Position numbers and translations under genes: made by a program | In this document: in pieces, positions 1 through 64,000 of the stretch | Layout of the letters: each line of letters starts with the position of its first letter | How positions within the stretch are numbered: position 1 is the first letter of the stretch | Notes under the pieces: model-generated | What the model was told of the DNA's origin: nothing | Seen by the model: only the letters and a program-made list of their open reading frames with translations | The model's database searches: none | Assembly (NCBI GenBank): GCA_036382515.1 | Contig: DASVHQ010000009.1 | Span: 28,260 to 92,259, forward strand | DNA from: Polyangiales bacterium | Lineage (GTDB): Bacteria > Myxococcota_A > Polyangia > Polyangiales > JAFGIB01 | DNA: 64,000 nt | Direction: 5' to 3'

Positions 1-181
1 GCGCGCTTGCGAGCTCAGCTTCGGCGATGCAGCTCACCACCGCGAGCGCTACGCACGCCTCCACGGCTACTGAAGCCAGATACGCGCACGCCTGCGCATT
101 GACCCTGCGCGCGCACGCGCTGTACAAGCCATGACCCGGCCGCCGCGTACGCGGCCGCCCGCACCAAGGAGCCCGTCTGCG

Positions 182-1168
182 ATGAAAGCGATGCTGTGCA
201 AAGCCTTTGGCCCGCCCGAAAGCTTGGTGCTCGAAGAGCAACCGTCGAAGCCCCTCGGCCCCGGCCAGGTCCGCATCGCCGTCCACGCAGCCGGTGTGAA
301 TTTCCCTGATGTGCTGATGATCCAGGGGAAGTACCAGTTCAAGCCGCCCTTCCCGTTCGCACCGGGCGCCGAGGTCGCGGGCGAAGTCGTGGAGGTCGCC
401 CCCGACGTGACCAGCGTGCAGAAGGGCGAGCGCGTGATGGCGATGATCGGCGCCGGAGGTTTCGCCGACGAGGCCATTGCAGCCGCCGTTAGCTGCATGC
501 AACTACCCAAGAGCATGGACTACGTCGTCGCGGCCGGGTTTTCCATGACCTACGGCACCAGCTATTACGCCTTGGTACAGCGGGCCCAACTCAAGTCAGG
601 CGAGGTACTGCTCGTGCACGGGGCCGCCGGCGGGGTCGGCACCGCCGCCATCGACCTCGGCAAGAAGCTCGGCGCTAAGATCATCGCGACTGGCGGCAGC
701 GATGACAAGCTCGCGCGCATCGCCAAACATTACGGACTCGAGCACACGATCAACTACCAGACCGAGCCCGCATGGAAGGACAGGGTCAAGGCGATCACCG
801 CAGGCCGGGGAGCAGACGTGGTCTACGACGCCGTGGGCGGAGACCTGCTCGAGAGCTCGCTACGCTGCGTCAACTGGAACAGCCGCGTGCTCGTGATCGG
901 CTTCGCCGGCGGCGAGATCCCGAAGATTCCGGCGAACCTGGTGCTGCTCAAGGGCGCATCGCTCATCGGCGTGTTCTGGGGCGCATGGCTGGGACGCGAG
1001 CCGCAGGTCAACCGCGCAAACTTCCAGACCATGTTCGAGTGGTACGAAGCGGGCACGCTCAAGCCCATCGTCTCGCACACCTTCCCGATCGAGCGCGCAG
1101 CAGACGCACTCAACTGCGTGATCCGGCGCGAAGTCGTCGGTAAGTGCGTCATCACGACCGGCCGTTGA
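182..1168 (+). CDS. NADPH:quinone oxidoreductase-like MDR-family dehydrogenase
   Basis: ORF 131..1168. Start moved to ATG 182 (MKAMLCKAFGPPESL, a typical family N-terminus). Motifs GQVRIAVHAAGVNFPD and nucleotide-binding HGAAGGVG. Confidence 0.8.
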   Translation: MKAMLCKAFGPPESLVLEEQPSKPLGPGQVRIAVHAAGVNFPDVLMIQGKYQFKPPFPFAPGAEVAGEVVEVAPDVTSVQKGERVMAMIGAGGFADEAIAAAVSCMQLPKSMDYVVAAGFSMTYGTSYYALVQRAQLKSGEVLLVHGAAGGVGTAAIDLGKKLGAKIIATGGSDDKLARIAKHYGLEHTINYQTEPAWKDRVKAITAGRGADVVYDAVGGDLLESSLRCVNWNSRVLVIGFAGGEIPKIPANLVLLKGASLIGVFWGAWLGREPQVNRANFQTMFEWYEAGTLKPIVSHTFPIERAADALNCVIRREVVGKCVITTGR

Positions 1169-1200
1169 TCGACCGCGAACCACAAATCAGGGAGAACGCC

Positions 1201-2212
1201 GTGAGCTTCGAGATCTCCGCCAAAGCCAGTGACCTGCACGCTCGCCTACTCGAGTTCGCCGTGAACGAGTGTCTGCCGGCGGAGGCAGTGTTCGCTGCCC
1301 AGCTGCAGACCAGCGCCGACCGCTGGCAACCCGTTCCGATCATCGAGGACCTCAAGAAGCGCGCGAAGTCCCTCAGGCTATGGAACCTGTTACTGCCCGA
1401 GAGCGAGCGCGGCGCCGGCCTCACCAACCGGCAGTACGCACCCATCCATGTGCGAGATCATGGGCCACTACTCGCTCGCGGCCGAAGCCACGAACTGTTC
1501 CGCTCCCGACACAGGGAACATGGAGGTGCTGGAGCGCTATGGCACTGCCGAGCACAAGAAGCGGTGGCTCGAGCCTCTGCTAGCCGGTGAGATCCGCTCG
1601 GCGTTCTGCATGACCGAACCCGACGTCGCATCGTCGGACGCGACCAACATCCAGTCGACCATCCTGCGCGACGGCGATCACTACGTGATCAACGGCCGCA
1701 AGTGGTGGTCGTCCGGTGCCGGCGACCCGCGCTGCAGGATCTTCGTGTTCATGGGCAAGACCGACCCGAGTGCCCCACGGCGCTCGCAACAGTCGATGAT
1801 CCTGGTTCGGCGCGACGCGCCGGGAGTCACCATCAAACGCATGCTCAACGTGTTCGGCTACGATCACGCCCCGCACGGCCACGGCGAGATCGAGTTCAAG
1901 AACGTGCGGGTCCCAGCATCCAACCTCTTGCTCGGCGAGGGACGAGGCTTCGAGATCGCACAAGGGCGATTGGGACCCGGTCGCATCCACCATTGCATGC
2001 GCACCATCGGCGTGGCCGAACGCGCGCTGGCTCTGCTCTGCAAGCGTGCGCAGTCCCGCATCGCGTTCGGGCAGAAGCTCTCGGAGATGGGCTCGGTGCG
2101 ACAAGACATCGCCAAGTCGCGCATGGAGATCGACCAAGCGCGCCTGTTGACGATGCACGCGGCGCGACACATGGACCAGGTCGGCAACAAGGAGGCTCGC
2201 ACCGAGATCGCG
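1201..2212 (+). pseudogene. acyl-CoA dehydrogenase (FadE/ACAD10-11-like), frameshifted and 3'-truncated
   Basis: GTG 1201 follows an AGGGAGA RBS. The N-part is in the frame of ORF 1144..1590 (...[23 protein letters not shown]). It continues in the next frame (ORF 1448..2329: [42 protein letters not shown]). Family similarity ends after ...NKEARTEIA (~2212); the C-terminal ~90-100 aa expected for the family are absent. Confidence 0.75.
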
Positions 2213-2259
2213 TTCGCTCTTGCCACGGCCTTTCCACGGCATCGCCAAGGTTTGCGCCC

Positions 2260-2967
2260 TCACGGTGACGTCTGCACGCCTGCGGGCAGCACTTGCTCGC
2301 ACACGCTGTGTTTCGGCAGCGACTTCTGATCGGTGAGAGACCTACGGTCGAGCGTGCCGCCGTCATCGAAGACGGCGCACACCAGCGCGGGGTCTTGGCC
2401 ATCGAACGCGAAGGCGCCTGGCACGCTCAGCTGATTGCCGCAGCGTTCGAGCGGCAGCGGCGCCACGGGGAAGAAGGCGCGACCCCTTTGATAGACGACG
2501 ATCTGGACGCTTCCGAGCTGCGTGGGCGGACAGGTGATTTGTGCTTTGAAGCGGTCGCCCACCGCGAAGTGGGTGGGTGCGAGCAACTCGCCGCGGCTGC
2601 CCATGCGCACGAGCCCAAGGGCGAGGTCGCCGCCGCGGACGTGCATACGCGACGCAGGCGGCTCTAGCCCAGGACCCACAGGCGAAGGCGCGTGCACCAC
2701 CAACACCAGGAGCGCAGCTGCTGCAACTGCGAGCCCAGCGAATGCGAAACCAAAACGTGGGGCTGCGCGGACCTGCGGCGAACGCGGCAGCACCTGCGGC
2801 AGCGGGAGCAGCTCGATGACCTCCGCGGTCTGGGCATAGTAAGCCCTGCACGTGTGACACACGTCGAGGTGGTCATCGACGGCGCGACGGTCAGCGACAG
2901 AGAGCTCGTTCAAGCGGCGGCGCTCGAGCACCAAGTAGGAAAGTGGCTGAGCTATACAACGATTCAT
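2260..2967 (-). CDS. anti-sigma factor (zinc-finger ZAS type) with one TM and a periplasmic DUF4384-like domain
   Basis: [12 protein letters not shown] (HxxxCxxC) near the N-terminus and a hydrophobic segment [18 protein letters not shown]. The start overlaps the upstream sigma gene stop (ATGA at 2964-2967). C-domain contains [10 protein letters not shown]...[14 protein letters not shown]. Confidence 0.7.
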
Positions 2968-3437
2968 GGCGCGCCCTCCTCGCTCGCGGCGATCCCCGCA
3001 ACCACGGTCTCGACCGCTGCCAGGTATTTGCCGATCGTTTTGCGGCTCTTGCCCATGACCTCGGCGATCTCCTCCTGCGAGAAGTCATCCACGTAGCGAT
3101 ACACGAGCAGCTCCAGTTGCTCGGCATCGAGCGCGTGCGAGAGCTTGAACAGGAGATCGAGCTCGATCACTCGGTCTTCACAATTCGTGCGCGCCGGCAG
3201 CACGAGCGCCGCGTCGCTGTGCTTGAGCAAACGCGCGTGCGTCGAGCGATCACGCAAGAGATTGAGGCAGCGGTTGGTCACGGCTCGGTACAGGTACGGA
3301 AGCTCGAAGCTCGTTTCGCCACGTTGCAACAGCTCGACGAACAACGCCTGCACCACATCGCGCGCATCGTCGCGATTACGCAGGATTCGTTCTGCTTTGC
3401 GCACCAGCGCGGAGCCATAGCGAAGGTACGCCTCCAT
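2964..3437 (-). CDS. ECF-type RNA polymerase sigma factor
   Basis: 157 aa. Region 2-like DARDVVQALFVELL...YLYRAVTNRCLNLLRD and region 4 HTH FSQEEIAEVMGKSRKTIGKYL. Coupled to the anti-sigma gene. Confidence 0.85.
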   Translation of the reverse strand: MEAYLRYGSALVRKAERILRNRDDARDVVQALFVELLQRGETSFELPYLYRAVTNRCLNLLRDRSTHARLLKHSDAALVLPARTNCEDRVIELDLLFKLSHALDAEQLELLVYRYVDDFSQEEIAEVMGKSRKTIGKYLAAVETVVAGIAASEEGAP

Positions 3438-3440
3438 GGA

Positions 3441-4481
3441 TCAGCTGCAGATGCCGGCCGTCACGATGAAGTTGAAACAGCCGAGGCACAACGAGATGTG
3501 GGCATCGCAGGGCTCGTCGAGGCATTCGCGACCTGCTCCGTCGCACTGGCCGCTCTCGCAATCGTCTGCACTCGTGCACAGCGCGCCCTTGGGTCTAGTG
3601 TGGTCTCCGGGCGCGCACAGCTTTGGCAGCGGCTGTGAAACCGGCACGCCGGTGCTCGCAGCAGCGGCCTCGTCCGCTGGATAGTCACAGCTTGAAGCAG
3701 CGGCACAACCGGACCCGTCACAGCATTCCGAACAGGCACCTGCGCAGCACACGCCGGTCTCACACTCGACGTCGCGTCCGCAGTGCGCGCCGAATGCGAC
3801 GCTTCCGGCTGCCGCGCAAGCGTGCACGTCGTGATATGCGGCCCACTCAGGTGCGCACAGTTCACCAGCGCCGCAGTCCTTGTCCTCGGCGCAGCCCTGA
3901 CACAGCCCGGACGAGCACAGACCAAGCTTGCACTCCTCGGCTTTCTCGCACAGCGCACCGAGCGGCCTGCCAACAGTCACGACGGGCACAGCGGTGCAAC
4001 TCATCCCGTCGACCGCGCGCAGCTTGGCGAGAATCGCCGTGCCGGTTCCCTGCTTGCGCACGATGAAGCGCACGCCTTTGTACCAACTGGGTGGCGTGAT
4101 GAAGAAATGCTTGGGAGCAAAGTCGCTGGGCAGAAGACGTTCGCTCCAGTCGATCGTGCCATCGTCATCGAAGTCCAGCTCGACGAACATCTTGGCGTGG
4201 TCATCGACTTTGGCGATCATCGAGAAGTCGAAGCAGTGGCTGCGCTGGTCAGCGGTCGCGTTCAGCTGCGTCAGGCGCGCACCATTGCTCTCGAACGACA
4301 CCGCGTAGTCGTCGGTGTGCCAGGTGCCGACACGCGCGATCTTGCCTGCTACTTCCCAGCCACAGGGCCGATCGCCACACCAGCGATCGACCAGCGGGTT
4401 ACGAATCAGGTCGGCGTTCTGGCAAGCGCCCAGCAAGAGCGCGCACGCGAACAGGCGGAGAATACGTTGTGCTTGTGTCAT
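3441..4481 (-). CDS. secreted Cys-rich lipoprotein (beta-sandwich-like N-domain plus CxxC-dense C-domain)
   Basis: ORF 3441..4784 trimmed to ATG 4481 (MTQAQRILRLFACALLLGAC, a lipobox). The C-half is dense in Cys repeats (CEKAEECKLGLCSSGLCQGC, CGRDVECETGVCC). The stop lies 3 nt before the sigma start. Confidence 0.7.
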   Translation of the reverse strand: MTQAQRILRLFACALLLGACQNADLIRNPLVDRWCGDRPCGWEVAGKIARVGTWHTDDYAVSFESNGARLTQLNATADQRSHCFDFSMIAKVDDHAKMFVELDFDDDGTIDWSERLLPSDFAPKHFFITPPSWYKGVRFIVRKQGTGTAILAKLRAVDGMSCTAVPVVTVGRPLGALCEKAEECKLGLCSSGLCQGCAEDKDCGAGELCAPEWAAYHDVHACAAAGSVAFGAHCGRDVECETGVCCAGACSECCDGSGCAAASSCDYPADEAAAASTGVPVSQPLPKLCAPGDHTRPKGALCTSADDCESGQCDGAGRECLDEPCDAHISLCLGCFNFIVTAGICS

Positions 4482-4485
4482 GGCA

Positions 4486-6309
4486 TCAATTCCAAGTCCG
4501 AAGCCGAAGACCAACCAGCGTCTCGAAACCGCCGGTGTCGTGCGTCTCACCCAACGCGTTCTGCAGCACGGGCGCGTAGCTGAAGCGCTCTTCCACCATG
4601 AAGCCCAGGTACTCCAAGGGCATGACTTCAAAGCCGATGCCGGCGAAGACGTGGTAGCCCGTGAAGCTTTGATTGACGCGCCTCGTGGTCGTGCTGCGGT
4701 CGTCGAGGCTCGTGTTCTGGTCGGCAAAGGCCGATTCAGCGACGATGGCGTCGAAGGTGGTCCAGGTGAATGAAGGCCCCCCACCCGCGCGAGCGAATAA
4801 GTTCAGCTGACGCAACTCACCGAAACCCCAGTCCGCTTGCGCCCAGAGGCCGAGCGCCGTGCTCGTGTACTTGAAGGTCTGATCTGCGCTGCCATCCGTG
4901 CGTGCGTACCTCGCGCCATCCAAGTTCGCGTACGAGAGCCCGAGCACGAGGAAGGGCTTCACGCGATAGCCGAGGCCGATGTTGTAGCGCACCAGGTCGC
5001 TCGATTTCTCCATGAAGCCGAAGTCACCGAGGCGGTGCGAATAGCTATCGTCGCGCTGGGGACCCGCGGCGATTCCCGCCAGCAACTCGATGACGAAACC
5101 TTCGTCTCCGCCCTTGGAGCGTAGCTTGGGCGGCGGCCCCCACCGCACGATCCGCAGCCGGTAGCGCCCACTGTCGCTGCCGCCGCCCTTAGCTGCAGAT
5201 ACCGCCGCGACACTCTGCGTGCACAGCTCTCCGGTCAGCGTCGTCACGGTGTGGGACACGAGCTTCAGCGTGCAGCGATAGACCTTGCTGGCTTGCCGCA
5301 AGGTCGCCGCGTAATCCCCGGAGGGAAGCGCAAGCTCCAGGGGCTGGCCGCGCACCTTTTCGATCTCGGCCAGGGGCGTCCAACTCGGCAAGCTCTGCAC
5401 CAGCACGCGCGCATTCAGGTTGGCTGGCAAGCGTACGCGCGCATCGGCGTCCCCCGGGTGCGTGAGGTCGAGGTCGCCCTTGCCCTTGAGGCTCGTTTCG
5501 AGCGTGGCGTGCTGCTCGCCTACTTGAGTCGCGGCCGTGGTCGCGAGTGTACGGTTGTAAGCGTATTGGTAGGCTTCCGACAACGTCACTTGCCCATCGC
5601 CGTTCTGATCACCCGCGCCACGCAGCCCCGCGAGCCAATGATGGGTGAAGTAGCCAGCCTTGAGCTCATCGGACTCTTGGCTCAGCTCGCGCCCACTGCT
5701 GGAAGCGATCACCACCATGCCCTCCGTGTCCAAACGCTGCACGGAGTTGAAGGAGAAGTCCGTCGCGGCATCCGCGCCCTTCACTCGCGAGAATGCACCG
5801 CTCTGGCAAGCATCGAGCACGACCACCGAGACCGTGGCCGGCATGGCGGCGAGCTGCGCGCGCAGATCCGCGAGCGGCAGCTGCTCGGAGCCGAGGTTCA
5901 GCGCATCGGCGCGTGCGTGCCCGGAGTAGTAGAAGTAGAAGCGCGTCGGCTCGCCGCGCGAAGCGTGCGCCGCGAGCAACCCCCGGATGCCGTCGATGGC
6001 GGCCTGCAACTGCGCCGCCGTTGGCTGCAGGAGCCGCGTGATCTGAGCGGCCGGAACACCGCCGAGCGTCGTCCAGACTTCAGCCACGCGTTGCGCGTCT
6101 TGCTCGGCGTAACGCAACGAGCCCTGCCCGGGCCCGCCAGTATTGGTGCCCACGACCAGCGCATAGCGACCGAGCGTCTGGTCGACGGCCGCGTCTTGCG
6201 TGGTTGGCGGCGCGCTTGGTGGCTGGTCGGCGCGCACCGACGCAGGCGAGCCCGGCACGCTCACGGCCAAGAGGAGGGAACTCGAGATGATACGAAGCCA
6301 AGGCCTCAT
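4486..6309 (-). CDS. caspase-like (peptidase C14) protein with signal peptide and C-terminal beta-barrel-like domain
   Basis: ORF 4486..6783 trimmed to ATG 6309 (MRPWLRIISSSLLLAVSVPGSPASVRA). His/Cys dyad context FYFYYSGHA and VVVLDACQSGAF. The last ~200 aa have an alternating-hydrophobic strand pattern ending GLRLRTWN. The stop lies 4 nt before the lipoprotein start. Confidence 0.75.
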   Translation of the reverse strand: MRPWLRIISSSLLLAVSVPGSPASVRADQPPSAPPTTQDAAVDQTLGRYALVVGTNTGGPGQGSLRYAEQDAQRVAEVWTTLGGVPAAQITRLLQPTAAQLQAAIDGIRGLLAAHASRGEPTRFYFYYSGHARADALNLGSEQLPLADLRAQLAAMPATVSVVVLDACQSGAFSRVKGADAATDFSFNSVQRLDTEGMVVIASSSGRELSQESDELKAGYFTHHWLAGLRGAGDQNGDGQVTLSEAYQYAYNRTLATTAATQVGEQHATLETSLKGKGDLDLTHPGDADARVRLPANLNARVLVQSLPSWTPLAEIEKVRGQPLELALPSGDYAATLRQASKVYRCTLKLVSHTVTTLTGELCTQSVAAVSAAKGGGSDSGRYRLRIVRWGPPPKLRSKGGDEGFVIELLAGIAAGPQRDDSYSHRLGDFGFMEKSSDLVRYNIGLGYRVKPFLVLGLSYANLDGARYARTDGSADQTFKYTSTALGLWAQADWGFGELRQLNLFARAGGGPSFTWTTFDAIVAESAFADQNTSLDDRSTTTRRVNQSFTGYHVFAGIGFEVMPLEYLGFMVEERFSYAPVLQNALGETHDTGGFETLVGLRLRTWN

Positions 6310-6481
6310 GAAAGTGCTCCATGCAGCAGCGGTCTCTCGGAAGACACGCGAGCCCCGAGAAAATGGGAAGCGGCCGCCCAACAATCCGCTTGGGCGTCGG
6401 CGCAGCCTATCCCAGCTCGACCAGCCCGCGTGGCCCGCTTGACCATCGAGATACGGGTGTGTATGTGAAAGAGATGCGCGA

Positions 6482-6790
6482 TCAAAGCGCTGCACCGAGC
6501 AGTCGAAGCACGGGCTTGCCGGCCGACGGGCCCAAGAGCTGCTGCCCCAGCGCCGAGGCCTCGTAGCAAGCGTGCAGCGCGGCTTGTCCGACGGGCTGTG
6601 CGTCGCGCTTGGAGTCGCCGCCTTCGTGCTCATCGACGTATCGACCGTGCTTGCGCAGCACCCGCTCACCCCTTCGGGTGTCACGAAGCGCGTCGATGCG
6701 CGCAGCGACACGCTCGGCGAGCTCCTGCGCCTCGGCCACCGAGGGCTCGGGCAGCGGCAGAAAGCGCGGTGCGCCGCCGTCACGCAAAGA
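6482..6790 (-). mobile_element. internal fragment of an IS91/ISCR-family (rolling-circle) transposase
   Basis: Lower part of ORF 6482..7303 reads GGAPRFLPLPEPSVAEAQELAERVAARI...RVLRKHGRYVDE...ALHACYEASALGQQLLGPSAGKPVLRL. This parallels the ISCR1/IS91 segment ARFRWVKAPTSPELTQL..RVGRYLERQGLL..ITYRIAVGSQAGRKVFTL. There is no start and no catalytic region. Confidence 0.4.
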
Positions 6791-6815
6791 CGGGCTTTCG
6801 GCTTGGTCGATCGGA

Positions 6816-7862
6816 GAAGAAGCTCTCTCGGGGTTTCGCGCTGCGATTTCCATTCGCGTCATCACGCCGGGTGCGACCGCTGGTGAGATGCTGCATGTGC
6901 TCTCGTCGCTCGAACGCCGGTCATCGCGCTGGGACACGGATGTGGAGAGCGCGCGTGCGGCGTTGAGCGCGGCGGTGTCTTTGCTACTGCGCTTGCTCGG
7001 GCGCGATCCCGATCCTGCGAAGAGTCGCGAGCACGTGCTCTTGTCGGTACTCGCCGAACGGCGCTTGCTTGCCGGGCAATCGGCGGAACTTGGTGCGCTA
7101 CTGCATGACCTTGCGGGGCCGCCGCTCTCGCACATTGGCGCGCTCGAGATCGATGATTTCATGGCCAAGCACCAGCGCAAGGAGCTGGCCGCGGCTCTGA
7201 ACACGCTGCTCGCGTCACCGACGTTTGCGAGTTGGCGGCAAGGGCTCACACTCGACATCGCGGAGTGGATGAAGAACGATGGGCCGACCACGCCGGTCAC
7301 CATCGTGAGTGTCGCGCATCTCGACGACGAAGAGCGTGCGCTCGTGCTCGGCGTGCTCTTGGAGGAGGTGCTGTCTTGGGTGCGCGCCCTACCCGGCTCG
7401 CAACGCTTGCGAGGTCTCGTGGTGTTCGACGAGGTCTACGGCTTCCTTCCGCCGCATCCCAACAACCCTCCCACCAAGCGGCCGCTGGTGGCGTTGATGA
7501 AGCAAGCCCGTGCCTTCGGTGTGGGCGTGGTGGTCGCCACGCAGAACCCGATGGACCTCGACTACCGCGCGCTGAGCAACGCCGGCTTGTGGTGCATGGG
7601 GAGGTTGCAGACCGATGCCGACCGAGCGCGCGTGGTGGAGAGCATCGCGGGCAGCGAAGAGGGCGGTGGAGGCGATGCCGCCTCGGAGCTCACGCAGGTT
7701 CTCAAGCGGCTAGCGCCACGGTGGTTTCTCGTTCGCAACGCGCACCTGCCGGAGCAAACGCTGCTGCTGCAGCCGCGCTGGACGATGTCATTCATGCGCG
7801 GGCCCATGACGCGCTGGGAGATCCAAGAGGCCAGAAGGCTCACGCGACGCCTGGCGAGCTGA
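6816..7862 (+). pseudogene. HerA/DUF87-like AAA ATPase, 5'-truncated (Walker A part missing)
   Basis: ORF 6609..7862. Family-like sequence only from about aa 70 (FRAAISIRVITPGATAG...SREHVLLSVL...VVFDEVYGFLPP Walker B...ARAFGVGVVVATQNPMDLDYRALSNAGLWCMGRLQTD). The P-loop N-domain seen in full-length relatives is absent and the upstream sequence is unrelated. Confidence 0.6.
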
Positions 7863-8061
7863 GCAGGTAGGTCAGGCAGGTACAGGAGATCGATCGCCAC
7901 ACGACGTGGGGCTTGCGTGGCACCCGCCGGAGATGGCCGCGTTCCGTGCAGGCAAGCGCGACTTCGTGATGCTCGCCGAGTTGGTCGAAGTCGCGAATGG
8001 GCAAGGCCGCGTTGATGAGCCTCCCCGAGTTTCTCCACCAGCAGGACGGCGCGCGTGCTGG

Positions 8062-8124
8062 GCGCACCAAAGACAAAACCCCGAGCTGACGCGCGGTCAG
8101 CCCGGGGTTTTGTCTTTGGTGCGC
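8062..8124. terminator. bidirectional intrinsic terminator (long perfect hairpin)
   Basis: GCGCACCAAAGACAAAACCCCG (8062-8083) is the perfect reverse complement of 8103-8124. An inner GCTGAC/GTCAGC stem is also present. The GC core is followed by TTTTGTCTTT on both strands. It lies between convergent genes ending at 7862 and 8136. Confidence 0.75.
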
Positions 8125-8135
8125 GCGAGCGCGGC

Positions 8136-9152
8136 TCACATGGTGCCAGGAAACTTCTTCGTGATGGCCTCGACCTTGTCGAGCAACTCCTTGGAGTAGG
8201 TGCGACCGACCATCTTCAGGCGCAGCTTCTCGCCGACGTCAGCCCATTCCTTCTCGTTGGCGAACGTGAAGGGCGTGAGGCCGTGCGTCTGCAGCTTCAC
8301 GAAGGTCTTCTCGTCGTCCTCGCGGAACTGCTTGATCGTCTTGACCGATTGCTCCGCCATCACGTCGTCGAGCACTTTCTGGTCCGCCTTGCTCAGACCT
8401 TCCCAGGTCTCCTTGCGCAGCAGAAACGCGCCCTGGATGACGTCGACCGGCGTGGCAGAAACGAAATGCGTCTGGCTGGTCCAGCGGAACGCGGTGCCAA
8501 GGACGGATGAAATCCATACGGTATCGATCATGTTCGTGGTGAGCCCACCGTAGACCTCGTTCAGGTCGAGCGGCACGCCCGTGACGCTGATCATCTTGTA
8601 GAACTCCTTGAGCAACGCGCTTTCGGGATAGAGCCACGGTCGGCCCTTGCGCAGATCGTCGAAAGTCCGAACGGGCGTCTTGCTGAAGATGCGAACGCGA
8701 CCGCCATCCCACCACGACATGATCTTGAAGCCGTTCTCCCAGGCTTCCTTGTTGAACGTGGGAGAAAGCGCTTCGCGCACGGCGTCGACCTGCTTGTAGT
8801 TGAAGAAGGTCTGCGGAGCCATGAGGATGGTGCACTGGCGCACGAACTGCGCGACCACGTCGACACCGAGTGGGGCGCCGTCGATCTGGCCGGAGCGCAT
8901 CTTCCGCATCACGGTGTGGTCGTCGCCGGCGCTTCCTCCGAAGTAGGTCTTGAACTGGATGCGCCCACCCGTGGCCTCCTGGAGGCGCTGGTTGTAGCGC
9001 TTCTCTTGGATGGCGACGTCCGGTGTACGCGGAATCATCGTCGCGACCTTGATGACGACTTGTGCGCCATCGCCTTCGGCGTGCAGACGCGCTCCAGCTG
9101 GCACTGCGAGAAGCAGCGCGGCAATCAGAACAATAGAGACAGACGCTCGCAT
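8136..9152 (-). CDS. TRAP-transporter DctP-family periplasmic solute-binding protein (orphan, no DctQM nearby)
   Basis: 338 aa with a signal peptide (MRASVSIVLIAALLLAVPAGA). Overall DctP-like pattern, recalled rather than searched. Confidence 0.6.
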   Translation of the reverse strand: MRASVSIVLIAALLLAVPAGARLHAEGDGAQVVIKVATMIPRTPDVAIQEKRYNQRLQEATGGRIQFKTYFGGSAGDDHTVMRKMRSGQIDGAPLGVDVVAQFVRQCTILMAPQTFFNYKQVDAVREALSPTFNKEAWENGFKIMSWWDGGRVRIFSKTPVRTFDDLRKGRPWLYPESALLKEFYKMISVTGVPLDLNEVYGGLTTNMIDTVWISSVLGTAFRWTSQTHFVSATPVDVIQGAFLLRKETWEGLSKADQKVLDDVMAEQSVKTIKQFREDDEKTFVKLQTHGLTPFTFANEKEWADVGEKLRLKMVGRTYSKELLDKVEAITKKFPGTM

Positions 9153-9643
9153 CAGATCCTCCTACGATGACGGGCATGCGCGTGGGCAGCCCGCCGCCTG
9201 TGGTACAGGCTCGCACCCGAGCCCACCACGTATCCCGCGCGCAATATACGCAGAAACACTTGCCAAGGCGACCAGCAACGCACGGGTGACCGGGTCGACG
9301 TTTTTCCGTGCAAACGCGCTGCGCGGTCGCGATCCGGGGCGCATGTCTGGTCGTGCTGACATCCGGCCCTGGACGCCGCGCGGCCGAGTCTATTCATATG
9401 CTCGCCTCCCTACATTGGCGCCGTGGCCTCGCCCATGCGCACTGCCGGCCTCGCAACTGCTGCATCGATTGCCGGCGCTCGGCCGGTTCCGCCCTACTTT
9501 GCTGCACTGCTTGAGCTTGCACGCCGTAGCCCAAGCTGCGGCACGGCAGGTCCTTGGCTGCCGGACCCGCGGCGCGTCGGTGTTCGCGCAATCCGCCAGC
9601 TGCCTCCGCATATGGGAACCTCGAGCCTACGCTCCAAACGCGC

Positions 9644-10812
9644 ATGACCCAGGCGGATCCACCGACGCAGGGCGAACTCGTGGCTGGCCGTTACCGACTG
9701 CAACACGAGCTGGCACGGGGCAGGGTCGGCGTGGTGTACCGCGCGCACGACGTCTCGACCGGGCACGAAGTCGCGTTCAAGCGGTTGCTCGACAGCGCCG
9801 CGCACAGCGCGCGCATCACGGCGCTCTTCGAGCGTGAATACCGAACACTCGCGCGCATGAAGCTCGCTCGGCATGTGGGACGTGTTGTACGCGGAGGTCT
9901 CGATCGCCGCAGGCGATCCGTTGCGTGCGAAGCAGGCGCTGGAGCATGCGCTCGGAAGTGTCGCGATGCGCAACGAAGGTTTCTCCACGATTCGCGCTAA
10001 CCTCGAGATTCATCTGGCGCGGGCCGACTCGGAGTTCGGGGAGCACGCGGCCGCGATCGCACGTATCGACCGACTGATGGAACAGCTGCGGGACGCCGAT
10101 CAGGCTGTGAATCGGTTTCCTGCATGAGACACGGGCCCTTGTCGCAGCGCGGGCGGGCGATGCGGGTCGACGCAGTGCGCATGTGGAACTGATGCGGCAG
10201 TGGTACGCGCTCACTCGACACCCTTCTCTGCTGATGCGCGCCCAGCGCGTCGCCGACACGCTGCACGAGCTGCCGACCCGCGCGCAGGCGGTCGCGTCAG
10301 CCCCCAGCGCCGAACAGGAAACCGTCACGCGCGTCACGACCCAACGACAGGTCGCGGGGATCGAGGCCGTGTTCGACGACTGCAAGAACGCCGAGGAACG
10401 TGCGGCTCGCGCGCTGCACATCATCGTCGAGCAATCAGCCGGCACGGCGGGGCACCTGTACGTCGCGAAGCACGGCAGGTTGCGCCTCACGGCGACGCTC
10501 GAGGCTCAGGAACCCAGCGACGAGGTCGAGCGCATGCTGCAAGAATGCCTCGACCAGGCGCAATCGGCCGACCTGTCCGCGACGCCGACAGATACACGCG
10601 CGCCCGCCGAGCTTGCCGTGATCTCGAGCGGTGGCGAAGCCGGTCCGGACGATGACCGATATGCCGCTATCATGCTGCGCACCGGCGGACGCGAGAAGAA
10701 GTTCGTCGGAGCGGTCGCGCTGCGCGTGGGCAGCGAGCTGCCGCGCCCGGTGCGCAAGGGTATGCTGGAGATCATCGCGCGCCACGTGGCCCCGGAGCTC
10801 GACGACGTATAG
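9644..10812 (+). pseudogene. relic of a large Ser/Thr protein kinase (N-lobe stub, TPR-like piece, C-terminal GAF-like piece in three frames)
   Basis: ATG 9644: GRYRLQHELARGRVGVVYRAHDVSTGHEVAFKRL...LFEREYRTLARMKL, then similarity breaks at ~9860. ORF 9873..10127 (a different frame) is helical-repeat-like. ORF 10183..10812 (third frame) is the C-terminal domain. The catalytic loop and most of the protein are absent. Confidence 0.6.
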
Positions 10813-10838
10813 CGCCGACACACAGCGTGAGCCTGACC

Positions 10839-13800
10839 TCAGTGAAAGTCACGGCTACCAGACCGTGTCGGAGTTCGCGTGGTCTCGGGCAGCCAGAACT
10901 CCTCTGCCACCAGGTGCACGACGCCATCCTGCGCCTGAATCTTGCCCGTCACGCCGAGAAACGAGCTGGTGCGTGCGAGCAGCGCATACGCGTCGAACAC
11001 GCTCTTCCACAACACGATGTTCGCGAAACCCGTTTCGTCTTCGAGCGTCATGAACGTCACGCCCCCCGCCGTTCCCGGACGTTGGCGACAAATCACCAAG
11101 CCCGCGTACCGAACGCGTGATCCGTCGGGGGAGCTAGCCAGCTCACTTGCATCCGGTAACCCTTGCGCACGCAACTCTTCGCGCAGCACGGCGAGCGGAT
11201 GCGCCCGAGCGCTGTGACTCATCGCACCGTAGTCCCAGGCGATTTGCTCGATGGGCAAGAGCGGCACGAAGCGCGCACGACCAGGCCCGAGCGCAACTGC
11301 CAGCGGCACCTCTCGATCTCGCGACAGCCCACGCACCGTCCACAGCGCTTTCCGACGCGATCGACCGAAGCACTCGAACGCCCCGGCCTGTGCCAGTGCC
11401 GAAAGATCTTTGGCGTCCAGCTCCGCGCGCCGCACGAAGTCTTCGAGGGAGACGATCTCACCCTGCTGCTGTGCGTTTTCGATGTGGGCGCGCTGCACGC
11501 TGCCGAGACCCTTCACGTAACGCAAGCCCATGCGCACGTCAGGGCCCTCCAGCGTGCAATCCCAGCGGCTTGCACGCACGTCGACCGAACGAATCACGAG
11601 ACCGTGTCGCTTGGCGTCGTCGACGATGGTCGCAGGCGCGTAGAAGCCCATGGGCTGTGCATTGAGCAAGCTGCACGTGAACTCCGGCAGATGGTGGCAG
11701 CGCAGGTACGCAGTGGCATATGCGATGAGCGCAAAGCTCGCGGCATGACTCTCCGGAAAGCCGTACTCACCGAAGCCCAGGATCTGCTTGAACACGCGTT
11801 CTGCGAATTCGAGGGGTATGCCTTTTTGCTGCATGCGTTGCAGCAGACGTTCCTTGTGTGACTCGATGCGCCCGGTCTTTCGCCAGGCCGCCATGTCGCG
11901 TCGCAGCTGATCGGCCTCGCCGGGCGTGTAATCCGCAGCCACCACGGCAAGGCGCATCACTTGCTCCTGGAAGAGCGGCACACCCTTGGTCTTTTCGAGC
12001 ACGGGGATCAAACACTCGTGCGGGTAGCTGACCGGCTCTTCGCCACTTCGACGCCGCAGATAGGGATGCACCATGCCACCGGTGATGGGCCCGGGCCGCA
12101 CGATGCTGACTTCGACGACCAGGTCGTAAAAATTGGCAGGCTTGAGCCTCGGCAACATCGCCATCTGCGCGCGGCTTTCGATCTGAAACACGCCCACGGT
12201 GTCGGCACGCTGGATCATGCTGAACGTTTCGGCATCGGCATCTGGAATCGTGGCCATGGAAAGCTCGAGGCCGTGCTGCTGCCGCAAGAGGTCGAAACAC
12301 TTGTGAAGCTGGGTGAGCGCACCGAGGCCTAGCAAGTCCACCTTGAAGAGACCGATCGCCTCGACGTCGTCCTTGTCCCACTGGATCACGGTGCGGCCGT
12401 GCATGGCGCCGTTTTCGATAGGCACCAGATCGTGCACGGGCTCGTGGCCGAGCAAGAAGCCACCCGGATGGATCGAGAGGTGTCTTGGAAAATCGAGGAT
12501 CTCCTCGCTCAGCGAAAGCAGGCGCGAGTGCACGGGCGCGTCGAGATCGAAGCCTGCCAGCTGCAACGTCTGCGCCTCGGCCTTGTCCCAGTGCGAAAGC
12601 AGCTTGGCCAGACGGTCGAGCGAGGTCTCCGGTAGACCCAGCGCTCTACCCACGTCACGCACCGCCGAGCGCGAGCGATAACGAATCACGTTGGCGACCA
12701 TGGCCGCGTGCGTGCGCCCGTATTTTTCGTAGACGTGCTGGATGACTTCCTCGCGACGCTCGTGCTCGATGTCGAGATCGATGTCGGGCGGTTCAGCCCG
12801 CTCCACCGACAAAAACCGCTCGAAGAGCAGGCCCATGCGCACCGGATCGATGGCGGTGATGGTCAGGCAGTAACAGACCACCGAATTGGCGGCAGAACCG
12901 CGACCCTGACACAGGATGCCCTGCGTACGGCAGAATTCCACGATCTCCCACATCGTCAGGAAGTAGCCGCAGTAGTCGAGCTGCTCGATCACCGCGAGCT
13001 CCTTGTCGAGCTGAACGAGCACGGAAGCCGGTAGCTGCGCACCGTAGCGCTTCACGGCCCCGCATGCGACCAGCGTGCGCAACCACTGCGCCGAGGTATT
13101 CCCATCCGGCAAGCGCTCGGAGGGGTAGCGATAGCGCAGCTCACTCATCGAAAACTCGCAGCGCGCAGCGACTTCGTCACAGCGTTCGAGCAGCGCGGGG
13201 TCGTCCGCGAAGAGCGCCGCCATGGCGTGCGGCGTCTTGAGCGCATGCTCGGCGTTGGGTTTCAGCAACGTGCGTGCCTGCGACAGGGTCACCCCGTGCC
13301 GGATGCAAGTGAGTACGTCTTGCAAGGGCCGACGTGCTGGCAAGTGATAGAGCACTTCGACCGCGGCCAACAGCGGCACGCCATGGCGTACGGCGCGCTC
13401 GCGCAGCAACGCTTCGGTCTGCGGCTCCGAGGCGCGGAAGTGTCGAGCCACCATGGCATAAAGCCGGTCGCCAAACGCCTGCAAGAGCAGGCCGGCAATC
13501 GCGCTCGGGTCCGTACGCCCCACGAGCAAGCTACGCTCTCCGCCCCACAGAGCGATCAATCCCGCCGCATGCTCACAAATCTCGCCCCACGAAACGGAAC
13601 TCTTACCCTTTTCGTGCCGCAATCGTCCCTTGGTGATGAGTCGGCACAGATTTGCGTAACCTTGCCGGCTCTGCGCGAGCAGCACGAGCGTGGAGCCGTC
13701 TTCGAGCGTGAGCTCGGAGCCCACGATCAACTTGATGCCGAGCTCGCGGGCCTTGAGATGTGCACGCACGCTACCGTAGACGCCGTCCCGATCGGTGATG

Positions 13801-13913
13801 GCGATCGCGGGCAAGCCCAACCGCTGTGCTTCCAGCACCAGCTCGTCGGGATGGCTCGCACCCTCCAGGAACGAGAAGTTGGTCTTGCACCACAGCGCGG
13901 CACGGGCTCGCAT
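10839..13913 (-). CDS. dnaE2: error-prone DNA polymerase III alpha subunit DnaE2 (ImuC)
   Basis: ORF 10839..13970 trimmed to ATG 13913 ([28 protein letters not shown]-domain N-terminus). ATGA overlap with the imuB stop. About 1024 aa. Last gene of the lexA-imuA-imuB cassette. Confidence 0.9.
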
Positions 13914-15490
13914 CAGCACACCTCGCCGTGCAAGCAAAGCCGTCTGCGCTGCCGGTCGTGATAGACCCACAACAAGTCACCGCGGCGCGTGAGCACGAAC
14001 TGGTATTCGCGATGCGCTTCGCGCAACCACCACCCCCCTGACACGATGTAAGGCCCTGCGAGGTGGGTCACGGGGCCGTACGTGGCGCCGGCGATCAACC
14101 AGCCGTCATCGCGCAGATGGCGCGCTGGCGCCGAGAGCTTCAGCGGCTTGCTGAACACCCGGCGAATCAAGGGACGCCGCTCGAGCGACGCGGCCGCGCT
14201 TTCTTCGTAAGCCACCGTAGGCAGACGCACGATGCGTGTCTGCGCAACCACCCGCCTCGGAAGCTTCACCTCGCGGAGCGGCTGCCAGATGAAGCTCGCT
14301 TCGGGCAAATGCCCTGGTGACAAATGCGCCTGCACCACGGCGTCTTCGCCCAACTCGGCGCGCAGACGTGCCAGCGCGCGATTGGCAGCGGCGAGGTCGC
14401 GACGTGGTTGCTCCACGAACACGCGTAGCTGCTCGGGCGTGGTCGGCGCCCCGCTGGCTTCGAGCGTGATCTCGATGATGCCCGCTTCCAGCGAGAGTGT
14501 TTCGAGGCGCAGCCGCACGATATCCATGAGCTGCACGACATCGAGCGTTGGCACCGCCGGCCGTAGCACCTCGGGGCCGAGCACACCCTGGGCACGGTCC
14601 AGCTTGCAGGTGATCGACAACGCGGCCAGTGCCTCGGCGCGCAACACCAGCTGCGGCAAGAGCGCATCGAGCAAGCGTTTCACGATAAAGAGCAGGCGCG
14701 TGGCGTCGCTCTCGGCCTCTTCGAGATTTTCGTGCTGGACGAGCGGTTCAAGCCACGGACTGGGCGTGAACGGCAACAAGAGCTCGAGCGCGGCCAGTTG
14801 ATGGATGCGATACGCATTCTTTCCGAAGCGAGCCAGGAGTCCCGTTGCTGGCAGCTGCAACAAGCCATCGACCGTTCGCACGCCGAGCTTGTCGAGCACG
14901 TCGCAAAACTCGGGCTCGATGTCGAGCAACGAGAGCGGCACGCCAGCCAGCGCCAATCGTTCTTCCTTGGCCTCCTCGAAAACGCGCACCGCTCGATACG
15001 CACGCGCCACGGCATATGTTCCGAAACGGGAAAATCCCACGACGATGCTGGCAACGAAGTCTTGCGCCAAAAGCGTTGTGCGCAACTCGCCCGCCCAGCG
15101 CACGAGCTTCGGATAGAGCCGCCCTAGCCCACTGGCATCCAGCCAGAACACGCCCTGCCCGGCGGCCCGCTCACCTGCCGCACTTGCATCGGCCACCTCG
15201 ACGTGCGGAGAAAACTTCCAGAGCAGCGTCTTGAGCTCTGTCAGCGCCGCTTGCACCTCGGCTTCGGCCACGACGTCTGCACGCAAGCCTCGCGCGAGCG
15301 AGAGCGCGACCGCATAACTCTGACCCACGCGCGCGCCGGCACGCCGTGCCTGCTGATTGGTCCACAACACCACACCCTGGGGCCGGTCCTCGCTCACCAC
15401 GGCGACCGGCCAGCCGCGCCACTCTCGTTTGCGTCGCAACAAGAGCTGTAGCGGCAGCGCTCCGACGCTAACGCAAGCCCAGCGGTCCAC
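13913..15490 (-). CDS. imuB: ImuB, Y-family polymerase-like protein
   Basis: N-terminus [18 protein letters not shown]. 525 aa. Located between imuA and dnaE2. Confidence 0.85.
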
Positions 15491-16109
15491 GGCACACCTC
15501 GCTCTGCGACCAGGTCGGGCCTCGACGTTTGTCTTTCAATACGTGCAGCTCACACTCGAAACGATCTCGGGCGAGCCACTTGCGACGCGCTTGCGCGCGC
15601 AGCGACACGAGCGAGCCGAGCGACGGCGCCTCCTCGTGTTTTTCGGTCAAGCACAGCAGCGCGCTCTGATGTCGCTGTGCGAGCCCCAGCAAGCGCGTTT
15701 GCAGGGGCTGTGCGAGCGATACGTCTTTGCCCAGATCGATCACGACCAGACCAAAAGCCCCCGAACGCAGCAGCCGTTCGGCTGCCACGGCGAGCTGCGC
15801 GTGGATACGCGCGCCGCTGCTCGCACGCACGCGAATCACCACCAGGGCTGCGAGATCCACGCCGCTCTCCTCGACGTCCGGCGGATAGAACGAGCTGCTG
15901 TCGCTGGTCACCCACGCCACGGGCTCGCCCTGCCGCTGCGCATCGAGCACGAGACCTATCGCCAGCGTGAGCACCGCCGATGCGCCTTCGCCCGAAAGCT
16001 CGACGAAGCGACCCGCAAGCTCTGCGAGGCAGAAGCGCGCTGCCAGTGGTGATTGAAGACGCGTCGTCGCGCCGCGCACGACGTGCGCAGCCTGGGATGG
16101 CTTGGTCAT
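15468..16109 (-). CDS. imuA: ImuA (RecA/SulA-like translesion synthesis factor)
   Basis: 213 aa. LAELAGRFVELSG...VAWV...GLVVIDL pattern. Starts 8 nt after lexA and overlaps the imuB start. Confidence 0.8.
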   Translation of the reverse strand: MTKPSQAAHVVRGATTRLQSPLAARFCLAELAGRFVELSGEGASAVLTLAIGLVLDAQRQGEPVAWVTSDSSSFYPPDVEESGVDLAALVVIRVRASSGARIHAQLAVAAERLLRSGAFGLVVIDLGKDVSLAQPLQTRLLGLAQRHQSALLCLTEKHEEAPSLGSLVSLRAQARRKWLARDRFECELHVLKDKRRGPTWSQSEVCRGPLGLR

Positions 16110-16117
16110 GACTTGCC

Positions 16118-16753
16118 CTACTCCGGCGTTTGAATCAGCGGCGTTTCCAGGTAACGCCGCACTTCGATCACTTTGCCAAGCAACGTGACGGCCTCGGCTG
16201 AGCGCACGATCACGTCGAAGTCGGGGTTTTCAGGGTGCAGCTCGATGCGCCCACGCGGCCCCTTGCGCAAGCGCTTGACGGTGGCCTCGTCGTCGACGAG
16301 CGCGACCACGATGTCGCCGGTGCTCGCCTGCGACTGCCGCCGCACGATCACGAGGTCGCCCGACAAGATGCCGGCGTTCTGCATGCTCTGCCCGCGCACG
16401 CGCAGCGCAAAGAGCTCGGCATGGCCGCCACGCGCTTGCACGGACACCCACGCTTCCAGGTGCTCGACGGCCGTGGTGAGCGCACCGGCCTGCACGCGCC
16501 CGAGCAGTGGCACCAGCTGCGTGGGCACGACCCCAGCACGTTCCGGCAAGCGATAGCCGCGTGAACGCCCCGGCTCGTGCGTGAGCCGGCCCTCGGCGAC
16601 GAGCCCCGAGAGATGCTCGCGCGCCGTTTCGACCGCACGAAAGCCGAATGCAGCTTGAATCTCACGCACGGTCGGCGGCTGACCTTGCAGCAGCCGCTCG
16701 CGCACGAAGCGATACACGCTCTGCCGAGTTTGACCGGTAGGAGTGCGTGACAT
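16118..16753 (-). CDS. lexA: LexA repressor
   Basis: N-terminal wHTH (TVREIQAAFGFRAVETAREHL), Ala-Gly cleavage site (RVQAGAL), and catalytic Ser (GQSM) and Lys (VKRL). Confidence 0.9.
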   Translation of the reverse strand: MSRTPTGQTRQSVYRFVRERLLQGQPPTVREIQAAFGFRAVETAREHLSGLVAEGRLTHEPGRSRGYRLPERAGVVPTQLVPLLGRVQAGALTTAVEHLEAWVSVQARGGHAELFALRVRGQSMQNAGILSGDLVIVRRQSQASTGDIVVALVDDEATVKRLRKGPRGRIELHPENPDFDVIVRSAEAVTLLGKVIEVRRYLETPLIQTPE

Positions 16754-16766
16754 GGCAAGATTCTAA

Positions 16767-17099
16767 TTACCAGACATATGTCTGGTATGCAACCGGGGCA
16801 GCGCAGGCATCTCTGGATCTGCTGGCACGGGCACCGGCACGGGCGGCGCGGGCGCATCCGGGAGCACGGCGGGCACCGGTGTGACGAATCAACCGGCGGG
16901 CACCGGCGCGGCGGGCACGGGAGCCGGCACATCCGGAGCTGCAGGCACCGACGCTAGCGGCGCCGGTCCGACATCCAGCACGCCGCAGTCCAAGAACAGC
17001 AGCAGCTGCGCCGCCGCCAATGGCGGCAGCACACCGGGAGCGTTAGCTCCGGTCGCCGGTGTCCTCTTCGCTCTTGCGTATCGACGACGTCGCCGCTGA
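16767..17099 (+). pseudogene. 5'-truncated relic of a MYXO-CTERM-anchored surface protein
   Basis: Open frame from the stop at 16764-16766. Low-complexity G/A/T/S tract, then SSSCAAANGGSTPGALAPVAGVLFALAYRRRRR (Cys + hydrophobic helix + Arg cluster, a MYXO-CTERM-type sorting tail). No signal peptide and no ATG; the only start in the ORF track is GTG 16881. Confidence 0.45.
16768..16787. promoter_or_regulatory. perfect 20-bp palindrome TACCAGACATATGTCTGGTA, a candidate LexA operator inside the lexA promoter
   Basis: Lies 15-34 nt upstream of the lexA ATG. On the minus strand it reads TTGCAT-(17 nt)-TAATTA, with the palindrome filling the spacer. A TAGAAT hexamer lies 6 nt before the ATG, which implies a very short or absent leader. 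Confidence 0.5.
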
Positions 17100-17105
17100 G
17101 CGCGC

Positions 17106-17621
17106 TCAGGCCGCGCAGAACACGCCGCGCGGATGCGACATGCGCTTGGGATGGACCAGTGGGAACACCGGCTCGTGCCAGAGCGTGACCACCTTGCTCA
17201 CCTGCACGGCCGCCGGCCTGGGTTCGTCGTGACGGCGCTCGTCGGCCGTGCGCAAGCGGCGCAGCGGCACTGGCGGCGGAAGGCCCGCCAGACGAGTCAA
17301 AAGCTCGTCTCGCGAACACTTCTCGAAGTACGTGAAGTCCAGGCCAACGCAGTAGCCGGGGTCACCCGGCCGAAGACCTTCGATGATGCGAGCTACGCGT
17401 GCTTCGGCGTCGAGCCACGGCGCATCCATGCCGGGCGCCTTGAAGCTCACGACCACCTCGTCGCCGAGGCGTGTAGGACCGTCGCAGGCGATCAGCATGC
17501 CGCGCGGGGACAGATCCAGCGTCCGGTCGCCCAGCAGCCGGAACTCCTGCATGCCCACGGCATGACAGTGGGTGCGCACGGCACGGCGTACGGCACGGCG
17601 ATTAAAGGTGCTCTCCAGCAT
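17106..17621 (-). CDS. PilZ-domain protein
   Basis: ORF 17106..17678 trimmed to MLESTF. RRAVRRAVR (RxxxR) and DLSPRGM (DxSxxG) c-di-GMP-binding motifs. Confidence 0.65.
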   Translation of the reverse strand: MLESTFNRRAVRRAVRTHCHAVGMQEFRLLGDRTLDLSPRGMLIACDGPTRLGDEVVVSFKAPGMDAPWLDAEARVARIIEGLRPGDPGYCVGLDFTYFEKCSRDELLTRLAGLPPPVPLRRLRTADERRHDEPRPAAVQVSKVVTLWHEPVFPLVHPKRMSHPRGVFCAA

Positions 17622-17761
17622 GGTCCGCCTCCTCAACTTCGAATGATCAAGCCTACATCGCCCTACGTTGTGACCCAAATAATCGTCTCCTGGCTCGCCA
17701 AGTCACCACTCAAGTCCCAGAGAATTGCGCATACCATCCGAGACCCCCCGAGCTTCGTTCC

Positions 17762-18076
17762 GTGCCGCGAATCGTGGGCGGCCAGGACACTTCCGATGGC
17801 GCGGGCGTTCGCCTCAAGCGTGTCATCGGCACGCCCGGCTTCGATCACCTCGACCCGTTCTTGCTGCTGGACGATTTCAAGTCGGACGCCAGCGCCGACT
17901 ACCTCGCTGGTTTCCCTGACCATCCACATCGCGGCTTCGAGACCGTCACGTACATGCTCGCGGACAGCATGGGAGGCCTGGCGTTCATCGCCGCGCTGCG
18001 CGCGCTGCTCTCCGACTGGGAACACTCGGTGCCGCGCCGACCACCAGCCGCGGCACGCGTACCGAACAAGAGCTGA
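17762..18076 (+). pseudogene. pirin-family protein, N-terminal stub only
   Basis: SDGAGVRLKRVIG...LDPFLLLDDF...GFPDHPHRGFETVTYML matches the first cupin motif of pirins. Similarity ends at about 17965. The rest of the ORF is unrelated and the second cupin half is missing. Confidence 0.6.
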
Positions 18077-18100
18077 ACGCTCGGCGGCCCCACCGCAGAC

Positions 18101-18637
18101 TCACTGCACGACGGTGCGGCGCTTGCGAATCTCGACTCCACCACCCGCTGCACCGGCTTTCGCGTCGTGCAGGATGATCACCGACGCATCGTCGCTGCTG
18201 GCCGCATGCTTGTACGTGACCGCATAACAGGCGCGGTAGCCGGACTTGAACTCGAGCTTGGCGAGATCGGTGACGCAGGCACGGCACAGCGGCTCGTCGT
18301 GGCAGCGCTTCTCCAGTGTGTCCGGAGCGCAGCTGACGCTCACGTCCTTGGCGGAGAAGCCGCGCGCCATGGAGATGGTGCGACATGCGGCTTCGGGGAC
18401 GACCTTGGTCGAATCGCCACAGCTCAGCTTCACCGGGCTCTTGGCGGCCCTGGGGATCTGGTCGCCGGTCGCGCGGAAACCCGCGAGCTCGAGCGACTGT
18501 GCGCAACACTCGGCGGCCGTGAGCCCCATGCACGCGTCCTCGTGCGTCTCGAGCGCCATGCGACTGGCATGGCGGGTTTGCGCCGGGATCCACGTGATCA
18601 GCAACGCCAGAACTACCGTTGCAAGGCCCGTGTGCAT
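18101..18637 (-). CDS. secreted Cys-containing hypothetical protein
   Basis: 178 aa with an N-terminal hydrophobic signal (MHTGLATVVLALLITWIPA) and multiple paired Cys. No family recognised. Confidence 0.45.
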   Translation of the reverse strand: MHTGLATVVLALLITWIPAQTRHASRMALETHEDACMGLTAAECCAQSLELAGFRATGDQIPRAAKSPVKLSCGDSTKVVPEAACRTISMARGFSAKDVSVSCAPDTLEKRCHDEPLCRACVTDLAKLEFKSGYRACYAVTYKHAASSDDASVIILHDAKAGAAGGGVEIRKRRTVVQ

Positions 18638-18721
18638 CCACCCAACCTAGCTAGAGACGTGCGACCACGCAAAGTCCCAAGTCGTGGGCAATCCCGCGCG
18701 GCGCAGCCAAACGCCGGCAGC

Positions 18722-19936
18722 TCACGGAGCCACACAGACCATGTTCCAGCGCATGCCAGCCTGCTTGGGCCGGCACAGCTGCCCGCCGCAATCGGCCGAA
18801 GTGCAGCACAGCGTGTCTGCAGTCGTCGCGCTTTCTGGCTTGCAAATGCCCAGCCGGGCGGCCGCTGTGCCGGGCACGAGGATCGGCACGTCGGCGTAGG
18901 TACAGACCTGGCCGCTGTCACAGTCGGCGTTGCGGCCACATGGCCGGGCGCACACGCTGGTGTTCAAACACCAGCCCGACTTGCAGGCGATGGGGTCGAA
19001 CGGCGTGCAGACCTGGCCGCCCGAGGCGAGTCCGACCAGACGGCCACACATCCAGAACTGGGGCGTAGTAGTCGCCGCGGGGCTGAGGATGCAGTTGTCG
19101 GCGCCGCAAGCCATGTCCGTGTTGCACAGATCGCGACACACCCGCGAACAGAAGCCCGAAGCACACTCGGACGAATCGGAGCAGCGCGCGCCGCTTTTGG
19201 CCGTGCCGCGACTCACGACATTGGAGGGCAAACACACGTGGGCGCCAGAGCTTGCAGCTAAACAGGCCGAGCCTGCAGAGCAATCGGAATCGGAGCAACA
19301 GGCCGTGGCGCAACGGGCGTCGGTCAGGCTCACTGCCAAACCGAAATCGCCGGGTTTCATGCAGAAACCGCCTTCACACTCGGTGTCGGCCTTGCAGCCG
19401 CTGCCGACAGGCAGCGGCGCGATGCACTGCCCGGTCGCGGTATCGCAGCTCAACGTGCCCGCACAGCTTCCAACGGTGCAGCTCTGCGCCTGCTTGCACT
19501 CGGGCAGCTCGTCGACCATGCCGTTGCAGTCGTTGTCCTTGCCGTCGCAGATCTCGATCGCGATGCTCCCAGCCTTTCCATCCAGCGATTGCGGTCCGTT
19601 GGGGTGGATGGTCGGATCCGTATCCACGCAGTCGGCCAGCGCTACCACGCCACCGCCGCACCAGGTGTAGCCGTCGCCGTCTTGGTCGTGGCCTTCGTCG
19701 ATCAGACCGTCACAGTCGTCGTCGACACCGTTGCAGTCTTCACGCGTCCCAGCGCAGGCCTGACACACGCCGGAGACACAGTGCATGCCCGAATCGCCGC
19801 ATGGGTCGGTGCTCTGCACGCCGGGCGTGATCTCGCACTTGATCAACTGCGAGCCAGGATCCACCAAGATGCTGCACGAGCCCAGGACCAGAGCAAGCGC
19901 GGCTGCAGCCGCTCGACAGGCCCTTAGTTCACGCAT
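18722..19936 (-). CDS. Cys-rich lipoprotein with MopE-like putative metal-binding repeats
   Basis: Trimmed to MRELRACRAAAAALALVLGSC (lipobox). Repeats CNGVDDDCDGLIDEG and CDGKDNDCNGMVDE, followed by CxxDxDC-type repeats. Confidence 0.7.
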   Translation of the reverse strand: MRELRACRAAAAALALVLGSCSILVDPGSQLIKCEITPGVQSTDPCGDSGMHCVSGVCQACAGTREDCNGVDDDCDGLIDEGHDQDGDGYTWCGGGVVALADCVDTDPTIHPNGPQSLDGKAGSIAIEICDGKDNDCNGMVDELPECKQAQSCTVGSCAGTLSCDTATGQCIAPLPVGSGCKADTECEGGFCMKPGDFGLAVSLTDARCATACCSDSDCSAGSACLAASSGAHVCLPSNVVSRGTAKSGARCSDSSECASGFCSRVCRDLCNTDMACGADNCILSPAATTTPQFWMCGRLVGLASGGQVCTPFDPIACKSGWCLNTSVCARPCGRNADCDSGQVCTYADVPILVPGTAAARLGICKPESATTADTLCCTSADCGGQLCRPKQAGMRWNMVCVAP

Positions 19937-20212
19937 CGACCGCGTTCCCTCGTTCCGAATCGGCGCCATACTAGCACTAGCTCGCGCACCGCATAGCGCG
20001 AGAAATGACCGCGTTCACCCGCACTGCTCCGCCACCCGTAATGATCTACTCTCTGCCAGTGGTCTTCAGCATTGACCCCGTCTGCGTGTTGACGTAGATT
20101 GTACAACGTTAGCACAGTTGGGAACTGCGTGTCGCCCGGCACAGGCGTGCTGCCGTGGCGAGCGTTCGTGTGGCACGCTACACACGCTACACTGGTCGCT
20201 GGAGTACGAGAT

Positions 20213-20590
20213 ATGATCACTCGCCGTTCGGGCATTCTCGCGTTGCTTTTCCTATCCATTCTGGCCGTATCGTGTGCACAGGGCGCGGCCGCGACTCCGC
20301 CGGACGCGAGTACCACAGCAGCAAGTCCGCCGGACGCGAGTACCACAGCAGCAAGCATGCCGACCACCCCGGTATGCGGCAATGGCAAGCTCGAAAAGGG
20401 CGAGGCGTGCGAGTGTCCGACTGGCACCACCGGCACCTGTGCCGTCACCGACCCCACGCAGACCTGCGCGTCGCTCGAAACCGGGACCAGCGGCGTGCTG
20501 CTCTGTGACGCGGCGAACTGCATGCTCGACCCCAACACCTGCGTGCCCGGCAGCATGGCTGGGAGCGGTGGCAGCGGCACCGGCGGCTGA
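20213..20590 (+). CDS. small lipoprotein with a Myxococcus-type Cys-rich repeat
   Basis: ORF 20099..20590 trimmed to MITRRSGILALLFLSILAVSC (lipobox). CGNGKLEKGEACEC motif. Contains the duplicated decapeptide PPDASTTAAS. Confidence 0.6.
   Translation: MITRRSGILALLFLSILAVSCAQGAAATPPDASTTAASPPDASTTAASMPTTPVCGNGKLEKGEACECPTGTTGTCAVTDPTQTCASLETGTSGVLLCDAANCMLDPNTCVPGSMAGSGGSGTGG
20296..20355 (+). repeat. perfect 30-bp tandem duplication (2 units) inside the lipoprotein gene
   Basis: tccgccggacgcgagtaccacagcagcaag occurs at 20296-20325 and again at 20326-20355. It is in frame and encodes two copies of PPDASTTAAS. Confidence 0.9.
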
Positions 20591-20635
20591 TCGTCGCAGG
20601 CAGCGTCCAGTGCGAACGCCGCGCACCCAGCCAGC

Positions 20636-22138
20636 GTGACCAAGGCAGTCGACACCAGCACAGCGCGGCGCTTCCGGAGAACGGGCGAGCGGCTGCTTTG
20701 TTGCGTGCTGCTAGCGAACTGCGGCGAGACGGTCCACGCACCGAGCCGCAAGAGCACGCTGACCAGCGCGACCGACCTGCACACACCTCGCACGAGTGAG
20801 CCGGCCGCGAACACCGCGACCGCGAGCCGCGGCGTCACAGAAGCGAGCGCAGCGGCTGCCACGGGTGACGCTGGCCAGTCGCCGCCGTCAGCGACGGACG
20901 CGACGAGCCCGGCTGCGCTCGTGCACCCGATCGCGATCGAGGATCCGACCGGCCACGCATTCAACTCGTTTCACGCGGCGCTGCGCGCGATCCGCACCGA
21001 GCGTCGCAAGGTACGGATCGTGTTCTACGGCGCGTCGCACGTCGCTGCGGACTTCTACACCGACGTGATTCGCTCGCGGCTGCAAGCCAAGTTCGGCGAT
21101 GCGGGAGCGGGCTTCGTGGTCCCGGCCAGGCCTTTCGGCGGCTATCGCAACGCGTGCATCGAGCTCGAGCCGGCCGTCGGCTTCCGCGGTGTCGACGTCA
21201 AGGCCAAGGCGCCGGCCGAGGATCGCTACGGCCTGGCGGGCGTGTACTTGCGAGCGCGCCAGAAGCCGGCGAGCGCGGCGCTCGCCACCCGACCGCACGA
21301 CGGGCTGTCGGGCGCCGCCTCGCGCTTCGAACTCTACTACTTGAAGCAGCCACGCGGTGGACGCGTGCGCGTGAGCATCGACGGCCAGCTGCGACGCGAA
21401 CTCTCCACGAGCGGTCGAGCTCCGACCGCGGCGTACCAGACCTTCGATGTGTCCGACGGACAGCACCGCTTCGAGCTGGCGACCGCCGGCGATGGGCTGG
21501 TGCAGATCTTCGGAGTCGCCGTGGAACGCGATGCCCCGGGCGTCGTGCTCGACACGCTTGGCATCCCGGGCTCGCGCGTCGCCTACCAGCTGCTGTGGGA
21601 CGATGCGATCTACCGGGAACACCTGACGCGACGTCATCCGGATCTGGTGGCGCTCGCGTATGGGACGAACGAATCGGGCGACGACGAACCCATCGAACAA
21701 TACACAGCCGACATGCGCCGCGTCGTGGCACGCGTGCGCGAGGTGGCACCGCAGGCGTCGTGCTTGCTGATTGGGCCGAGCGACCGTCCCATCGCGCACG
21801 ACGACGGCACCTGGAGCGAGCGCTCGCGCACCGCGGAGATCGTGAACGCGCAGCGCGCCGTGGCCGCCGAATACGGCTGCGGCTTCTTCGATCTCGTCGC
21901 TTTCATGGGCGGGCCTTCGTCGATGCTGCGCTGGATGAGCTCCGAACCGCCGCTGGCGACGGCCGACCACGTGCACTTCACGCGTCGCGGCTACGAGGAG
22001 CTAGGACGTGTTCTCTACGAGGCGCTGATGGCGGGCTATGCACCCGCCGCTGCGGAGGCTTCGGAAGCGGTGCCCGATTCCGCAAGCAGCCACATGGTGC
22101 TCGACACGGTCGCGCCGGGCAGCATCGCGCAGCCGTAG
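20636..22138 (+). CDS. SGNH/GDSL-like hydrolase or acyltransferase (paralog of 23597..25102)
   Basis: GTG start. N-terminal lipobox-like LLANC. Block I FYGASHVAAD, FGDAGAGF, block III AYGTNES, block V ADHVHFT. Collinear with the paralog over the whole catalytic region. Confidence 0.65.
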   Translation: MTKAVDTSTARRFRRTGERLLCCVLLANCGETVHAPSRKSTLTSATDLHTPRTSEPAANTATASRGVTEASAAAATGDAGQSPPSATDATSPAALVHPIAIEDPTGHAFNSFHAALRAIRTERRKVRIVFYGASHVAADFYTDVIRSRLQAKFGDAGAGFVVPARPFGGYRNACIELEPAVGFRGVDVKAKAPAEDRYGLAGVYLRARQKPASAALATRPHDGLSGAASRFELYYLKQPRGGRVRVSIDGQLRRELSTSGRAPTAAYQTFDVSDGQHRFELATAGDGLVQIFGVAVERDAPGVVLDTLGIPGSRVAYQLLWDDAIYREHLTRRHPDLVALAYGTNESGDDEPIEQYTADMRRVVARVREVAPQASCLLIGPSDRPIAHDDGTWSERSRTAEIVNAQRAVAAEYGCGFFDLVAFMGGPSSMLRWMSSEPPLATADHVHFTRRGYEELGRVLYEALMAGYAPAAAEASEAVPDSASSHMVLDTVAPGSIAQP

Positions 22139-22244
22139 TTGGGTTGGTCGGCGTCGGCCACGACCTTGCGCACGCCTGTGCGCTCGACCTGCGAGCCACA
22201 CCAGGAAGTTGCGCTCAGGGGTTGCGCAGTGCGACGCAAGGCTC

Positions 22245-22835
22245 GTGCGCATCGCAGGCGTTCTCGCGCTGGGTCTGGTCTTGTGCTGCCTCCTCGGCGC
22301 GTGGCTGGCGGTGCGCATGCAACGCTGGCGGGCGAGCGCGCGCGGGCGTGTGGCCAACGCGCGCGGAAAACGCGGGGAGCGGAGTGCTGAACGCATCCTT
22401 GCGGCCCACGGCTACAGCATCGTGGCTCGGCAGTCGCGAACCTCGTACGGGCTGGTAGTCGACGGCGCGGTGCAACAGGTCGAGCTCGTCATGGACCTCA
22501 TCGTGGAGCGCGGGGGCGAGCAGATCATCGCTGAGGTGAAGACCGGATCCTCCGCGCCTCGGCTGGAGCGCGCCGAGACACGCCGGCAGCTGCTCGAGTA
22601 CCAGCTGGTCACCGGGTCGCGCTGCGTGTTGCTGGTGGACGCGGACGCGGAGACCATCACGGAGGTCGCCTTTCCGGGCACGCACGCGCCACGCGCAGCG
22701 GCAGGCGCGTGGCGCGCCGTGGCGATCGTTGCGTTGCTGCTGTTGGCGGCGGCGTGGTGGACGCGCCGCGACCCGACTCGCACCGGCGCGCAGCTGCACC
22801 GCGGCAGAGCTAACGCAACCCACGTCGTGCACTGA
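22245..22835 (+). CDS. membrane-anchored PD-(D/E)XK nuclease-fold protein (YraN/Hjc-like core)
   Basis: ORF 22038..22835. GTG 22245 gives an N-terminal TM (IAGVLALGLVLCCLLGAWLAV). Core GERSAERILAAHGYSIVARQ...DLIVERGGEQIIAEVK (D..E.K). Second hydrophobic helix near the C-terminus (AVAIVALLLLAAAWW). The start is uncertain; ATG 22317 is the alternative. Confidence 0.5.
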   Translation: MRIAGVLALGLVLCCLLGAWLAVRMQRWRASARGRVANARGKRGERSAERILAAHGYSIVARQSRTSYGLVVDGAVQQVELVMDLIVERGGEQIIAEVKTGSSAPRLERAETRRQLLEYQLVTGSRCVLLVDADAETITEVAFPGTHAPRAAAGAWRAVAIVALLLLAAAWWTRRDPTRTGAQLHRGRANATHVVH

Positions 22836-22984
22836 ACGGGTGACGTGAGCACGCGCCTGCCTGACCAAGCGGGCTTGGCGTGAGAACCGCGCACGCTCGC
22901 GCGTCCTCAGTCGTGCGTGCACACACGCTAGCGGCATCTACACGATGTCGACCTCCCGCACGCATCCCCGTCCTGGGAGCGAGT

Positions 22985-23511
22985 GTGCATTCGGGTGCGC
23001 GTGCGGTCTCAGGCCGCCGCTTTCTGAAGACGAGCACTGCGATCGGAGCGGGAGTCGCGCTCGGATCGCTTGTGTTGCAGCTGTCGGCGGGCCCGACGAC
23101 GGAACAATCTACACCGCCAACCCGCCCATGGTCGTCGCGTCGCAGAGCCTCGCGAACCACGACGCCTTGGCCTCCAGCATCCTGGTGACGCTCGACCAGA
23201 TCGCACCCAACCCTGCCGCCGGCATGGTCTACAACGCAGGCTTGGCGCCTCTGGCGAACTCGGCGTTCGCGGGCGGGGCAGCCGTCGGCACCGGAGCCGC
23301 GGGCGCATGAGTGTCGGGCTCACCGAACTCGAGCTACACGGCACATCCCTTCGAGCAGGGGATCACGCACGACGCAGCCACGAGCCGGGGCTGGGAGCTC
23401 ACCGGCGGCAAGCCGACCAGCATTCGCATCGCGATCGATGGCGATGCACCCGACCCCATGCTGCGCGCGGGACTGCAAACGCACAGCGAGGGGTTGTGCG
23501 CCTTCGGGTGA
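22985..23511 (+). pseudogene. possible decayed gene for a Tat-exported protein
   Basis: GTG 22985: MHSGARAVSGRRFLKTSTAIGAGVALGSLVL (twin-arginine signal). The reading appears to continue in another frame from ~23090 (ORF 22945..23310). It then crosses an in-frame TGA at 23308 into ORF 23311..23511. The mature part was not recognised. Confidence 0.3.
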
Positions 23512-23596
23512 GCGCGGCACTACCGACCGTTGGAGCAACGCGCAGACTCTGGTGACCGCGGTCCACGCGAAGTGATGCACCGCGCGTAGAGGCGGC

Positions 23597-25102
23597 TCAG
23601 CGCGGCTTGGCGAGGTATTCCGCGAAGCCCTTGATCAGCGCCTGGTAGTACAGGTTGGCGATCACCTGATAACCGGCCGGTGTGGCATGGCGGAAGTCGG
23701 AGCTGATCAAGCGCGGGTGCCGATGGAACCAGCGCGCGACCGAGCCCGGGCCCCCCATCGCGTGAAAAGTGTCGAAGAACGCGCAGCCCTCGGTGCGAGC
23801 CACGCGCCGCTGGGCCTCGACGATCTGCGGCAGCACCGAGAGCGTGACCAGGTCGCCACGTGAGTTGCGCTCGCCCTGATCGAGCGGCGCAAACAGCAAG
23901 CACGACATCGTGGGCTTGCCCGCGCGCATGAGCTTGACGACCTTCGTCAGCTCACGTTCGTAGCGCTCGGGGTCGAGCCACTCGTTGCCGGCTTCATTGC
24001 CGCCGAAGCCGAGTACCAGCAGATCGGGACTGCGATGCGCGATCTGCCGCGCCATATGCTCCGGGTCGGCGCCGAGCAAGCGCTCGGCGCGAGCGCCGAC
24101 GAGGCCGACGGAGTCGTAGACGACGCCGGGCACGTCGCGCTCTTGCACGACGCCGTAGAGCCGCACGTCGTTGCCGAAGGTGCGCAGTGACAAGAGATGC
24201 TTGCCGTCGGGGACGTTCACGATCTGCCAGGCGTCTTCGACGGTCGCGGAGCGCGTGCTCACGGTGCTCACCGGTGCGCCATCGACCGAGAGCCGCACGT
24301 CGCCACCGCCGGGGAAGCGCTGGTAGTAGAGCTCGAAGCGCGAGGCGCTGTGACCGACCGGCGCCTTGTCCACGGTCGCGAACACCGAGTGCTCGCCCGC
24401 GGCGCCGTGTGCGAGCACGCCGCCGTAGCCGTAGAAGCCGTTGCGCAGCGGTCGCTCCACGATCGACTGCACCTGCCAGCCGCTGCTCTCCCGGTGCTCG
24501 ATGTCGTGGTGCAGGTAGTGCATCGTGCCGCGCGCCACGAGCATGAAGCCGTGGCCGGCATCGCCGAAGCGTTGCTGCAGCTTGCGACGCACGGTGAAGG
24601 TGATCTCGTCGGCGGCGATCGTGGAATCGCCGTAGTGGGAGACGCGCGTGATCGCCGCCGGCTCGGCAGCGGCGGTCCGACGCAGCGCGCCGTAGAAAGC
24701 CTCGAGCGCGGAGGGGTTCTCGATCGTCTGCTGCACCTCAGCGTATTCGCTCGGGTCGATGGTGAACCCGGGGCCTGCAGCGGGCGGCGGCGAGCCCCCC
24801 TCCTGCATGTCGCCCTCGGTCGCGGAGTGGCCTGGCGCGCCACTGGCTTCGTGCTGAGAGCTCTGCACGGCGGCCGCGGCGTTACCGCCCTCGAACTCCG
24901 GCAAGTCGGCGTGCGTCTCGCGCGTGAACAGCCGCAGCACCGGGACGCCCTCGCCTTTCACCCAGGGCCGCACGCGATCGAGGCCGGGCACCAGGTACGT
25001 GGCGAGGGACACGACCAAGAAGCTCGCCGCGACCACAGCCATGCGACGCAGCGCGTCCACGGTGCTGCGATCGATCGGGCCTACGGACTTGGATACTTCC
25101 AT
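23597..25102 (-). CDS. SGNH/GDSL hydrolase-family protein (AlgX/AlgJ/PatB-like O-acyltransferase partner)
   Basis: N-terminal TM. Block I HYGDSTIAAD, FGDAGHGF, block III GFGGNEAG, block V SDFRHAT. Lies 6 nt downstream of the MBOAT gene. Confidence 0.7.
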   Translation of the reverse strand: MEVSKSVGPIDRSTVDALRRMAVVAASFLVVSLATYLVPGLDRVRPWVKGEGVPVLRLFTRETHADLPEFEGGNAAAAVQSSQHEASGAPGHSATEGDMQEGGSPPPAAGPGFTIDPSEYAEVQQTIENPSALEAFYGALRRTAAAEPAAITRVSHYGDSTIAADEITFTVRRKLQQRFGDAGHGFMLVARGTMHYLHHDIEHRESSGWQVQSIVERPLRNGFYGYGGVLAHGAAGEHSVFATVDKAPVGHSASRFELYYQRFPGGGDVRLSVDGAPVSTVSTRSATVEDAWQIVNVPDGKHLLSLRTFGNDVRLYGVVQERDVPGVVYDSVGLVGARAERLLGADPEHMARQIAHRSPDLLVLGFGGNEAGNEWLDPERYERELTKVVKLMRAGKPTMSCLLFAPLDQGERNSRGDLVTLSVLPQIVEAQRRVARTEGCAFFDTFHAMGGPGSVARWFHRHPRLISSDFRHATPAGYQVIANLYYQALIKGFAEYLAKPR

Positions 25103-25108
25103 GACGGA

Positions 25109-26554
25109 TCAGAACTGAAAGTAGATGTAGGGTACAACATCCTGCGTCGCGACGAGCATGAGCGCTCCGGCCACGCCGGCCAGCACGAGGCCCTGCGCGG
25201 GTGCCGAGAGCTCGATGAACCGCTGCTTGCTCGCTTCGAACAGATCCCGGGGCGTGTAGTGAGCGGCGTAGCCGACCAACAAGAGCAGCCACACCGACGC
25301 GTTCACGTGAAAGCTCGCTGTCGTGCCTTCGAGGAGCTGGCGAATCACGCCGAAGGCGTCGGCCACGCTGGGCGAGCGAAAGAAGATGCGCGAGAGCACG
25401 ACGAAGTGCAGCGTGCCGAAGATCTTCAGCGCACGCATCCATGGCGCGTCGACCGTGTGCGCGCTGCGCCCCGAACGCCGGTAGAAGTAGCGGTGGATGA
25501 CCATCGCGCTGGCGTGGAGCACGCCGTAGATGACGAACGTCCAGGCCGCGCCATGCCACAGCCCGACCAGAAAGACCGTGAGCCACAGGTTGAAGTAGGC
25601 GCGCAGCGGCGCCACCTGCGAGCCGCCCAGCGGGAAGTAGAGGTAGTCGCGCAGCCACGTGGACAGCGTCATGTGCCAGCGCCGCCAGAATTCCGCTGGG
25701 CTGTGCGCCTGGTACGGCCGGTCGAAGTTCTCGGGCAGACGCAGGCCAAACAACATGGCCGAGCCGCGCGCGACGTCGGTGTAGCCCGAGAAGTCGCAGA
25801 AGATCTGCAGCGTGTAGGCGTAGAGGCCAACCATGACCTCGAGCGACGAGTAGGCCGTGGGATCGTCGAACACGCGATCGACGAGGTTCACCGCCAGGTA
25901 GTCGGCGAAGACGATCTTCTTCACCAGACCCGTGGCGATCAAGAACGCGCCCTCGCCCACGCTCTGCGCGCTCAGGCGCGGGCGGTGATCGAGCTGCGGC
26001 AAGAAGTCTGCGGCACGCACGATCGGACCCGCCACAAGGTGTGGGAAGAACGTGATGAAGAACGCGAAGCGCACGAAGTTGCGCGTGGGCTCGATGCGAC
26101 CGCGGTAGACGTCGATCGTGTAGCTGAGGCTCTCGAACGTGTAGAATGAGATGCCGACGGGCAGCACCACGTCGAGGTGATGCGGCGAGAGCGACAGCCC
26201 GAGCAGGCGCGCGCCGTCGGCGACCGCACCCGAGAAGAAGTTGTAGTACTTGAACGTGCCCAAAAGCCCGAGGTTCACCATGACGCTCGCGGCCAGCCAC
26301 CAGCCCTTGCTGCGAGGGGTGGGCGCTGCGTGGATGGCGCGACCGGCGAAGTAGTCGACCGTGATCGAGAACAGGATCAGGACGATGTACGCCGGGTTCC
26401 ACGCCATGTAAAAGACGCACGACGCGAAGAGCACGAACGCCAAGCGCAACGTGGCCCGACGCGCGAGCGCGAAGTACCCCGCGATCGCCAGCGCGAGGAA
26501 AACGAAGTAGTCGAGCGAGTGGAAGTTCACGAGGGGTGGACAGACCCCGCCCAT
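25109..26554 (-). CDS. MBOAT-family membrane O-acyltransferase (AlgI/PatA/DltB-like)
   Basis: Multi-TM protein. VNFHSLDYFVFLAL N-terminus typical of AlgI-like proteins. FWRRWHMTLSTWLRDYLYFPLGG contains the conserved His. The start is ambiguous (26599, 26554 or GTG 26530). Confidence 0.85.
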   Translation of the reverse strand: MGGVCPPLVNFHSLDYFVFLALAIAGYFALARRATLRLAFVLFASCVFYMAWNPAYIVLILFSITVDYFAGRAIHAAPTPRSKGWWLAASVMVNLGLLGTFKYYNFFSGAVADGARLLGLSLSPHHLDVVLPVGISFYTFESLSYTIDVYRGRIEPTRNFVRFAFFITFFPHLVAGPIVRAADFLPQLDHRPRLSAQSVGEGAFLIATGLVKKIVFADYLAVNLVDRVFDDPTAYSSLEVMVGLYAYTLQIFCDFSGYTDVARGSAMLFGLRLPENFDRPYQAHSPAEFWRRWHMTLSTWLRDYLYFPLGGSQVAPLRAYFNLWLTVFLVGLWHGAAWTFVIYGVLHASAMVIHRYFYRRSGRSAHTVDAPWMRALKIFGTLHFVVLSRIFFRSPSVADAFGVIRQLLEGTTASFHVNASVWLLLLVGYAAHYTPRDLFEASKQRFIELSAPAQGLVLAGVAGALMLVATQDVVPYIYFQF

Positions 26555-26625
26555 GGCGCGCGGGGGCCCCTTTTTAGCCGTGGCCACGCGTTCGGGCAAC
26601 GCGTGCCGGTGTTATGCTGGCCGGC

Positions 26626-27072
26626 ATGCGTATCGCGCTGTGCTCCGACGAGCCCTACCCCGTGCACGCCACGGTCCAGCGCTGGCTGCAGGAGCACGGG
26701 CACGCAGTGATCAGCTTCGGGGCGGTGGCCAGCGGCCAGCCGGAACCCTGGGCCGAGGCGGCCGAGCAGGCAGCCGTCAGCGTCGCCACCGGCACCTGCG
26801 ATCAGGGCATCTTCTTCTGCTGGACCGGGACGGGCATCAGCATCGCCGCCAACAAGGTGGCCGGCATCCGGGCGGCCCTGTGCTCCGACCCCGGCCAAGC
26901 CGCTGCAGCGCGGGTCTGGAACCACGCCAACGTGCTGTGCCTGTCCAACCGCACGCTCGCAGACGACCTGGCCAAGGAGATCCTCGCGGCCTGGTTCGAC
27001 ACCGTCCCCGGCGACAAGGGCACAGCGGGGGTGCGCCAGCTGGCTGCTGTCGACGCGCGCCACAGGAAGTGA
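26626..27072 (+). CDS. rpiB: RpiB/LacA/LacB-family sugar-phosphate isomerase
   Basis: MRIALCSDE... and CWTGTGISIAANKVAGIRAA motifs. About 148 aa. Confidence 0.8.
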   Translation: MRIALCSDEPYPVHATVQRWLQEHGHAVISFGAVASGQPEPWAEAAEQAAVSVATGTCDQGIFFCWTGTGISIAANKVAGIRAALCSDPGQAAAARVWNHANVLCLSNRTLADDLAKEILAAWFDTVPGDKGTAGVRQLAAVDARHRK

Positions 27073-27109
27073 CCGGCGCGGCGGCAGCCGGCCGCAGGCC
27101 GCGACCCGC

Positions 27110-28585
27110 TCAGCTCGCAGGCTTCGCAGGCCGCGGCTCACGCGCCACAGCGGCAGGTTCGCCCGCGGGCTTGGCGGTGCCCCACTCGACCTCGCGTGCC
27201 TGTTTGCGCTCGTCGATCGGGAACGGCATCGCTGTGCGCGCGGGCCCGGTCGTGCCGGCGCGCACCATCCCGTAGCTCGAGTCGGAGTGCCAAAAGAGGA
27301 ACCCATCCGCCCCACCCGAGCGCGCGCCACGGATCTGCTCGGCGATGAACTCGGGGTTGTAGTAGTCGGCCCCGCTGCTGAACGCCTGCAGGAACGGCCG
27401 GATCACTGGGCCCGGTCCCAGACGGTCGCGCATCGACTTCACGCCGCGCTCCACCAAGACTCCGGCGCGACCCTCCTTCACCTGCAGCATCCACTGGCGC
27501 ATCTCGCGCACGTACAGCATCGGGGAGAACACCTCGACGTGCTTGGCCCAGGCCTCGATCACCTGACCGAGCCCGTCGGGGTCGCCCTTGTGGAACGCAC
27601 TCACACCGAAGACATCGACGCCCAGCGGGATGTGCACCGCTTCGTCGATGCGCCGCAGCAACTCGATGAGCACGTCTTGACGCGGCTTGTCGGTGTAGGC
27701 GGGGAAGACCGCGAACTTCGTGGCCGCGTCGACGGGAAAGCGGATGTAGTCGAGCTGCAGCTCGTCGAAGCCGATGGCCTCGACCTCTTTCGCAATCGAC
27801 ACGAAGAGCTCGTGGTTCTTCTCGTTGTACGGATCGAGCCAGGTATTGCGATGCGCGTTCTTTTCCCAGATGTCGCCGACGTGACCGGGGCGGTTCTCCA
27901 GTATCGCACGATCGGGATAGGCCCGCGGCAGCACCGGATCGCTGAAGCAGACGATGCGCGCGATGGTGTAGATGCCGGCAGCTTTGAGCTGCTTGATGTA
28001 GTCGGGTGCGTCGCGCAGGAAGATGTGACGCGAGCCGGCGAGTTCTGGAATCTGCGAATCGTAGCTGACCCGCCCCGTCCCGTCCTTCACGTCGATCACG
28101 ACCGCATCGAGACCGGCATCCTTCACCAGCTTGATGAGGCGCGTCGGGCCCAGACGCTGCGCCATCGGAGCGTTGATGTAGAGCCCGCGCGCGCGCTGGC
28201 CCTGCTCCGACACGACGTCGACGTAGCGGTCGTCGGACGCACCGGCAGCTGCGCCGTTGGTGGTGCTGAGCGCTGCCTGCGGCGTTGCGCTCGCTGCGGT
28301 CGCCTCTACAACGCGTTGTTGCACATCGGGCGCTGGCGTGGCGCTCGGCTCGGTGGCAGCTTGCTCGGCGGCGACCGCCGAACTCGCGGCACCCTCGCTT
28401 CCGCCGCCGTCAGCTGCGGAAGGCACAGGCGGTTGTGGCGCGGCAACGGACCACTCGTCCGGCGCGGCCTGCCCAGCCGCGGCTGGGCGCGCCGAGCCGC
28501 TGGCCAGGGAGCTCGCACACCCGCTCAACCACGACAGACCCAGGGCCAGGGCACCCACACATAGCGTATTTCGAGGCTCAAACAT
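27110..28585 (-). CDS. lipoprotein with a putative glycoside-hydrolase (DUF4015/GHL-type TIM-barrel) domain
   Basis: Trimmed to MFEPRNTLCVGALALGLSWLSGC (lipobox), then a low-complexity Ala/Pro linker, then AVVIDVKDGTGRVSY...NTWLDPYN...FDELQLDYIRFP pattern. Confidence 0.6.
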   Translation of the reverse strand: MFEPRNTLCVGALALGLSWLSGCASSLASGSARPAAAGQAAPDEWSVAAPQPPVPSAADGGGSEGAASSAVAAEQAATEPSATPAPDVQQRVVEATAASATPQAALSTTNGAAAGASDDRYVDVVSEQGQRARGLYINAPMAQRLGPTRLIKLVKDAGLDAVVIDVKDGTGRVSYDSQIPELAGSRHIFLRDAPDYIKQLKAAGIYTIARIVCFSDPVLPRAYPDRAILENRPGHVGDIWEKNAHRNTWLDPYNEKNHELFVSIAKEVEAIGFDELQLDYIRFPVDAATKFAVFPAYTDKPRQDVLIELLRRIDEAVHIPLGVDVFGVSAFHKGDPDGLGQVIEAWAKHVEVFSPMLYVREMRQWMLQVKEGRAGVLVERGVKSMRDRLGPGPVIRPFLQAFSSGADYYNPEFIAEQIRGARSGGADGFLFWHSDSSYGMVRAGTTGPARTAMPFPIDERKQAREVEWGTAKPAGEPAAVAREPRPAKPAS

Positions 28586-28748
28586 GGTCGCTGGGCTCAG
28601 TCTGCCCGACCCCGGCGCGCACGTGCAACACATTGATTTGGCTGAGCAAATGAAGATGGGGCGGGGGCGGACGCCGCTGGCCGATGCGCCCGACCGTGCC
28701 CCCGCCCGCGTGACGCCCCAACCGAACCACGCTAGCTTGCAGCGCACA

Positions 28749-29429
28749 GTGAACTTCTTCTCTCATGCCACCTTGGCATCGTGGCGCTCTGCCGACCCCC
28801 GCTTCCTGCTCGGCTCGATGCTGCCGGATCTGGTGGGCATGATGGGAACCCGGATCGAGGCGGTGACCGATCCGGAGCTGGCGGCCGGCGTCGAATACCA
28901 TCACGCCACGGACGCGGCATTCCATCATGCGCCGGTCTTCACGCAGCTGTGCGCCGAATCGATGATCGAGCTCACCGAGCAGGCGGTCGAGCGGGGCACC
29001 GCTCGCGCGGTCGCGCACGTCGGCGTGGAGCTCTTGCTCGATGGCGTGCTGAGCTTCGACCGCGTGGCGAGGACTCGCTACGCCCAGGCGCTCGGCAGCG
29101 CGCTCGACGCGCCGCTCGAAGGTCGGCTCGCCCTGCGCCGTGCCGGCGATCAGCTGCGCCTGCAGCGTGGCATCGCGCGCCTGCAATGCGCCCCCGTGCC
29201 GGAGGGCTTCCGCGAGCCCGACTTCGTGGCAGAACGCCTGCGCGACATCCTAGGCCGGCGACCACGCCTGGCGCTGCGCGACGGCGACTTCGAAGTGGTC
29301 CGACTCTGGGCGCACGCGACGCGCCCGCGCGTCGCCGCGCACTCCTGCAGCTTGCTCGATCAGGTCCGGCAGGGGCTCGCGACCGCATCTACCGCCGCCC
29401 CGGCCGCCGCCCTGGCTGCCGACGCGTAG
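28749..29429 (+). CDS. AcpH/DUF479-like hypothetical protein
   Basis: GTG 28749 gives VNFFSHATLA...LLGSMLPDL...EYHHATDAAFHH, reminiscent of the ACP phosphodiesterase N-terminus (MNFLAHL..GNLLADF..H.H...D). Both the start and the family assignment are tentative. Confidence 0.4.
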   Translation: MNFFSHATLASWRSADPRFLLGSMLPDLVGMMGTRIEAVTDPELAAGVEYHHATDAAFHHAPVFTQLCAESMIELTEQAVERGTARAVAHVGVELLLDGVLSFDRVARTRYAQALGSALDAPLEGRLALRRAGDQLRLQRGIARLQCAPVPEGFREPDFVAERLRDILGRRPRLALRDGDFEVVRLWAHATRPRVAAHSCSLLDQVRQGLATASTAAPAAALAADA

Positions 29430-29481
29430 CAGCCCTGGCCCGCGCACGCCGTCGAGTCGCGTGTCGTCCCGCGCGCAGCGA

Positions 29482-31002
29482 TCACTGGACGCTCTCCCAG
29501 AAGGGTCGCAGCCGGCGGAGCGGATCGGCCTCGGCGATGCACGTCGCGCCAAGACGCATCGTCGTGCGCCGCTGCCGATCGAAGCGCTCCCAGCGCCCGA
29601 GCCTTTCGTGGCTCGGGTCACCCGTGCGCGCGAAGCTCGCCCAGGCATCGAGCGTGTAGCGCGACAGCCGGGCAGCCTCGGGCCCACCCCCGGAGAAAGC
29701 CCGACCGAACGGGCCCTCCACCGTGCCGAAGGCGAAGGGGATCTCGATGGCGTGGCAAGCGCCCATCTCACCGCCGAACAGCGGAGACGGCCACTCGAAC
29801 GAATACATGAACGTGTTCGGGTGGCAGCCGCTCTGTGCTTCAGCCAGCCGCAGCGCGGGGATGCGAAACATGCGATCGCCCTCGATCGCGCAGTAGATCT
29901 TCCACGCCGGCAGCGCCGGGCCGAGCACGCTGCGATACAAGTCGATCGCCTCGGCCGCCCGCCCCTCTAACCGTTTGTTGCAGATCTTGAGCAGCGCCGC
30001 CTCGTCGATCTCGCGCTTCTTGGGCTCGACCAAGAACAGGAAGTAGTTCCACTCGTCGAGGTTCGCTCCGACCATCAGATCCACGCCACGGGCGCTGCCG
30101 GCCACCACGCTCTCGAAGGGCGCCGGCAGGAAGTCGTCGTCCTGGACCGGGACCAAGGTCATCGAGCCTTGCGGCAGGCGTCGGCCGACGGGACCGCGCA
30201 GAATGGTTTCCTTCCAGCACGCACGCTGCGCCGCCACGATCTCGGCCGCGCTGGCGTTCCACAGCCGCTCGGGATGGCTCGCGCTGGCACCGACGCCGTG
30301 GAGCACGAGCTCCGCCATGCGCGAGGCTTGCTCGCGCGTGGTGGCGTGATGCGCAGCGCCACTCTGCGCGATCGCGCGACGGAACAGACCGCGCGCCTCG
30401 GGCGCCGCTAAGAGCGATCCAATGCTCATTGCGCCAGCGGACTCACCGAAGACCGTGACGTTCTGCGGATCGCCGCCAAAGTTGCCGATGTTGTCGCGCA
30501 CCCAGCGCAGCGCGGCAATCTGGTCGCGCATACCGTTGTTGGACGCGACATCGCTCGATCCGCCCAGCAGGTCGTTGAAGAAGCCAAAGCCCAGTGCGCC
30601 CAGGCGGTAGTTGATCGTCACAACGACCAGGTTGCCCCGCTCCGCCAGCGCTGCGCCGTCGTACAGCTCCTGTCCGCCGGAGCCGACGCTGAACCCACCG
30701 CCGTGGATCCAAACCATCACCGGGCGAGCCGCTCCATCGGCGGCAGGTGTCCAGACATTGAGGTAGAGGCAGTCCTCGCTCAGCTCGCCGAGGTCCTGCA
30801 TCAAGCCGACATCTTGTGGCGACGCCGGTCCAAAGCGGCGCGCGTCACGCGTGCCCGACCACGCGCCGATCTTCACAGGAGCACGCAAACGCAGATGCCC
30901 CACCGGAGGCTGCGCATACGGCACGCCTCGGAACACGCTCACGTGTGCCGAGGCCGGCTCCCCCTCGATCTTGCCCTGCTCGGTCCATGCGGTGCTCGCC
31001 AT
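29482..31002 (-). CDS. type-B carboxylesterase/lipase
   Basis: Trimmed to MASTAWTEQGKIEG...FRGVPYAQPPVG. Oxyanion HGGGF and nucleophile elbow FGESAGA. Confidence 0.85.
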   Translation of the reverse strand: MASTAWTEQGKIEGEPASAHVSVFRGVPYAQPPVGHLRLRAPVKIGAWSGTRDARRFGPASPQDVGLMQDLGELSEDCLYLNVWTPAADGAARPVMVWIHGGGFSVGSGGQELYDGAALAERGNLVVVTINYRLGALGFGFFNDLLGGSSDVASNNGMRDQIAALRWVRDNIGNFGGDPQNVTVFGESAGAMSIGSLLAAPEARGLFRRAIAQSGAAHHATTREQASRMAELVLHGVGASASHPERLWNASAAEIVAAQRACWKETILRGPVGRRLPQGSMTLVPVQDDDFLPAPFESVVAGSARGVDLMVGANLDEWNYFLFLVEPKKREIDEAALLKICNKRLEGRAAEAIDLYRSVLGPALPAWKIYCAIEGDRMFRIPALRLAEAQSGCHPNTFMYSFEWPSPLFGGEMGACHAIEIPFAFGTVEGPFGRAFSGGGPEAARLSRYTLDAWASFARTGDPSHERLGRWERFDRQRRTTMRLGATCIAEADPLRRLRPFWESVQ

Positions 31003-31086
31003 GCGCGAAGTTGTTTCACGAAGCCGACCGGACGCCAAGCGTGGCCGCGCTGCACCGCCGGGCGAGTCTGGGTGTAGGCTTCTGGC

Positions 31087-32586
31087 ATGCCTTTCGAACT
31101 GCTCGACCGACCGGGTGACTACATCGACGGCCGCTTCTGTGTGCCCGCCGCCGCAGACGGCGAGCTGCGCATCGCGAGCCCGGCCGACCTCCGCGACGTG
31201 ACCGCCGTCCATCCCTATTCCAACGCCGCCGTGCACGCCGCCGTGGATGCCGCTCGGCGCGCTTTCCCCAGCTGGCGTCGCGTGGCGCAGAGCGAACGCG
31301 CGCAGTGGCTGCGCCGCTATCAAGCGCAGCTGCGCGCGCACAAGCCCGAACTCTCGCAGCTGCTGGTGCGCGAGGTCGGAAAGCCCGCGTGGGAAGCCGC
31401 GACCGAAGTCGACGCGATGATCACCAAGGTCGACGTGATGCTCGACGAAGGGGCGAGCTACACGGCCGACCGCACGCTCGACGATCTGCCGGGTGAGATC
31501 CGCTACAAGCCACACGGCGTAGTCGCGGTGATCGGACCGTTCAACTTCCCGGGGCATCTGCCCAACGGACAGATCATCCCGGCGTTACTCTTGGGCAACA
31601 CGGTCGTACACAAGCCGAGCGAGCGCACGCCCAGCCTGGCCACCTGGATGGCCCGCTGCTTCCACGAAGCCGGCCTGCCTGCCGGTGTGTTCAACGTCGT
31701 GCAAGGCGTGGGCAGCGCCGGCGCGACGCTCGCCGAGCATCCGGAGGTCGACGGGGTCATGTTCACGGGCTCCGTGGCCGTGGGCCGACGCATCCTGGCG
31801 AGCCAAGCACAGCGACTGGACCGGCTGATCGCACTCGAACTCGGCGGCAAGAACACGGCTGTCGTGCTCGACGACTGCGACCTCGAGCGCGCGGCACGCG
31901 CCATCGCGTTCGCCGCATTCGTGACGGCCGGTCAGCGCTGCACAGCCACGTCCCGGGTGGTCGTCGCCGCGGGCGTCGCGGACGCGCTGCTCGACCGGTT
32001 ATCGCAACTTGCCCGCACGCTGCAGGTCGGCTACCCGCTGCATGCCGAGATCTTCATGGGGCCCCTGATCTCCGACGCGGCGCAAGATCGCTTGCTCGCG
32101 GCCCAAGCGAGTGCGCGCACGGCGGGGTTCTCGGCCGTGGTGGAAGGCGGCCCAGCGAGCATCGCCGGGTACCAGGGGCACTACGTCCGCCCGGCGATCC
32201 ACGTGGCACCCGGCCCCAAGGCGGCCGCTCCTGGCTACCGGGACGAAGAGCTGTTTGGGCCAGATCTCGCGGTGTACGTGGTACCGGACGCCGACGCCGC
32301 CATCGAGATCGCGAACGATACACGCTTCGGGCTCGCCGCTTCCGTCTTCACGTGCTCACGTCCGGCGTTCGAGCACGTTGCCGATGGCCTGCGCGTGGGC
32401 GTGCTGCAGTGGAACCGCTCCACCGCGGGCGCCAGCGGCCGGCTGCCCTTCGGAGGTATCAAAGACAGCGGTAACCACAGGCCGGCTGGTATCATGGCAG
32501 GCACGTCATGCACGTACGCTCAGGCCGTACAGCTTCCAGGCCCCGCGGACGAAGCGCTGCCCTCCTGGCCAGGCCTTCGACCCTGA
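31087..32586 (+). CDS. NAD-dependent aldehyde dehydrogenase (AstD-like)
   Basis: GKPAWEAATEVDAM, LELGGKN and catalytic FVTAGQRCTA motifs. 499 aa. Confidence 0.85.
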   Translation: MPFELLDRPGDYIDGRFCVPAAADGELRIASPADLRDVTAVHPYSNAAVHAAVDAARRAFPSWRRVAQSERAQWLRRYQAQLRAHKPELSQLLVREVGKPAWEAATEVDAMITKVDVMLDEGASYTADRTLDDLPGEIRYKPHGVVAVIGPFNFPGHLPNGQIIPALLLGNTVVHKPSERTPSLATWMARCFHEAGLPAGVFNVVQGVGSAGATLAEHPEVDGVMFTGSVAVGRRILASQAQRLDRLIALELGGKNTAVVLDDCDLERAARAIAFAAFVTAGQRCTATSRVVVAAGVADALLDRLSQLARTLQVGYPLHAEIFMGPLISDAAQDRLLAAQASARTAGFSAVVEGGPASIAGYQGHYVRPAIHVAPGPKAAAPGYRDEELFGPDLAVYVVPDADAAIEIANDTRFGLAASVFTCSRPAFEHVADGLRVGVLQWNRSTAGASGRLPFGGIKDSGNHRPAGIMAGTSCTYAQAVQLPGPADEALPSWPGLRP

Positions 32587-32710
32587 AGTGCAAAACGTTC
32601 ACACGCACTCGGAAATCCGTCTGTGCACAGGCGACCACAGTGCAGGAAGCCGGCTGAAGACCGAACGGAACACGGTAGTGCCGGCCCAGGCCCAGACCAG
32701 AGCGTGCCCC

Positions 32711-33376
32711 ATGCGAGAGATTCCCCTCATGCATCCCCGGCGGCGACCCCGCCAAGCCCGAGCCCAGGCCACGGTCGATGCCATCGTCCAAGCCACAGCG
32801 CGGGTCCTGATCGAAGACGGCTACGACCGTGCCAGCACCAACCGCATTGCCCAGGCGGCTGGTGTGAGCATCGGATCGCTGTACCAGTACTTCCCAAGCA
32901 AGGAAGCCCTGGTTGCAGCCTTGGTCGAAGAGCACGTGCACCGCATGCTCGACATGGTGACGATCGCGCTCGATCACGAGAGCCAAGAGAACCTGCCCGA
33001 GAGCACGCGCGTGCTGGTGAACGCCCTGATCGCCGCCTACCGGCTCGATCCGAAACTGCACCACGTGCTGTGCCAGGAGGTCCCGAAGATCGGCGAACTC
33101 AAGCGCATCTACGACTTCGAGGAGAAGCTGGCCGAGCGTATCCGCCACTACCTCACGTCGCTGCACCACCAGATTCGCCACCAGAGCATCGACCGCGCGG
33201 TGTTCCTGCTCGTGAACGCTATCCCGAGCGTGATCCGCGCCGCCATCGAGACCGATCCCGAAGCGAGCAGCGACGTCAGCTTGGCCAACGAGCTGACGGA
33301 CATGATTCTGCGCTATCTCGTGTACGTGCCCTCGAGCGAGTCGGGCAGCTACAAGATCGCGAAACTGTCCGCGTAA
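32711..33376 (+). CDS. TetR-family transcriptional regulator
   Basis: HTH STNRIAQAAGVSIGSLYQYFPSKEAL. The ORF is trimmed from 32111; ATG 32729 is an alternative start. Confidence 0.85.
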   Translation: MREIPLMHPRRRPRQARAQATVDAIVQATARVLIEDGYDRASTNRIAQAAGVSIGSLYQYFPSKEALVAALVEEHVHRMLDMVTIALDHESQENLPESTRVLVNALIAAYRLDPKLHHVLCQEVPKIGELKRIYDFEEKLAERIRHYLTSLHHQIRHQSIDRAVFLLVNAIPSVIRAAIETDPEASSDVSLANELTDMILRYLVYVPSSESGSYKIAKLSA

Positions 33377-33502
33377 CCCAACGCCGCAGCTGTCAGGCGG
33401 TCACTACGGGCCTCGCTGGTTCCAACGAACCGCGAGGCCTTCGTGTTTGTGTGTGGCTGTGTTTCCGTGCGGCGCGCTCCGGGGCAACGCGCGAAACCGC
33501 GC

Positions 33503-35263
33503 CTACAGGCGCAGTCGCCCCGTGCTGATCGCGTCGTGCAGCGACGCATCGAGCAGCACGTACTCCTGCCGCTCGGGGTGCAGGAAGTACAGCGGATCGG
33601 GCACGGTGCGCGGGTCGAAGCCTTCCTTCTGCAGGTCGTTCTTCTTCAGCTTGAAGGTGCCCGTCGTCTGCAGCTCCGGCATGACGCGCACGAACAGCGG
33701 CCGCGCATAGCTCGGCAGCGCGCTCGCCACGTGATCCTTGAACGCGCGGGCATCAAAGGTCTGATGCGGCCCGAGCACCACTGCAGCCATGCCGGCGCGC
33801 CCTTCCGTTCCTTGAACCTGCACGCCGTAGACGTTCACCTCGCTGGCGGGCGGCCACTTCGAGATCTGCTCTTGCACCTCGAAAGTCGCGACGTTTTCGC
33901 CCTTCCAGCGGAACGTGTCTCCGAGGCGATCCATGAAGAAGAGGTTGCCCATGCGGTCGGCGCGAAGCAGGTCGCCGGTGTTGAACCAGGCGTCGCCCTT
34001 GTCGAACGCGTCACGCACGATCTTCTTTTCGCTCGCAGCCTTGTCCTGGTAGCCGTCGAACTCGCCGCGCGGGCGGATCTTGCCGAGCAAGATGCCCGAC
34101 TCGCCCGCCTTTGCCTTCACGCAGAAACCGCGCGAATCGCGGATGAAGCTTTGCCTGGCCTCGTCCCAGCGCGCCAGTGTCATGCCCGGCAGGAGCCGGC
34201 CCACCGACCCGACGGTATTGAACAGGTTGATCGTGATGCAGTTGCCCTCGGTGGCGCCGTAGAATTCCGCGACACGCGCGACGCCGAAGCGCTGCTGAAA
34301 CGCTTCCCAGATGTCGGGGCGCAGGCCATTGCCCGTCACGACGCGGACCTTGTGATCGCGATCGCGCGGCGAAGGGTCGGCGTTCATCAGGTAGCGACAC
34401 AGCTCACCGATGTAGATGAATGACGTCGCGCCCGACTCGCGAACCTCGTCCCAGAAGCGCGAGCGCGAGAACTTGCGAGAAAGCGCCAGGGTCACGCCGG
34501 CCGTGATCACGCTGCTGGTGGCCAGAATCACCGCGTTGCTGTGGTAGAGCGGCAGGCAGTTGTAGTGCACGTCGTTTGGGCCGTAGCGCAGGGCCGCGCC
34601 GGACCACACGCGCCCGCCGCGAAAGAGGCGGTGATGGCGCACCACGGCCGCCTTGGGCAAGCCCGTGGTGCCGCTGGTGTAGATGTACGCTGCCTGGTCC
34701 TGCAGCGTGTGCGTGCCTGTCTCGACCGGGTTCGCGCTGGACGCGTCCTGCAGGTGCGTGGACCACAGCGGCACATCGACGGCACACGGCTCATCGACAT
34801 CCATGTCGACGTCGACGGCGCCGGGCGCGACATCCGCCAGCTGCGCACGGATCTCAGCGAAGCGCGGCCAGATTTCCGAGCCCACGATCACCCGACTCGG
34901 CACGCAGATGCGAATCGCATGGGCCAGGAGGTCGCCTTGGCCGTGCGTGTTGATCAGGCTCGAGACGGCGCCGAGCTTGTGCAGCGCAAACATGTGCCAC
35001 AGGAACTCGGGGCGGTTCTCCATCGCCAGCGCGACGACGTCGCCCTTACGTACGCCTAGCTTCTTGTAGGCGTCCGCATGCTGGTTGATCAGCGCGTTGC
35101 CCTGCGCGTACGTGTACCGCCGCTCACCGAAGATCAGCAGCAGCTGCTGCGGACGCCGCTCGGCGTGCCGTTCGAGCTGCAGCGCGATGGTCTGATTGCT
35201 GGTGGGGCTGTAGAGCGCGAAGCCCTGGATGAGCTTGAGCGTGCGCTCGATGGCGTAGAGCAT
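33503..35263 (-). CDS. FATP-like (very-)long-chain acyl-CoA synthetase
   Basis: AMP-binding motif YIYTSGTTGLPKAAV, later FNTGDLLRAD...GDTFRWKGENV. 586 aa. Confidence 0.85.
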   Translation of the reverse strand: MLYAIERTLKLIQGFALYSPTSNQTIALQLERHAERRPQQLLLIFGERRYTYAQGNALINQHADAYKKLGVRKGDVVALAMENRPEFLWHMFALHKLGAVSSLINTHGQGDLLAHAIRICVPSRVIVGSEIWPRFAEIRAQLADVAPGAVDVDMDVDEPCAVDVPLWSTHLQDASSANPVETGTHTLQDQAAYIYTSGTTGLPKAAVVRHHRLFRGGRVWSGAALRYGPNDVHYNCLPLYHSNAVILATSSVITAGVTLALSRKFSRSRFWDEVRESGATSFIYIGELCRYLMNADPSPRDRDHKVRVVTGNGLRPDIWEAFQQRFGVARVAEFYGATEGNCITINLFNTVGSVGRLLPGMTLARWDEARQSFIRDSRGFCVKAKAGESGILLGKIRPRGEFDGYQDKAASEKKIVRDAFDKGDAWFNTGDLLRADRMGNLFFMDRLGDTFRWKGENVATFEVQEQISKWPPASEVNVYGVQVQGTEGRAGMAAVVLGPHQTFDARAFKDHVASALPSYARPLFVRVMPELQTTGTFKLKKNDLQKEGFDPRTVPDPLYFLHPERQEYVLLDASLHDAISTGRLRL

Positions 35264-35478
35264 GTGAACTTCCTCGTGGCTTCCCGCGGCCGTTCCGCCG
35301 ACCCTGGCGGCCCCGCAACGGGCGAAACCTGTAACACAGATTCGCTGGCTCGCGGCACCCCCCGACGCCAGGTTGGAACGATCGACGCGCCAGCGCCGGC
35401 CAGTCCGGTGTGGCCAGACGGGGCGGCCTGGGCGTATGCTCCGACGGTCGAGCCGTTGCTCGCTCGGGAGGCCCGCGG

Positions 35479-36987
35479 ATGACTCGCTTCTGCCGCTTAG
35501 CGCTTGCTTTTGCAGCTCTTTCAGCCATGTGCGGCCCGGTCTCGGGCTGCGCGTTCCTCGACGATTTCAGCAAGTTCAAGGCCAAGCAGCCCGCCGCAGA
35601 CGCCGGCAACGGGGACGCTGGTGGCGGCAGCGCAATGGCCGATGGCTCGACCGCTGATGCGGGCGCGGACGCGGCGCCCGCCGACCCCTGCGCGAGTGTG
35701 AAGTGCACCAAGCTCGACGGCCCCTGCACGAAGGGCGTGTGCAAGGCAGGCAAGTGCAGCGCGGTGCCGATCAACGAGGGCAACAGCTGCGCGGCCGGCA
35801 AGTGCACCGACAGCCCGGTCTGTACCGCCGGCGAGTGCAAGGGCACCGCCAAGGACTGCACAGCGATGGACACCGACTGCCAAAAAGGCGTGTGTGACGC
35901 GCAGACCGGCAGCTGCGGCTCTACGAACATCAACGAAGGCGGCAGCTGCAGCGACGGCGACGCCTGCACCACGAGCGACAGCTGCACAGCTGGCGCGTGC
36001 GCGGGCACGACAGTCGATTGCTCGAAGTTCACCGACACGTGCTTGGTTGGAGCGTGCGACCCGGGCACGGGCGATTGTGTGGCCAACGTCGCGCCCGACC
36101 ACACCACCTGCGACGACAGGCAAGTGTGTACCACGGCGAGCGAGTGCAGCTCCGGCAACTGCGTGGGCACGGTCAACGCGCCGCTGACGACCGCGTGCAA
36201 CGACTACAACGACTGCACCGGCACCACGCAAAAACCTGACCACTGCGACGGCTCCGGCAACTGCACCAGCGGTGACAACGTCACTGCGGGCACCGCGTGC
36301 GACGACAACAACGACTGCACTGGCCCAGCCGCCAGCGACAAGTGCGATGGCGCGGGGAAATGCAGCGGCGCCAGCGTCGCCAATGGCACGGCCTGCCAGA
36401 CGCAGTGCCGCACGGCAGCCACCTGCGTCGCCGGCGAGTGCCACGACGCGAAAGGCAAAAGCTCGTTCAACCCCCAGTGCACGTTCAACTGGTGTGGCAA
36501 CGAGAAGCTCTGCGACGTCACATATAAGAACGACGGCACGTGCGACTGCGGCTGCAACGCTCTCTTCGACGACAGTGCAGACTGCAACCCGTGCAGCGCA
36601 CAGATGTGCACCTCGAAGGACGCCGTGGATCCTGACCACCCTTCGCGCACCACGGCACACGTCGGCGCGCAGCAATGTGACAGCTCGACCGGCGCAGCTC
36701 GTACAGACTGCCCGGTCAGCTACAAGACCAACGGTCAATGCGACTGCGGGTGCCAGTTCGTGGACCCCGAGTGCAGCGGCGGTAACTGCTGCATGGACGG
36801 CACCGGCAGCGCGGGCGCACCGGACCGTGTGGGCTGTGCGGACGTCTTCGTCCAGGAGTGCGTGTGCAGCAGCTTCCCGTACCACGACCCATTCTGCTGC
36901 GATCGCGATCCGAACACCGGCGGCGGGCACTGGGACGCGACGTGCGCGGCGGAGGCCACCGCACTGGGCTGCGCGGTCTGCCCGTAG
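35479..36987 (+). CDS. large Cys-rich secreted lipoprotein
   Basis: Trimmed to MTRFCRLALAFAALSAMCGPVSGC, then many C-x-x-G-x-C / D-x-C-T repeats (CTKGVCKAGKC, CQKGVCDAQTGSC, CLVGACDPGTGDC). Confidence 0.65.
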   Translation: MTRFCRLALAFAALSAMCGPVSGCAFLDDFSKFKAKQPAADAGNGDAGGGSAMADGSTADAGADAAPADPCASVKCTKLDGPCTKGVCKAGKCSAVPINEGNSCAAGKCTDSPVCTAGECKGTAKDCTAMDTDCQKGVCDAQTGSCGSTNINEGGSCSDGDACTTSDSCTAGACAGTTVDCSKFTDTCLVGACDPGTGDCVANVAPDHTTCDDRQVCTTASECSSGNCVGTVNAPLTTACNDYNDCTGTTQKPDHCDGSGNCTSGDNVTAGTACDDNNDCTGPAASDKCDGAGKCSGASVANGTACQTQCRTAATCVAGECHDAKGKSSFNPQCTFNWCGNEKLCDVTYKNDGTCDCGCNALFDDSADCNPCSAQMCTSKDAVDPDHPSRTTAHVGAQQCDSSTGAARTDCPVSYKTNGQCDCGCQFVDPECSGGNCCMDGTGSAGAPDRVGCADVFVQECVCSSFPYHDPFCCDRDPNTGGGHWDATCAAEATALGCAVCP

Positions 36988-36999
36988 CGCGAAGGGAAA

Positions 37000-37019
37000 C
37001 CGCCACGATCACGTGGCGG
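37000..37019. terminator. GC hairpin CCGCCACG-atca-CGTGGCGG between convergent genes
   Basis: Perfect 8-bp stem. On the minus strand it is followed by TTTCCCTTC, so it could end the 37151..39055 transcript. It lies 13 nt after the stop of 35479..36987. Confidence 0.35.
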
Positions 37020-37150
37020 CAACGTAGACGCGAGCAGCGCGTGCTGCGCTGAGTTCATGACGCGTTCACGCGTCGCGCAGACTCGCGCTGCCACGCGGCA
37101 CACTCGCGCCGTGCCACCCACCAGCGATCCATGCCGAGCGCAGCGATCGA

Positions 37151-39055
37151 CTACTCTGGCAGGCGAGTCCGCTTCTGCTCTTCGAGCAAACCGAGCCCAA
37201 TCGCCATGGCCTTGCGCACGCGCTCGAGGATCTCGTCATCACTCTTGAGCTTCGCCTGTGCCCGCTCGAACTCGGAGCTCACAGCGGAGAGTCGCTGCGC
37301 CTTGTCGTCGCGGTCGCCGGTCACGCTGCGCAGTTGCTGCTCGGCGTGGTTCCGCGCGGTCTCAGTCTCTTCGTGCCGCTCTTCGAGCAGCGCGTAGCGC
37401 GACTCGGACTCCGAGAGCGCCTTGCCGACGCGCGCCATGTCCTGCTTGTGCTTGTCGGTCTGCTCGGCCAGCTCCGCGCCGTGCTTCTGCGACAACTGCT
37501 CACGCGTGGTGCGCAGCTCGTTCTCGTGGGCAGCGAGTGCCGCCGCGAGCTCCGCCTTGTGTGCGCCAGCCTGATCGGCCAGCTTTGCTTCTTGCTCGGC
37601 CTTCAGCTGCGCACGCAGCTCTTCCAGCTCGCTGCGCTTGCGCTGCTCCGCGCGCTCCGCCGCCGCTTTCTGGGCGACCACATGTTCTTCGCGAAGCTCG
37701 GACAGCTCCTCGGCGTGCGCGCGCTGTTGCGCAGCCAGCGCGTGCTGCTGCGCTTCCTTCTGCTTCTCACTCGCAACCGCGTGCTCAGCCCGTAGCTTGG
37801 CAAGCGCATCTGCGTGGCTGCTGCGCAGCTCCTCGAGGTCCAGCTGCTGCTGGGCCTTGATGCCGTCGAGCTCGCCGCCGAGCTCCTTGACCTTCAGGTC
37901 GCTGCGCTCCAGCCGCGCCTTCATGTCGTCCAGGCGCTTCTTCGAGCTTTCCTTGTCGGTCGTGAGCGCGGCGACGATCTCGCTCTTCTTCTCGACCTCG
38001 CGCTGCAGCTCCGCTGCCTTGTCGTGCGTGTCCTGCAGCTCGCGCTCGACCACCAGGCTCTTGTCACTCGACTCGATCAGCTGCTTATCGCGCGCGGTCA
38101 CCTGGTCGCGCAGATCGAGCAGCTCACGATCCTTGCGATTGAGCTGCTCACGCAAGTCGAGCAGCTCGCGACTGGACACGCCGCCTGTCTTCTTCGCGGC
38201 GTCCAGCGCCTTCTCTGCGCCCGATGCGCGTTGCTCCGCGACGGTCGCGCGCTTGTCGGCGGCCTGCGTCTTCTGCTCCGCGGCCGCGAGCTCGCGCTTC
38301 CACCGCTCGAGTTCCGCCGTGTGCGCCGCGCTGGGTTCCGCGGGTGCGGTGCTCATGCGCGGCGCCGGGGCCACGCGTTCGGCAGCCGCGACAGAAGCAC
38401 GCGGTGCGGGCGCAACCGGCTCTGCCGCGGGCGTGACCTGCGGCGCAGCCGGCTCATCACCGAGCACAAGCGATTCCAGCGCCTGGTCCGCAAACTCGTC
38501 CACCGCGGTCGTGACCTGCGGGGCAGCCTGCACGGCGGCGGCCACCGGTGGTGCGGCCGGCGCGGTCGCTTCCGGCTCGAGCTCCGCCTCGGTTTCGTCG
38601 GAGATCACGATCACGTCCTCTTCGACAGCGTCGTCGATCTCGATCGTTTCCTCTTCGGGCTCGGCCGCGCCTGCGCCGTTACTCTCGGGCACGAACCGCT
38701 TCACGCGCTCGAGCAGCTCGGCAAATGCAATCGGCTTACGAACGTATTCGTCGGCACGGGTGCGCAGCTTCTTGTGCTGCTCGAAGGTCTCCTCGTCGAC
38801 TTCGCTCGACAAGATAACCAGCGGCACGTTCTCGAGCTCGGCCGTCTTCTTGATCTTCTTGCAGACCAGGAACCCGTTCATGCCGGGTAGCTCGATGGTC
38901 AGCAGGATCAGATCGGGCTTGTTGCCCTGCGCGATCTCGAGACCCGACGGCCCATCGCTCGCGATATCGACCTGTGCACCTAAGCGCTCGAAGCTCGTCT
39001 TGACTTCACCGGCGAAGCTCGCGTCGCTCTCGAAAAAAAGAATGCGCTGGCTCAT
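37151..39055 (-). CDS. FrzS-like pseudo-receiver plus long coiled-coil protein
   Basis: N-terminal CheY-like fold (ILFFESD...PDLILLTIELPGMNG...ADEYVRKP) with Thr where the phospho-accepting Asp is expected. About 400 aa of heptad-rich E/K/A/L/Q sequence follows. Confidence 0.75.
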   Translation of the reverse strand: MSQRILFFESDASFAGEVKTSFERLGAQVDIASDGPSGLEIAQGNKPDLILLTIELPGMNGFLVCKKIKKTAELENVPLVILSSEVDEETFEQHKKLRTRADEYVRKPIAFAELLERVKRFVPESNGAGAAEPEEETIEIDDAVEEDVIVISDETEAELEPEATAPAAPPVAAAVQAAPQVTTAVDEFADQALESLVLGDEPAAPQVTPAAEPVAPAPRASVAAAERVAPAPRMSTAPAEPSAAHTAELERWKRELAAAEQKTQAADKRATVAEQRASGAEKALDAAKKTGGVSSRELLDLREQLNRKDRELLDLRDQVTARDKQLIESSDKSLVVERELQDTHDKAAELQREVEKKSEIVAALTTDKESSKKRLDDMKARLERSDLKVKELGGELDGIKAQQQLDLEELRSSHADALAKLRAEHAVASEKQKEAQQHALAAQQRAHAEELSELREEHVVAQKAAAERAEQRKRSELEELRAQLKAEQEAKLADQAGAHKAELAAALAAHENELRTTREQLSQKHGAELAEQTDKHKQDMARVGKALSESESRYALLEERHEETETARNHAEQQLRSVTGDRDDKAQRLSAVSSEFERAQAKLKSDDEILERVRKAMAIGLGLLEEQKRTRLPE

Positions 39056-39203
39056 CCCGCTCCTCTGGGTGTCGGAACACGCGGCACGTGGCCAACATCA
39101 CGGAATTGCAAGGATAGTGGCGCGGCTTCTGCAGTGTCAACGACAACGCGTCGGATCGGTGCAAAAGCAGCGCGCCTAGGCGCAGCAGACAACCCGATCG
39201 GCG

Positions 39204-40031
39204 TCAGTAAGGGATGCGCGCAGTGGCCACCAGGCGTAGCAAGCTCTTCTGATCCAGGTCACCGGTGAACGCGTAGACGATACCGTTCTGCTCCATGATC
39301 GGCACCGTGTAGCCCTGTAGGGTCTGGTAGGTGACGTCGCGATCACCCACGTGTACGTGGTGCGCGCCGCGACGGCCGAGCTCCCCCTCCGCGCTGAGCG
39401 CGTGTGCCAGGCTCCCATCGGGCTTGAACGCCACGATCGTGAGCCGACTGTCGCCTACGCTGTAATAGAGCTTGGCAGCTTGATGCGGACCGACCTGCGA
39501 GACGCGGGCGCCGAGAAAATGCACGCTCGGCTCACCGAACTCCACCGAACGCACGCGAAAGCCGACCTTGTCGCGGAACCAGCTGGTTGCTTGCTCGGGG
39601 ACTTGCGTGCTGATCTCGGTGGGCAGCTCGTCTTTGTGACGATCGACCACGTCGCGCACGATGTCGAGTGCAGGCGCCATGCCGGCCATTTCCACGCGAC
39701 CGGCATCGGTGCCGAGCACGGAGCCCAAGACCAGCAACACCGACGCCGCGACCGCTGCGACCGTCATCCAAACGTGACCGGGCTGCCGCTCGTCCTCGTC
39801 CACGCGCACGGCTGCAAGCGCATCGCTGACACGCAGCCGCAAGTGACCCGGCGCAGGCGCAGGCACCGCCAGCTGCGCTTGGAGCTCACCCTTGAGCGCG
39901 CGCAGAAACGCGAGATCTTCGGCGCACGCGGCACACGTCAAAAGGTGCTGCTCGATCTCGAGCATGGGGCTCGGCTCGAGCTCGGCGTCGACGAATGCCG
40001 ACAGATGCTTCTCGACCAACTTGCAGTCCAT
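39204..40031 (-). CDS. anti-sigma factor (ZAS type), single TM, periplasmic domain
   Basis: HLLTCAACAED (HxxxCxxC) and TM VAAVAASVLLVLGSVL. The start shares one base with the upstream sigma stop (TGATG). Confidence 0.75.
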   Translation of the reverse strand: MDCKLVEKHLSAFVDAELEPSPMLEIEQHLLTCAACAEDLAFLRALKGELQAQLAVPAPAPGHLRLRVSDALAAVRVDEDERQPGHVWMTVAAVAASVLLVLGSVLGTDAGRVEMAGMAPALDIVRDVVDRHKDELPTEISTQVPEQATSWFRDKVGFRVRSVEFGEPSVHFLGARVSQVGPHQAAKLYYSVGDSRLTIVAFKPDGSLAHALSAEGELGRRGAHHVHVGDRDVTYQTLQGYTVPIMEQNGIVYAFTGDLDQKSLLRLVATARIPY

Positions 40032-40705
40032 CAGCCGCGACTCCTTTCGCGGTGCTCGCGACGATAGCTCGCGAGCGACACGGGTTCTTCTGCTTTGGAT
40101 CCTGCGACTGCGGTCTGCGGCGCCTTGGCTACCTGCAGCCCGAGGCTCTCGCCGTGCTCGGCCAAGCGCTGCTGCAGCGTGCGGCGAGCGCGATGCAGCC
40201 GCGACATGACGGTGCCGATCGGGCAGCCGACGACCTCGGCGATCTCCTTGTAGCTTAGCTCCTCGACGTCGGCGAGGATCACCACCGTTCGGTGATCGTC
40301 AGGCAACTCGGCCAGCGCCGCCTGCAGCTCGCGCGCGACGACCGGCCGCAGCGCATCCTCCTGCGGTTCCATGAGCGCACGCAGAGCGCCGCGCCCGATC
40401 GTGGCTTCGCCCGCCGGCTCGTGGCTCATCGACTCGGCGATGGCGTGCTCTTTCACGTGGCGGCGATACTTGTTCACGAACGAGTTGAACTGGATGCGCA
40501 GGAGCCACGCCTTGAGGTTCGAGCCGCGCTCGAAGCGTTCGTAGAAACGCAGCGCCTTGACGAAGGTGTCCTGCACCAGATCCTCGGCATCGGCCGGCGA
40601 ACGCGTCAGGCGCAGAGCATGCGCGTAGAGCGTGTCGAGGTACTGCAGGGCGTCGGCCTCGAACTCGCGCTGTTGTTTGCTCTTTTGCGGTTGGAACCAG
40701 CCCAT
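40031..40705 (-). CDS. ECF-type RNA polymerase sigma factor
   Basis: Trimmed to MGWFQPQ. DAEDLVQDTFVKALRFYERF..AWLLRIQFNSFVNKYR (region 2). LSYKEIAEVVGCPIGTVMSRLHRAR (region 4). Confidence 0.85.
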   Translation of the reverse strand: MGWFQPQKSKQQREFEADALQYLDTLYAHALRLTRSPADAEDLVQDTFVKALRFYERFERGSNLKAWLLRIQFNSFVNKYRRHVKEHAIAESMSHEPAGEATIGRGALRALMEPQEDALRPVVARELQAALAELPDDHRTVVILADVEELSYKEIAEVVGCPIGTVMSRLHRARRTLQQRLAEHGESLGLQVAKAPQTAVAGSKAEEPVSLASYRREHRERSRG

Positions 40706-40814
40706 GCGTCCTCTTGTGTAGCTCAACCGTGCGCGAGGCCCAGGTATTTCATGCTTGCCCATCCGTATCGCACACGATACTAGTCACGCGGGCCAGGTCG
40801 AGGCAGGATTAGCC

Positions 40815-41555
40815 ATGCTGTCGGCCGAGGAGCAGACCGATCTGCTGGCCAAGCGCATTGCGGCGATCCTGGATCCAGGCGTGCGGGCCGCGTACGTGCG
40901 CCATACGCTGCTGGGACTGGCAGCGGCGGACGTCGCCGACGTGTTGATCGTGACCCGAGCGCATGCCGAGGCGCACAGCCCGCGCCACGAGAGCTTGCTG
41001 ACCGCCCTCTCCCTCGCCCTCGCCGACGAAGCCTGCGCAGCCCTGCGGCAGACCGTGGCCGCCCTGCTCGAGGTGCGCGATCAACGGAGCTTGGCCCGCA
41101 GTCTGCGACGCGATGCGGCCGAAGGCGAAGACGACGCGCAGCGTGTTCCAGACTTCGGCATGGGGCGCACTGTCACGCTCGGCGAGCGCAAGTCGCTGGC
41201 GCGGCGGCGGGATCGCGAGCTGATCTCGCGCGTGATCCGAGATCCCCATCCGGACGTGATCCGGATCCTGCTCCTGAACCCGCGCTTGACGGAGAACGAC
41301 GTGCTGCGGCTGTGCGCGCGACGACCGGTGGCGAGCGACGCGCTGCGCGAGGTCTTCCGCTGCCAGCGCTGGATCGTGCGCTATGCGATCCGCCTGGCGC
41401 TGATCCTGAACCCGTACACGCCGCTCGATGTCGCACTGCAGCTCACGCCGTTGTTGCACGACCAAGACCTGCGACGCGTGCTGGAGGCCGCGGATCTACC
41501 GCGCGAGTTGCACGCGGCCTGCCGACGGCGAGCCGAAGAGGGCGTGCTGCACTGA
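40815..41555 (+). CDS. hypothetical protein with LRV-like helical repeats
   Basis: Trimmed to MLSAEEQ. DPHPDVIRILLLNPRLTENDVLRL-type repeats. No enzyme motif. Confidence 0.45.
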   Translation: MLSAEEQTDLLAKRIAAILDPGVRAAYVRHTLLGLAAADVADVLIVTRAHAEAHSPRHESLLTALSLALADEACAALRQTVAALLEVRDQRSLARSLRRDAAEGEDDAQRVPDFGMGRTVTLGERKSLARRRDRELISRVIRDPHPDVIRILLLNPRLTENDVLRLCARRPVASDALREVFRCQRWIVRYAIRLALILNPYTPLDVALQLTPLLHDQDLRRVLEAADLPRELHAACRRRAEEGVLH

Positions 41556-41573
41556 CGGACGCGCCGCGCAGGG

Positions 41574-41623
41574 GCGTCGTCACGCGTCGTCACGTGTCGT
41601 CAAGCGTCGTCGTGGTCGTCGGA
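41574..41623. repeat. five tandem, degenerating copies of the decamer GCGTCGTCAC spanning the tatA stop codon
   Basis: gcgtcgtcac gcgtcgtcac gtgtcgtcaa gcgtcgtcgt ggtcgtcgga. Units 4-5 encode the acidic TatA tail (DDHDDA). Units 1-3 lie 3' of the stop (41600-41602). Confidence 0.8.
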
Positions 41624-41839
41624 TAGCTCGGCATCGCTGACGTCGGCTTCGTGACCGCGCGTCTTCGGTGAGCCCAGCTTGGTCACTTCAATGTCGTCGT
41701 TCTGTGCCATGCCGCGCTTGAAGCGGCGGATGGTCTTGCCGACCGTCTCCCCCAGCTGCGGCAAACGCGAAGCACCGAAGACCAACACCAGGAGCATCAG
41801 GATGACGATGAGCTCGGGTAATCCGATGTTGCTGCACAT
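41600..41839 (-). CDS. tatA: Sec-independent translocase subunit TatA/E
   Basis: Trimmed to MCSNIGLPELIVILMLLVLVFGASRLPQLG (TM + FG hinge + amphipathic helix). 79 aa. Confidence 0.85.
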   Translation of the reverse strand: MCSNIGLPELIVILMLLVLVFGASRLPQLGETVGKTIRRFKRGMAQNDDIEVTKLGSPKTRGHEADVSDAELSDDHDDA

Positions 41840-41935
41840 GGTCCGGTACGCGCCCGCTGCAAGAACCGCGCAGAGCGTACGTGCGGCCGGAGGTGACGGC
41901 AAGGCTCGGCTGGCGGATACTGCGGCCGTCCGACC

Positions 41936-42721
41936 ATGCGCCCCATTGCCGAGATCGACCCGCAAGCATGCCGAGCGCTCCAGGGCGTCGTCTTCGACGT
42001 CGACGACACCCTGACGCGCGGCGGACGACTGGAGGCCGAAGCGTACGCGGCCCTGTGGGCGCTGCAGCGCGCCGGGCTTCTGCTCGTGGCGGTGACGGGC
42101 CGACCGATTGGGTTCGCCGAGCTGATGGCGCGACAGTGGCCGGTGAATCTGGCCGTCGGGGAAAACGGTGCGGGCTACGTGCGGGTCACCGAGCGCGAGC
42201 TGCGGGTCGGCTTCTTCGAAGACGATGCCGCGCGTGGCCGAGAGCGCGAGCTGCTACAACGGGTCGCGGCGCGCATGCGCGTTGAAGCACCGTGGGCGCA
42301 AGTGACCGACGACCACTGGGCGCGACGCTGTGACCTCGCCTTCGACGTCGGCGAGCGCGTCACGCTGTCGGCCGAGCAGATCGAGCAGGTCGTGCGCGTG
42401 ATGCAGGCTGAGGGCGCGCGTACGGTGGTCTCGAGCGTGCATGCGCACGCGATGCTCGGAAGCTACGACAAGGCGTCGGGCGTGGTGCGCGCGTGCCAGC
42501 GTGAGCTGAACGTGGACCTTGCGGTCGAGCGTGCACGCTGGCTGTTCGTGGGCGATAGCGGCAACGACGCGGCCGCGTTCGCGTTCTTCCCGCTGAGTGC
42601 GGCGGTGGCGAACGTCACGCCGCATCTTGCGCGGCTGCCCGTGGCGCCCGCCTACGTGAGCGAGGCGGATCGCGGACTTGGCTTTGCGGAAATCGCTCGC
42701 ACGGTCCTGGAGCGGCGCTGA
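41936..42721 (+). CDS. HAD-superfamily (IIB/Cof-like) phosphatase
   Basis: VVFDVDDTLT (DxDxT), VTGRP, GDSGNDAAAF motifs. Confidence 0.75.
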   Translation: MRPIAEIDPQACRALQGVVFDVDDTLTRGGRLEAEAYAALWALQRAGLLLVAVTGRPIGFAELMARQWPVNLAVGENGAGYVRVTERELRVGFFEDDAARGRERELLQRVAARMRVEAPWAQVTDDHWARRCDLAFDVGERVTLSAEQIEQVVRVMQAEGARTVVSSVHAHAMLGSYDKASGVVRACQRELNVDLAVERARWLFVGDSGNDAAAFAFFPLSAAVANVTPHLARLPVAPAYVSEADRGLGFAEIARTVLERR

Positions 42722-42722
42722 C

Positions 42723-43226
42723 GTGAGCACGAGCGCGACGACGGCACGCCTCGCCGTGCGCTGGCCGCGACCGGTGCGGCTCGCGCTGGTGTCGAGCGCG
42801 GCTGCGTGCGCCGCGCTCGGTGTGGCGCTGGCCAGCACGGCCGCGCCAAGCGAGGCCGCGCTGCGCGAACGCAGCCTGACACAGAGCCCGGAGCGCGTGG
42901 CCGAAGCCTTCATCGTGGCCTACGACGCTCGCGAGTACGCGCGCGCCGCGGCCGTGGCGAGCGAACCTTTGCAGGCGCGCCTGCGGGCACGCGCGCGCCG
43001 CACGGCCGGCGCGCAAGCGCGTGCGAACGCGCAGGAGAGTAGCTTCGTGATCGAGGAGAGCTACTTCCTTTCGGAAGGACGACTGCGACTGCTCGGCGAG
43101 CTCACGCGTGCCGGTGCGCAACAGACGACGGGGTGGCCTGTGGCGATCCTGGTCGGCCGACACGGCGACCGCTTCCTCGTGGAAAACGTGACCTGGCCCA
43201 AAGGGCCGTTGCCGGAGACGCCATGA
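42723..43226 (+). CDS. hypothetical exported protein
   Basis: GTG 42723 lies immediately after the HAD stop. Hydrophobic N-terminus (LALVSSAAACAALGVALA). The stop overlaps the next gene start (ATGA). Confidence 0.4.
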   Translation: MSTSATTARLAVRWPRPVRLALVSSAAACAALGVALASTAAPSEAALRERSLTQSPERVAEAFIVAYDAREYARAAAVASEPLQARLRARARRTAGAQARANAQESSFVIEESYFLSEGRLRLLGELTRAGAQQTTGWPVAILVGRHGDRFLVENVTWPKGPLPETP

Positions 43227-44041
43227 CTCGCAGCAAGAGCACGACGAAAGCCGCAGGACTGGAGCGCGGGAGTCGCGCGCTCTACGAGCGCCCGCGCTAC
43301 TACGACCACGCCTATCGCACGCTCAAAGCCGATGTCGCTTTCTACACTGAGCTCGCACGCGACAGCGGCGGACCCGTGCTCGAGTTGGGCGCGGGGACCG
43401 GACGCATCACGCTCGGAATCGCGCGCGCGGGCGTGGACGTGGTGGGGCTCGACCAGTCTGCGGCGATGCTGGCGCGGGCGAAGGAGCGCATAGCGAGCTT
43501 GCCGGCCGAGGCGCGCCAGCACATCGAGCTGCGGCAAGGGGACCTGCGCAAGGTGCGGCTGCGTCGGCGGTTTGCGCTGGTCATCGCGCCGTTCAACCTC
43601 TTCATGCACATGTTCACGCGCGCCGACATCGAGCAGGCGCTGGCCACCGTGCAGGCGCACCTGGCACCGCGTGGGCGCTTCGCCATGGATGTACTGATGC
43701 CGGACCTCGGCACTCTGCGGCGCGACCCGGAGCGCGTGTATCGCTGTCGGCCCGTATTCGATCCGACCGATGGCAAGCGCTACGCCTACGGGGAGTCGTT
43801 CGACTACGATTCCGTCAGCCAGGTGCAGACCGTGCGCATGATGTTCCAGCGCATCGACCGCCCCGAGCTCGACCACACCACGCCGCTGTGCCTGCGCTTC
43901 TACTTCCCCGAGGAGCTGCTGGCGCTCTTGCACTACAACGGGTTTACGCTAGAGCAACGCTTCGGGGGCTTCGACAAGAGTCCGTTCACCGAACAAAGCG
44001 ACAACCAGGTTCTGGTCGCGCGCCCGAGCCGGCGGCGCTAG
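43223..44041 (+). CDS. class I SAM-dependent methyltransferase
   Basis: Motif I VLELGAGTGRITL, then VVGLDQS...APFNLFMH. Confidence 0.8.
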   Translation: MTRSKSTTKAAGLERGSRALYERPRYYDHAYRTLKADVAFYTELARDSGGPVLELGAGTGRITLGIARAGVDVVGLDQSAAMLARAKERIASLPAEARQHIELRQGDLRKVRLRRRFALVIAPFNLFMHMFTRADIEQALATVQAHLAPRGRFAMDVLMPDLGTLRRDPERVYRCRPVFDPTDGKRYAYGESFDYDSVSQVQTVRMMFQRIDRPELDHTTPLCLRFYFPEELLALLHYNGFTLEQRFGGFDKSPFTEQSDNQVLVARPSRRR

Positions 44042-44060
44042 CCACGCACAGGAAACGAAC

Positions 44061-45074
44061 ATGCAAGACCGTCTGCTCTTCGTCATCTCACCCCCGCGCG
44101 CCGGCTCGACGCTGTTGCAGCGCATGCTCGGCTCGCACTCGGAGATCTTCACCTACCCCGAGCCGCACCTGATCACGCCGCTCGCCTACCTGGGCTATCA
44201 CGACCTGGTCGACCGCGCGCCGTACGATCACATCAACGCCGCGGAAGCGATCAAGATCTTCGTGGACGGCCTGCCCAACAAGGAGACGGACTACCTCGAT
44301 GCACTGCGCGCCTACAGCGACACGCTGTACGGCCGCATGCTCGCTCCCACCGGCAAGCGCTACTTCCTCGACAAGACGCCCGCCTACGCGCTGGTACTGC
44401 CCTTTCTCACGCGGCTCTACCCCAACGCGCATTACATCGTGCTCACCCGGCATCCGCTCGCCGTGATGAGCTCGTATGCCAACAGCTTCTTCCATGGTGA
44501 CTGGGCGGAGGCCAACCGCTTCAATCCGATCGCCAATCGCTACGTGGCCGCGATTGCGCACCTGCTGCAGAGCCCGCCCAAGCACATGCTGCAGGTCGGG
44601 TACGAGCAGCTGGTGCGTGACCCTGCCACGCAGCTCGAACGCATGTTCGCGTTCCTCGGCCTCGAAAATCAGCCGTCAGCCGTGAACTACGGCGACAACT
44701 TCGAGGAAACCAAGAAGGGCATGGGCGACCCGATCACCGTCGGCGAACAGAAGCGACCCGTGGATAGCTCGATCGAGAAGTGGGTGGGCGAGCTCGCCGA
44801 AGACGAAAGCAAGCTTGCTCTGGCGTCGGAGATCATCGCCAAGCTCGACCCCGAAGACGTGCGTCTGTGGGGCTTCGACAAAAGCCAGTTGCTAGAGCCT
44901 CTCGAGCGTGCCCGCGCCTCGGGCAAGCTACCCAAGTACAAGAAGCCCAAGAGCAACAACTACGTGTTGCAGCGGCGCATCATGCTCGCCCTGAAGAAGG
45001 ACATCCACGAACGGCCCCACGGCAAGCTCGTGGAGAAAGTCAGATATTACTGCAACGTTTTGTTGCGCGAGTAA
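44061..45074 (+). CDS. sulfotransferase-family protein
   Basis: N-terminal PAPS 5'-phosphosulfate loop FVISPPRAGSTLLQRML, later YIVLTRHPLAVMSS. Confidence 0.7.
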   Translation: MQDRLLFVISPPRAGSTLLQRMLGSHSEIFTYPEPHLITPLAYLGYHDLVDRAPYDHINAAEAIKIFVDGLPNKETDYLDALRAYSDTLYGRMLAPTGKRYFLDKTPAYALVLPFLTRLYPNAHYIVLTRHPLAVMSSYANSFFHGDWAEANRFNPIANRYVAAIAHLLQSPPKHMLQVGYEQLVRDPATQLERMFAFLGLENQPSAVNYGDNFEETKKGMGDPITVGEQKRPVDSSIEKWVGELAEDESKLALASEIIAKLDPEDVRLWGFDKSQLLEPLERARASGKLPKYKKPKSNNYVLQRRIMLALKKDIHERPHGKLVEKVRYYCNVLLRE

Positions 45075-45089
45075 CGCGGCGCTCCGCGA

Positions 45090-47768
<2,679 letters not shown>

Positions 47769-47937
47769 GTCACGGGTCCTTGTCGCCATGTGTTGGCTTG
47801 TTGCAGAACGCTGATTTTCCGGGGATTCTAGAGGGTCTGTGGCGGAAGTTCATAGCAACACACTTCAACGAAACCCGACACCGTGCTACCTAGGAACTGC
47901 CTGGAAGCCTCTAGGTAGCAAGTCTTGGGAGGTGTGT

Positions 47938-49140
47938 GTGGCACAGGTGAAGCTCACCAAAAGGGTCGTCGAAGCCGCGAAACCCGAGACGGCGGAATAC
48001 ACCCTCTGGGACGCCGAGATCAAAGGCTTCGGACTCAAGGTCACACCCACCGGCAAGAAGAACTACTTGCTCTACTACCGAGCCACCGATGGGACGCAGC
48101 GCAAGCCCAAGATCGGCGGCCACGGAGCGCTCACCGTTGACCAGGCGCGCGCCATCGCCCGCAGCATGCTGGCGGCTGTCGCTGCCGGGGCCGACCCTTC
48201 CGCAGCCAGACAAGCGGCGCGGACGGCCCCTACCGTCGCCGACTTGTGCACGATCTTCGAGGTCGAACACGTCGGCAAGAAGAAGGGCGGGACGTCGAGC
48301 CAATACAAGACGATCCTCAAGAACTACATCCGGCCGGCGCTCGGGTCACGCAAGGTTGGGAGCATCACGCGCGATGACATGGCGCAACTCGTGAGCAAGA
48401 TCGGCAAGGAGAAGCCGGTCGCCGCGAACCGCACGAAGGCCGTGGCGTCGGTGATGTTCAAGCTGGCCGAGCGCTGGGGACTGCGACCGCTTGGCTCGAA
48501 CCCTTGCCAGCACATCGATCGGTTCAAGGAGAAGAAGCTGCACCGCGACCTGAGCGAGCTAGAACTCGCGCGCCTCGCCTCGGTGCTGAGCGACGCAGAA
48601 GCCGAGCCGGAACCCGGCCGAGCCAACGTGAGCGAGAAGCCGGACGTGGTGGCGGCCATCCGCTTGATCATGTTCACCGGTTGTCGCCGCAACGAAGTGG
48701 CGAACCTGCGTTGGGACGAAGTGGACCTTGAGCGCGGCCTGCTGCGCCTGCGTGACTCCAAGACCGGCCCCAAGACGATCCAGACCAACCGAGCCGCGCT
48801 CGACATCATCGAGGCGCAGGAGCGCCCGGTCGGCGCCGTGTACGTGTTCCCCGAAGCAAAGAAGCCGGGCCGGCTCAATCGCTCTTGGGAGCGCATCCGC
48901 ACGCGCGCGCAGCTCGGCGACATGCGCTTGCACGACCTGCGGCACAACTTCGCCAGCGCGGCCGCCGGTAGTGGCGCGTCCCTGGTGATGATCGGCAAGC
49001 TCTTGGGCCACGGCAGCTCGGCGACAACGGAGCGTTATGCGCAGCTCCGAGACGATCCCGCCAAGCAGGCATCCGAAGCCGCTGGCGCTGCGATCTCCGC
49101 TGCGATGGCAAAGAAGCCGGGGCTGTCGGTGGTCAAGTGA
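47938..49140 (+). CDS. tyrosine-type site-specific integrase (P4-like, DUF4102-type N-domain)
   Basis: GGGAGG RBS, then GTG 47938. KLTKRVVEAAKP...LWDAEIKGFGLKVTPTGKK N-domain. Catalytic TGCRRNEV, HDLRHNFAS, GHGSSATTERY. Confidence 0.85.
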   Translation: MAQVKLTKRVVEAAKPETAEYTLWDAEIKGFGLKVTPTGKKNYLLYYRATDGTQRKPKIGGHGALTVDQARAIARSMLAAVAAGADPSAARQAARTAPTVADLCTIFEVEHVGKKKGGTSSQYKTILKNYIRPALGSRKVGSITRDDMAQLVSKIGKEKPVAANRTKAVASVMFKLAERWGLRPLGSNPCQHIDRFKEKKLHRDLSELELARLASVLSDAEAEPEPGRANVSEKPDVVAAIRLIMFTGCRRNEVANLRWDEVDLERGLLRLRDSKTGPKTIQTNRAALDIIEAQERPVGAVYVFPEAKKPGRLNRSWERIRTRAQLGDMRLHDLRHNFASAAAGSGASLVMIGKLLGHGSSATTERYAQLRDDPAKQASEAAGAAISAAMAKKPGLSVVK

Positions 49141-49856
49141 CGCAGCGTGGACGGCCGCGCAAGCTGACGCGCGAGCAAGCGCGTAAGACCGCGGAGCGTG
49201 TCTTCACGCAGTGGGAAGCGTTGCCAGAACGGACCAAGGAAATGGACGGCATTTTGCGCCGTCGCCAAGTCCTGATCGAGTACAAGCTCCCCTCTGATGA
49301 TCCGTTCTTCGGGCTTGACCGGCTGCACGCGATCGTTGCCGCGACGGCGCGGAGCAAACGGCCTGATTGGGGCCAAGCGCTTGACCAGTGGCTCACGCCC
49401 AATCGCGAAACGAGCACGCAATGGGCAATCGAAACGCTCGCGGCACTGCTCAAGCAATACGATCCGCGGAAGCGAGACGCGAAGATCAGGCAGCTGTGCG
49501 CCGCCGCCGCAGCGCCCGGCGCCGAGCACATCGACCACGCCTACCAGGTGGCGCTCGATGCTTGCTGGGGCGCGCTCAAACGCAGCGTGGATGAGGGGCA
49601 CGAACCGGCGATCGGACAGGCCGCTTTCGCGGCGCGTTTCCGTGGCCTGCTGGTAGACCACACAGCCAGGCGTGTCGTGCATGACGAACGCCGGAGTCGA
49701 CCGAGCGCCATCGCGCGCACTGTGGTCGCTGCGCTGATCACGCGCAGCACGCCAGAGGCAGTGCGCAAGCGCCAGAAGCGCTCGCCGACGTCGCTTCCGC
49801 CGTTGAACGGATTCGACCGCAAGTGGGTGGTGGTGGGGACAAAGCCGAGCGGCTGA
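49137..49856 (+). CDS. island hypothetical protein
   Basis: GTG overlaps the integrase stop (GTGA). 239 aa. No recognised motif. Confidence 0.4.
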   Translation: MTQRGRPRKLTREQARKTAERVFTQWEALPERTKEMDGILRRRQVLIEYKLPSDDPFFGLDRLHAIVAATARSKRPDWGQALDQWLTPNRETSTQWAIETLAALLKQYDPRKRDAKIRQLCAAAAAPGAEHIDHAYQVALDACWGALKRSVDEGHEPAIGQAAFAARFRGLLVDHTARRVVHDERRSRPSAIARTVVAALITRSTPEAVRKRQKRSPTSLPPLNGFDRKWVVVGTKPSG

Positions 49857-49902
49857 TTTTTGCGTCCGTGTTAGCGTTTTGCGCCCTGCTACACCGTGAT
49901 GC

Positions 49903-50142
49903 ATGGACATCACACCGATGCAGGCATACGCGCCGGACCGGAACCGCACTGTCACGCTGGAGGTGGCAATAGCTGCGCCCTGTGAGGTGCGCACCGTCGC
50001 CCGCGTGCTGAGGGGCGAGCGGGTACGTGGGCACGTCGACGCGCGGATTCGCTGTGGACTTGCGGCTCGCGGTATCGTCGTGCCGCCGTCAGCGGCCCCC
50101 GACCTCGGCTCGACCATGCTCGACCTGAGGGCGAGCCGATGA
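49903..50142 (+). CDS. small island protein (79 aa)
   Basis: First gene of an ATGA-coupled chain. No recognised family. Confidence 0.35.
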   Translation: MDITPMQAYAPDRNRTVTLEVAIAAPCEVRTVARVLRGERVRGHVDARIRCGLAARGIVVPPSAAPDLGSTMLDLRASR

Positions 50143-50381
50143 GCGCGCGCCAGACAGCTGCACCGGCTGCTGACCGCTGGGTCTCGGCCGCCATCGCCGC
50201 GGAGATCTCCGGATTCTCCGAATCCCACCTTGCGCGCCTGCGCATGCAAGGCGCCGGGCCGCGCTACGCGAAGCTCGGTACCGGCAAGCAGGCACACGTG
50301 CGCTACCGCGAGAGCGAGCTACACGCGTGGATGGCGTCGCACCTCGTGGCGAACACCTCCGAGGTGGCGCCGTGTGGATGA
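50139..50381 (+). CDS. AlpA/excisionase-like HTH DNA-binding protein
   Basis: WVSAAIAAEISGFSESHLARLRMQGAGPRYAKLGTGKQAHVRYRESELHAWM matches the AlpA/MerR-type Xis pattern. ATGA overlaps on both sides. Confidence 0.65.
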   Translation: MSARQTAAPAADRWVSAAIAAEISGFSESHLARLRMQGAGPRYAKLGTGKQAHVRYRESELHAWMASHLVANTSEVAPCG

Positions 50382-50581
50382 TCGTCACCCTGCCCGCGGC
50401 TGGCAGGTGCGCGCTGTGCTCGCGCATCCTGGTGGCCGGATCAATCGGCTGCCGCTCTGACGCTGGCGAGCACGCACACTCGGCCTGCGCCATCGGCGAC
50501 GCCAGACGGCGCGCTGGTGAGCGTGTGCAGCTGACACCTGCGCCGCTGCCGCCCGTCGAGCGCCGGAGGGCCAGCGCATGA
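50378..50581 (+). CDS. small putative zinc-ribbon protein (67 aa)
   Basis: ATG 50378 overlaps the alpA-like stop and its own stop overlaps the next start (ATGA). CALC...C...HAHSAC spacing. Confidence 0.4.
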   Translation: MIVTLPAAGRCALCSRILVAGSIGCRSDAGEHAHSACAIGDARRRAGERVQLTPAPLPPVERRRASA

Positions 50582-52467
50582 CCTCGCGACTCCGGGTTGT
50601 GCGTGATGTTGCCGCCGACCTGCAAAGCGCTCTGACGGCCGCGGGCGTCTACGAGCTGACGGACCTGTCGACCGCCGTGCAGCGCGACGGCTGCGCCATG
50701 CGCTTGGCGCTTGCGCTGGGCACCATGGATCCAATCGCGCGCGAGACACTTCGCGCCGAAGCGATCCAGACTTTCGCCGAGAGGAAGCTCAAGCGCGGCG
50801 CTAAGTTCGTGGACGGCGCGATCGCCGAAGCCAAGCGGCTGGCGCGCGATTACGCGACGGCGCCGGAGCCGCCTGTGTCACCCGCTGACGCTCGGCCGGA
50901 GATCACCATCGGCGAGTTGCACAAGACAACGGACGCGGCGATCGCCGCGCTCGCCAAGCTGGACGTATACCAGCGCGCCGGGAAGCTTGTGGACGTCATC
51001 CGCGAGGCCCAGACGCAAGACGACGGCGCCGTGGTTCCCGCGGACGTGCCGCGTATCCGGCGGATGCCAAGCGCGCGCCTGAACGAGTGCCTTCACCAGG
51101 CCGCGCGCTGGTAATCGGTCAAGCACGACCGGGACGGAAACGAGTTTCGCAAGCGCGTGTCGGTCCCGGATGATGTGCTTGATGCGATCGCGGCCCGCGG
51201 AGAGTGGGCGCACGTTCGCCCGCTCGAAGGCGTCGTTGCGTGGCCGGTTCTGCGTCCCGATGGCTCGACCTTGAGCACCCCGGGATACGACAAGGCTACG
51301 CGCCTGATCAGCAGCAACGTCGTCAACGCGAGTGTTTCCGACGCGCCGAAGATGGTCGACGTCCAGCAAGCGCTGGCGTTGTTGTACGAGGTGGCGCGGG
51401 ACTTTCCTTTCGCGAGCGACGCGTGTTTGTCCGCTTGGTATGCGCTCCTGCTCACGGTCCCGGCGCGTCACGCAATCAGCGAGCCGGTCCCGCTGGGCCT
51501 CATCGATGGCAACGCGCGCGCGGTCGGGAAGGGTCTGCTCGTGGATCTCATCGGCGAGATCGACATGGGCTTCTCCCTGGCGCGCCGTGCGGTCCCGCAC
51601 GACACCGCCGAGTGGCACAAGTCGATGTTGTCGATCGCGATGGCGGCCGAGCCGGTCGTGCTCTTCGACAACGTGACCCGCACGCTGCGCTCGGAAGTAC
51701 TCGACGCCGTGTTGACCGGGACATCGTTTCAGGGCCGCGCACTCGGAACCAACGAGGAGCCGATGCTCGCCATGCGCACACTCTTCCTGGCGACCTCCAA
51801 CAACGCCACCGTGTCCACCGACCTCGTGCGCCGATCGCTGCATGTGCGACTCGAGACGCGCGACGAACATCCGGAGCAGCGCAGCAACTTCCGCCACCCG
51901 GACCTGCGCGCGTACGTTCGTGCAAATCGTGCGGCGCTACTGTCGGCTGCGCTCACGGTGCTGCGTGGGTACATCGTCGCAGGTCGCCCGGCTGTCGAGC
52001 TTGTGCCGATGGGCAGCTTTGAAGAGTGGTCGGCGCTCGTGCGTGGCGCGCTCGTGTGGGCTGGAATGCCGGACCCCGGGCGCACGCAGGACAGCCTGCG
52101 CGAGATGGGCGACCCGGAGCGGGATGCGCTGTCGGAGCTGCTGACCGCGTGGCGCGCGCACTTCGGTGGGCGGTTTGTCGCAAGCGCGGAAGTGCTCGCC
52201 GCAATCGATCGTGACGCCGCCGTGCTTACTCTTCGGCAGGCCGTCATGACCGCATGCCGCACAGACGGCAAGCCGCCCGACGCCCGTCGGCTCGGCAACA
52301 TCCTGCGCGGCCTTCGCAGCCAGATCGCTGACGGCCTCGTGCTCGAAGCGGGCTCGAAAGGTGAGCGGGGCATGCCGTGGCGTGTTCGTGACACTCGCTT
52401 GTCGGCGGACTCTGCTGACTCCGCTGACTCTGAGAACCGTTCCCCCGCGGGAGAGCTATTTCAGTAA
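50578..52467 (+). pseudogene. phage/plasmid primase-associated SF3 (P4/D5-type) replication NTPase, interrupted by an in-frame TAA
   Basis: ORFs 50578..51114 and 51157..52467 are in the same frame, separated by TAA at 51112-51114. The stop falls inside a conserved-looking stretch (...HQAARW*SVKHDRDGNEF..VSVPDDVLDAIAARGEWAHVRPLEGVVAWPVLRPDGSTLSTPGYD). Walker A-like GNARAVGKGLL and Walker B VVLFDNV. Confidence 0.6.
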
Positions 52468-52510
52468 CAAGATAATGGAAACTACAGTCAGCACAGTCAG
52501 CGGAGTCAGG
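52406..52510. repeat. iteron-like 9-mers forming an inverted repeat around the replication-gene stop
   Basis: gcggactct gctgactcc gctgactct at 52406-52432, and acagtcagc acagtcagc ggagtcagg at 52484-52510. CTGACTCCGCTGACT is present once on each strand (a 15-nt perfect inverted match). Confidence 0.6.
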
Positions 52511-52760
52511 AGTGGGACGCGGGGAAGCTGGACGCGCGGCACCCACGCAGTTGCGCCCGACGCAGGTGGCAGGCTCGCCGCTGTCAGCTGCCCGCCTGCG
52601 GGCGACAGGGAGCTGCAACCGGGCATGTGGGCCTGCGCTGGCCGAGATCAAGCCGGGGGTTAACAGGTTTTGGCGAAAAATGGCCGTACGCCCATCACAG
52701 TGAACTCCGGAAATCCCGCGCAAGAAAAGTCGGCGTACACCCCAATCTGAGCCAGACACG

Positions 52761-53033
52761 ATGACGAGAATTTCCCACAAAAAGAAGGATCCGAAGCGCA
52801 CTGCGTACACCGCTCCGGAGGTGTACGCAGTCCCGGCTGACAGACCGTTGGCGGCGGACACTCGAGCGGACAGCGCCGCGGACAGCGCGACGCCGGCACA
52901 CACGCCAGCGTTCGATCGGGCGATGGGTGACCGCATCGTGCGCGCGCTCGAGTCGCAATCGGAAGCGCAGCGGCAGCAGGTGCAAGAGCTGCGAGCGCTC
53001 CGGGAGGCGGTACGCGACGCCGGTAGGCGATGA
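52761..53033 (+). CDS. small island protein (90 aa), C-terminal coiled-coil-like
   Basis: The ORF has an ATGA overlap to the next gene. No family recognised. Confidence 0.3.
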   Translation: MTRISHKKKDPKRTAYTAPEVYAVPADRPLAADTRADSAADSATPAHTPAFDRAMGDRIVRALESQSEAQRQQVQELRALREAVRDAGRR

Positions 53034-53290
53034 GCGCAGCCGCACGCTTGGCGCTGCTCGCGGTGCTGCAGCGCACAACGGCGCGCGAGGTGGCGCTTCG
53101 CTGCCGCGTGACACGTAGCTGCGTGAGCTCGTGGGGCAGCGGCAAGTCCGTGCCCTCGCCGCGCGCACAGGTCGCGCTGTCCGACATCTACGGGATTGAT
53201 CCGCGCGGCTGGCTGCCGAAATCGCCGTACCGGGCCAAGTTCGGCACCGCTACTGCTTGCGCTTCGCTGCGATCGCCGCTCGTGCCTTGA
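53030..53290 (+). CDS. putative HTH (Cro/CI-like) DNA-binding protein
   Basis: TAREVALRCRVTRSCVSSWGSGKSVPS resembles the XRE-type helix-turn-helix plus the 'W..G...P' tail. Confidence 0.4.
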   Translation: MSAAARLALLAVLQRTTAREVALRCRVTRSCVSSWGSGKSVPSPRAQVALSDIYGIDPRGWLPKSPYRAKFGTATACASLRSPLVP

Positions 53291-53885
53291 CACAAGATGG
53301 CCGTTCGTCGCCGTAGCACAGCAGCTCGATCCGAAAAGCGGTACGGGCGAGCGCACCTTGTTCGGGCTCGACCAGTGACATGCGCTCGGCGGCATCGAGC
53401 GCCGCGCACGCATCGTCATCGTTCGCTCGGTCCTGGTACGCGCGCAAAACGGGCTCAGCTTGACCGTCACTCACGATCTCGGCCGTGAGCCTCTTGGGGC
53501 GACCGACCCTTGTGTCGCAGACGAAGCTGTTGGGATCGTCGAGCTTGCGGATCGCTATCTCCAGCTCCGACAAGAATCGGCAGTGCACACCAAACCATTC
53601 AGCCGCGTTCGCTGCAGCTTTGTACGCCTGCTGCGCTGCGTCGAATGCCGCGAGCGCCTGCCTCGCGTCGGCGAGTCGATCCGGAAACGACGCTCGACAC
53701 TGATCAGCAAGCTCCGCAGCGCGCGCGGCGACAAACGCGGTCCGGCGGTGCTCCTGCACAGTGCGAATCCGGGAGAACTCCGCTTCGGCTTTCTGATCGA
53801 ACGTGCTGCGCGCGCGCGGCGCGTCGTCAGCGAATGCTGTTGGCACAACCACGGCGAACACGAAGAGCAGGACGGCGTTGCGCAT
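53250..53885 (-). CDS. secreted island protein
   Basis: Signal peptide MRNAVLLFVFAVVVPTAFA. 211 aa, helical, with four Cys. No family recognised. Confidence 0.45.
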   Translation of the reverse strand: MRNAVLLFVFAVVVPTAFADDAPRARSTFDQKAEAEFSRIRTVQEHRRTAFVAARAAELADQCRASFPDRLADARQALAAFDAAQQAYKAAANAAEWFGVHCRFLSELEIAIRKLDDPNSFVCDTRVGRPKRLTAEIVSDGQAEPVLRAYQDRANDDDACAALDAAERMSLVEPEQGALARTAFRIELLCYGDERPSCVKARAAIAAKRKQ

Positions 53886-54204
53886 GTGATCTCCCCACGT
53901 GATCGAGTCGAGACACCAGGCATACCAGAGGCGGGAGACGCGCTAACTGCGCCCAGCCTCTCAGCGTCCGAGTGTCACCCGCCGCGCCTGCCCTTCCCTC
54001 GCGTTGGGTGATCCAATGCGCGTGGCGTGCGGCTTCGCCGATGCGCCGAGGCTCAGCCGGAATCGGCCGCACGCCGCCGGCCGGGCTGTCCTGGCTGGCG
54101 GCCGTGCGAGCGCGGCGATAGCTTGGGTGTTTCACCTTCGCCCAGGAGCACAAGCCGATGCGGGTGCGTGACGCGGCCGGCGTTGGACCGCGCCCTGATC
54201 GCAG

Positions 54205-54603
54205 CTACCCAAGTGCGACAGGATCACCACCCATGGCTCGGGCGATGTGCTCGACCAGCGCGCCCCTTGTCATCGATCCATCCGCGACGGCAACCATGAT
54301 CTCGACCCACTCCGCGCTGAGCGTGACGTCGTAGCCGTTCGCCGCCAGGAACTTGAGCATCACGAGTGTGGCTGTGCGCTTGTTGCCGTCCTGGTAGCCG
54401 TGATTCTTCGCGAGGCCGTGCGCGTAGACCGCGGCCAGCTCGGCGAGGCTTGTGTAGTACCCGGCGCGCGGCGCCATGGTCGCCGACTCGATCAAGCCGC
54501 GAGTCAGCACGGCGGCCGACCCGCCGCCAAGCGCGAGCGCGGCATCGTGCGCCGCGTCCACGTCCTCCACTTCCAGGAAAACGACGTCGTCGAACGCAAG
54601 CAA
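54205..54603 (-). CDS. doc: Doc (death-on-curing) Fic-fold toxin
   Basis: Fic/Doc motif HGLAKNHGYQDGNKRTA. 132 aa. Confidence 0.85.
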   Translation of the reverse strand: MLAFDDVVFLEVEDVDAAHDAALALGGGSAAVLTRGLIESATMAPRAGYYTSLAELAAVYAHGLAKNHGYQDGNKRTATLVMLKFLAANGYDVTLSAEWVEIMVAVADGSMTRGALVEHIARAMGGDPVALG

Positions 54604-54607
54604 GGCG

Positions 54608-54769
54608 TTACCGCTTGGCCAGCTCGGTCAGCACTTTGCGATTGGCTTCGTTCGCGAGCACACGGCGCTGCGCTTCGTCGAGCGCGCGCTTTTGTCGCAC
54701 GCGCTTGTCCGCCTGCGTTTCCGCAGGAGCGTCGCGTGTGAGCGCCGGAGCTGTCGAAGCTTTCGCCAT
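54608..54769 (-). CDS. putative antitoxin for Doc (53 aa)
   Basis: Trimmed to MAKASTAPAL. Lies 4 nt upstream of doc. Small and charged (KRVRQKRALDEAQRRVLANE). Called by position only. Confidence 0.5.
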   Translation of the reverse strand: MAKASTAPALTRDAPAETQADKRVRQKRALDEAQRRVLANEANRKVLTELAKR

Positions 54770-55124
54770 GGGGTCAGCATGCCACAGGCTGCATTCCAAA
54801 GCACCCCGGCGACCGCTGCTGCTGACGGCGGCATGCGTGGCGCGCCGCCGACGACCCGTGGTCGCTTCGTGGCGTTGCTACCTATGCGTTACCTGGAGAT
54901 CACACCGATTTGCCAAGCACGCGCAATCACAGCGCAAATCGCCGAAACTCACATGATACTTGGTCATGAAGCGTCGAAAGTGGGGGCCCGTGCTGGGGGC
55001 TTGTTGAGACGCAATACAACGCTCGTTGACGCGAAACGCAGCGTTTCGGCCCGGTTTCTACGCGAGCGAGCCAGGACATACGTCCCGGCGCGGGCCGCGC
55101 AACACGCGCGACCCCTTGGGCAGA

Positions 55125-55979
55125 TCACTCGGGGATCTGCTTCAACTTCATCTGCACGTCGCTCGACCAGTGGTTCTTGAACGCGCGAACACAGGTGTCG
55201 AGGTAGCGCTCGTAGTCTTGATAGACCTGATCGCCCCACTGCTTGCGGATCGCCGGCTCATGCTCACGCATGCGGCGCAGCCACTCGCCCGTGGTCTTGC
55301 CGTAGCTCTCGCGCTGAGTGCGCAGTTCGACCACTTCCCAGTACGGGTTGACGGCCGCGACCAGTTCTTCCAGCCGCGGATTGAGGCCGCCCGGAAAGAT
55401 CACGTCGGCCGTGAACGCGAAGTCTTCGATGTCCTTGCGATTGCGCGGCATGCGGTTGCGCAAGATCGCCTGAAAGCCAAAGCTCGCGCCGGGCTTCACC
55501 CAGCCGTGCAGCTTCCGGAAGTAGTTGCGATAGAGCTCGATGGCCTTGCCCTCGCGCGCCTGTGCGGGCGAGCAGAGGTGGTCGATCATCTCGATCGACT
55601 GCAGCGCGTCGTACTTCTCGGCGGGCTCGTAGTCTTTGTAGTCGATGACCTTGACCCACACGCCCGGCAGCTTGCGCGCGTGGATCTCCTCGGACTGCGC
55701 CGTGGAGAGCGTGATGCCGTGGATGCGCTTGACGCCCTGCGACACCAGGTACTCCACGTTCGCGCCCCACCCGCAACCGATGTCGAGCACCAGTTTGTCG
55801 GGCGTGATCTCCGCGTAGTCGTGGAGGATCTTGCACTTGTTGATCTGTGCCTCTTCGAGTGACTCAGAGCTCTCGAGGTAGCTCGCACTGGTGTAGTGCA
55901 TCCGGTCATCCAGCCAGAGCCGGAAGAACTCGTTGGAGACGTCGTAGGAAACTTCGATTTCGCGCTGGGTCGAGGTCAT
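55125..55979 (-). CDS. cyclopropane-fatty-acyl-phospholipid synthase-family SAM methyltransferase
   Basis: Trimmed to MTSTQREIEVSYDVSNEFFRLWLDDRMHYTSA (CMAS N-motif HYD.SN.FY..wLD..M.YS). VLDIGCGWG motif I. Confidence 0.8.
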   Translation of the reverse strand: MTSTQREIEVSYDVSNEFFRLWLDDRMHYTSASYLESSESLEEAQINKCKILHDYAEITPDKLVLDIGCGWGANVEYLVSQGVKRIHGITLSTAQSEEIHARKLPGVWVKVIDYKDYEPAEKYDALQSIEMIDHLCSPAQAREGKAIELYRNYFRKLHGWVKPGASFGFQAILRNRMPRNRKDIEDFAFTADVIFPGGLNPRLEELVAAVNPYWEVVELRTQRESYGKTTGEWLRRMREHEPAIRKQWGDQVYQDYERYLDTCVRAFKNHWSSDVQMKLKQIPE

Positions 55980-56095
55980 GGCGAGCGGGAGAATGACAAG
56001 AAAAAGGCCCGTGTTCCAGGGGGAAACGTAGGCCAATCTGGACAACGCGAAAGGGAAGCGCTACACGACTGCGCCCACTCCTAGAGGGGGTTGTT

Positions 56096-56170
56096 GGTGC
56101 CGTAGCCAAGCGGTTAGGCAATGGTTTGCAAAACCATCACACACCGGTTCGAATCCGGTCGGCACCTCCA
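56096..56170 (+). tRNA. tRNA-Cys (anticodon GCA), CCA encoded
   Basis: Hand-folded. 7-bp acceptor stem GGTGCCG/CGGCACC. Anticodon stem ATGGT/ACCAT with loop TTGCAAA. T-arm ACCGG-TTCGAAT-CCGGT. Discriminator T followed by CCA. Confidence 0.9.
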
Positions 56171-56320
56171 CATCGGTGATTCGCTCGGGCGGCACTTTTG
56201 CTGCGGTTTCGGCTACTTGTCGCGCTCGGGTGGTCGCGTTGCCCGAGCTTGTCGCAGCGCCTAGTATCGGTGCCCGCTGCGGCTGCCTGGCACTGCCCAC
56301 CGCCCGCGCGGCGGACTTCG

Positions 56321-59300
56321 ATGTTGCGCTTTCGTCTTCTAGCGATCTCCGTCGGCATCTGGCTGGGTGCGCTCGCGGGCGTGGCCACCGCGCTGTCGGA
56401 CTTCGGCGCGCACTGGCTCTTCATGGAGTCGTGGGGCGATCGGGGCTGGCTGCTGCTGCGCCTGCTCTCGACGCAGCCACCCGTGGGCGGGGCGTTGGGC
56501 GCCGCGGTTGGCATGTGGATCGCGCTGTGCGCACCGGCCGCCGCGGGCTGGGCGATCCGGATCGCCGGAAGCGGGCCCCACTATGTGCGGGCGCAACGCG
56601 GGGTCTACGCGCTGATCTGCACCTCGCTCCTACTGCCGGGCGTGCTGGCCGTGGCGCGCCTGCTCTTCACCGGTGGCCACATGGCGCGCGTCGCTGGGCG
56701 CGAGCTCTTGCAGCCCACAGCAGCCCTGCTGCTGACGGCGGCGCTGCTGGTCATGCTCTATGGCGCTCAGTGGCTGTTTACGAACGCCCGGCACGCCGAG
56801 CCACGGTCCGCACGCCACTTGCTCGCCGTGCTCGCAGCCGTGGGCTTCGCGACGGCCAAGCTCAACCAGCTGACGCTGCCGAACCTGTACGACTACCTGC
56901 ATGCGGTGCTTAGCACGCTCGCGGCCGGCGCCTGGGCGCTGGCTGCGGCGGTGATCCTGGCGCGGGCGCTCGACCGTGGGCGCTTCCCGCCCGCCGCACG
57001 CATGTCTGGCCTTGGCCTCGGGGCGCTGCTCGGCCTCGGCGGCTACGCGACCCTCACGACCCTCGACCAGAATCAGAACGTGCGCGTGGCGCTGCTCAAT
57101 TCGAACATGCCGCACTCGCGCGCGCTGTTCATGGGGATTGCGCCGCTCTTGCCGAAGATCGACGCACGTAGCGCAGAGCTCTCGCGCCTGCGCGCCGCCC
57201 GAGCCCGAATCCGGCGCGCACAGCATGGGCCCGCGGCCGAGCTGCCGGCGCTCGAGGGTGCGCACGTGCTGCTCATCACCGTCGACGCGCTGCGCGCCGA
57301 TCACCTGGGCAGCTACGGCTACAAGCGCCACGTAAGCGATGAGCTGGATGCGCTCGCTTCACGCGCCGTGGTCTTCGAGCATGCCTACGCACAGGCGCCC
57401 CACTCCAGCTATTCGCTCTGCTCGCTGATGACCTCCGAGTACCTGCACGAGACCCTGGAGCTCGGACAGCTGCCACCCACAGCGACGCTGCCACGCGTGC
57501 TGAGCGCAGTCGGCTATCACACCGCTGCGTTCTACACGCAGGGCATCTTCCATACGGCTGGCGAGAAGCTATCCAACTACGAAGACGATGCTTTCGGCTT
57601 CGCGCTGCACGAGCACCAGGATCGGCCCGCCGAGGAGATGACCGACCGCGTCTTGCAGGAAGTGGATCGCACGCGGGCGCGCGGCGAGCCCAGCAGCCTA
57701 TTCTGGGTGCATTACTTCGACGTCCACGAGCCCTACGAAGCGACCACGCTCGGCCACTCGGACATGGACCGCTACGACAGCGAGCTACTCGCCACCGATC
57801 GAGCGATCGGTCGGCTGGTGCGCGAGACACAGCGGCGCTTGAAGAAGGACGTGGTCGTGTTGATCACGGCGGATCACGGCGAGGAGTTCCACGAGCACGG
57901 CGGCGTCTACCACGGCTCGTCGCTCTACGAGGAGCAGGTGCACGTGCCGCTCTTGCTGCTCGCCACGGGCATGATGCCGGTGCGCGTGGCGACACCGGTG
58001 GAGAGCATCGACATCGCCCCGACCCTACTGGGCATCGTGGGCGTCGACGTGCCGACGAGCATGCGCGGCGCGGACCTCCGGAGCCTTGCGTTCGGACGCA
58101 GCAGCGACCGAGGGCCCGTGTTCTCCGCGGTGATCCACAAGAAGATGGTGGTGCGCTGGCCGTACAAGCTGATCGCCGATCTGCGTTTCGGGCTCTTCGA
58201 GCTGTACGATCTGCAAGCCGATCCGCGTGAGCGCGACAATCTCGCCGACCGCGATCCGGCGCTGCTGTCCACGCTGCGTGGAGAGGTCTACGCCTGGACG
58301 GAGTCGTTGACCCCCGCTGACCAGCCGCAGCTGCGCGAGCCGAGCCTGCTCGCGCTCGAGTGGGGTCGGCTCGGTGATCGCCGCGCCGTGCAGCCGCTCT
58401 GCCGCTTGGCGCTCGACGAGAACGCAAACACCGCGCAGCGCGCGGAGGCAGCGCGCCTCTTGGGCAAGCTCGCCGATGACAGCGCTGCGGATGGGTTGCT
58501 CGCAGCGACGCACGCAGCCAACCGCTGGGTCGCGGCAGAAGCCGCGATCGCGCTGGGTCGGCTGTTCGACGCGCGCGCCGCGCCCCTCTTGCGCAAGCTC
58601 GTGGTCGCCGAGGACCCTGGCATCCGCAGTCGCGCGGGGATCTCGCTCGGAAGACTGCGCGACCAACGCGCCGTGCCTGCGCTGATCGACGCGCTGTGGG
58701 TGGCGCCCAGTGGCTACGAGCGCGAAGAAGCGGTGCGCTGGCTGGGACGTCTACGTGACAGCCGCGCGCTCGATCCCTTGATCGACATGCTCGCCGACGC
58801 GCACACGCGACATCTGGTCGTGCTCGCGCTCGGCGAGCTTGGCGATGCGCGTGCGTTCGCACCGCTGTCGCAGGTGCTCAGCCTCGACCGCAACGTCAAC
58901 GTCCGCGATGGCGTCGTGCGTGGCCTGGGCGCCCTTGGCGACGCACGCGGCATCGACTTGATCCTGCGGCTGGCCGGCGACGACCCGGGCCTGCGCAACA
59001 CCGGCGAATCGTTGGTGCGTTTGCATGCGATCGAACGGCGCGCCATCGGCGGTGCGGATCTGACCCAAGGCCATGCTGCTTCGGACGGCTTCGGAGCATG
59101 CTACGTCGGTCCGTTGCGCCACGATTGGGACTACCTGCACCGCACCTCCTGCACCACGGCGCAGCCGCTGGTCTCGCTGCGTCTGTCGGTACCGCCGCGC
59201 GTGCGCGCAGCGAGCTTCGGCGCCACCGCGCTGCTGAGCATCAAGCGCCTCGATGCCGTGCAGCCGGCGGAGGTCACAGTGTCGATCGGAGGTCAGACGC

Positions 59301-59485
59301 TGTCACCGGTGCGCATCGATGGGGCCTGGGCCGAGTATCGCTGGCCCGTGGCGGCTCCGCTGCTCGTCGGCGAGAGTGTGGAGGCGCAGCTGCGCACGAC
59401 GCAGCCCGAAGCCCGCTTCGAGGTCGACCATCTCTTGCTGCTGCCGCGCGCCGTATCGCAACCGCTCGCCGCACGCAGCCCGTAG
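56321..59485 (+). CDS. multi-TM sulfatase/alkaline-phosphatase-superfamily protein fused to C-terminal HEAT (PBS-lyase-type) repeats
   Basis: ATG 56321 (the ORF track starts at 56198). About 8 hydrophobic segments, then LLITVDALRADHLGSYGY...ITADHGEEF. The C-terminal third contains repeats of the type A..ALG.L.D.RA...L. Confidence 0.75.
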   Translation: MLRFRLLAISVGIWLGALAGVATALSDFGAHWLFMESWGDRGWLLLRLLSTQPPVGGALGAAVGMWIALCAPAAAGWAIRIAGSGPHYVRAQRGVYALICTSLLLPGVLAVARLLFTGGHMARVAGRELLQPTAALLLTAALLVMLYGAQWLFTNARHAEPRSARHLLAVLAAVGFATAKLNQLTLPNLYDYLHAVLSTLAAGAWALAAAVILARALDRGRFPPAARMSGLGLGALLGLGGYATLTTLDQNQNVRVALLNSNMPHSRALFMGIAPLLPKIDARSAELSRLRAARARIRRAQHGPAAELPALEGAHVLLITVDALRADHLGSYGYKRHVSDELDALASRAVVFEHAYAQAPHSSYSLCSLMTSEYLHETLELGQLPPTATLPRVLSAVGYHTAAFYTQGIFHTAGEKLSNYEDDAFGFALHEHQDRPAEEMTDRVLQEVDRTRARGEPSSLFWVHYFDVHEPYEATTLGHSDMDRYDSELLATDRAIGRLVRETQRRLKKDVVVLITADHGEEFHEHGGVYHGSSLYEEQVHVPLLLLATGMMPVRVATPVESIDIAPTLLGIVGVDVPTSMRGADLRSLAFGRSSDRGPVFSAVIHKKMVVRWPYKLIADLRFGLFELYDLQADPRERDNLADRDPALLSTLRGEVYAWTESLTPADQPQLREPSLLALEWGRLGDRRAVQPLCRLALDENANTAQRAEAARLLGKLADDSAADGLLAATHAANRWVAAEAAIALGRLFDARAAPLLRKLVVAEDPGIRSRAGISLGRLRDQRAVPALIDALWVAPSGYEREEAVRWLGRLRDSRALDPLIDMLADAHTRHLVVLALGELGDARAFAPLSQVLSLDRNVNVRDGVVRGLGALGDARGIDLILRLAGDDPGLRNTGESLVRLHAIERRAIGGADLTQGHAASDGFGACYVGPLRHDWDYLHRTSCTTAQPLVSLRLSVPPRVRAASFGATALLSIKRLDAVQPAEVTVSIGGQTLSPVRIDGAWAEYRWPVAAPLLVGESVEAQLRTTQPEARFEVDHLLLLPRAVSQPLAARSP

Positions 59486-59498
59486 GCGCGCGCGGCGC

Positions 59499-60437
59499 TC
59501 AGCTGGTGTGGATGCCGCGCGCGATCTCGATCCGACCGGCTCGGCAGCGGCCGAGCGCGATCAACGCGCCCCGTTCGTCGAGCACCGCCACAGGATCGCA
59601 GCCCTCGGCAGGCAAGACTTCGCCGCGAATGCGTGCAGGCGAGAGTGCGCGGCCCTGCCGTACATCCGTCACGCCCTGCTCGTCCACCTGAACGCTCGGT
59701 CGTCCGCGAAGCGCAGCTGACGGCGGCAAAAGGCGCACGAGCAACGTGGCGCGCGCCGCCTCATCCCCGCGCCGCGCCTGCTCGACCAGCTCGAAGCCGA
59801 CCGCGTCGTGCAATTCGAAACCACCACTTTGCGTGCGCCGCAGCGCCGTGAGGTGTCCCAGCGTGCCGAGCGCTTTGGCCAGGTCGCGCGCCAGTGCACG
59901 CACGTAGAAGCCCTTGCCCGAACGCACGCGCAGATCGATCTCGCACGCCCGCAGCTCGAGAATCTCGAGCGCATCCACGCGCACGTTGCGCTCCGGCGCT
60001 TCCACCTGCTCACCGCGCCGCGCACGGGCATAGAGCGCGACGCCTTGTTGCTTGATCGCCGACACGACCGGCGCGCGCTGCACGAACTCGCCCACGAAGG
60101 CTCGCGCCGCACGTTCGACGGTATCGCGCAAGAGGTCAGCCGGCAACGGCGCGCTCGCCACGACTCGACCATCGGCATCCAGGCTGTCAGTCTGCTCGCC
60201 CAATCGAACGGTCGCGAGGTAGGTCTTGTCGTCTGCGCTGAGGTGGTGCAAGAGCTTTGTGCCTTCGCCGACGCCGAGCACCAGGATGCCGGTCGCCATC
60301 GGATCCAGCGTGCCCGCGTGACCCACCGCGCGCGTATGCAGCGCACGGCGCACGCACTGCACGACGTCGTGCGAACTGATGCCACGCGGCTTGTCGACCA
60401 CCAGGACGCCGCTCGGCTTGGCTTCGACCACGCTCAC
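59499..60437 (-). CDS. truB: tRNA pseudouridine(55) synthase
   Basis: VLVVDKPRGISSHDVV and catalytic GHAGTLDPMATGILVLGVGEGTK. Confidence 0.9.
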   Translation of the reverse strand: MSVVEAKPSGVLVVDKPRGISSHDVVQCVRRALHTRAVGHAGTLDPMATGILVLGVGEGTKLLHHLSADDKTYLATVRLGEQTDSLDADGRVVASAPLPADLLRDTVERAARAFVGEFVQRAPVVSAIKQQGVALYARARRGEQVEAPERNVRVDALEILELRACEIDLRVRSGKGFYVRALARDLAKALGTLGHLTALRRTQSGGFELHDAVGFELVEQARRGDEAARATLLVRLLPPSAALRGRPSVQVDEQGVTDVRQGRALSPARIRGEVLPAEGCDPVAVLDERGALIALGRCRAGRIEIARGIHTS

Positions 60438-60438
60438 G

Positions 60439-61440
60439 CTAGCGCTCTAAGCCGAGCTCGCGTCCGGCCTCGAGGAGGACGCGCTCACGCGCCGCTCGCA
60501 AGTCGAGGCTCACGGTGGCACCCGCTGCAGCGCGATGGCCACCACCACCGAGCGCCACGGCCACGCGCGACACATCGGCGCGCCCGGCGCTGCGCAGCGA
60601 CAGGCGCGTGAGCAGCGACCCCATCATCGTCTCGTCGGCGCGCGCACGGCGCTCCCAAAGCATGATCGAGATGTCGACGCCCTTGAGCATGCGACCGTAT
60701 TCGACCAGCCCTTCGGCAGCGATGTCGGTCGCCCCAGCCGCCTCGATCATGCTCATCGGAACCGTGAGCAGCGCCACGCGTCCCGCGTACTCGGTTTCGA
60801 TCGCGTTGATGGCCAGGCCCAGAAGGCGCATGCGCGCCATCGACCAACTCTCGAACACGGCCGACGCGACGGTCCACGGATCGGCCCCTGCGTCGACCAG
60901 GTTGGCCCCCGTGCGCAGCGTCTCTGCCGTGGTACCCGGGTAGCGAAAGCCGCCAGTGTCGGCCACCAGCGCAGTGTAGAGCGGCGCCGCGGCGGCTTGC
61001 GGCAACGGGCTCACGCCGAGCGCCGACGCCAGGCTCAGCACCACGATGGCGGTGGCGCACGCCTTGGGGTCGCGAACCACGATGTCGCCGAAGTCATCGT
61101 GGGCGACGTGATGGTCGACGATCACGACGGGCCCGGTGATGGCGCGCGGTGGAAATTGCCGGGGCAAGAGCTTGCGCGCGGCCGTGTCGGTGATGAAGGT
61201 ACCATCGAAGGTCATGCCCGCGGGCACCGACGAGCGCACGGCCTCGACACCGGGCAGGAACAGCAACTGCTCCGGCACGGGGTCGCGGTTGTAGAGATAG
61301 ACTTCTTTGCCCAGCGCGCGCAGCACCTCCGCCAGGCCCAGCATGGAGCCCACGGCATCGGCGTCGGGCAGCACGTGGCAGGTGAGCAGGAAACGCTGGC
61401 CTTCCCTCACTAGCTTCACCGCATTTGCCAGACTACTCAT
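60439..61440 (-). CDS. nrnA: DHH-family oligoribonuclease/pAp phosphatase (NrnA-like)
   Basis: CHVLPDADAVGS (DHH motif I-II), VIVDHHV (DHH motif), DHHA1-like GGGHRAAAG. Confidence 0.8.
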   Translation of the reverse strand: MSSLANAVKLVREGQRFLLTCHVLPDADAVGSMLGLAEVLRALGKEVYLYNRDPVPEQLLFLPGVEAVRSSVPAGMTFDGTFITDTAARKLLPRQFPPRAITGPVVIVDHHVAHDDFGDIVVRDPKACATAIVVLSLASALGVSPLPQAAAAPLYTALVADTGGFRYPGTTAETLRTGANLVDAGADPWTVASAVFESWSMARMRLLGLAINAIETEYAGRVALLTVPMSMIEAAGATDIAAEGLVEYGRMLKGVDISIMLWERRARADETMMGSLLTRLSLRSAGRADVSRVAVALGGGGHRAAAGATVSLDLRAARERVLLEAGRELGLER

Positions 61441-61823
61441 GATTCCCCCTCGTGTTCGCGCCGGATCTCCTCCAGCACCGCTTCCACCCGCGCGGCGCGA
61501 TCGAGTCCCTCGTCCCAGAAGAACTTCAGATCCGGCATGTACTTCAACCGCAGCCGTGGCCCAAGCTCGCGCCGCAGGTGCCCCCCGGCCCTCTCCAGTG
61601 CGCGAAGCGTAGTGCTGCGCTGCTTGTCATCCACTTCAGGTCTCGTCAAGCGGACGTACACCCGGGCGTGCTGCAGGTCGTCGGTGAGGGCCACGCGCGT
61701 GACGTAGACGTCGGCCACGGCCGGGTCACGGACCTCGCCGCGCAGGAACATCTCCATCAACTCGGCCTTGAGACGTTCGGCGACGCGTTGGCTGCGAGCT
61801 GATTTGTTCGGTGGATTGGGCAT
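61437..61823 (-). CDS. rbfA: ribosome-binding factor A
   Basis: Trimmed to MPNPPNKSARSQRVAERLKAELMEMF...VTRVALTDDLQHARVYV. ATGA overlap with nrnA. Confidence 0.85.
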   Translation of the reverse strand: MPNPPNKSARSQRVAERLKAELMEMFLRGEVRDPAVADVYVTRVALTDDLQHARVYVRLTRPEVDDKQRSTTLRALERAGGHLRRELGPRLRLKYMPDLKFFWDEGLDRAARVEAVLEEIRREHEGES

Positions 61824-61824
61824 C

Positions 61825-62178
61825 CTAACTCTCCTCGCCGTCGTCGCTCGGCAACGAGCCACCTTGGAAGGGCAGCGCTGCAGCTTCCCCCTCGACATGC
61901 AAGATTTCCAGACTGCGGTCGGTCACCACGGCCTCGGTCAAGCCCGCCATGAAGCTGGTGATGTGATCGAGCATCGAGTTGGCGTGGCTGCTGTCGTTGC
62001 TCACCACGGCCACGCCGATCACGGCGCGACGGTGGGTGTCGAGCTCGTCGACCTCCGCCACCGCCGCGTTGAAGCGCGACCTGGTGCGGTCGATGATGCG
62101 GCGCACCACGCTACGCTTGCCCTTGAGCGAATCGTTGCCCGGCAGCGAGAACGTGATGCGGCACACGCCTACGACCAT
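61825..62178 (-). CDS. DUF503 (YlxP-like) protein
   Basis: MVVGVCRITFSLPGNDSLKGKRSVVRRI... typical DUF503 start. Conserved position between infB and rbfA. Confidence 0.75.
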   Translation of the reverse strand: MVVGVCRITFSLPGNDSLKGKRSVVRRIIDRTRSRFNAAVAEVDELDTHRRAVIGVAVVSNDSSHANSMLDHITSFMAGLTEAVVTDRSLEILHVEGEAAALPFQGGSLPSDDGEES

Positions 62179-62212
62179 TTCTGTCCGTTCGTCCGGCCTG
62201 TAGCAGCCGCAC

Positions 62213-64000
62213 TCAGAGCTGGGCCGTCATCTCTTGCATCTCGAAGCATTCGATGATGTCCAGCTCCTTGATGTCGGCGTACTCGAGGCCGATGCCGCAT
62301 TCGAGGCCATTGTTGACCTCTTTCACGTCTTCCTTGATGCGACGCAGCGAGCGGATCGTGCCTTCCCAGACCTGCTCGGAACCGCGCAACAAGCGACCCT
62401 TGGCGCCGCGCACCAACTTGCCGTCGGTGACGAACGAACCCGCGATGACGCCCTTGGGCAGCGTGAAGACCGCGCGCACTTCCGCGCGACCGAGCGGGCT
62501 CTCTTTGTAGACCGGCTTGAGCAGCCCGATCATGGCCTTCTTCACGTCATCCACGACCTCGTAGATGATGCTGTAGGTGCGGATCTCGACCTTTTCGGAC
62601 TTCGCGATCTTGGTCGCGCCGCCACTGGGCCGCACGTGGAAGCCAATCACGATGCCGCGCGACGCCGAGGCGAGCATGACATCGCTCTCGCTGATGCCAC
62701 CGGCACCGGAGTGCACGACCACGACCTTGACCTTGTCGGTCGAGAGCTCGCTGAGCGCCTTGACCAGCGCTTCAGCCGAGCCCTGTACGTCGGCTTTGAC
62801 CACGAGCTTGAGCTCCTGGACCTCGCCTTCCTGCATCTTCTGGTAGATGGCGTCGAGGCCAACCTTGGTGCCGATCGAGACGGTCGACTTGCCGCTGACC
62901 TTGCGACGACGCTCGGCGATCTGCTGAGCGACCTTCACGTCGGTGACGATGTTGAAGTGGTCGCCGGCTTCGGGCACCTCGGACAAGCCGAGCACCTCGA
63001 CCGGGGTCGATGCACCGACCTTGACCACGGGCTTGCCGCTGTCGTCTGTCATCGCGCGGATCTTGCCGAAGGCCGAGCCCGCCACGACGAAGTTGCCCGT
63101 GCTGAGCGTGCCGTCCTGGACCAAGAAATTCGCGACCGGACCACGACCCTTGTCGAGGTAGGCTTCGAGCACGACGCCCTCGGCGGGGACGCTCGGGTTG
63201 GTCTTGAGCTCCAACACTTCGGCCTGCAACAAAACGCTGTCGAGCAGCTCGTCGATACCGATGCCGGTCTGCGCCGACACCTTCGCGAAGATCGTCTGAC
63301 CTCCCCACTCCTCGGACTGCAAGCCCTCGGAAGCCAGGTCGCGCATGATCACGTCGGGACGCGCATCGGGCTTGTCCATCTTGTTGATGGCCACGATGAT
63401 GGGAACGTTCGCCGCCTTCGCGTGGGCGATGGCTTCCTTGGTCTGCGGCATGACGCCGTCGTCGGCCGCGACCACCAGGATCACGAGGTCGGTTGCGTTC
63501 GCACCGCGCGAGCGCATCGCCGTGAACGCGGCGTGGCCCGGCGTGTCGATGAACACGATCGTGCCCTTCTTGGTCTCGACGTGGTACGCGCCGATGTGCT
63601 GCGTGATGCCGCCGGACTCCTGCGACGCCACGTTGGTACGCCGGATGCGGTCGAGCAGCGAGGTCTTGCCGTGGTCCACGTGACCCATGACTGTCACGAC
63701 CGGCGGGCGGCTCTCGCGTGAGGCTGCGTCGTCGGTGTATTCACCGCGCGCCTCCGTGATGAGGTCGTCCTCTGTCACGGCGACGTTCTCGACTTCGAAG
63801 CCGAATTCCGCGGCCAGGATGTTCGCCGTGTCGGCGTCGAGGGTGGAGTTGATCATCACGCCGGTGGTGCCGAGTTCCATCAGCTTGGCGAGCACGTCGG
63901 TCGCCTTGAGCGACATGCGCGCCGCGAGGACCTGCAAGCCAATCTCGTCCTCGATGCGAATGACGCGCTTGGCTGCGCTTGGCGTGGTGATCTCGGTCTT
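62213..64000 (-). CDS. infB: translation initiation factor IF-2 (C-terminal ~590 aa; the 5' end lies beyond the window)
   Basis: G-domain [23 protein letters not shown]. The open frame continues to the window edge. Confidence 0.9.

Follow-up and report, generated by a model that had tools for sequence, protein, structure and literature searches.

Organization of the locus

Open reading frames called across the window, the whole 64-kb stretch of Polyangiales DNA analysed here, include a run of four genes on the minus strand between positions 6309 and 2260 (G1 to G4; Table 1): a secreted caspase-family protease with a C-terminal barrel, a lipoprotein, a minimal ECF sigma factor, and a zinc-type (ZAS) anti-sigma factor. 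G1 and G2 are separated by 4 nt and G2 and G3 by 3 nt, while G3 and G4 share a 4-nt ATGA overlap, reproducing the coordinates and spacing given in an earlier note made from the sequence alone. That note had also read the genes as one operon. Given the close spacing, the one conserved ECF-type promoter ahead of G1, and a scan of positions 1900–6700 that found neither a sigma-70-like promoter nor an intrinsic terminator, the sequence supports this reading, with G1–G4 probably forming one autoregulated transcription unit.

The promoter is bipartite, of the form GGTTCCCA-N12-TCGCGTGTCA, and lies immediately before G1 in 32 loci, with the family consensus cGGTTCCCA-N12-TcGCGTGTCat; in the window, the ATG of G1 follows 33 nt after the end of the -10 element, with a GGAG ribosome-binding site 9 nt before it. 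When both strands of 1.3 Mb from 53 related loci were searched with the pattern TTCCCA-N14-17-[CG]G[TA]GT[CT], 34 matches were recovered, 32 of which lay directly upstream of G1 on the G1 strand. The window itself contained one match, upstream of G1, and no second copy of the motif was found there or within 8 kb in any locus.

Table 1. Coordinates of genes, domains, and candidate sites of the four-gene cassette in the window
Feature	Position	Strand	Details
ECF-type promoter, conserved	6343..6369	-	TTCCCA-N13-CGCGTGTC in the window
G1, secreted caspase-family (orthocaspase-like) protease with C-terminal outer-membrane barrel	4486..6309	-	607 aa; barrel modelled
G1 signal peptide, residues 1-27 (...SVRA/D)	6229..6309	-	read from sequence
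G1 caspase (Peptidase_C14) domain, residues 47-260	5530..6171	-	Pfam, 30.1 bits
G1 K177-G178, candidate autoprocessing site	5776..5781	-	low-confidence loop after catalytic Cys
G1 beta-sandwich domain, residues 281-366	5212..5469	-	conserved Cys346 and Cys363; AF2 strands, pLDDT >90
G1 linker, residues 367-402	5104..5211	-	disordered and variable; pLDDT <50 at residues 374-398
G1 K374-G375, candidate site for release from barrel	5185-5190	-	disordered linker
G1 OmpA-like 8-stranded beta-barrel, residues 403-607	4489..5103	-	AF2, Foldseek
G2 lipoprotein	3441..4481	-	346 aa; lipobox Cys20 at 4422-4424
G2 N-terminal jelly-roll (CBM-like), residues 21-165	3987..4421	-	AF2 pLDDT 88
G2 C-terminal Cys-rich repeats (C-x5-C-x-S-G-x-C type)	3444..3986	-	alignment of orthologues
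G3 minimal ECF sigma	2964..3437	-	157 aa; sigma-2 residues 4-65, sigma-4 residues 102-140
G4 single-pass ZAS anti-sigma	2260..2967	-	235 aa; start overlaps G3 stop (ATGA)
G4 cytoplasmic zinc-type anti-sigma domain, CHCC	2833..2967	-	C4, H33, C37, C40
G4 transmembrane helix F72-V91	2695..2754	-	hydrophobic over 20 residues; aligns in every orthologue
G4 periplasmic domain, residues 111-235	2263..2637	-	four conserved cysteines
G4 R111-G112, candidate site-1 cleavage site	2632-2637	-	20 residues outside membrane

Conservation of the cassette across Polyangia

Of the species-level loci, 30 extend 2.6 kb or more downstream of G1, and each of these has the four genes complete and in the same order, an arrangement far from chance; across all loci, four genes in order were found in 35 of 39, with the remaining four cut by contig ends. 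The flanks, by comparison, are unrelated between loci and consist of housekeeping genes. The caspase, sigma factor, anti-sigma factor, and lipoprotein stay together in two loci in which their order is permuted (L041 and L045), in a third in which G2 is present as three tandem jelly-roll copies (L029), and in spite of the apparent replacement of the barrel by alpha-helical hydrophobic segments in L041. Co-occurrence of the four families across Myxococcota, on which the earlier note had staked its proposal, was thus recovered, here for Polyangia, a class of soil myxobacteria in which the cassette is near-universal and single.

Domain structure and predicted topology

The N-termini of G1 homologues align and are hydrophobic. 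The caspase domain exceeds the Peptidase_C14 cutoff (30.1 versus 21.4 bits), contains an EF-hand-like DxDGDG loop at residues 234–245, and carries a catalytic dyad, His131 (YYSGHA; 5917–5919) and Cys168 (LDACQSG; 5806–5808), that is invariant in the alignment of 87 homologues. Foldseek matched this domain to metacaspase 4 and legumain, and metacaspases ranked first in a PDB profile search with G1; the NCBIfam model caspase_w_EACC1 reached 62.6 bits, below its cutoff of 140. From family membership, we infer that G1 cleaves after a basic residue (basic P1). Downstream lies a beta-sandwich domain, with no Pfam family assigned, whose two cysteines are invariant among homologues, and then, across the linker, the barrel, which was modelled by AF2 with pLDDT >90 (82.5 for G1 overall). 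Foldseek placed the barrel with OmpA, OmpX, NspA, Ail, and OmpW (E 1.6e-8; target-normalised TM 0.65–0.69), and Pfam OMP_b-brl, at 18 bits for the window protein (cutoff 28.7), matched 9 of 23 homologues. Barrel turns are short on the side of the N/C termini in the AF2 model; among the loops, L1 is conserved and L3 (residues 523–541) is long and variable. As modelled, the barrel puts the protease on the periplasmic side of the outer membrane and not at the cell surface: once it is inserted, the caspase and beta-sandwich domains would hang into the periplasm, tethered by a flexible linker of ~35 residues.

G2 has a canonical lipobox (LLGA-C20) and was modelled (pLDDT 88.2) as a beta jelly-roll followed by a Cys-rich region. 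The jelly-roll, the part conserved throughout the family as its core, carries a DFDDDGTID Ca-type loop and resembles CBM61, CBM16, CBM4, CBM22, and a porphyran-binding CBM in Foldseek searches (target-normalised TM up to 0.76). By comparison, the Cys-rich repeats vary in copy number and are missing from some orthologues, with those in L009, L018, and L043 comprising the jelly-roll domain alone; the NCBIfam model Myxo_Cys_RPT scored 18.2 bits on G2, under its cutoff of 25. From the model, G2 would be a sugar-binding-like (lipo)protein of the periplasm, its jelly-roll being of a ligand-binding type.

G3 scored above cutoff with Sigma70_r2 (32.9 bits), Sigma70_r4_2 (34.7 bits), and TIGR02937 (56.7 bits). 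In G4, every residue of the zinc motif, H33-x3-C37-x2-C40 plus C4, is shared by 90% or more of the 32 orthologues; zf-HC2 matched 21 of these 32, with the window protein at 19.1 bits (cutoff 22.2), and a PDB profile search returned weak matches to RslA and DdvA (8rot_B, E 0.014 for the latter). The modelled topology puts the zinc-type domain in the cytoplasm and, beyond a span of the inner membrane, a small disulfide-bonded domain in the periplasm. A search for Pfam or PDB relatives of this periplasmic domain found none, and, among the best 150 of 437 representatives, it occurred in this anti-sigma architecture only, with no case of fusion to a caspase.

Most of the earlier assignments hold on this evidence, namely a C14 fold whose dyad is intact plus a barrel as outer-membrane anchor in G1, a lipoprotein with beta-sandwich and disulfide-rich parts in G2, and an ECF sigma and ZAS anti-sigma pair in G3 and G4. 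Among the profiles that the earlier note had named, Peptidase_C14 and Sigma70_r2/r4 were matched, while OMP_b-brl and zf-HC2 stayed below cutoff in the window proteins; the supposed DUF4384-like character of the periplasmic part of G4 was not reproduced, as none of 34 proteins (32 orthologues and two variant anti-sigmas) gave a Pfam match in that domain.

A basic-Gly dipeptide at three candidate cleavage sites

A basic residue followed by glycine, a motif recognised after the fact, recurs at two positions in G1 and one in G4. Both K177 and G178 are present in 87/87 G1 homologues, next to residues (172–174) with pLDDT <50. In the linker, K374 (86/87) and G375 (85/87) are retained where nearby columns reach just 16–53 of 87. 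At G4 positions 111–112, orthologues have K or R in 32/32 and G in 31/32, and 149 representatives have K or R in 143/144 and G in 145/145. The dipeptide is kept even in L041 and L045, distant variants whose anti-sigma periplasmic domains otherwise differ. Conservation of the G4 site could also be structural, as part of the first beta-strand.

A proposed model of protease-gated signalling and its alternatives

Tentatively, we favour a model in which G1 is an orthocaspase with Lys/Arg specificity that performs the site-1 cleavage of G4 and so drives a self-amplifying trans-envelope signalling operon. Contact between the two is possible given their topologies, G1 with its signal peptide and OmpA-like barrel and G4 with its ZAS domain, one transmembrane helix, and Cys-containing C-terminal domain. 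At rest, the zinc-type domain of G4 would hold G3 in the cytoplasm. On a signal, which might come from ligand binding by G2 or from perturbation of either the outer membrane or barrel assembly, G1 would cleave after basic residues, a specificity ascribed to orthocaspases (PMC6426788), first maturing itself at K177-G178, possibly releasing itself from the barrel at K374-G375, and then clipping G4 after R/K111, ~20 residues outside the membrane. The G4 stub would become a substrate of the general site-2 protease RseP, and freed G3 would transcribe its own operon from its own promoter, with more protease and partner protein making a positive-feedback switch. The nearest parallels are the DdvA/DdvS and craspase-Csx30-RpoE systems. 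DdvA, a CHCC anti-sigma factor of M. xanthus, is fused to a periplasmic domain of the caspase family (CHAT) and has been proposed to carry out the site-1 cleavage itself before RseP acts (PMC11506125); the craspase protease Csx29 cleaves the RpoE-binding protein Csx30 (bioRxiv 10.1101/2022.08.17.504292).

Somewhat less probable, in our judgement, is that the protease is an output: G3 and G4 would be an ordinary stress-sensing ECF pair with G1 and G2 as its regulon, and G1 would not touch G4. Sensing would then fall to the zinc/thiol ZAS domain, whose full CHCC site is conserved (a redox signal, as in RsrA or ChrR), or to the G4 periplasmic domain; a housekeeping protease would make the site-1 cut; and G1, with glycan-binding G2, would be induced for envelope remodelling or repair or for processing of exported proteins. 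Many ECF operons co-transcribe effector genes, and the promoter precedes G1 and G2, which would therefore be the first and most strongly induced products. If the operon is the sole target of its sigma factor, as the single motif copy in the window would have it, protease and G2 may be output rather than input. Against this reading, the G4 periplasmic domain is specific to the operon family (437 representatives; architecture checked in the best 150), and the basic-Gly dipeptide is common to flexible segments of G1 and the juxtamembrane segment of G4, where it also accompanies other periplasmic domains. Survival of the association under permuted gene order fits both models, yet such strictness would be unusual if G1 were just part of the regulon.

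Cleavage of G4 by G1 might also have a different trigger, although we regard this as unlikely: as long as the BAM machinery works, the barrel would retain G1 at the outer membrane, and when barrel assembly fails unassembled G1 would accumulate in the periplasm and reach the inner-membrane anti-sigma, so that signalling would report outer-membrane biogenesis stress. The tethering of a protease by a long disordered linker to a minimal 8-stranded barrel without obvious function of its own, conserved in L1 and variable in L3, is consistent with such a sensor, and there are analogies in envelope-stress logic, as DegS senses unassembled porins and RcsF offers a similar case. However, L041 keeps the module with its barrel seemingly exchanged, the conserved linker K-G suggests regulated release rather than failed insertion, and no envelope-biogenesis genes were found linked to the cassette.

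Slightly more doubtful again is a role for G2 as the substrate, its Cys-rich tail being matured or released by G1 as a secreted or surface factor, with the sigma/anti-sigma pair timing expression only. Adjacency of the two genes (4 nt apart or overlapping) and the two-part build of G2, with its variable, repeat-rich tail, would suit this role, but the jelly-roll is always retained, whereas three orthologues and the three L029 paralogues lack the tail, and the orthologue alignment has no conserved basic-Gly or other invariant site at the domain junction.

Several bacterial defence systems employ caspase-family proteases, and the earlier note had also considered a death or defence effector, which would here be a caspase-like executioner unleashed on infection or in development. 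DdvA/DdvS controls a CBASS-CRISPR island (PMC11506125) and G1 has a weak, generic PADLOC 'caspase' match (26 bits), but we consider this the least probable reading: PADLOC gave no match for G2 or G4 and just CasR for G3 (15.5 bits, E 0.0029), caspase_w_EACC1 fell well short of its cutoff, no defence genes were found beside the cassette, either in the window or in the two loci whose genes had been called, the flanks are non-conserved and housekeeping, the protease domain is predicted to be periplasmic and membrane-tethered, and the cassette is near-universal and single in one class, unlike patchy defence islands.

Four genes co-inherited behind one conserved putative promoter

We found that the window encodes a secreted C14 protease with an intact catalytic dyad on a modelled outer-membrane barrel (G1), a jelly-roll (lipo)protein (G2), an ECF sigma factor (G3), and a CHCC anti-sigma factor with a periplasmic domain (G4), and that these four genes are inherited strictly together, downstream of a single conserved promoter motif of ECF type. 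The ORFs that the earlier note had read as a single envelope operon were recovered on the minus strand with the same coordinates and the same spacing—4 nt between G1 and G2, 3 nt between G2 and G3, and an ATGA overlap between G3 and G4. The mechanical ORF of G1 reaches upstream as far as 6783; its start is the ATG at 6309, which is preceded by GGAG, followed by a signal peptide, and aligned with the N-termini of homologues.

Coordinates of the four-gene module and of other features in the window
Feature	Position	Strand	Remark
G1, caspase-like protease	6309->4486	minus	607 aa
G2, lipoprotein	4481->3441	minus	346 aa
G3, ECF sigma factor	3437->2964	minus	157 aa
G4, anti-sigma factor	2967->2260	minus	235 aa
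Candidate ECF-type promoter	6369-6343	minus	sole copy of the pattern within 64 kb
EF-hand-like loop in G1	5584-5619		residues 231-242
Stretch of G1 shared with G4	5458-5496		residues 272-284
EF-hand-like loop in G2	4146-4175		residues 103-112
Stretch of G4 shared with G1	2611-2646		residues 108-119
Acyl-CoA dehydrogenase gene	1144-2329	plus	N-terminal part in other frame (1144-1590 vs 1448-2329)
417-aa ORF region upstream of the promoter	6609-7862 and 6482-7303	plus and minus
DnaE-like and IMS-like ORFs	10839-15490	minus
tRNA-Cys (GCA)	56096-56170	plus

Scanning one genome per species, we recovered 45 Myxococcota loci, among them loci of Labilithrix (including the cultured L. luteola, NZ_CP012333.1, about 4.027-4.045 Mb), Kofleriaceae, Haliangiales, Sandaracinaceae, and Polyangiaceae. 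We searched the six-frame ORFs of these loci with the four proteins and their family profiles. Full-length G1 was present at 39 loci, and in every one of the 30 with at least 2.6 kb of sequence downstream of G1 it is followed by G2, G3, and G4, with order and strand unchanged; five further loci are complete on shorter DNA, and contig ends truncate the other four. The window locus itself recurs in nearly identical form (word share 1.00 to 0.5) only in metagenome runs from permafrost, soil, and peat, and its nearest genome relative is the MAG GCA_017881185.1, with an 81% identical G1. RNA runs searched for this locus and for that of Labilithrix contained neither. Database relatives of G1 number more than 1000 (as protease clusters at 90% identity), the close ones being full-length and, where a source name is attached, labelled as caspase family proteins of Polyangiales or Polyangia. 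Because word-based searches found few homologues (23 proteins for G2 and 3 for G4), we took family sizes from the locus scan and from a HMMER scan of G4 relatives.

Three loci depart from the standard arrangement. At L029 (2116-4148), three tandem paralogues made up of the jelly-roll alone, each with a lipobox-like signal, stand in place of G2, an arrangement which suggests that the jelly-roll may be a diversifying sensor or partner module. The order in L041 (3241-6747) is an Lcl_C Cys-rich lipoprotein, sigma factor, zinc-type (ZAS) anti-sigma factor, and caspase, the last with a C-terminus that looks alpha-helical and not barrel-like, while L045 (Bradymonadales, 6454-10585) runs sigma factor, anti-sigma factor, caspase, and lipoprotein-like ORF, with an anti-sigma periplasmic domain and a lipoprotein that differ from those of the module. 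The anti-sigma ectodomains of both L041 and L045 are different, yet each keeps V-R-[IL]-K-G after the transmembrane helix. The variants support, and in our reading confirm, functional linkage of the module.

We also considered a conserved fifth gene, and rejected it on finding that the proteins flanking the window cassette have no counterpart beside other cassettes. Around two homologues, the called genes were likewise unrelated: one has type II secretion pseudopilins and purD nearby, and the other has a FecR/ECF pair. Gene clusters common to about 20 loci probably reflect synteny among related genomes. A mobile element behind these unconserved flanks was rejected as well, flanking direct or inverted repeats being no more frequent than chance.

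A scan of 1900-6700 returned no sigma-70-type promoter or intrinsic terminator. On inspecting the DNA upstream of G1, we noticed a bipartite motif; the pattern TTCCCA-N14-17-[CG]G[TA]GT[CT] occurs 34 times on both strands of all the related loci retrieved (1.3 Mb), and 32 of these are found immediately upstream of G1 on its own strand; a looser form of the pattern is expected 0.02 times per 360 nt. The consensus at these 32 loci is cGGTTCCCA-N12-TcGCGTGTCat (conserved core GGTTCCCA-N12-TCGCGTGTCA), with the same spacing in 29 of the 32. Three hallmarks of autoregulated ECF promoters are present, namely a GTC-rich -10 element, a constant spacing, and a location 20-130 nt ahead of an operon that encodes an ECF sigma factor, and on these counts we read the motif as a candidate promoter of this kind. 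Judged from sequence, G3 probably recognises it; the ATGA overlap and the conserved motif are both compatible with the co-transcribed cognate anti-sigma factor and the autoregulated bipartite promoter of ECF (group 4) sigma-70 factors.

A secreted caspase-fold protease with a predicted barrel anchor

G1 matches Peptidase_C14 (PF00656) at 30.1 bits against a Pfam cutoff of 21.4, and 23 of 23 homologues match it too (best E 3.4e-15). The catalytic dyad, H131 (YYSGHA) and C168 (LDACQSG), is invariant in 87 full-length homologues. An AF2 model built on the alignment of these 87 proteins (mean pLDDT 82.5) comprises a caspase domain at residues 47-260 (pLDDT ~90), a beta-sandwich at 281-366, a disordered linker at ~367-402, and eight long C-terminal strands at 403-606 (pLDDT >90). 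The N-terminal domain has the caspase-hemoglobinase fold, with Foldseek matches to metacaspase 4 (6w8r) and legumain (4d3x), and a profile search of PDB sequences also placed metacaspases at the top. In addition, an invariant D71 aligns with the Asp of the metacaspase C-x-N-D motif. Orthocaspases cleave after basic residues (PMC6426788); the nearest relatives of G1, together with D71, point to the orthocaspase/metacaspase branch and to a putative Arg/Lys P1 specificity.

The eight C-terminal strands are modelled as a closed antiparallel barrel, here at the end of a protein with a signal peptide. Foldseek placed OmpA, NspA, Ail, OmpX, OmpW, and OprG at the top of its PDB matches (E 1.6e-8 to 1e-4; TM 0.5-0.69, and 0.65-0.69 for the OmpA/OmpX/NspA likeness, all normalised to target). 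The Pfam OMP_b-brl profile scored 18 bits on the window protein, below its cutoff of 28.7, and matched 9 of 23 homologues at E up to 1 (best 1.3e-6). At the C-terminus, where a beta-signal would close with an aromatic residue, the window protein ends in GLRLRTWN and its homologues in TWE, VAF, GAL, or GYTL. Turns on the terminal side of the barrel span 2-5 residues, and loops L1 and L3 span 18-19, L3 being variable. Since both termini of 8-stranded barrels are periplasmic, and the terminal-side turns are short, the model would have the protease domain hanging in the periplasm beneath the outer membrane, and not on the cell surface. Relative to OmpA-type proteins, which share the 8-stranded barrel and the flexible linker to a periplasmic domain, the order in G1 is reversed—its periplasmic domain is N-terminal—and the passenger is an enzyme. 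Anchoring an enzyme at the periplasmic face of the outer membrane in this way would be unreported.

Outside the dyad, G1 carries an EF-hand-like DxDxDG loop (GDQNGDGQVT) with invariant Asp and Gly, and G2 has a comparable loop (DFDDDGTID), again with invariant Asp and Gly. Such loops in two predicted periplasmic proteins, which gave weak Pfam EF-hand matches, hint at calcium dependence.

The jelly-roll lipoprotein

G2 of the window has a signal peptide with a canonical lipobox (L-G-A-C20), and the lipoboxes of the orthologues from Labilithrix and Polyangiaceae are canonical too. Cys20 is invariant in an alignment of 36 orthologues, and those from Kofleriaceae read LGATDC, a non-canonical G-A-T-D-C. 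G2 may be soluble in some lineages. The structural model (pLDDT 88.2) has an N-terminal jelly-roll followed by Cys-rich repeats; across the 36 orthologues, the jelly-roll is the conserved core, and the Cys-rich tail differs in length from one to another, with three lacking it. The best Foldseek matches of the jelly-roll are carbohydrate-binding modules (CBM61, CBM16, CBM4, CBM22, and a porphyran-binding module) at E 1e-6 to 1e-5, with TM scores, normalised to target, of 0.68 for CBM61 (2xon), 0.76 for the porphyran-binding module (8xmz), and 0.65-0.71 for CBM16. No Pfam or NCBIfam family, CBM families included, was assigned to the domain, nor was one precomputed for its 23 database homologues, and the rest of G2 is likewise covered by no Pfam family.

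The sigma and anti-sigma factors

G3 is a minimal ECF sigma factor made up of sigma-2 and sigma-4 regions only, scoring 32.9 bits for Sigma70_r2 (cutoff 24), 34.7 for Sigma70_r4_2 (25.7), and 56.7 for TIGR02937 (42.9); against PDB it gave no match at E up to 1e-3. In G4, the H-x3-C-x2-C motif and its upstream ligand (C4, H33, C37, and C40) are each kept in at least 90% of 32 orthologues, which makes it a CHCC zinc-type anti-sigma factor by motif, with zinc and sigma binding predicted. The zf-HC2 profile falls just under its cutoff on the window protein (19.1 vs 22.2 bits) and matches 21 of the 32 orthologues (best E 2.7e-7). The family profile has weak PDB matches to RslA (E 0.007) and, over the ZAS and transmembrane regions, to DdvA (8rot_B, E 0.014).

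After a single transmembrane helix (F72-V91), G4 continues into a C-terminal periplasmic domain that is about 125 residues long and has four conserved cysteines; its profile found no relative in PDB. Using the single window domain as the query, a full HMMER scan of 1.84 billion representatives retrieved 437 relatives (representatives at 50% identity); among the best 150, proteins are mostly about 210-250 aa, bar fragments and a few longer ones, the domain is always C-terminal, and none is fused to a caspase. The resemblance to DUF4384 (PF14326) suggested in the earlier note was not recovered by profile HMMs in 34 proteins, with no match at E up to 1 in the 32 orthologues or at E up to 0.1 in the two variant anti-sigma factors. 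Bacteroidota caspases retrieved as examples of DUF4384 proved to carry WD40 domains instead. Homology of the periplasmic domain to G1 or G2 was also rejected (hhalign probability 0.6% and 1.7%).

Candidate cleavage sites and a proposed switch

A basic residue followed by Gly is nearly invariant at three flexible positions with variable surroundings. In G1, K177-G178 (87 of 87 homologues) lies past the catalytic Cys in a loop modelled with low confidence, where caspase-family enzymes have the inter-subunit linker at which they autoprocess, while K374-G375 (K in 86 and G in 85 of 87) opens the disordered pre-barrel linker, where neighbouring columns are conserved in only 16-53 of 87. In G4, R/K111-G112 lies 20 residues past the transmembrane helix and is kept in 32 of 32 and 31 of 32 orthologues, as well as in 143 of 144 and 145 of 145 sequences among 149 representatives. 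All three sites persist in the variant loci L041 and L045, as RRKG or GVKG, AIKG or APKG, and VRIKG or VRLKG. Furthermore, G1 (just after the caspase domain) and G4 (at the start of the ectodomain) have in common a stretch of the form hydrophobic-[RK]-G-x-G-[DE]-[VL]-x-L, which is the sole segment of the two families that hhalign aligns (E 0.1, not significant) and could be a pseudo-substrate/substrate pair.

We tentatively propose that these features make up a proteolytic relay, a scheme that we regard as possible when taken as a whole. A signal, perhaps a ligand on G2 or stress at the outer membrane or in barrel assembly, would activate G1, which would clip G4 after residue 111; RseP would remove the remaining G4 stub, and the freed G3 would transcribe its own operon, giving positive feedback. 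Reading the dipeptides as cleavage sites is a hypothesis and not a result, because the pattern was noticed after the fact and could reflect structural constraints. More doubtful is the specific form of the relay in which G1, a caspase-fold enzyme parked on its barrel, is the dedicated trans-acting site-1 protease of the ZAS anti-sigma factor, cutting between the basic residue and Gly of V-K/R-G about 20 residues outside the inner membrane after maturing and detaching itself at the matching K-G sites. Since the operon that the released sigma factor would transcribe begins with G1, this form would constitute a bistable, self-amplifying envelope switch.

The main rival, which we consider somewhat less likely than the relay, is that a sigma/anti-sigma pair sensing redox or envelope state simply induces G1 and G2 as its output. 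Lesser alternatives are a sensor of barrel assembly, the maturation of G2 by G1, and a role in death or defence. The least supported of these is the death or defence role raised in the earlier note: PADLOC matches were limited to a generic 'caspase' model at 26 bits and, for the sigma factor, a weak CasR match (15.5 bits), with nothing for G2 or G4, and on these component profiles we rejected membership in a known anti-phage defence system.

Relation to known systems

[quoted passage not shown] Both systems have a single-pass anti-sigma factor with an N-terminal CHCC zinc domain, a caspase-superfamily His-Cys domain that is periplasmic (by prediction, for G1) and linked to an ECF switch, and a flexible juxtamembrane linker as the proposed site-1 target. 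They are not organised alike, however: DdvA carries its CHAT domain as a fusion, whereas G4, at 235 aa, contains no protease motif and the protease is the separate, metacaspase-like G1, which lacks TPRs; moreover, the small G4 ectodomain is unrelated, the promoter drives the operon itself, and no defence island is attached. In the second parallel, the type III-E CRISPR craspase, the TPR-CHAT protease Csx29 cleaves Csx30, a binder of the ECF sigma factor RpoE (bioRxiv 10.1101/2022.08.17.504292). Here too, a caspase-family protease is encoded beside an ECF sigma factor and its binding partner, and the signalling step is a cut in the flexible linker of the sigma-binding protein; craspase, by contrast, is cytoplasmic and RNA-guided, with neither membrane relay, barrel, nor ZAS domain, and some Csx30 C-terminal domains are DUF4384. 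Set against both systems, the module is distinguished by a separate C14 protease, a modelled outer-membrane barrel anchor, an obligatory jelly-roll partner, and a small, family-specific anti-sigma ectodomain.

Canonical regulated intramembrane proteolysis of anti-sigma factors, as in DegS-RseA-RseP-sigmaE and PrsW-RsiW-RasP, resembles the proposed switch in its single-pass anti-sigma factor with a cytoplasmic sigma-binding domain and a periplasmic domain to be removed, its dedicated periplasmic site-1 protease, and its autoregulated sigma operon. The site-1 candidate of the module differs in being a caspase-fold cysteine protease, predicted to be tethered to the outer and not the inner membrane, and in coming first in the same operon, so that positive feedback on the protease would arise. 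Cell-surface signalling, in which a TonB-dependent transducer, a FecR-type anti-sigma factor, and a FecI-type ECF sigma factor act with Prc and RseP, offers a similar three-compartment relay, with a barrel protein whose N-terminal periplasmic domain faces that of the anti-sigma factor; in the module, however, the barrel is modelled as a minimal 8-stranded anchor and not a 22-stranded transporter, the periplasmic domain is a protease, and the anti-sigma factor is ZAS-type and not FecR-type. Finally, G1 shares with orthocaspases and metacaspases (C14B; cyanobacterial, plant MC4, MC9) a p20-type domain with its dyad in FYYSGHA and DACQSG, along with the best PDB sequence matches, the D71 alignment, and a calcium-type loop, but differs in its predicted periplasmic location, its fusion to a beta-sandwich and barrel, and its operon with an ECF sigma and anti-sigma factor.

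To our knowledge, release of ECF sigma factors is understood for only a handful of site-1 proteases, and the sole proposals to date of a caspase-family role in it concern DdvA and the cytoplasmic craspase. Among the publications searched, none describes the module or a characterised C14 member with the architecture of G1, and the main text of the ECF reclassification paper makes no mention of caspases. If the proposed switch is real, it would be the first demonstrated trans-acting, caspase-family initiator of regulated intramembrane proteolysis and a natural 'split' counterpart of the DdvA autoproteolysis model. At 4 kb, the module is compact and self-contained; it is widespread in a single class of social and predatory soil bacteria, and a cultured strain (Labilithrix luteola DSM 27648) carries it. 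It opens caspase-initiated anti-sigma proteolysis to direct testing, with C168, K177, and K374 of G1 and R/K111-G112 of G4 as candidate residues, and offers a concrete function other than death to probe in bacterial caspase homologues. The candidate orthogonal sigma/promoter pair could also serve as a synthetic-biology part.

Other features of the window

Beside the module, the acyl-CoA dehydrogenase gene looks broken: its C-terminal domain breaks off at position 91 of a 150-position profile, near nt 2213 and 47 nt from the G4 stop, with no continuation in any frame. Upstream of the promoter lies a 417-aa ORF, the C-terminal half of which resembles, by eye, a HerA/DUF853-type ATPase; it has no Pfam match, a junk-like N-terminus, and no flanking repeats of a mobile element, and may be a further gene remnant. 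Further away, a DnaE-like ORF (1043 aa, by eye) precedes one whose match to impB/mucB/samB (IMS) is borderline (22.9 vs 23.2 bits), and the two look like an imuB-dnaE2 mutagenesis cassette. The tRNA-Cys (GCA) is the sole tRNA in the window.

Follow-up and report, generated by a model that had tools for sequence, protein, structure and literature searches.

Does a short run of mobile-element genes in a myxobacterial genome represent a phage satellite, and how does it relate to the satellites already described? The question arose from a window of 64,000 nucleotides from a Polyangiales bacterium (GCA_036382515.1, contig DASVHQ010000009.1, positions 28,260 to 92,259 of the forward strand), in which the original prediction placed a small P4/PICI-type satellite with ends at 47884 and 54898. 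All coordinates below are those of the window, meaning this whole stretch of DNA. The underlying observation is real: a mobile element of about 7.2 kb forms a discrete insertion at 47770–54954, located precisely at the start codon of acnA, the aconitase gene. With slightly better than even confidence, we read it as a site-specific integrative element that shares its backbone with minimal phage satellites, or 'hitchers', and is now probably replication-defective.

A discrete insertion at the acnA start codon

A perfect 14-bp direct repeat, of a length reached in none of 300 shuffles, marks both ends of the element, and the circle predicted after excision measures 7,199 bp. The boundaries and flanks of the element are as follows.

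45090–47768, minus strand: acnA (aconitase), the target gene; Pfam Aconitase, 1.4e-169; open reading frame intact
47756–47769, no strand: attL core GATACTTGGTCATG, repeat family D1; the 7 nt TACTTGG, then TCATG
54955–54968, no strand: attR core GATACTTGGTCATG, with CAT directly before it; combined reading CATGA-TACTTGG-TCATG
55125–56045, minus strand: CMAS-type methyltransferase, the right-hand flank
56096–56170, plus strand: tRNA-Cys

In GC content the element is similar to its flanks. The direct repeat overlaps the acnA start codon, the ATG of which lies inside the attL core, and the acnA proteins of relatives align from residue 1 (MTKYL). Comparison with relatives lacking the element, which had been suggested as a check, revealed empty sites in three genomes of the same genus (G005, G003 and G002), where acnA and the methyltransferase gene adjoin each other across a gap of 92–153 nt; the same 14-mer is found, identical and once, in the empty site of G005. 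Taken alone, the intergenic alignment gives no independent sign as to whether the native DNA lies to one side of the core or the other. The position predicted for the element, between acnA and a CFA-synthase-like gene and outside any tRNA gene, is correct, and the tRNA-Cys noted nearby is present and kept in relatives without the element. The predicted ends have to be moved, since 47884 and 54898 mark internal repeats: what was taken for the att repeat consists of arm-type integrase sites, and the real core is the 14-bp repeat at the acnA start.

One rival explanation is that these are ordinary core genes of the lineage and do not form a mobile element. We give the core-gene explanation next to no credence. 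It would accommodate the GC content, but it is refuted by the three empty sites. Against it also stand the direct repeats and arm-type sites and the patchy distribution of Rep, the replication protein described below, which occurs in 45 of 301 genomes of the order. Related elements were found in other genomes at other sites, namely in tRNA genes.

Integrase, arm-type sites and the att core

Recombination functions occupy both ends of the element.

47770–47937, no strand: P' arm with the site GCTACCTAGG (47885–47894) and an inverted copy (47910–47919)
47938–49140, plus strand: P4-family tyrosine integrase, 400 aa (Pfam, PHROGs), with a GGGAGG Shine-Dalgarno sequence 5 nt upstream
54877–54897, no strand: P arm with two arm-type sites, GCTACCTATG and GTTACCTGGA, from a motif search

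The integrase was correctly recognised as P4-like, as it combines Arm-DNA-bind_3, Phage_int_M and Phage_integrase domains (Pfam) with a match to phrog_1 at 7.7e-59; its translated sequence shows HDLRH and the region of the catalytic Tyr. Of the five matches to the motif GYTACCTRKR in the window, four fall at the ends of the element, where 0.21 would be expected. The P' arm and its sites align with the regions upstream of int in three other loci (L155, L156 and L157), with the same core spacing of about 115 nt, and the core position in those loci is the end of a partial tRNA. The integrase itself is 51–58% identical to those of these three loci and of L043, which target the tRNA anticodon loop. 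The element resembles the anticodon-loop systems in having a homologous P' arm and arm-type sites, and its core, a 7-bp overlap enclosed by two inverted half-sites of 5 bp, has the same stem-like layout and the identical stem CATGA/TCATG as L155. Unlike in these systems, the 7-nt overlap TACTTGG fits the acnA start region and not the anticodon loop, hence the landing on a protein-coding start. Since integrases 52–58% identical to it use an anticodon stem-loop with the same stem, the core appears to derive from a tRNA anticodon stem-loop type of site.

Integration would have involved recombination by the P4-family integrase between the attP core CATGA-TACTTGG-TCATG and the first acnA codons. 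The acnA reading frame remains intact, with its leader replaced by the P' arm, which provides the Shine-Dalgarno-like AAGGA now upstream of acnA. Excision would rely on the integrase acting on the arm-type sites at both ends together with the AlpA/Xis protein, and perhaps also on orf239, the gene overlapping int, just as PICMI require iolg.

Gene order, a split rep and a putative origin

Between the arms, the remaining features are arranged as follows.

49137–49856, plus strand: orf239, an orphan gene and positional analogue of PICMI iolg
49903–50142, plus strand: orf79, first gene of an overlapping operon (translation)
50139–50381, plus strand: AlpA/Xis-type HTH_17 protein (Pfam HTH_17; phrog_66, excisionase/regulator)
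50378–50581, plus strand: orf67, a Cys/His-rich small protein with ATGA overlaps with both neighbours
50578–51114, plus strand: rep N-terminal fragment, stopping at an in-frame TAA (51112–51114)
51157–52467, plus strand: rep helicase fragment, 436 aa, D5-like SF3 fold, in the same frame as 50578–51114
52402–52512, no strand: putative origin, iterons and an AT-rich spacer at the rep 3' end
52761–53033, plus strand: orf90 (translation), no family match
53030–53290, plus strand: small HTH protein, weakly Cro/CI-like (HTH_31, 23.7 bits, cut-off 27)
53250–53885, minus strand: orf211, cargo with a signal-peptide-like N-terminus (translation)
54205–54603, minus strand: Doc/Fic toxin, motif HGYQDGNKR (Fic, 1.2e-9; TIGR01550)
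54608–54799, minus strand: putative Doc antitoxin, small and charged, 53–63 aa (position, translation)

The genes are packed tightly, with ATGA overlaps, and orf79, the AlpA/Xis gene, orf67 and rep form a translationally coupled operon. The start of orf239 overlaps the int stop codon (49138–49140) by 4 nt (GTGA); a homologue search with orf239 returned no homologues, and syntenic genes of 217–258 aa lie directly after int in L155–L158. The AlpA-like protein, which is 50–53% identical to genes adjoining related integrases, scores 28.4 bits against HTH_17 (PF12728, cut-off 27) and, with its phrog_66 match, bears out the AlpA/Xis-like HTH of the original prediction. Other calls survive in part. 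The supposed Zn-ribbon gene is a Cys-rich small open reading frame without a family match, and the Cro/CI-like gene is present, but its HTH assignment is weak because the HTH_31 and HTH_3 matches are both under the Pfam cut-offs. The predicted secreted protein, orf211, has a signal-peptide-like N-terminus read from the sequence and is also present in a second sequencing run, but it gave no match in Pfam, PHROGs or a further family search. In the Doc toxin-antitoxin pair the toxin is clear, with a TIGR01550 score of 49.1 bits (cut-off 38.65) and a motif that follows HxFxD(A/G)NKR with Tyr for Phe, and a small open reading frame adjoins it upstream, but this putative antitoxin has no family match, Phd included. 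The pair would favour retention of the island.

What had been called a primase-associated SF3 NTPase does have a D5-like SF3 fold, but it is the C-terminal part of a rep gene split by a TAA, and no primase domain was found in the element. A Pfam scan of Rep gave no match, including to D5_N, primase, DUF3987 or DUF5906. In PHROGs, the helicase fragment corresponds to the C-terminal half of each of phrog_29234, phrog_10537 and phrog_19930, and a Foldseek search of the PDB with its AlphaFold2 model (pLDDT 91.7) had SF3 primase-helicases as its top hits; the matches include ASFV PrimPol, the NrS-1 C-terminal region, the SaPI5 primase-helicase (7ola), PriRep1 and MPXV E5, with a probability of 1.0 for ASFV PrimPol, NrS-1, SaPI5 and MPXV E5 and TM-scores of 0.35–0.52. 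Among 45 homologues, GK (G124, K125; Walker A) and DN (D171, N172; Walker B) are invariant or nearly so. By its modelled fold and P-loop ATPase core, Rep qualifies as a D5-like SF3 helicase, and it resembles DUF3987/DUF5906 replicases at the fold level only.

In more than 100 homologues Rep is a single open reading frame of 520–650 aa, whereas here it is in two pieces, with residues 103–178 of the N-terminal fragment aligning with the N-terminal domain of the single-chain homologues. The in-frame TAA recurs in contigs from two sequencing runs (SRR10489814 and SRR30681616) and is stable in the population; a rep gene split in this way makes it probable that this copy is replication-defective and retained as a chromosomal island.

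The putative origin comprises three GCTGACT iterons within the rep 3' end, an AT-rich spacer and three inverted AGTCAGC iterons, and comparable iterons are found at the rep 3' ends of L029, L031, L104, L144 and L147. In replication, the Rep helicase would act on the iterons around the AT-rich spacer of the excised circle, and priming would fall to the host or a helper, as a primase domain is lacking. This module is similar to that of SaPIs in the fold of the SaPI5 Rep helicase (7ola) and in the iterons around an AT-rich region at the rep 3' end; it differs from SaPI5 Rep in an identity of only about 11–13%, a different N-terminal domain and the location of half of the iterons inside coding sequence.

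Relatives and standing among phage satellites

The predicted absence of structural phage genes was confirmed with Pfam and PHROGs (the latter on 10 open reading frames). The P4 genes Psu, Sid, Delta and epsilon/Ash were likewise not detected (PHROGs on 10 open reading frames, Pfam on all), nor were the PICI/cfPICI genes Ppi/Cpm, TerS, Rpp, capsid, portal, protease and adaptor (Pfam, PHROGs). The same search tools did detect head and packaging genes in L043, L049, L175 and L180. The element also showed no recognisable gene for capsid redirection, TerS, cos/pac recognition or helper derepression, and the 89.5%-complete MAG no helper prophage marker of the families tested (HK97-type capsid, TerL_ATPase). 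Of the P4/PICI-type satellite proposed at the outset, the compact int/AlpA/SF3 mobile element stands, but without P4 or PICI hijack genes and with an interrupted rep; a satellite lifestyle is therefore plausible only. By the criteria of SatelliteFinder, int, AlpA and a replicase alone make an ambiguous 'type C' element (PMC10085698), and the element scores as a 'type C PICI' at most. Horizontal spread would depend on a helper phage, because packaging and conjugation genes are lacking.

With P4, PICI and cfPICI (PMC10085698) the element shares a P4-family integrase with Arm-DNA-bind_3, an AlpA-type regulator, a D5-like SF3 replicative helicase and accessory cargo at the distal end. It differs from P4 in lacking Psu, Sid, Delta and epsilon, from PICI in lacking a capsid-morphogenesis gene, TerS and Rpp, and from cfPICI in lacking capsid, portal, protease and adaptor, and a primase domain is absent as well, although cfPICI-like head and packaging gene sets occur in its distant same-Rep relatives L175, L043, L049 and L180. 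In gene order, with int followed by a gene that overlaps it over 4 nt (iolg), then alpA, one small gene, a replication gene and a few unknown or cargo genes, the element agrees with the PICMI (phage-inducible chromosomal minimalist islands) of Vibrionaceae, which are also very small, lack capsid-remodelling and packaging genes, and insert in or beside a protein-coding gene and not a tRNA (PMC10803314). The match of orf239 to iolg is one of architecture only, with no homology detected. PICMI are defined by co-located int, alpA (PF05930/PF12728) and primase (DUF3987/DUF5906) (PMC10803314); the element has the integrase and PF12728 and, in place of a DUF3987/DUF5906 replicase, an unassigned, helicase-only SF3 family. 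It further differs in its target (the acnA start, versus downstream of fis) and host phylum (PMC10803314), in its broken rep and in having no identified helper.

At least ten other bounded or terminal-repeat units of 8–13 kb share the Rep or integrase backbone.

L043, 9.3 kb: same Rep, major capsid protein gene
L049, 12.6 kb: same Rep, TerS
L076, 11.5 kb: same Rep, bounded
L112, 9.9 kb: same Rep, bounded
L104, 11 kb: same Rep, bounded
L144, 10.7 kb: same Rep, bounded
L147, 8.7 kb: same Rep, bounded
L157, 10.7 kb: related integrase, different replicase
L175, 10.6 kb: same Rep, terminal repeat; TerS, capsid, portal and adaptor genes
L180, 8.4 kb: same Rep, terminal repeat; capsid gene

Small size thus recurs as a natural state, in elements with tRNA-derived flanking repeats or terminal repeats. 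The Rep family is also found in phage-sized viral contigs, with many relatives in IMG/VR contigs of 30–62 kb, and the closest Rep homologues (55–57% identity) adjoin the tail genes Baseplate_J and tape-measure, so the backbone is also that of full temperate phages. An origin by decay is one alternative: the element could be the remnant of a full-size temperate phage from which an internal deletion took the late (structural) region, leaving the early arm (int, xis, rep, regulator) and the attR-side morons (secreted protein, Doc pair) between intact att sites. The pseudogene-like split of rep, the 41-nt overlap of the convergent open reading frames 53030–53290 and 53250–53885, which could mark the junction, and a ClpP/S49-like gene about 9 kb downstream in L155, the locus with the closest integrase, fit this explanation. 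We nevertheless consider it unlikely, given the lack of any structural-gene fragment detectable with Pfam or PHROGs, the tight gene packing with ATGA overlaps, and the series of small units listed above.

The Rep domain occurs, moreover, in small plasmids of Methylobacterium, Psychrobacter and Streptomyces. Together with the absence of hijack genes and a cargo consisting of a toxin-antitoxin pair, this could indicate an integrative plasmid-like cargo island (compare tycheposons) that excises and replicates by itself and is spread by vesicles, transformation or mobilisation and without helper parasitism. Such an island seems quite improbable, as searches of the element yielded no relaxase, oriT or coupling protein and same-Rep relatives have capsid, portal or TerS genes.

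Returning to the satellite-like integrative element that we favour, a broader proposal can be made tentatively, and it is on balance doubtful: the element may belong, as a minimal form that was inactivated recently, to an undescribed satellite family of Myxococcota, Planctomycetota and Acidobacteriota. This family would have a Pfam-less SF3 Rep with 3'-embedded iterons, which would account for the conserved DSADS tail of Rep, and forms ranging from PICMI-like to capsid-forming; in the present lineage, attP would have been retargeted from the tRNA anticodon loop to the acnA start and the acnA ribosome-binding site supplied by the element. The literature searched has no phage satellite of Myxococcota on record: it includes no publication combining 'phage satellite' and 'Myxococcota', and the SatelliteFinder paper makes no mention of the phylum (PMC10085698). 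The value of the locus is limited by the broken rep of this copy and by a lifestyle read from its genes. It does offer an exactly bounded example with empty-site controls, and it connects a Rep family that Pfam does not cover with a range of 8–13-kb elements, some with capsid, portal or TerS genes. It also illustrates how an att core that appears to be shaped like a tRNA anticodon arm may come to target the 5' end of a protein-coding gene and leave that gene intact.

An integrative element at the start of acnA

The DNA at 47770-54954, between acnA (aconitase, minus strand) and a gene for a CMAS-type methyltransferase (minus strand), is almost certainly a bounded integrative element, and the evidence below shows that site-specific recombination placed it at the start of acnA. 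Of the direct repeats in the region, the best is an exact 14-mer, GATACTTGGTCATG, at 47756-47769 and 54955-54968; when the two end regions were shuffled 300 times, no shuffle yielded a common word longer than 12 bp. Read on the minus strand, the CAT within the left copy forms the acnA start codon, and the AcnA proteins of relatives align from that methionine. Comparison with relatives lacking the element, which the original prediction had proposed as a check, revealed empty sites in three congeneric genomes (G005, G003 and G002), in which only 92-153 nt separate the acnA start from the CMAS stop and no trace of the element is found. These empty sites refute the possibility that the genes belong to the core of the lineage. 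G005 has the same 14-mer in a single copy, and G003 and G002 differ at two positions. Empty sites and 14-bp repeat together define the insertion as 47770-54954 plus one core copy, a circle of 7,199 bp. Both junctions were reproduced at 100% identity in independent Logan contigs (SRR10489814), and the 21-mer on the attB side had no exact match in metagenome contigs. The sole tRNA of the window, tRNA-Cys (56096-56170), was also the only match of the Rfam scan. As anticipated from the sequence, it is not the attachment site, since CMAS is followed by tRNA-Cys and a sulfatase gene in all three empty-site genomes; moreover, its 3' end is directed away from the element.

With GC3-guided ORF calling and family scans, the whole gene set of the original prediction was recovered:

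47938-49140, P4-family integrase (Arm-DNA-bind_3, Phage_int_M, Phage_integrase)
49137-49856, orf239, unknown gene
Four-gene chain joined by ATGA overlaps: orf79, HTH_17 AlpA/Xis protein, Cys-rich orf67, start of the replication gene
50578-51114 (orf178) and 51157-52467 (orf436), replication gene rep in two parts, the second encoding the 436-aa NTPase
Small HTH protein, weakly supported, with scores under the Pfam cut-offs
orf211, with a signal-peptide-like N-terminus
Doc toxin, TIGR01550 score above cut-off, with a small partner upstream

The toxin retains an intact Doc motif, HGYQDGNKR; its partner (53-63 aa) matched no antitoxin family, and orf211 looks secreted from its N-terminal sequence. 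Both cargo genes recur in a second sequencing run. PADLOC reported nothing on the element except the Fic domain, and a sigma-70 promoter scan gave no match.

Attachment-site architecture

Of the five GYTACCTRKR motifs in the 64-kb window, four lie at the element ends (an inverted pair at 47885 and 47910, and sites at 54877 and 54888), against 0.21 expected. We read these repeats as arm-type integrase sites. A repeat at 47884-47905 and 54876-54897 had earlier been taken as the attachment site itself; it is recast here as arm-type because it lies inward of both copies of the 14-bp core repeat, and because related integrase genes have it upstream with equal spacing to the core. Three loci with integrases of 51-58% identity (L155, L156 and L157) have DNA ahead of int that aligns with the corresponding region here, and in these alignments tandem GCTACCTAGG-N-GCTACCTGGA sites stand ~115 nt from the core. 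In all three, a partial tRNA copy, truncated at the anticodon stem-loop, ends at the core position, and the L157 element (10.7 kb) is bounded by a 49-bp tRNA-Phe repeat.

Direct reading of the L155 core gives CATGA-CTGCCAG-TCATG, and we interpret this as the anticodon arm of an Ala(GGC) tRNA. The reconstructed attP of the present element, CATGA-TACTTGG-TCATG, has the same 5-bp inverted half-sites around a different 7-nt centre, and the acnA site reads GAGA-TACTTGG-TCATG. It is therefore plausible, as we infer from these sequences, that an anticodon-loop attP was retargeted to the acnA start in this lineage through a change of the overlap sequence. We take all DNA right of 47769 to be element, since it aligns with the P' arm (the element end next to the attL core) of L155, 25 of 43 positions matching by hand count; the intergenic DNA of relatives aligns too divergently to place the native/element limit independently. 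The same alignment disfavours a crossover further right, at the common 9-mer GGCTTGTTG. The AAGGA found 9 nt upstream of the acnA ATG would then be element-derived.

The P' arm also introduces an in-frame ATG at 47787-47789, lying 21 nt ahead of the conserved start of acnA and with no Shine-Dalgarno sequence before it, owing to which the mechanical acnA ORF measures 899 aa rather than 892 aa. At the other end, between attR and CMAS, stands a perfect palindrome, CGAAACGC-A-GCGTTTCG (55020-55037), in a region that we take to be displaced native DNA from upstream of acnA; the palindrome may serve as an operator or as a short terminator.

The interrupted replication gene and a candidate origin

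The 436-aa ORF matched nothing in Pfam or NCBIfam, but aligned with long PHROG primase/polymerase families over their C-terminal halves. A profile search against PDB sequences gave no match for Rep, and only a fold search succeeded: the AlphaFold2 model of orf436 (pLDDT 91.7) matches D5-like SF3 helicases, including ASFV PrimPol, the NrS-1 C-terminal region, the SaPI5 primase-helicase, PriRep1 and MPXV E5, and the Walker A GK and Walker B DN are conserved. No primase domain was found in the element, whereas among relatives a primase is fused to Rep in L043 (Zn-ribbon and Toprim) or adjacent to it in L076 (Prim-Pol).

Rep homologues are 520-650 aa long and form one continuous protein spanning residues 103-178 of orf178 together with orf436. 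The two ORFs share a frame and are separated by a TAA at 51112-51114. An identical TAA is present in a contig of a second run (SRR30681616; 99.95% identical), so the stop codon is real and persistent and not an assembly error. Two other Rep homologues of the order contain an in-frame TGA (G227:C8:171059-172336 and G079:C513:1476-2726), and interrupted rep genes may be recurrent in the family.

The 3' end of rep contains three GCTGACT repeats, which encode a SADSADS tail and are followed by an AT-rich spacer, the most AT-rich 30-mer of the region scanned around this end, and then by three inverted AGTCAGC repeats. Iteron-like arrays lie at the same position in five other loci with a related Rep (L029, L031, L104, L144 and L147), and the iterons with the AT-rich region look like a putative origin, as in SaPIs. 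An acidic DSADS-type tail (window 52402-52432; alignment columns about 720-735) is kept in homologues of only 40-57% identity and coincides with the iteron DNA repeats; constraint on the origin at the DNA level may be what preserves the peptide.

Relatives of Rep and the lifestyle of the element

The Rep family is patchy. In the order, 45 of 301 genomes have it, with none of the three same-genus empty-site genomes among them, and it is found in phage-like contexts, small plasmids and small bounded units. The closest homologues (55-57% identity) adjoin Baseplate_J or tape-measure genes, and the family also occurs in IMG/VR contigs of 30-62 kb. Such phage contexts would suit a prophage remnant left by internal deletion. 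We nevertheless consider this origin improbable, given that structural-gene fragments are absent and small bounded relatives recur. Searches with Pfam and PHROGs bore out the earlier statement that the element has no structural phage genes, and the MAG (89.5% complete) contains no HK97 capsid or TerL_ATPase gene. The occurrence of the family in small plasmids is in turn compatible with a phage-independent integrative replicon, which we regard as quite improbable.

Small bounded units with a Rep homologue (locus; size; bounding repeat; genes)
L043; 9.3 kb; tRNA-Ala repeat; HK97-type capsid
L049; 12.6 kb; 82-bp direct repeat, partly tRNA-Lys; TerS
L076; 11.5 kb; tRNA-Arg repeat; Prim-Pol, GHKL-Toprim, PLD
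L104; 11 kb; tRNA-Arg repeat; none noted
L112; 9.9 kb; tRNA-Asn repeat; HTH_17
L144; 10.7 kb; tRNA-Asp repeat; int, HTH_17, Rep
L147; 8.7 kb; tRNA-Pro repeat; none noted
L175 (IMGVR_UViG_3300048848_000085); 10,625 bp; 127-bp direct terminal repeat; MerR-like regulator, Rep, TerS, major head protein, portal, head-tail adaptor
L180 (IMGVR_UViG_3300010349_000817); 8,445 bp; 90-bp direct terminal repeat; primase-Rep fusion, major head protein

The terminal repeats of L175 and L180 suggest complete circular units, and the gene set of L175 resembles that of cfPICIs. The backbone therefore recurs at satellite size, in some cases with cfPICI-like gene sets. The cargo of L076 (L076:8336-10708 and L076:13342-14319) includes a 790-aa protein with a GHKL-ATPase and a TopoVI-A/Spo11-type Toprim, and a PLD-family nuclease, possibly defence genes. 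In L157 (GCA_031409455.1, JANNXG010000656.1), the tRNA-Phe repeat occurs a third time, at 1101, and there bounds a second island of ~7 kb (L157:1101-8228) in tandem with the 10.7-kb element; its AAA_13/SMC_N, HNH_2 and DUF1016/YhcG genes look like defence cargo.

All of the closest integrases are followed by an overlapping or adjacent gene of ~230 aa, a small gene, HTH_17, a small gene and a replicase, the last being variously DEAD with DnaB, DnaB-like, or Prim-Pol with D5_N/DUF5906. This is the order of PICMIs (int, iolg, alpA, up1, prim, up2), which lack capsid-remodelling genes and whose iolg overlaps int by 4 nt and is required for excision (PMC10803314). Likewise, orf239 overlaps int by GTGA, although it is itself an orphan for which no homologues were found. 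SatelliteFinder classes elements with only int, AlpA and a replicase as 'type C PICI', a category its authors regard as ambiguous, in that it may hold satellites, defective elements or mobile elements of other kinds (PMC10085698). Neither P4 markers (Psu, Sid, Delta, epsilon) nor PICI/cfPICI markers were found in the element. We judge the case for a satellite-type lifestyle evenly balanced, and present functionality unlikely.

Taken as a whole, we lean slightly towards the following course. After integration, Int together with AlpA, and possibly orf239, would excise the circle; Rep would copy it from the iteron origin, the host or a helper supplying the priming; and transfer would require a helper phage. 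The current copy would be replication-defective because of the TAA in rep, and would be retained as an island with its Doc addiction module.
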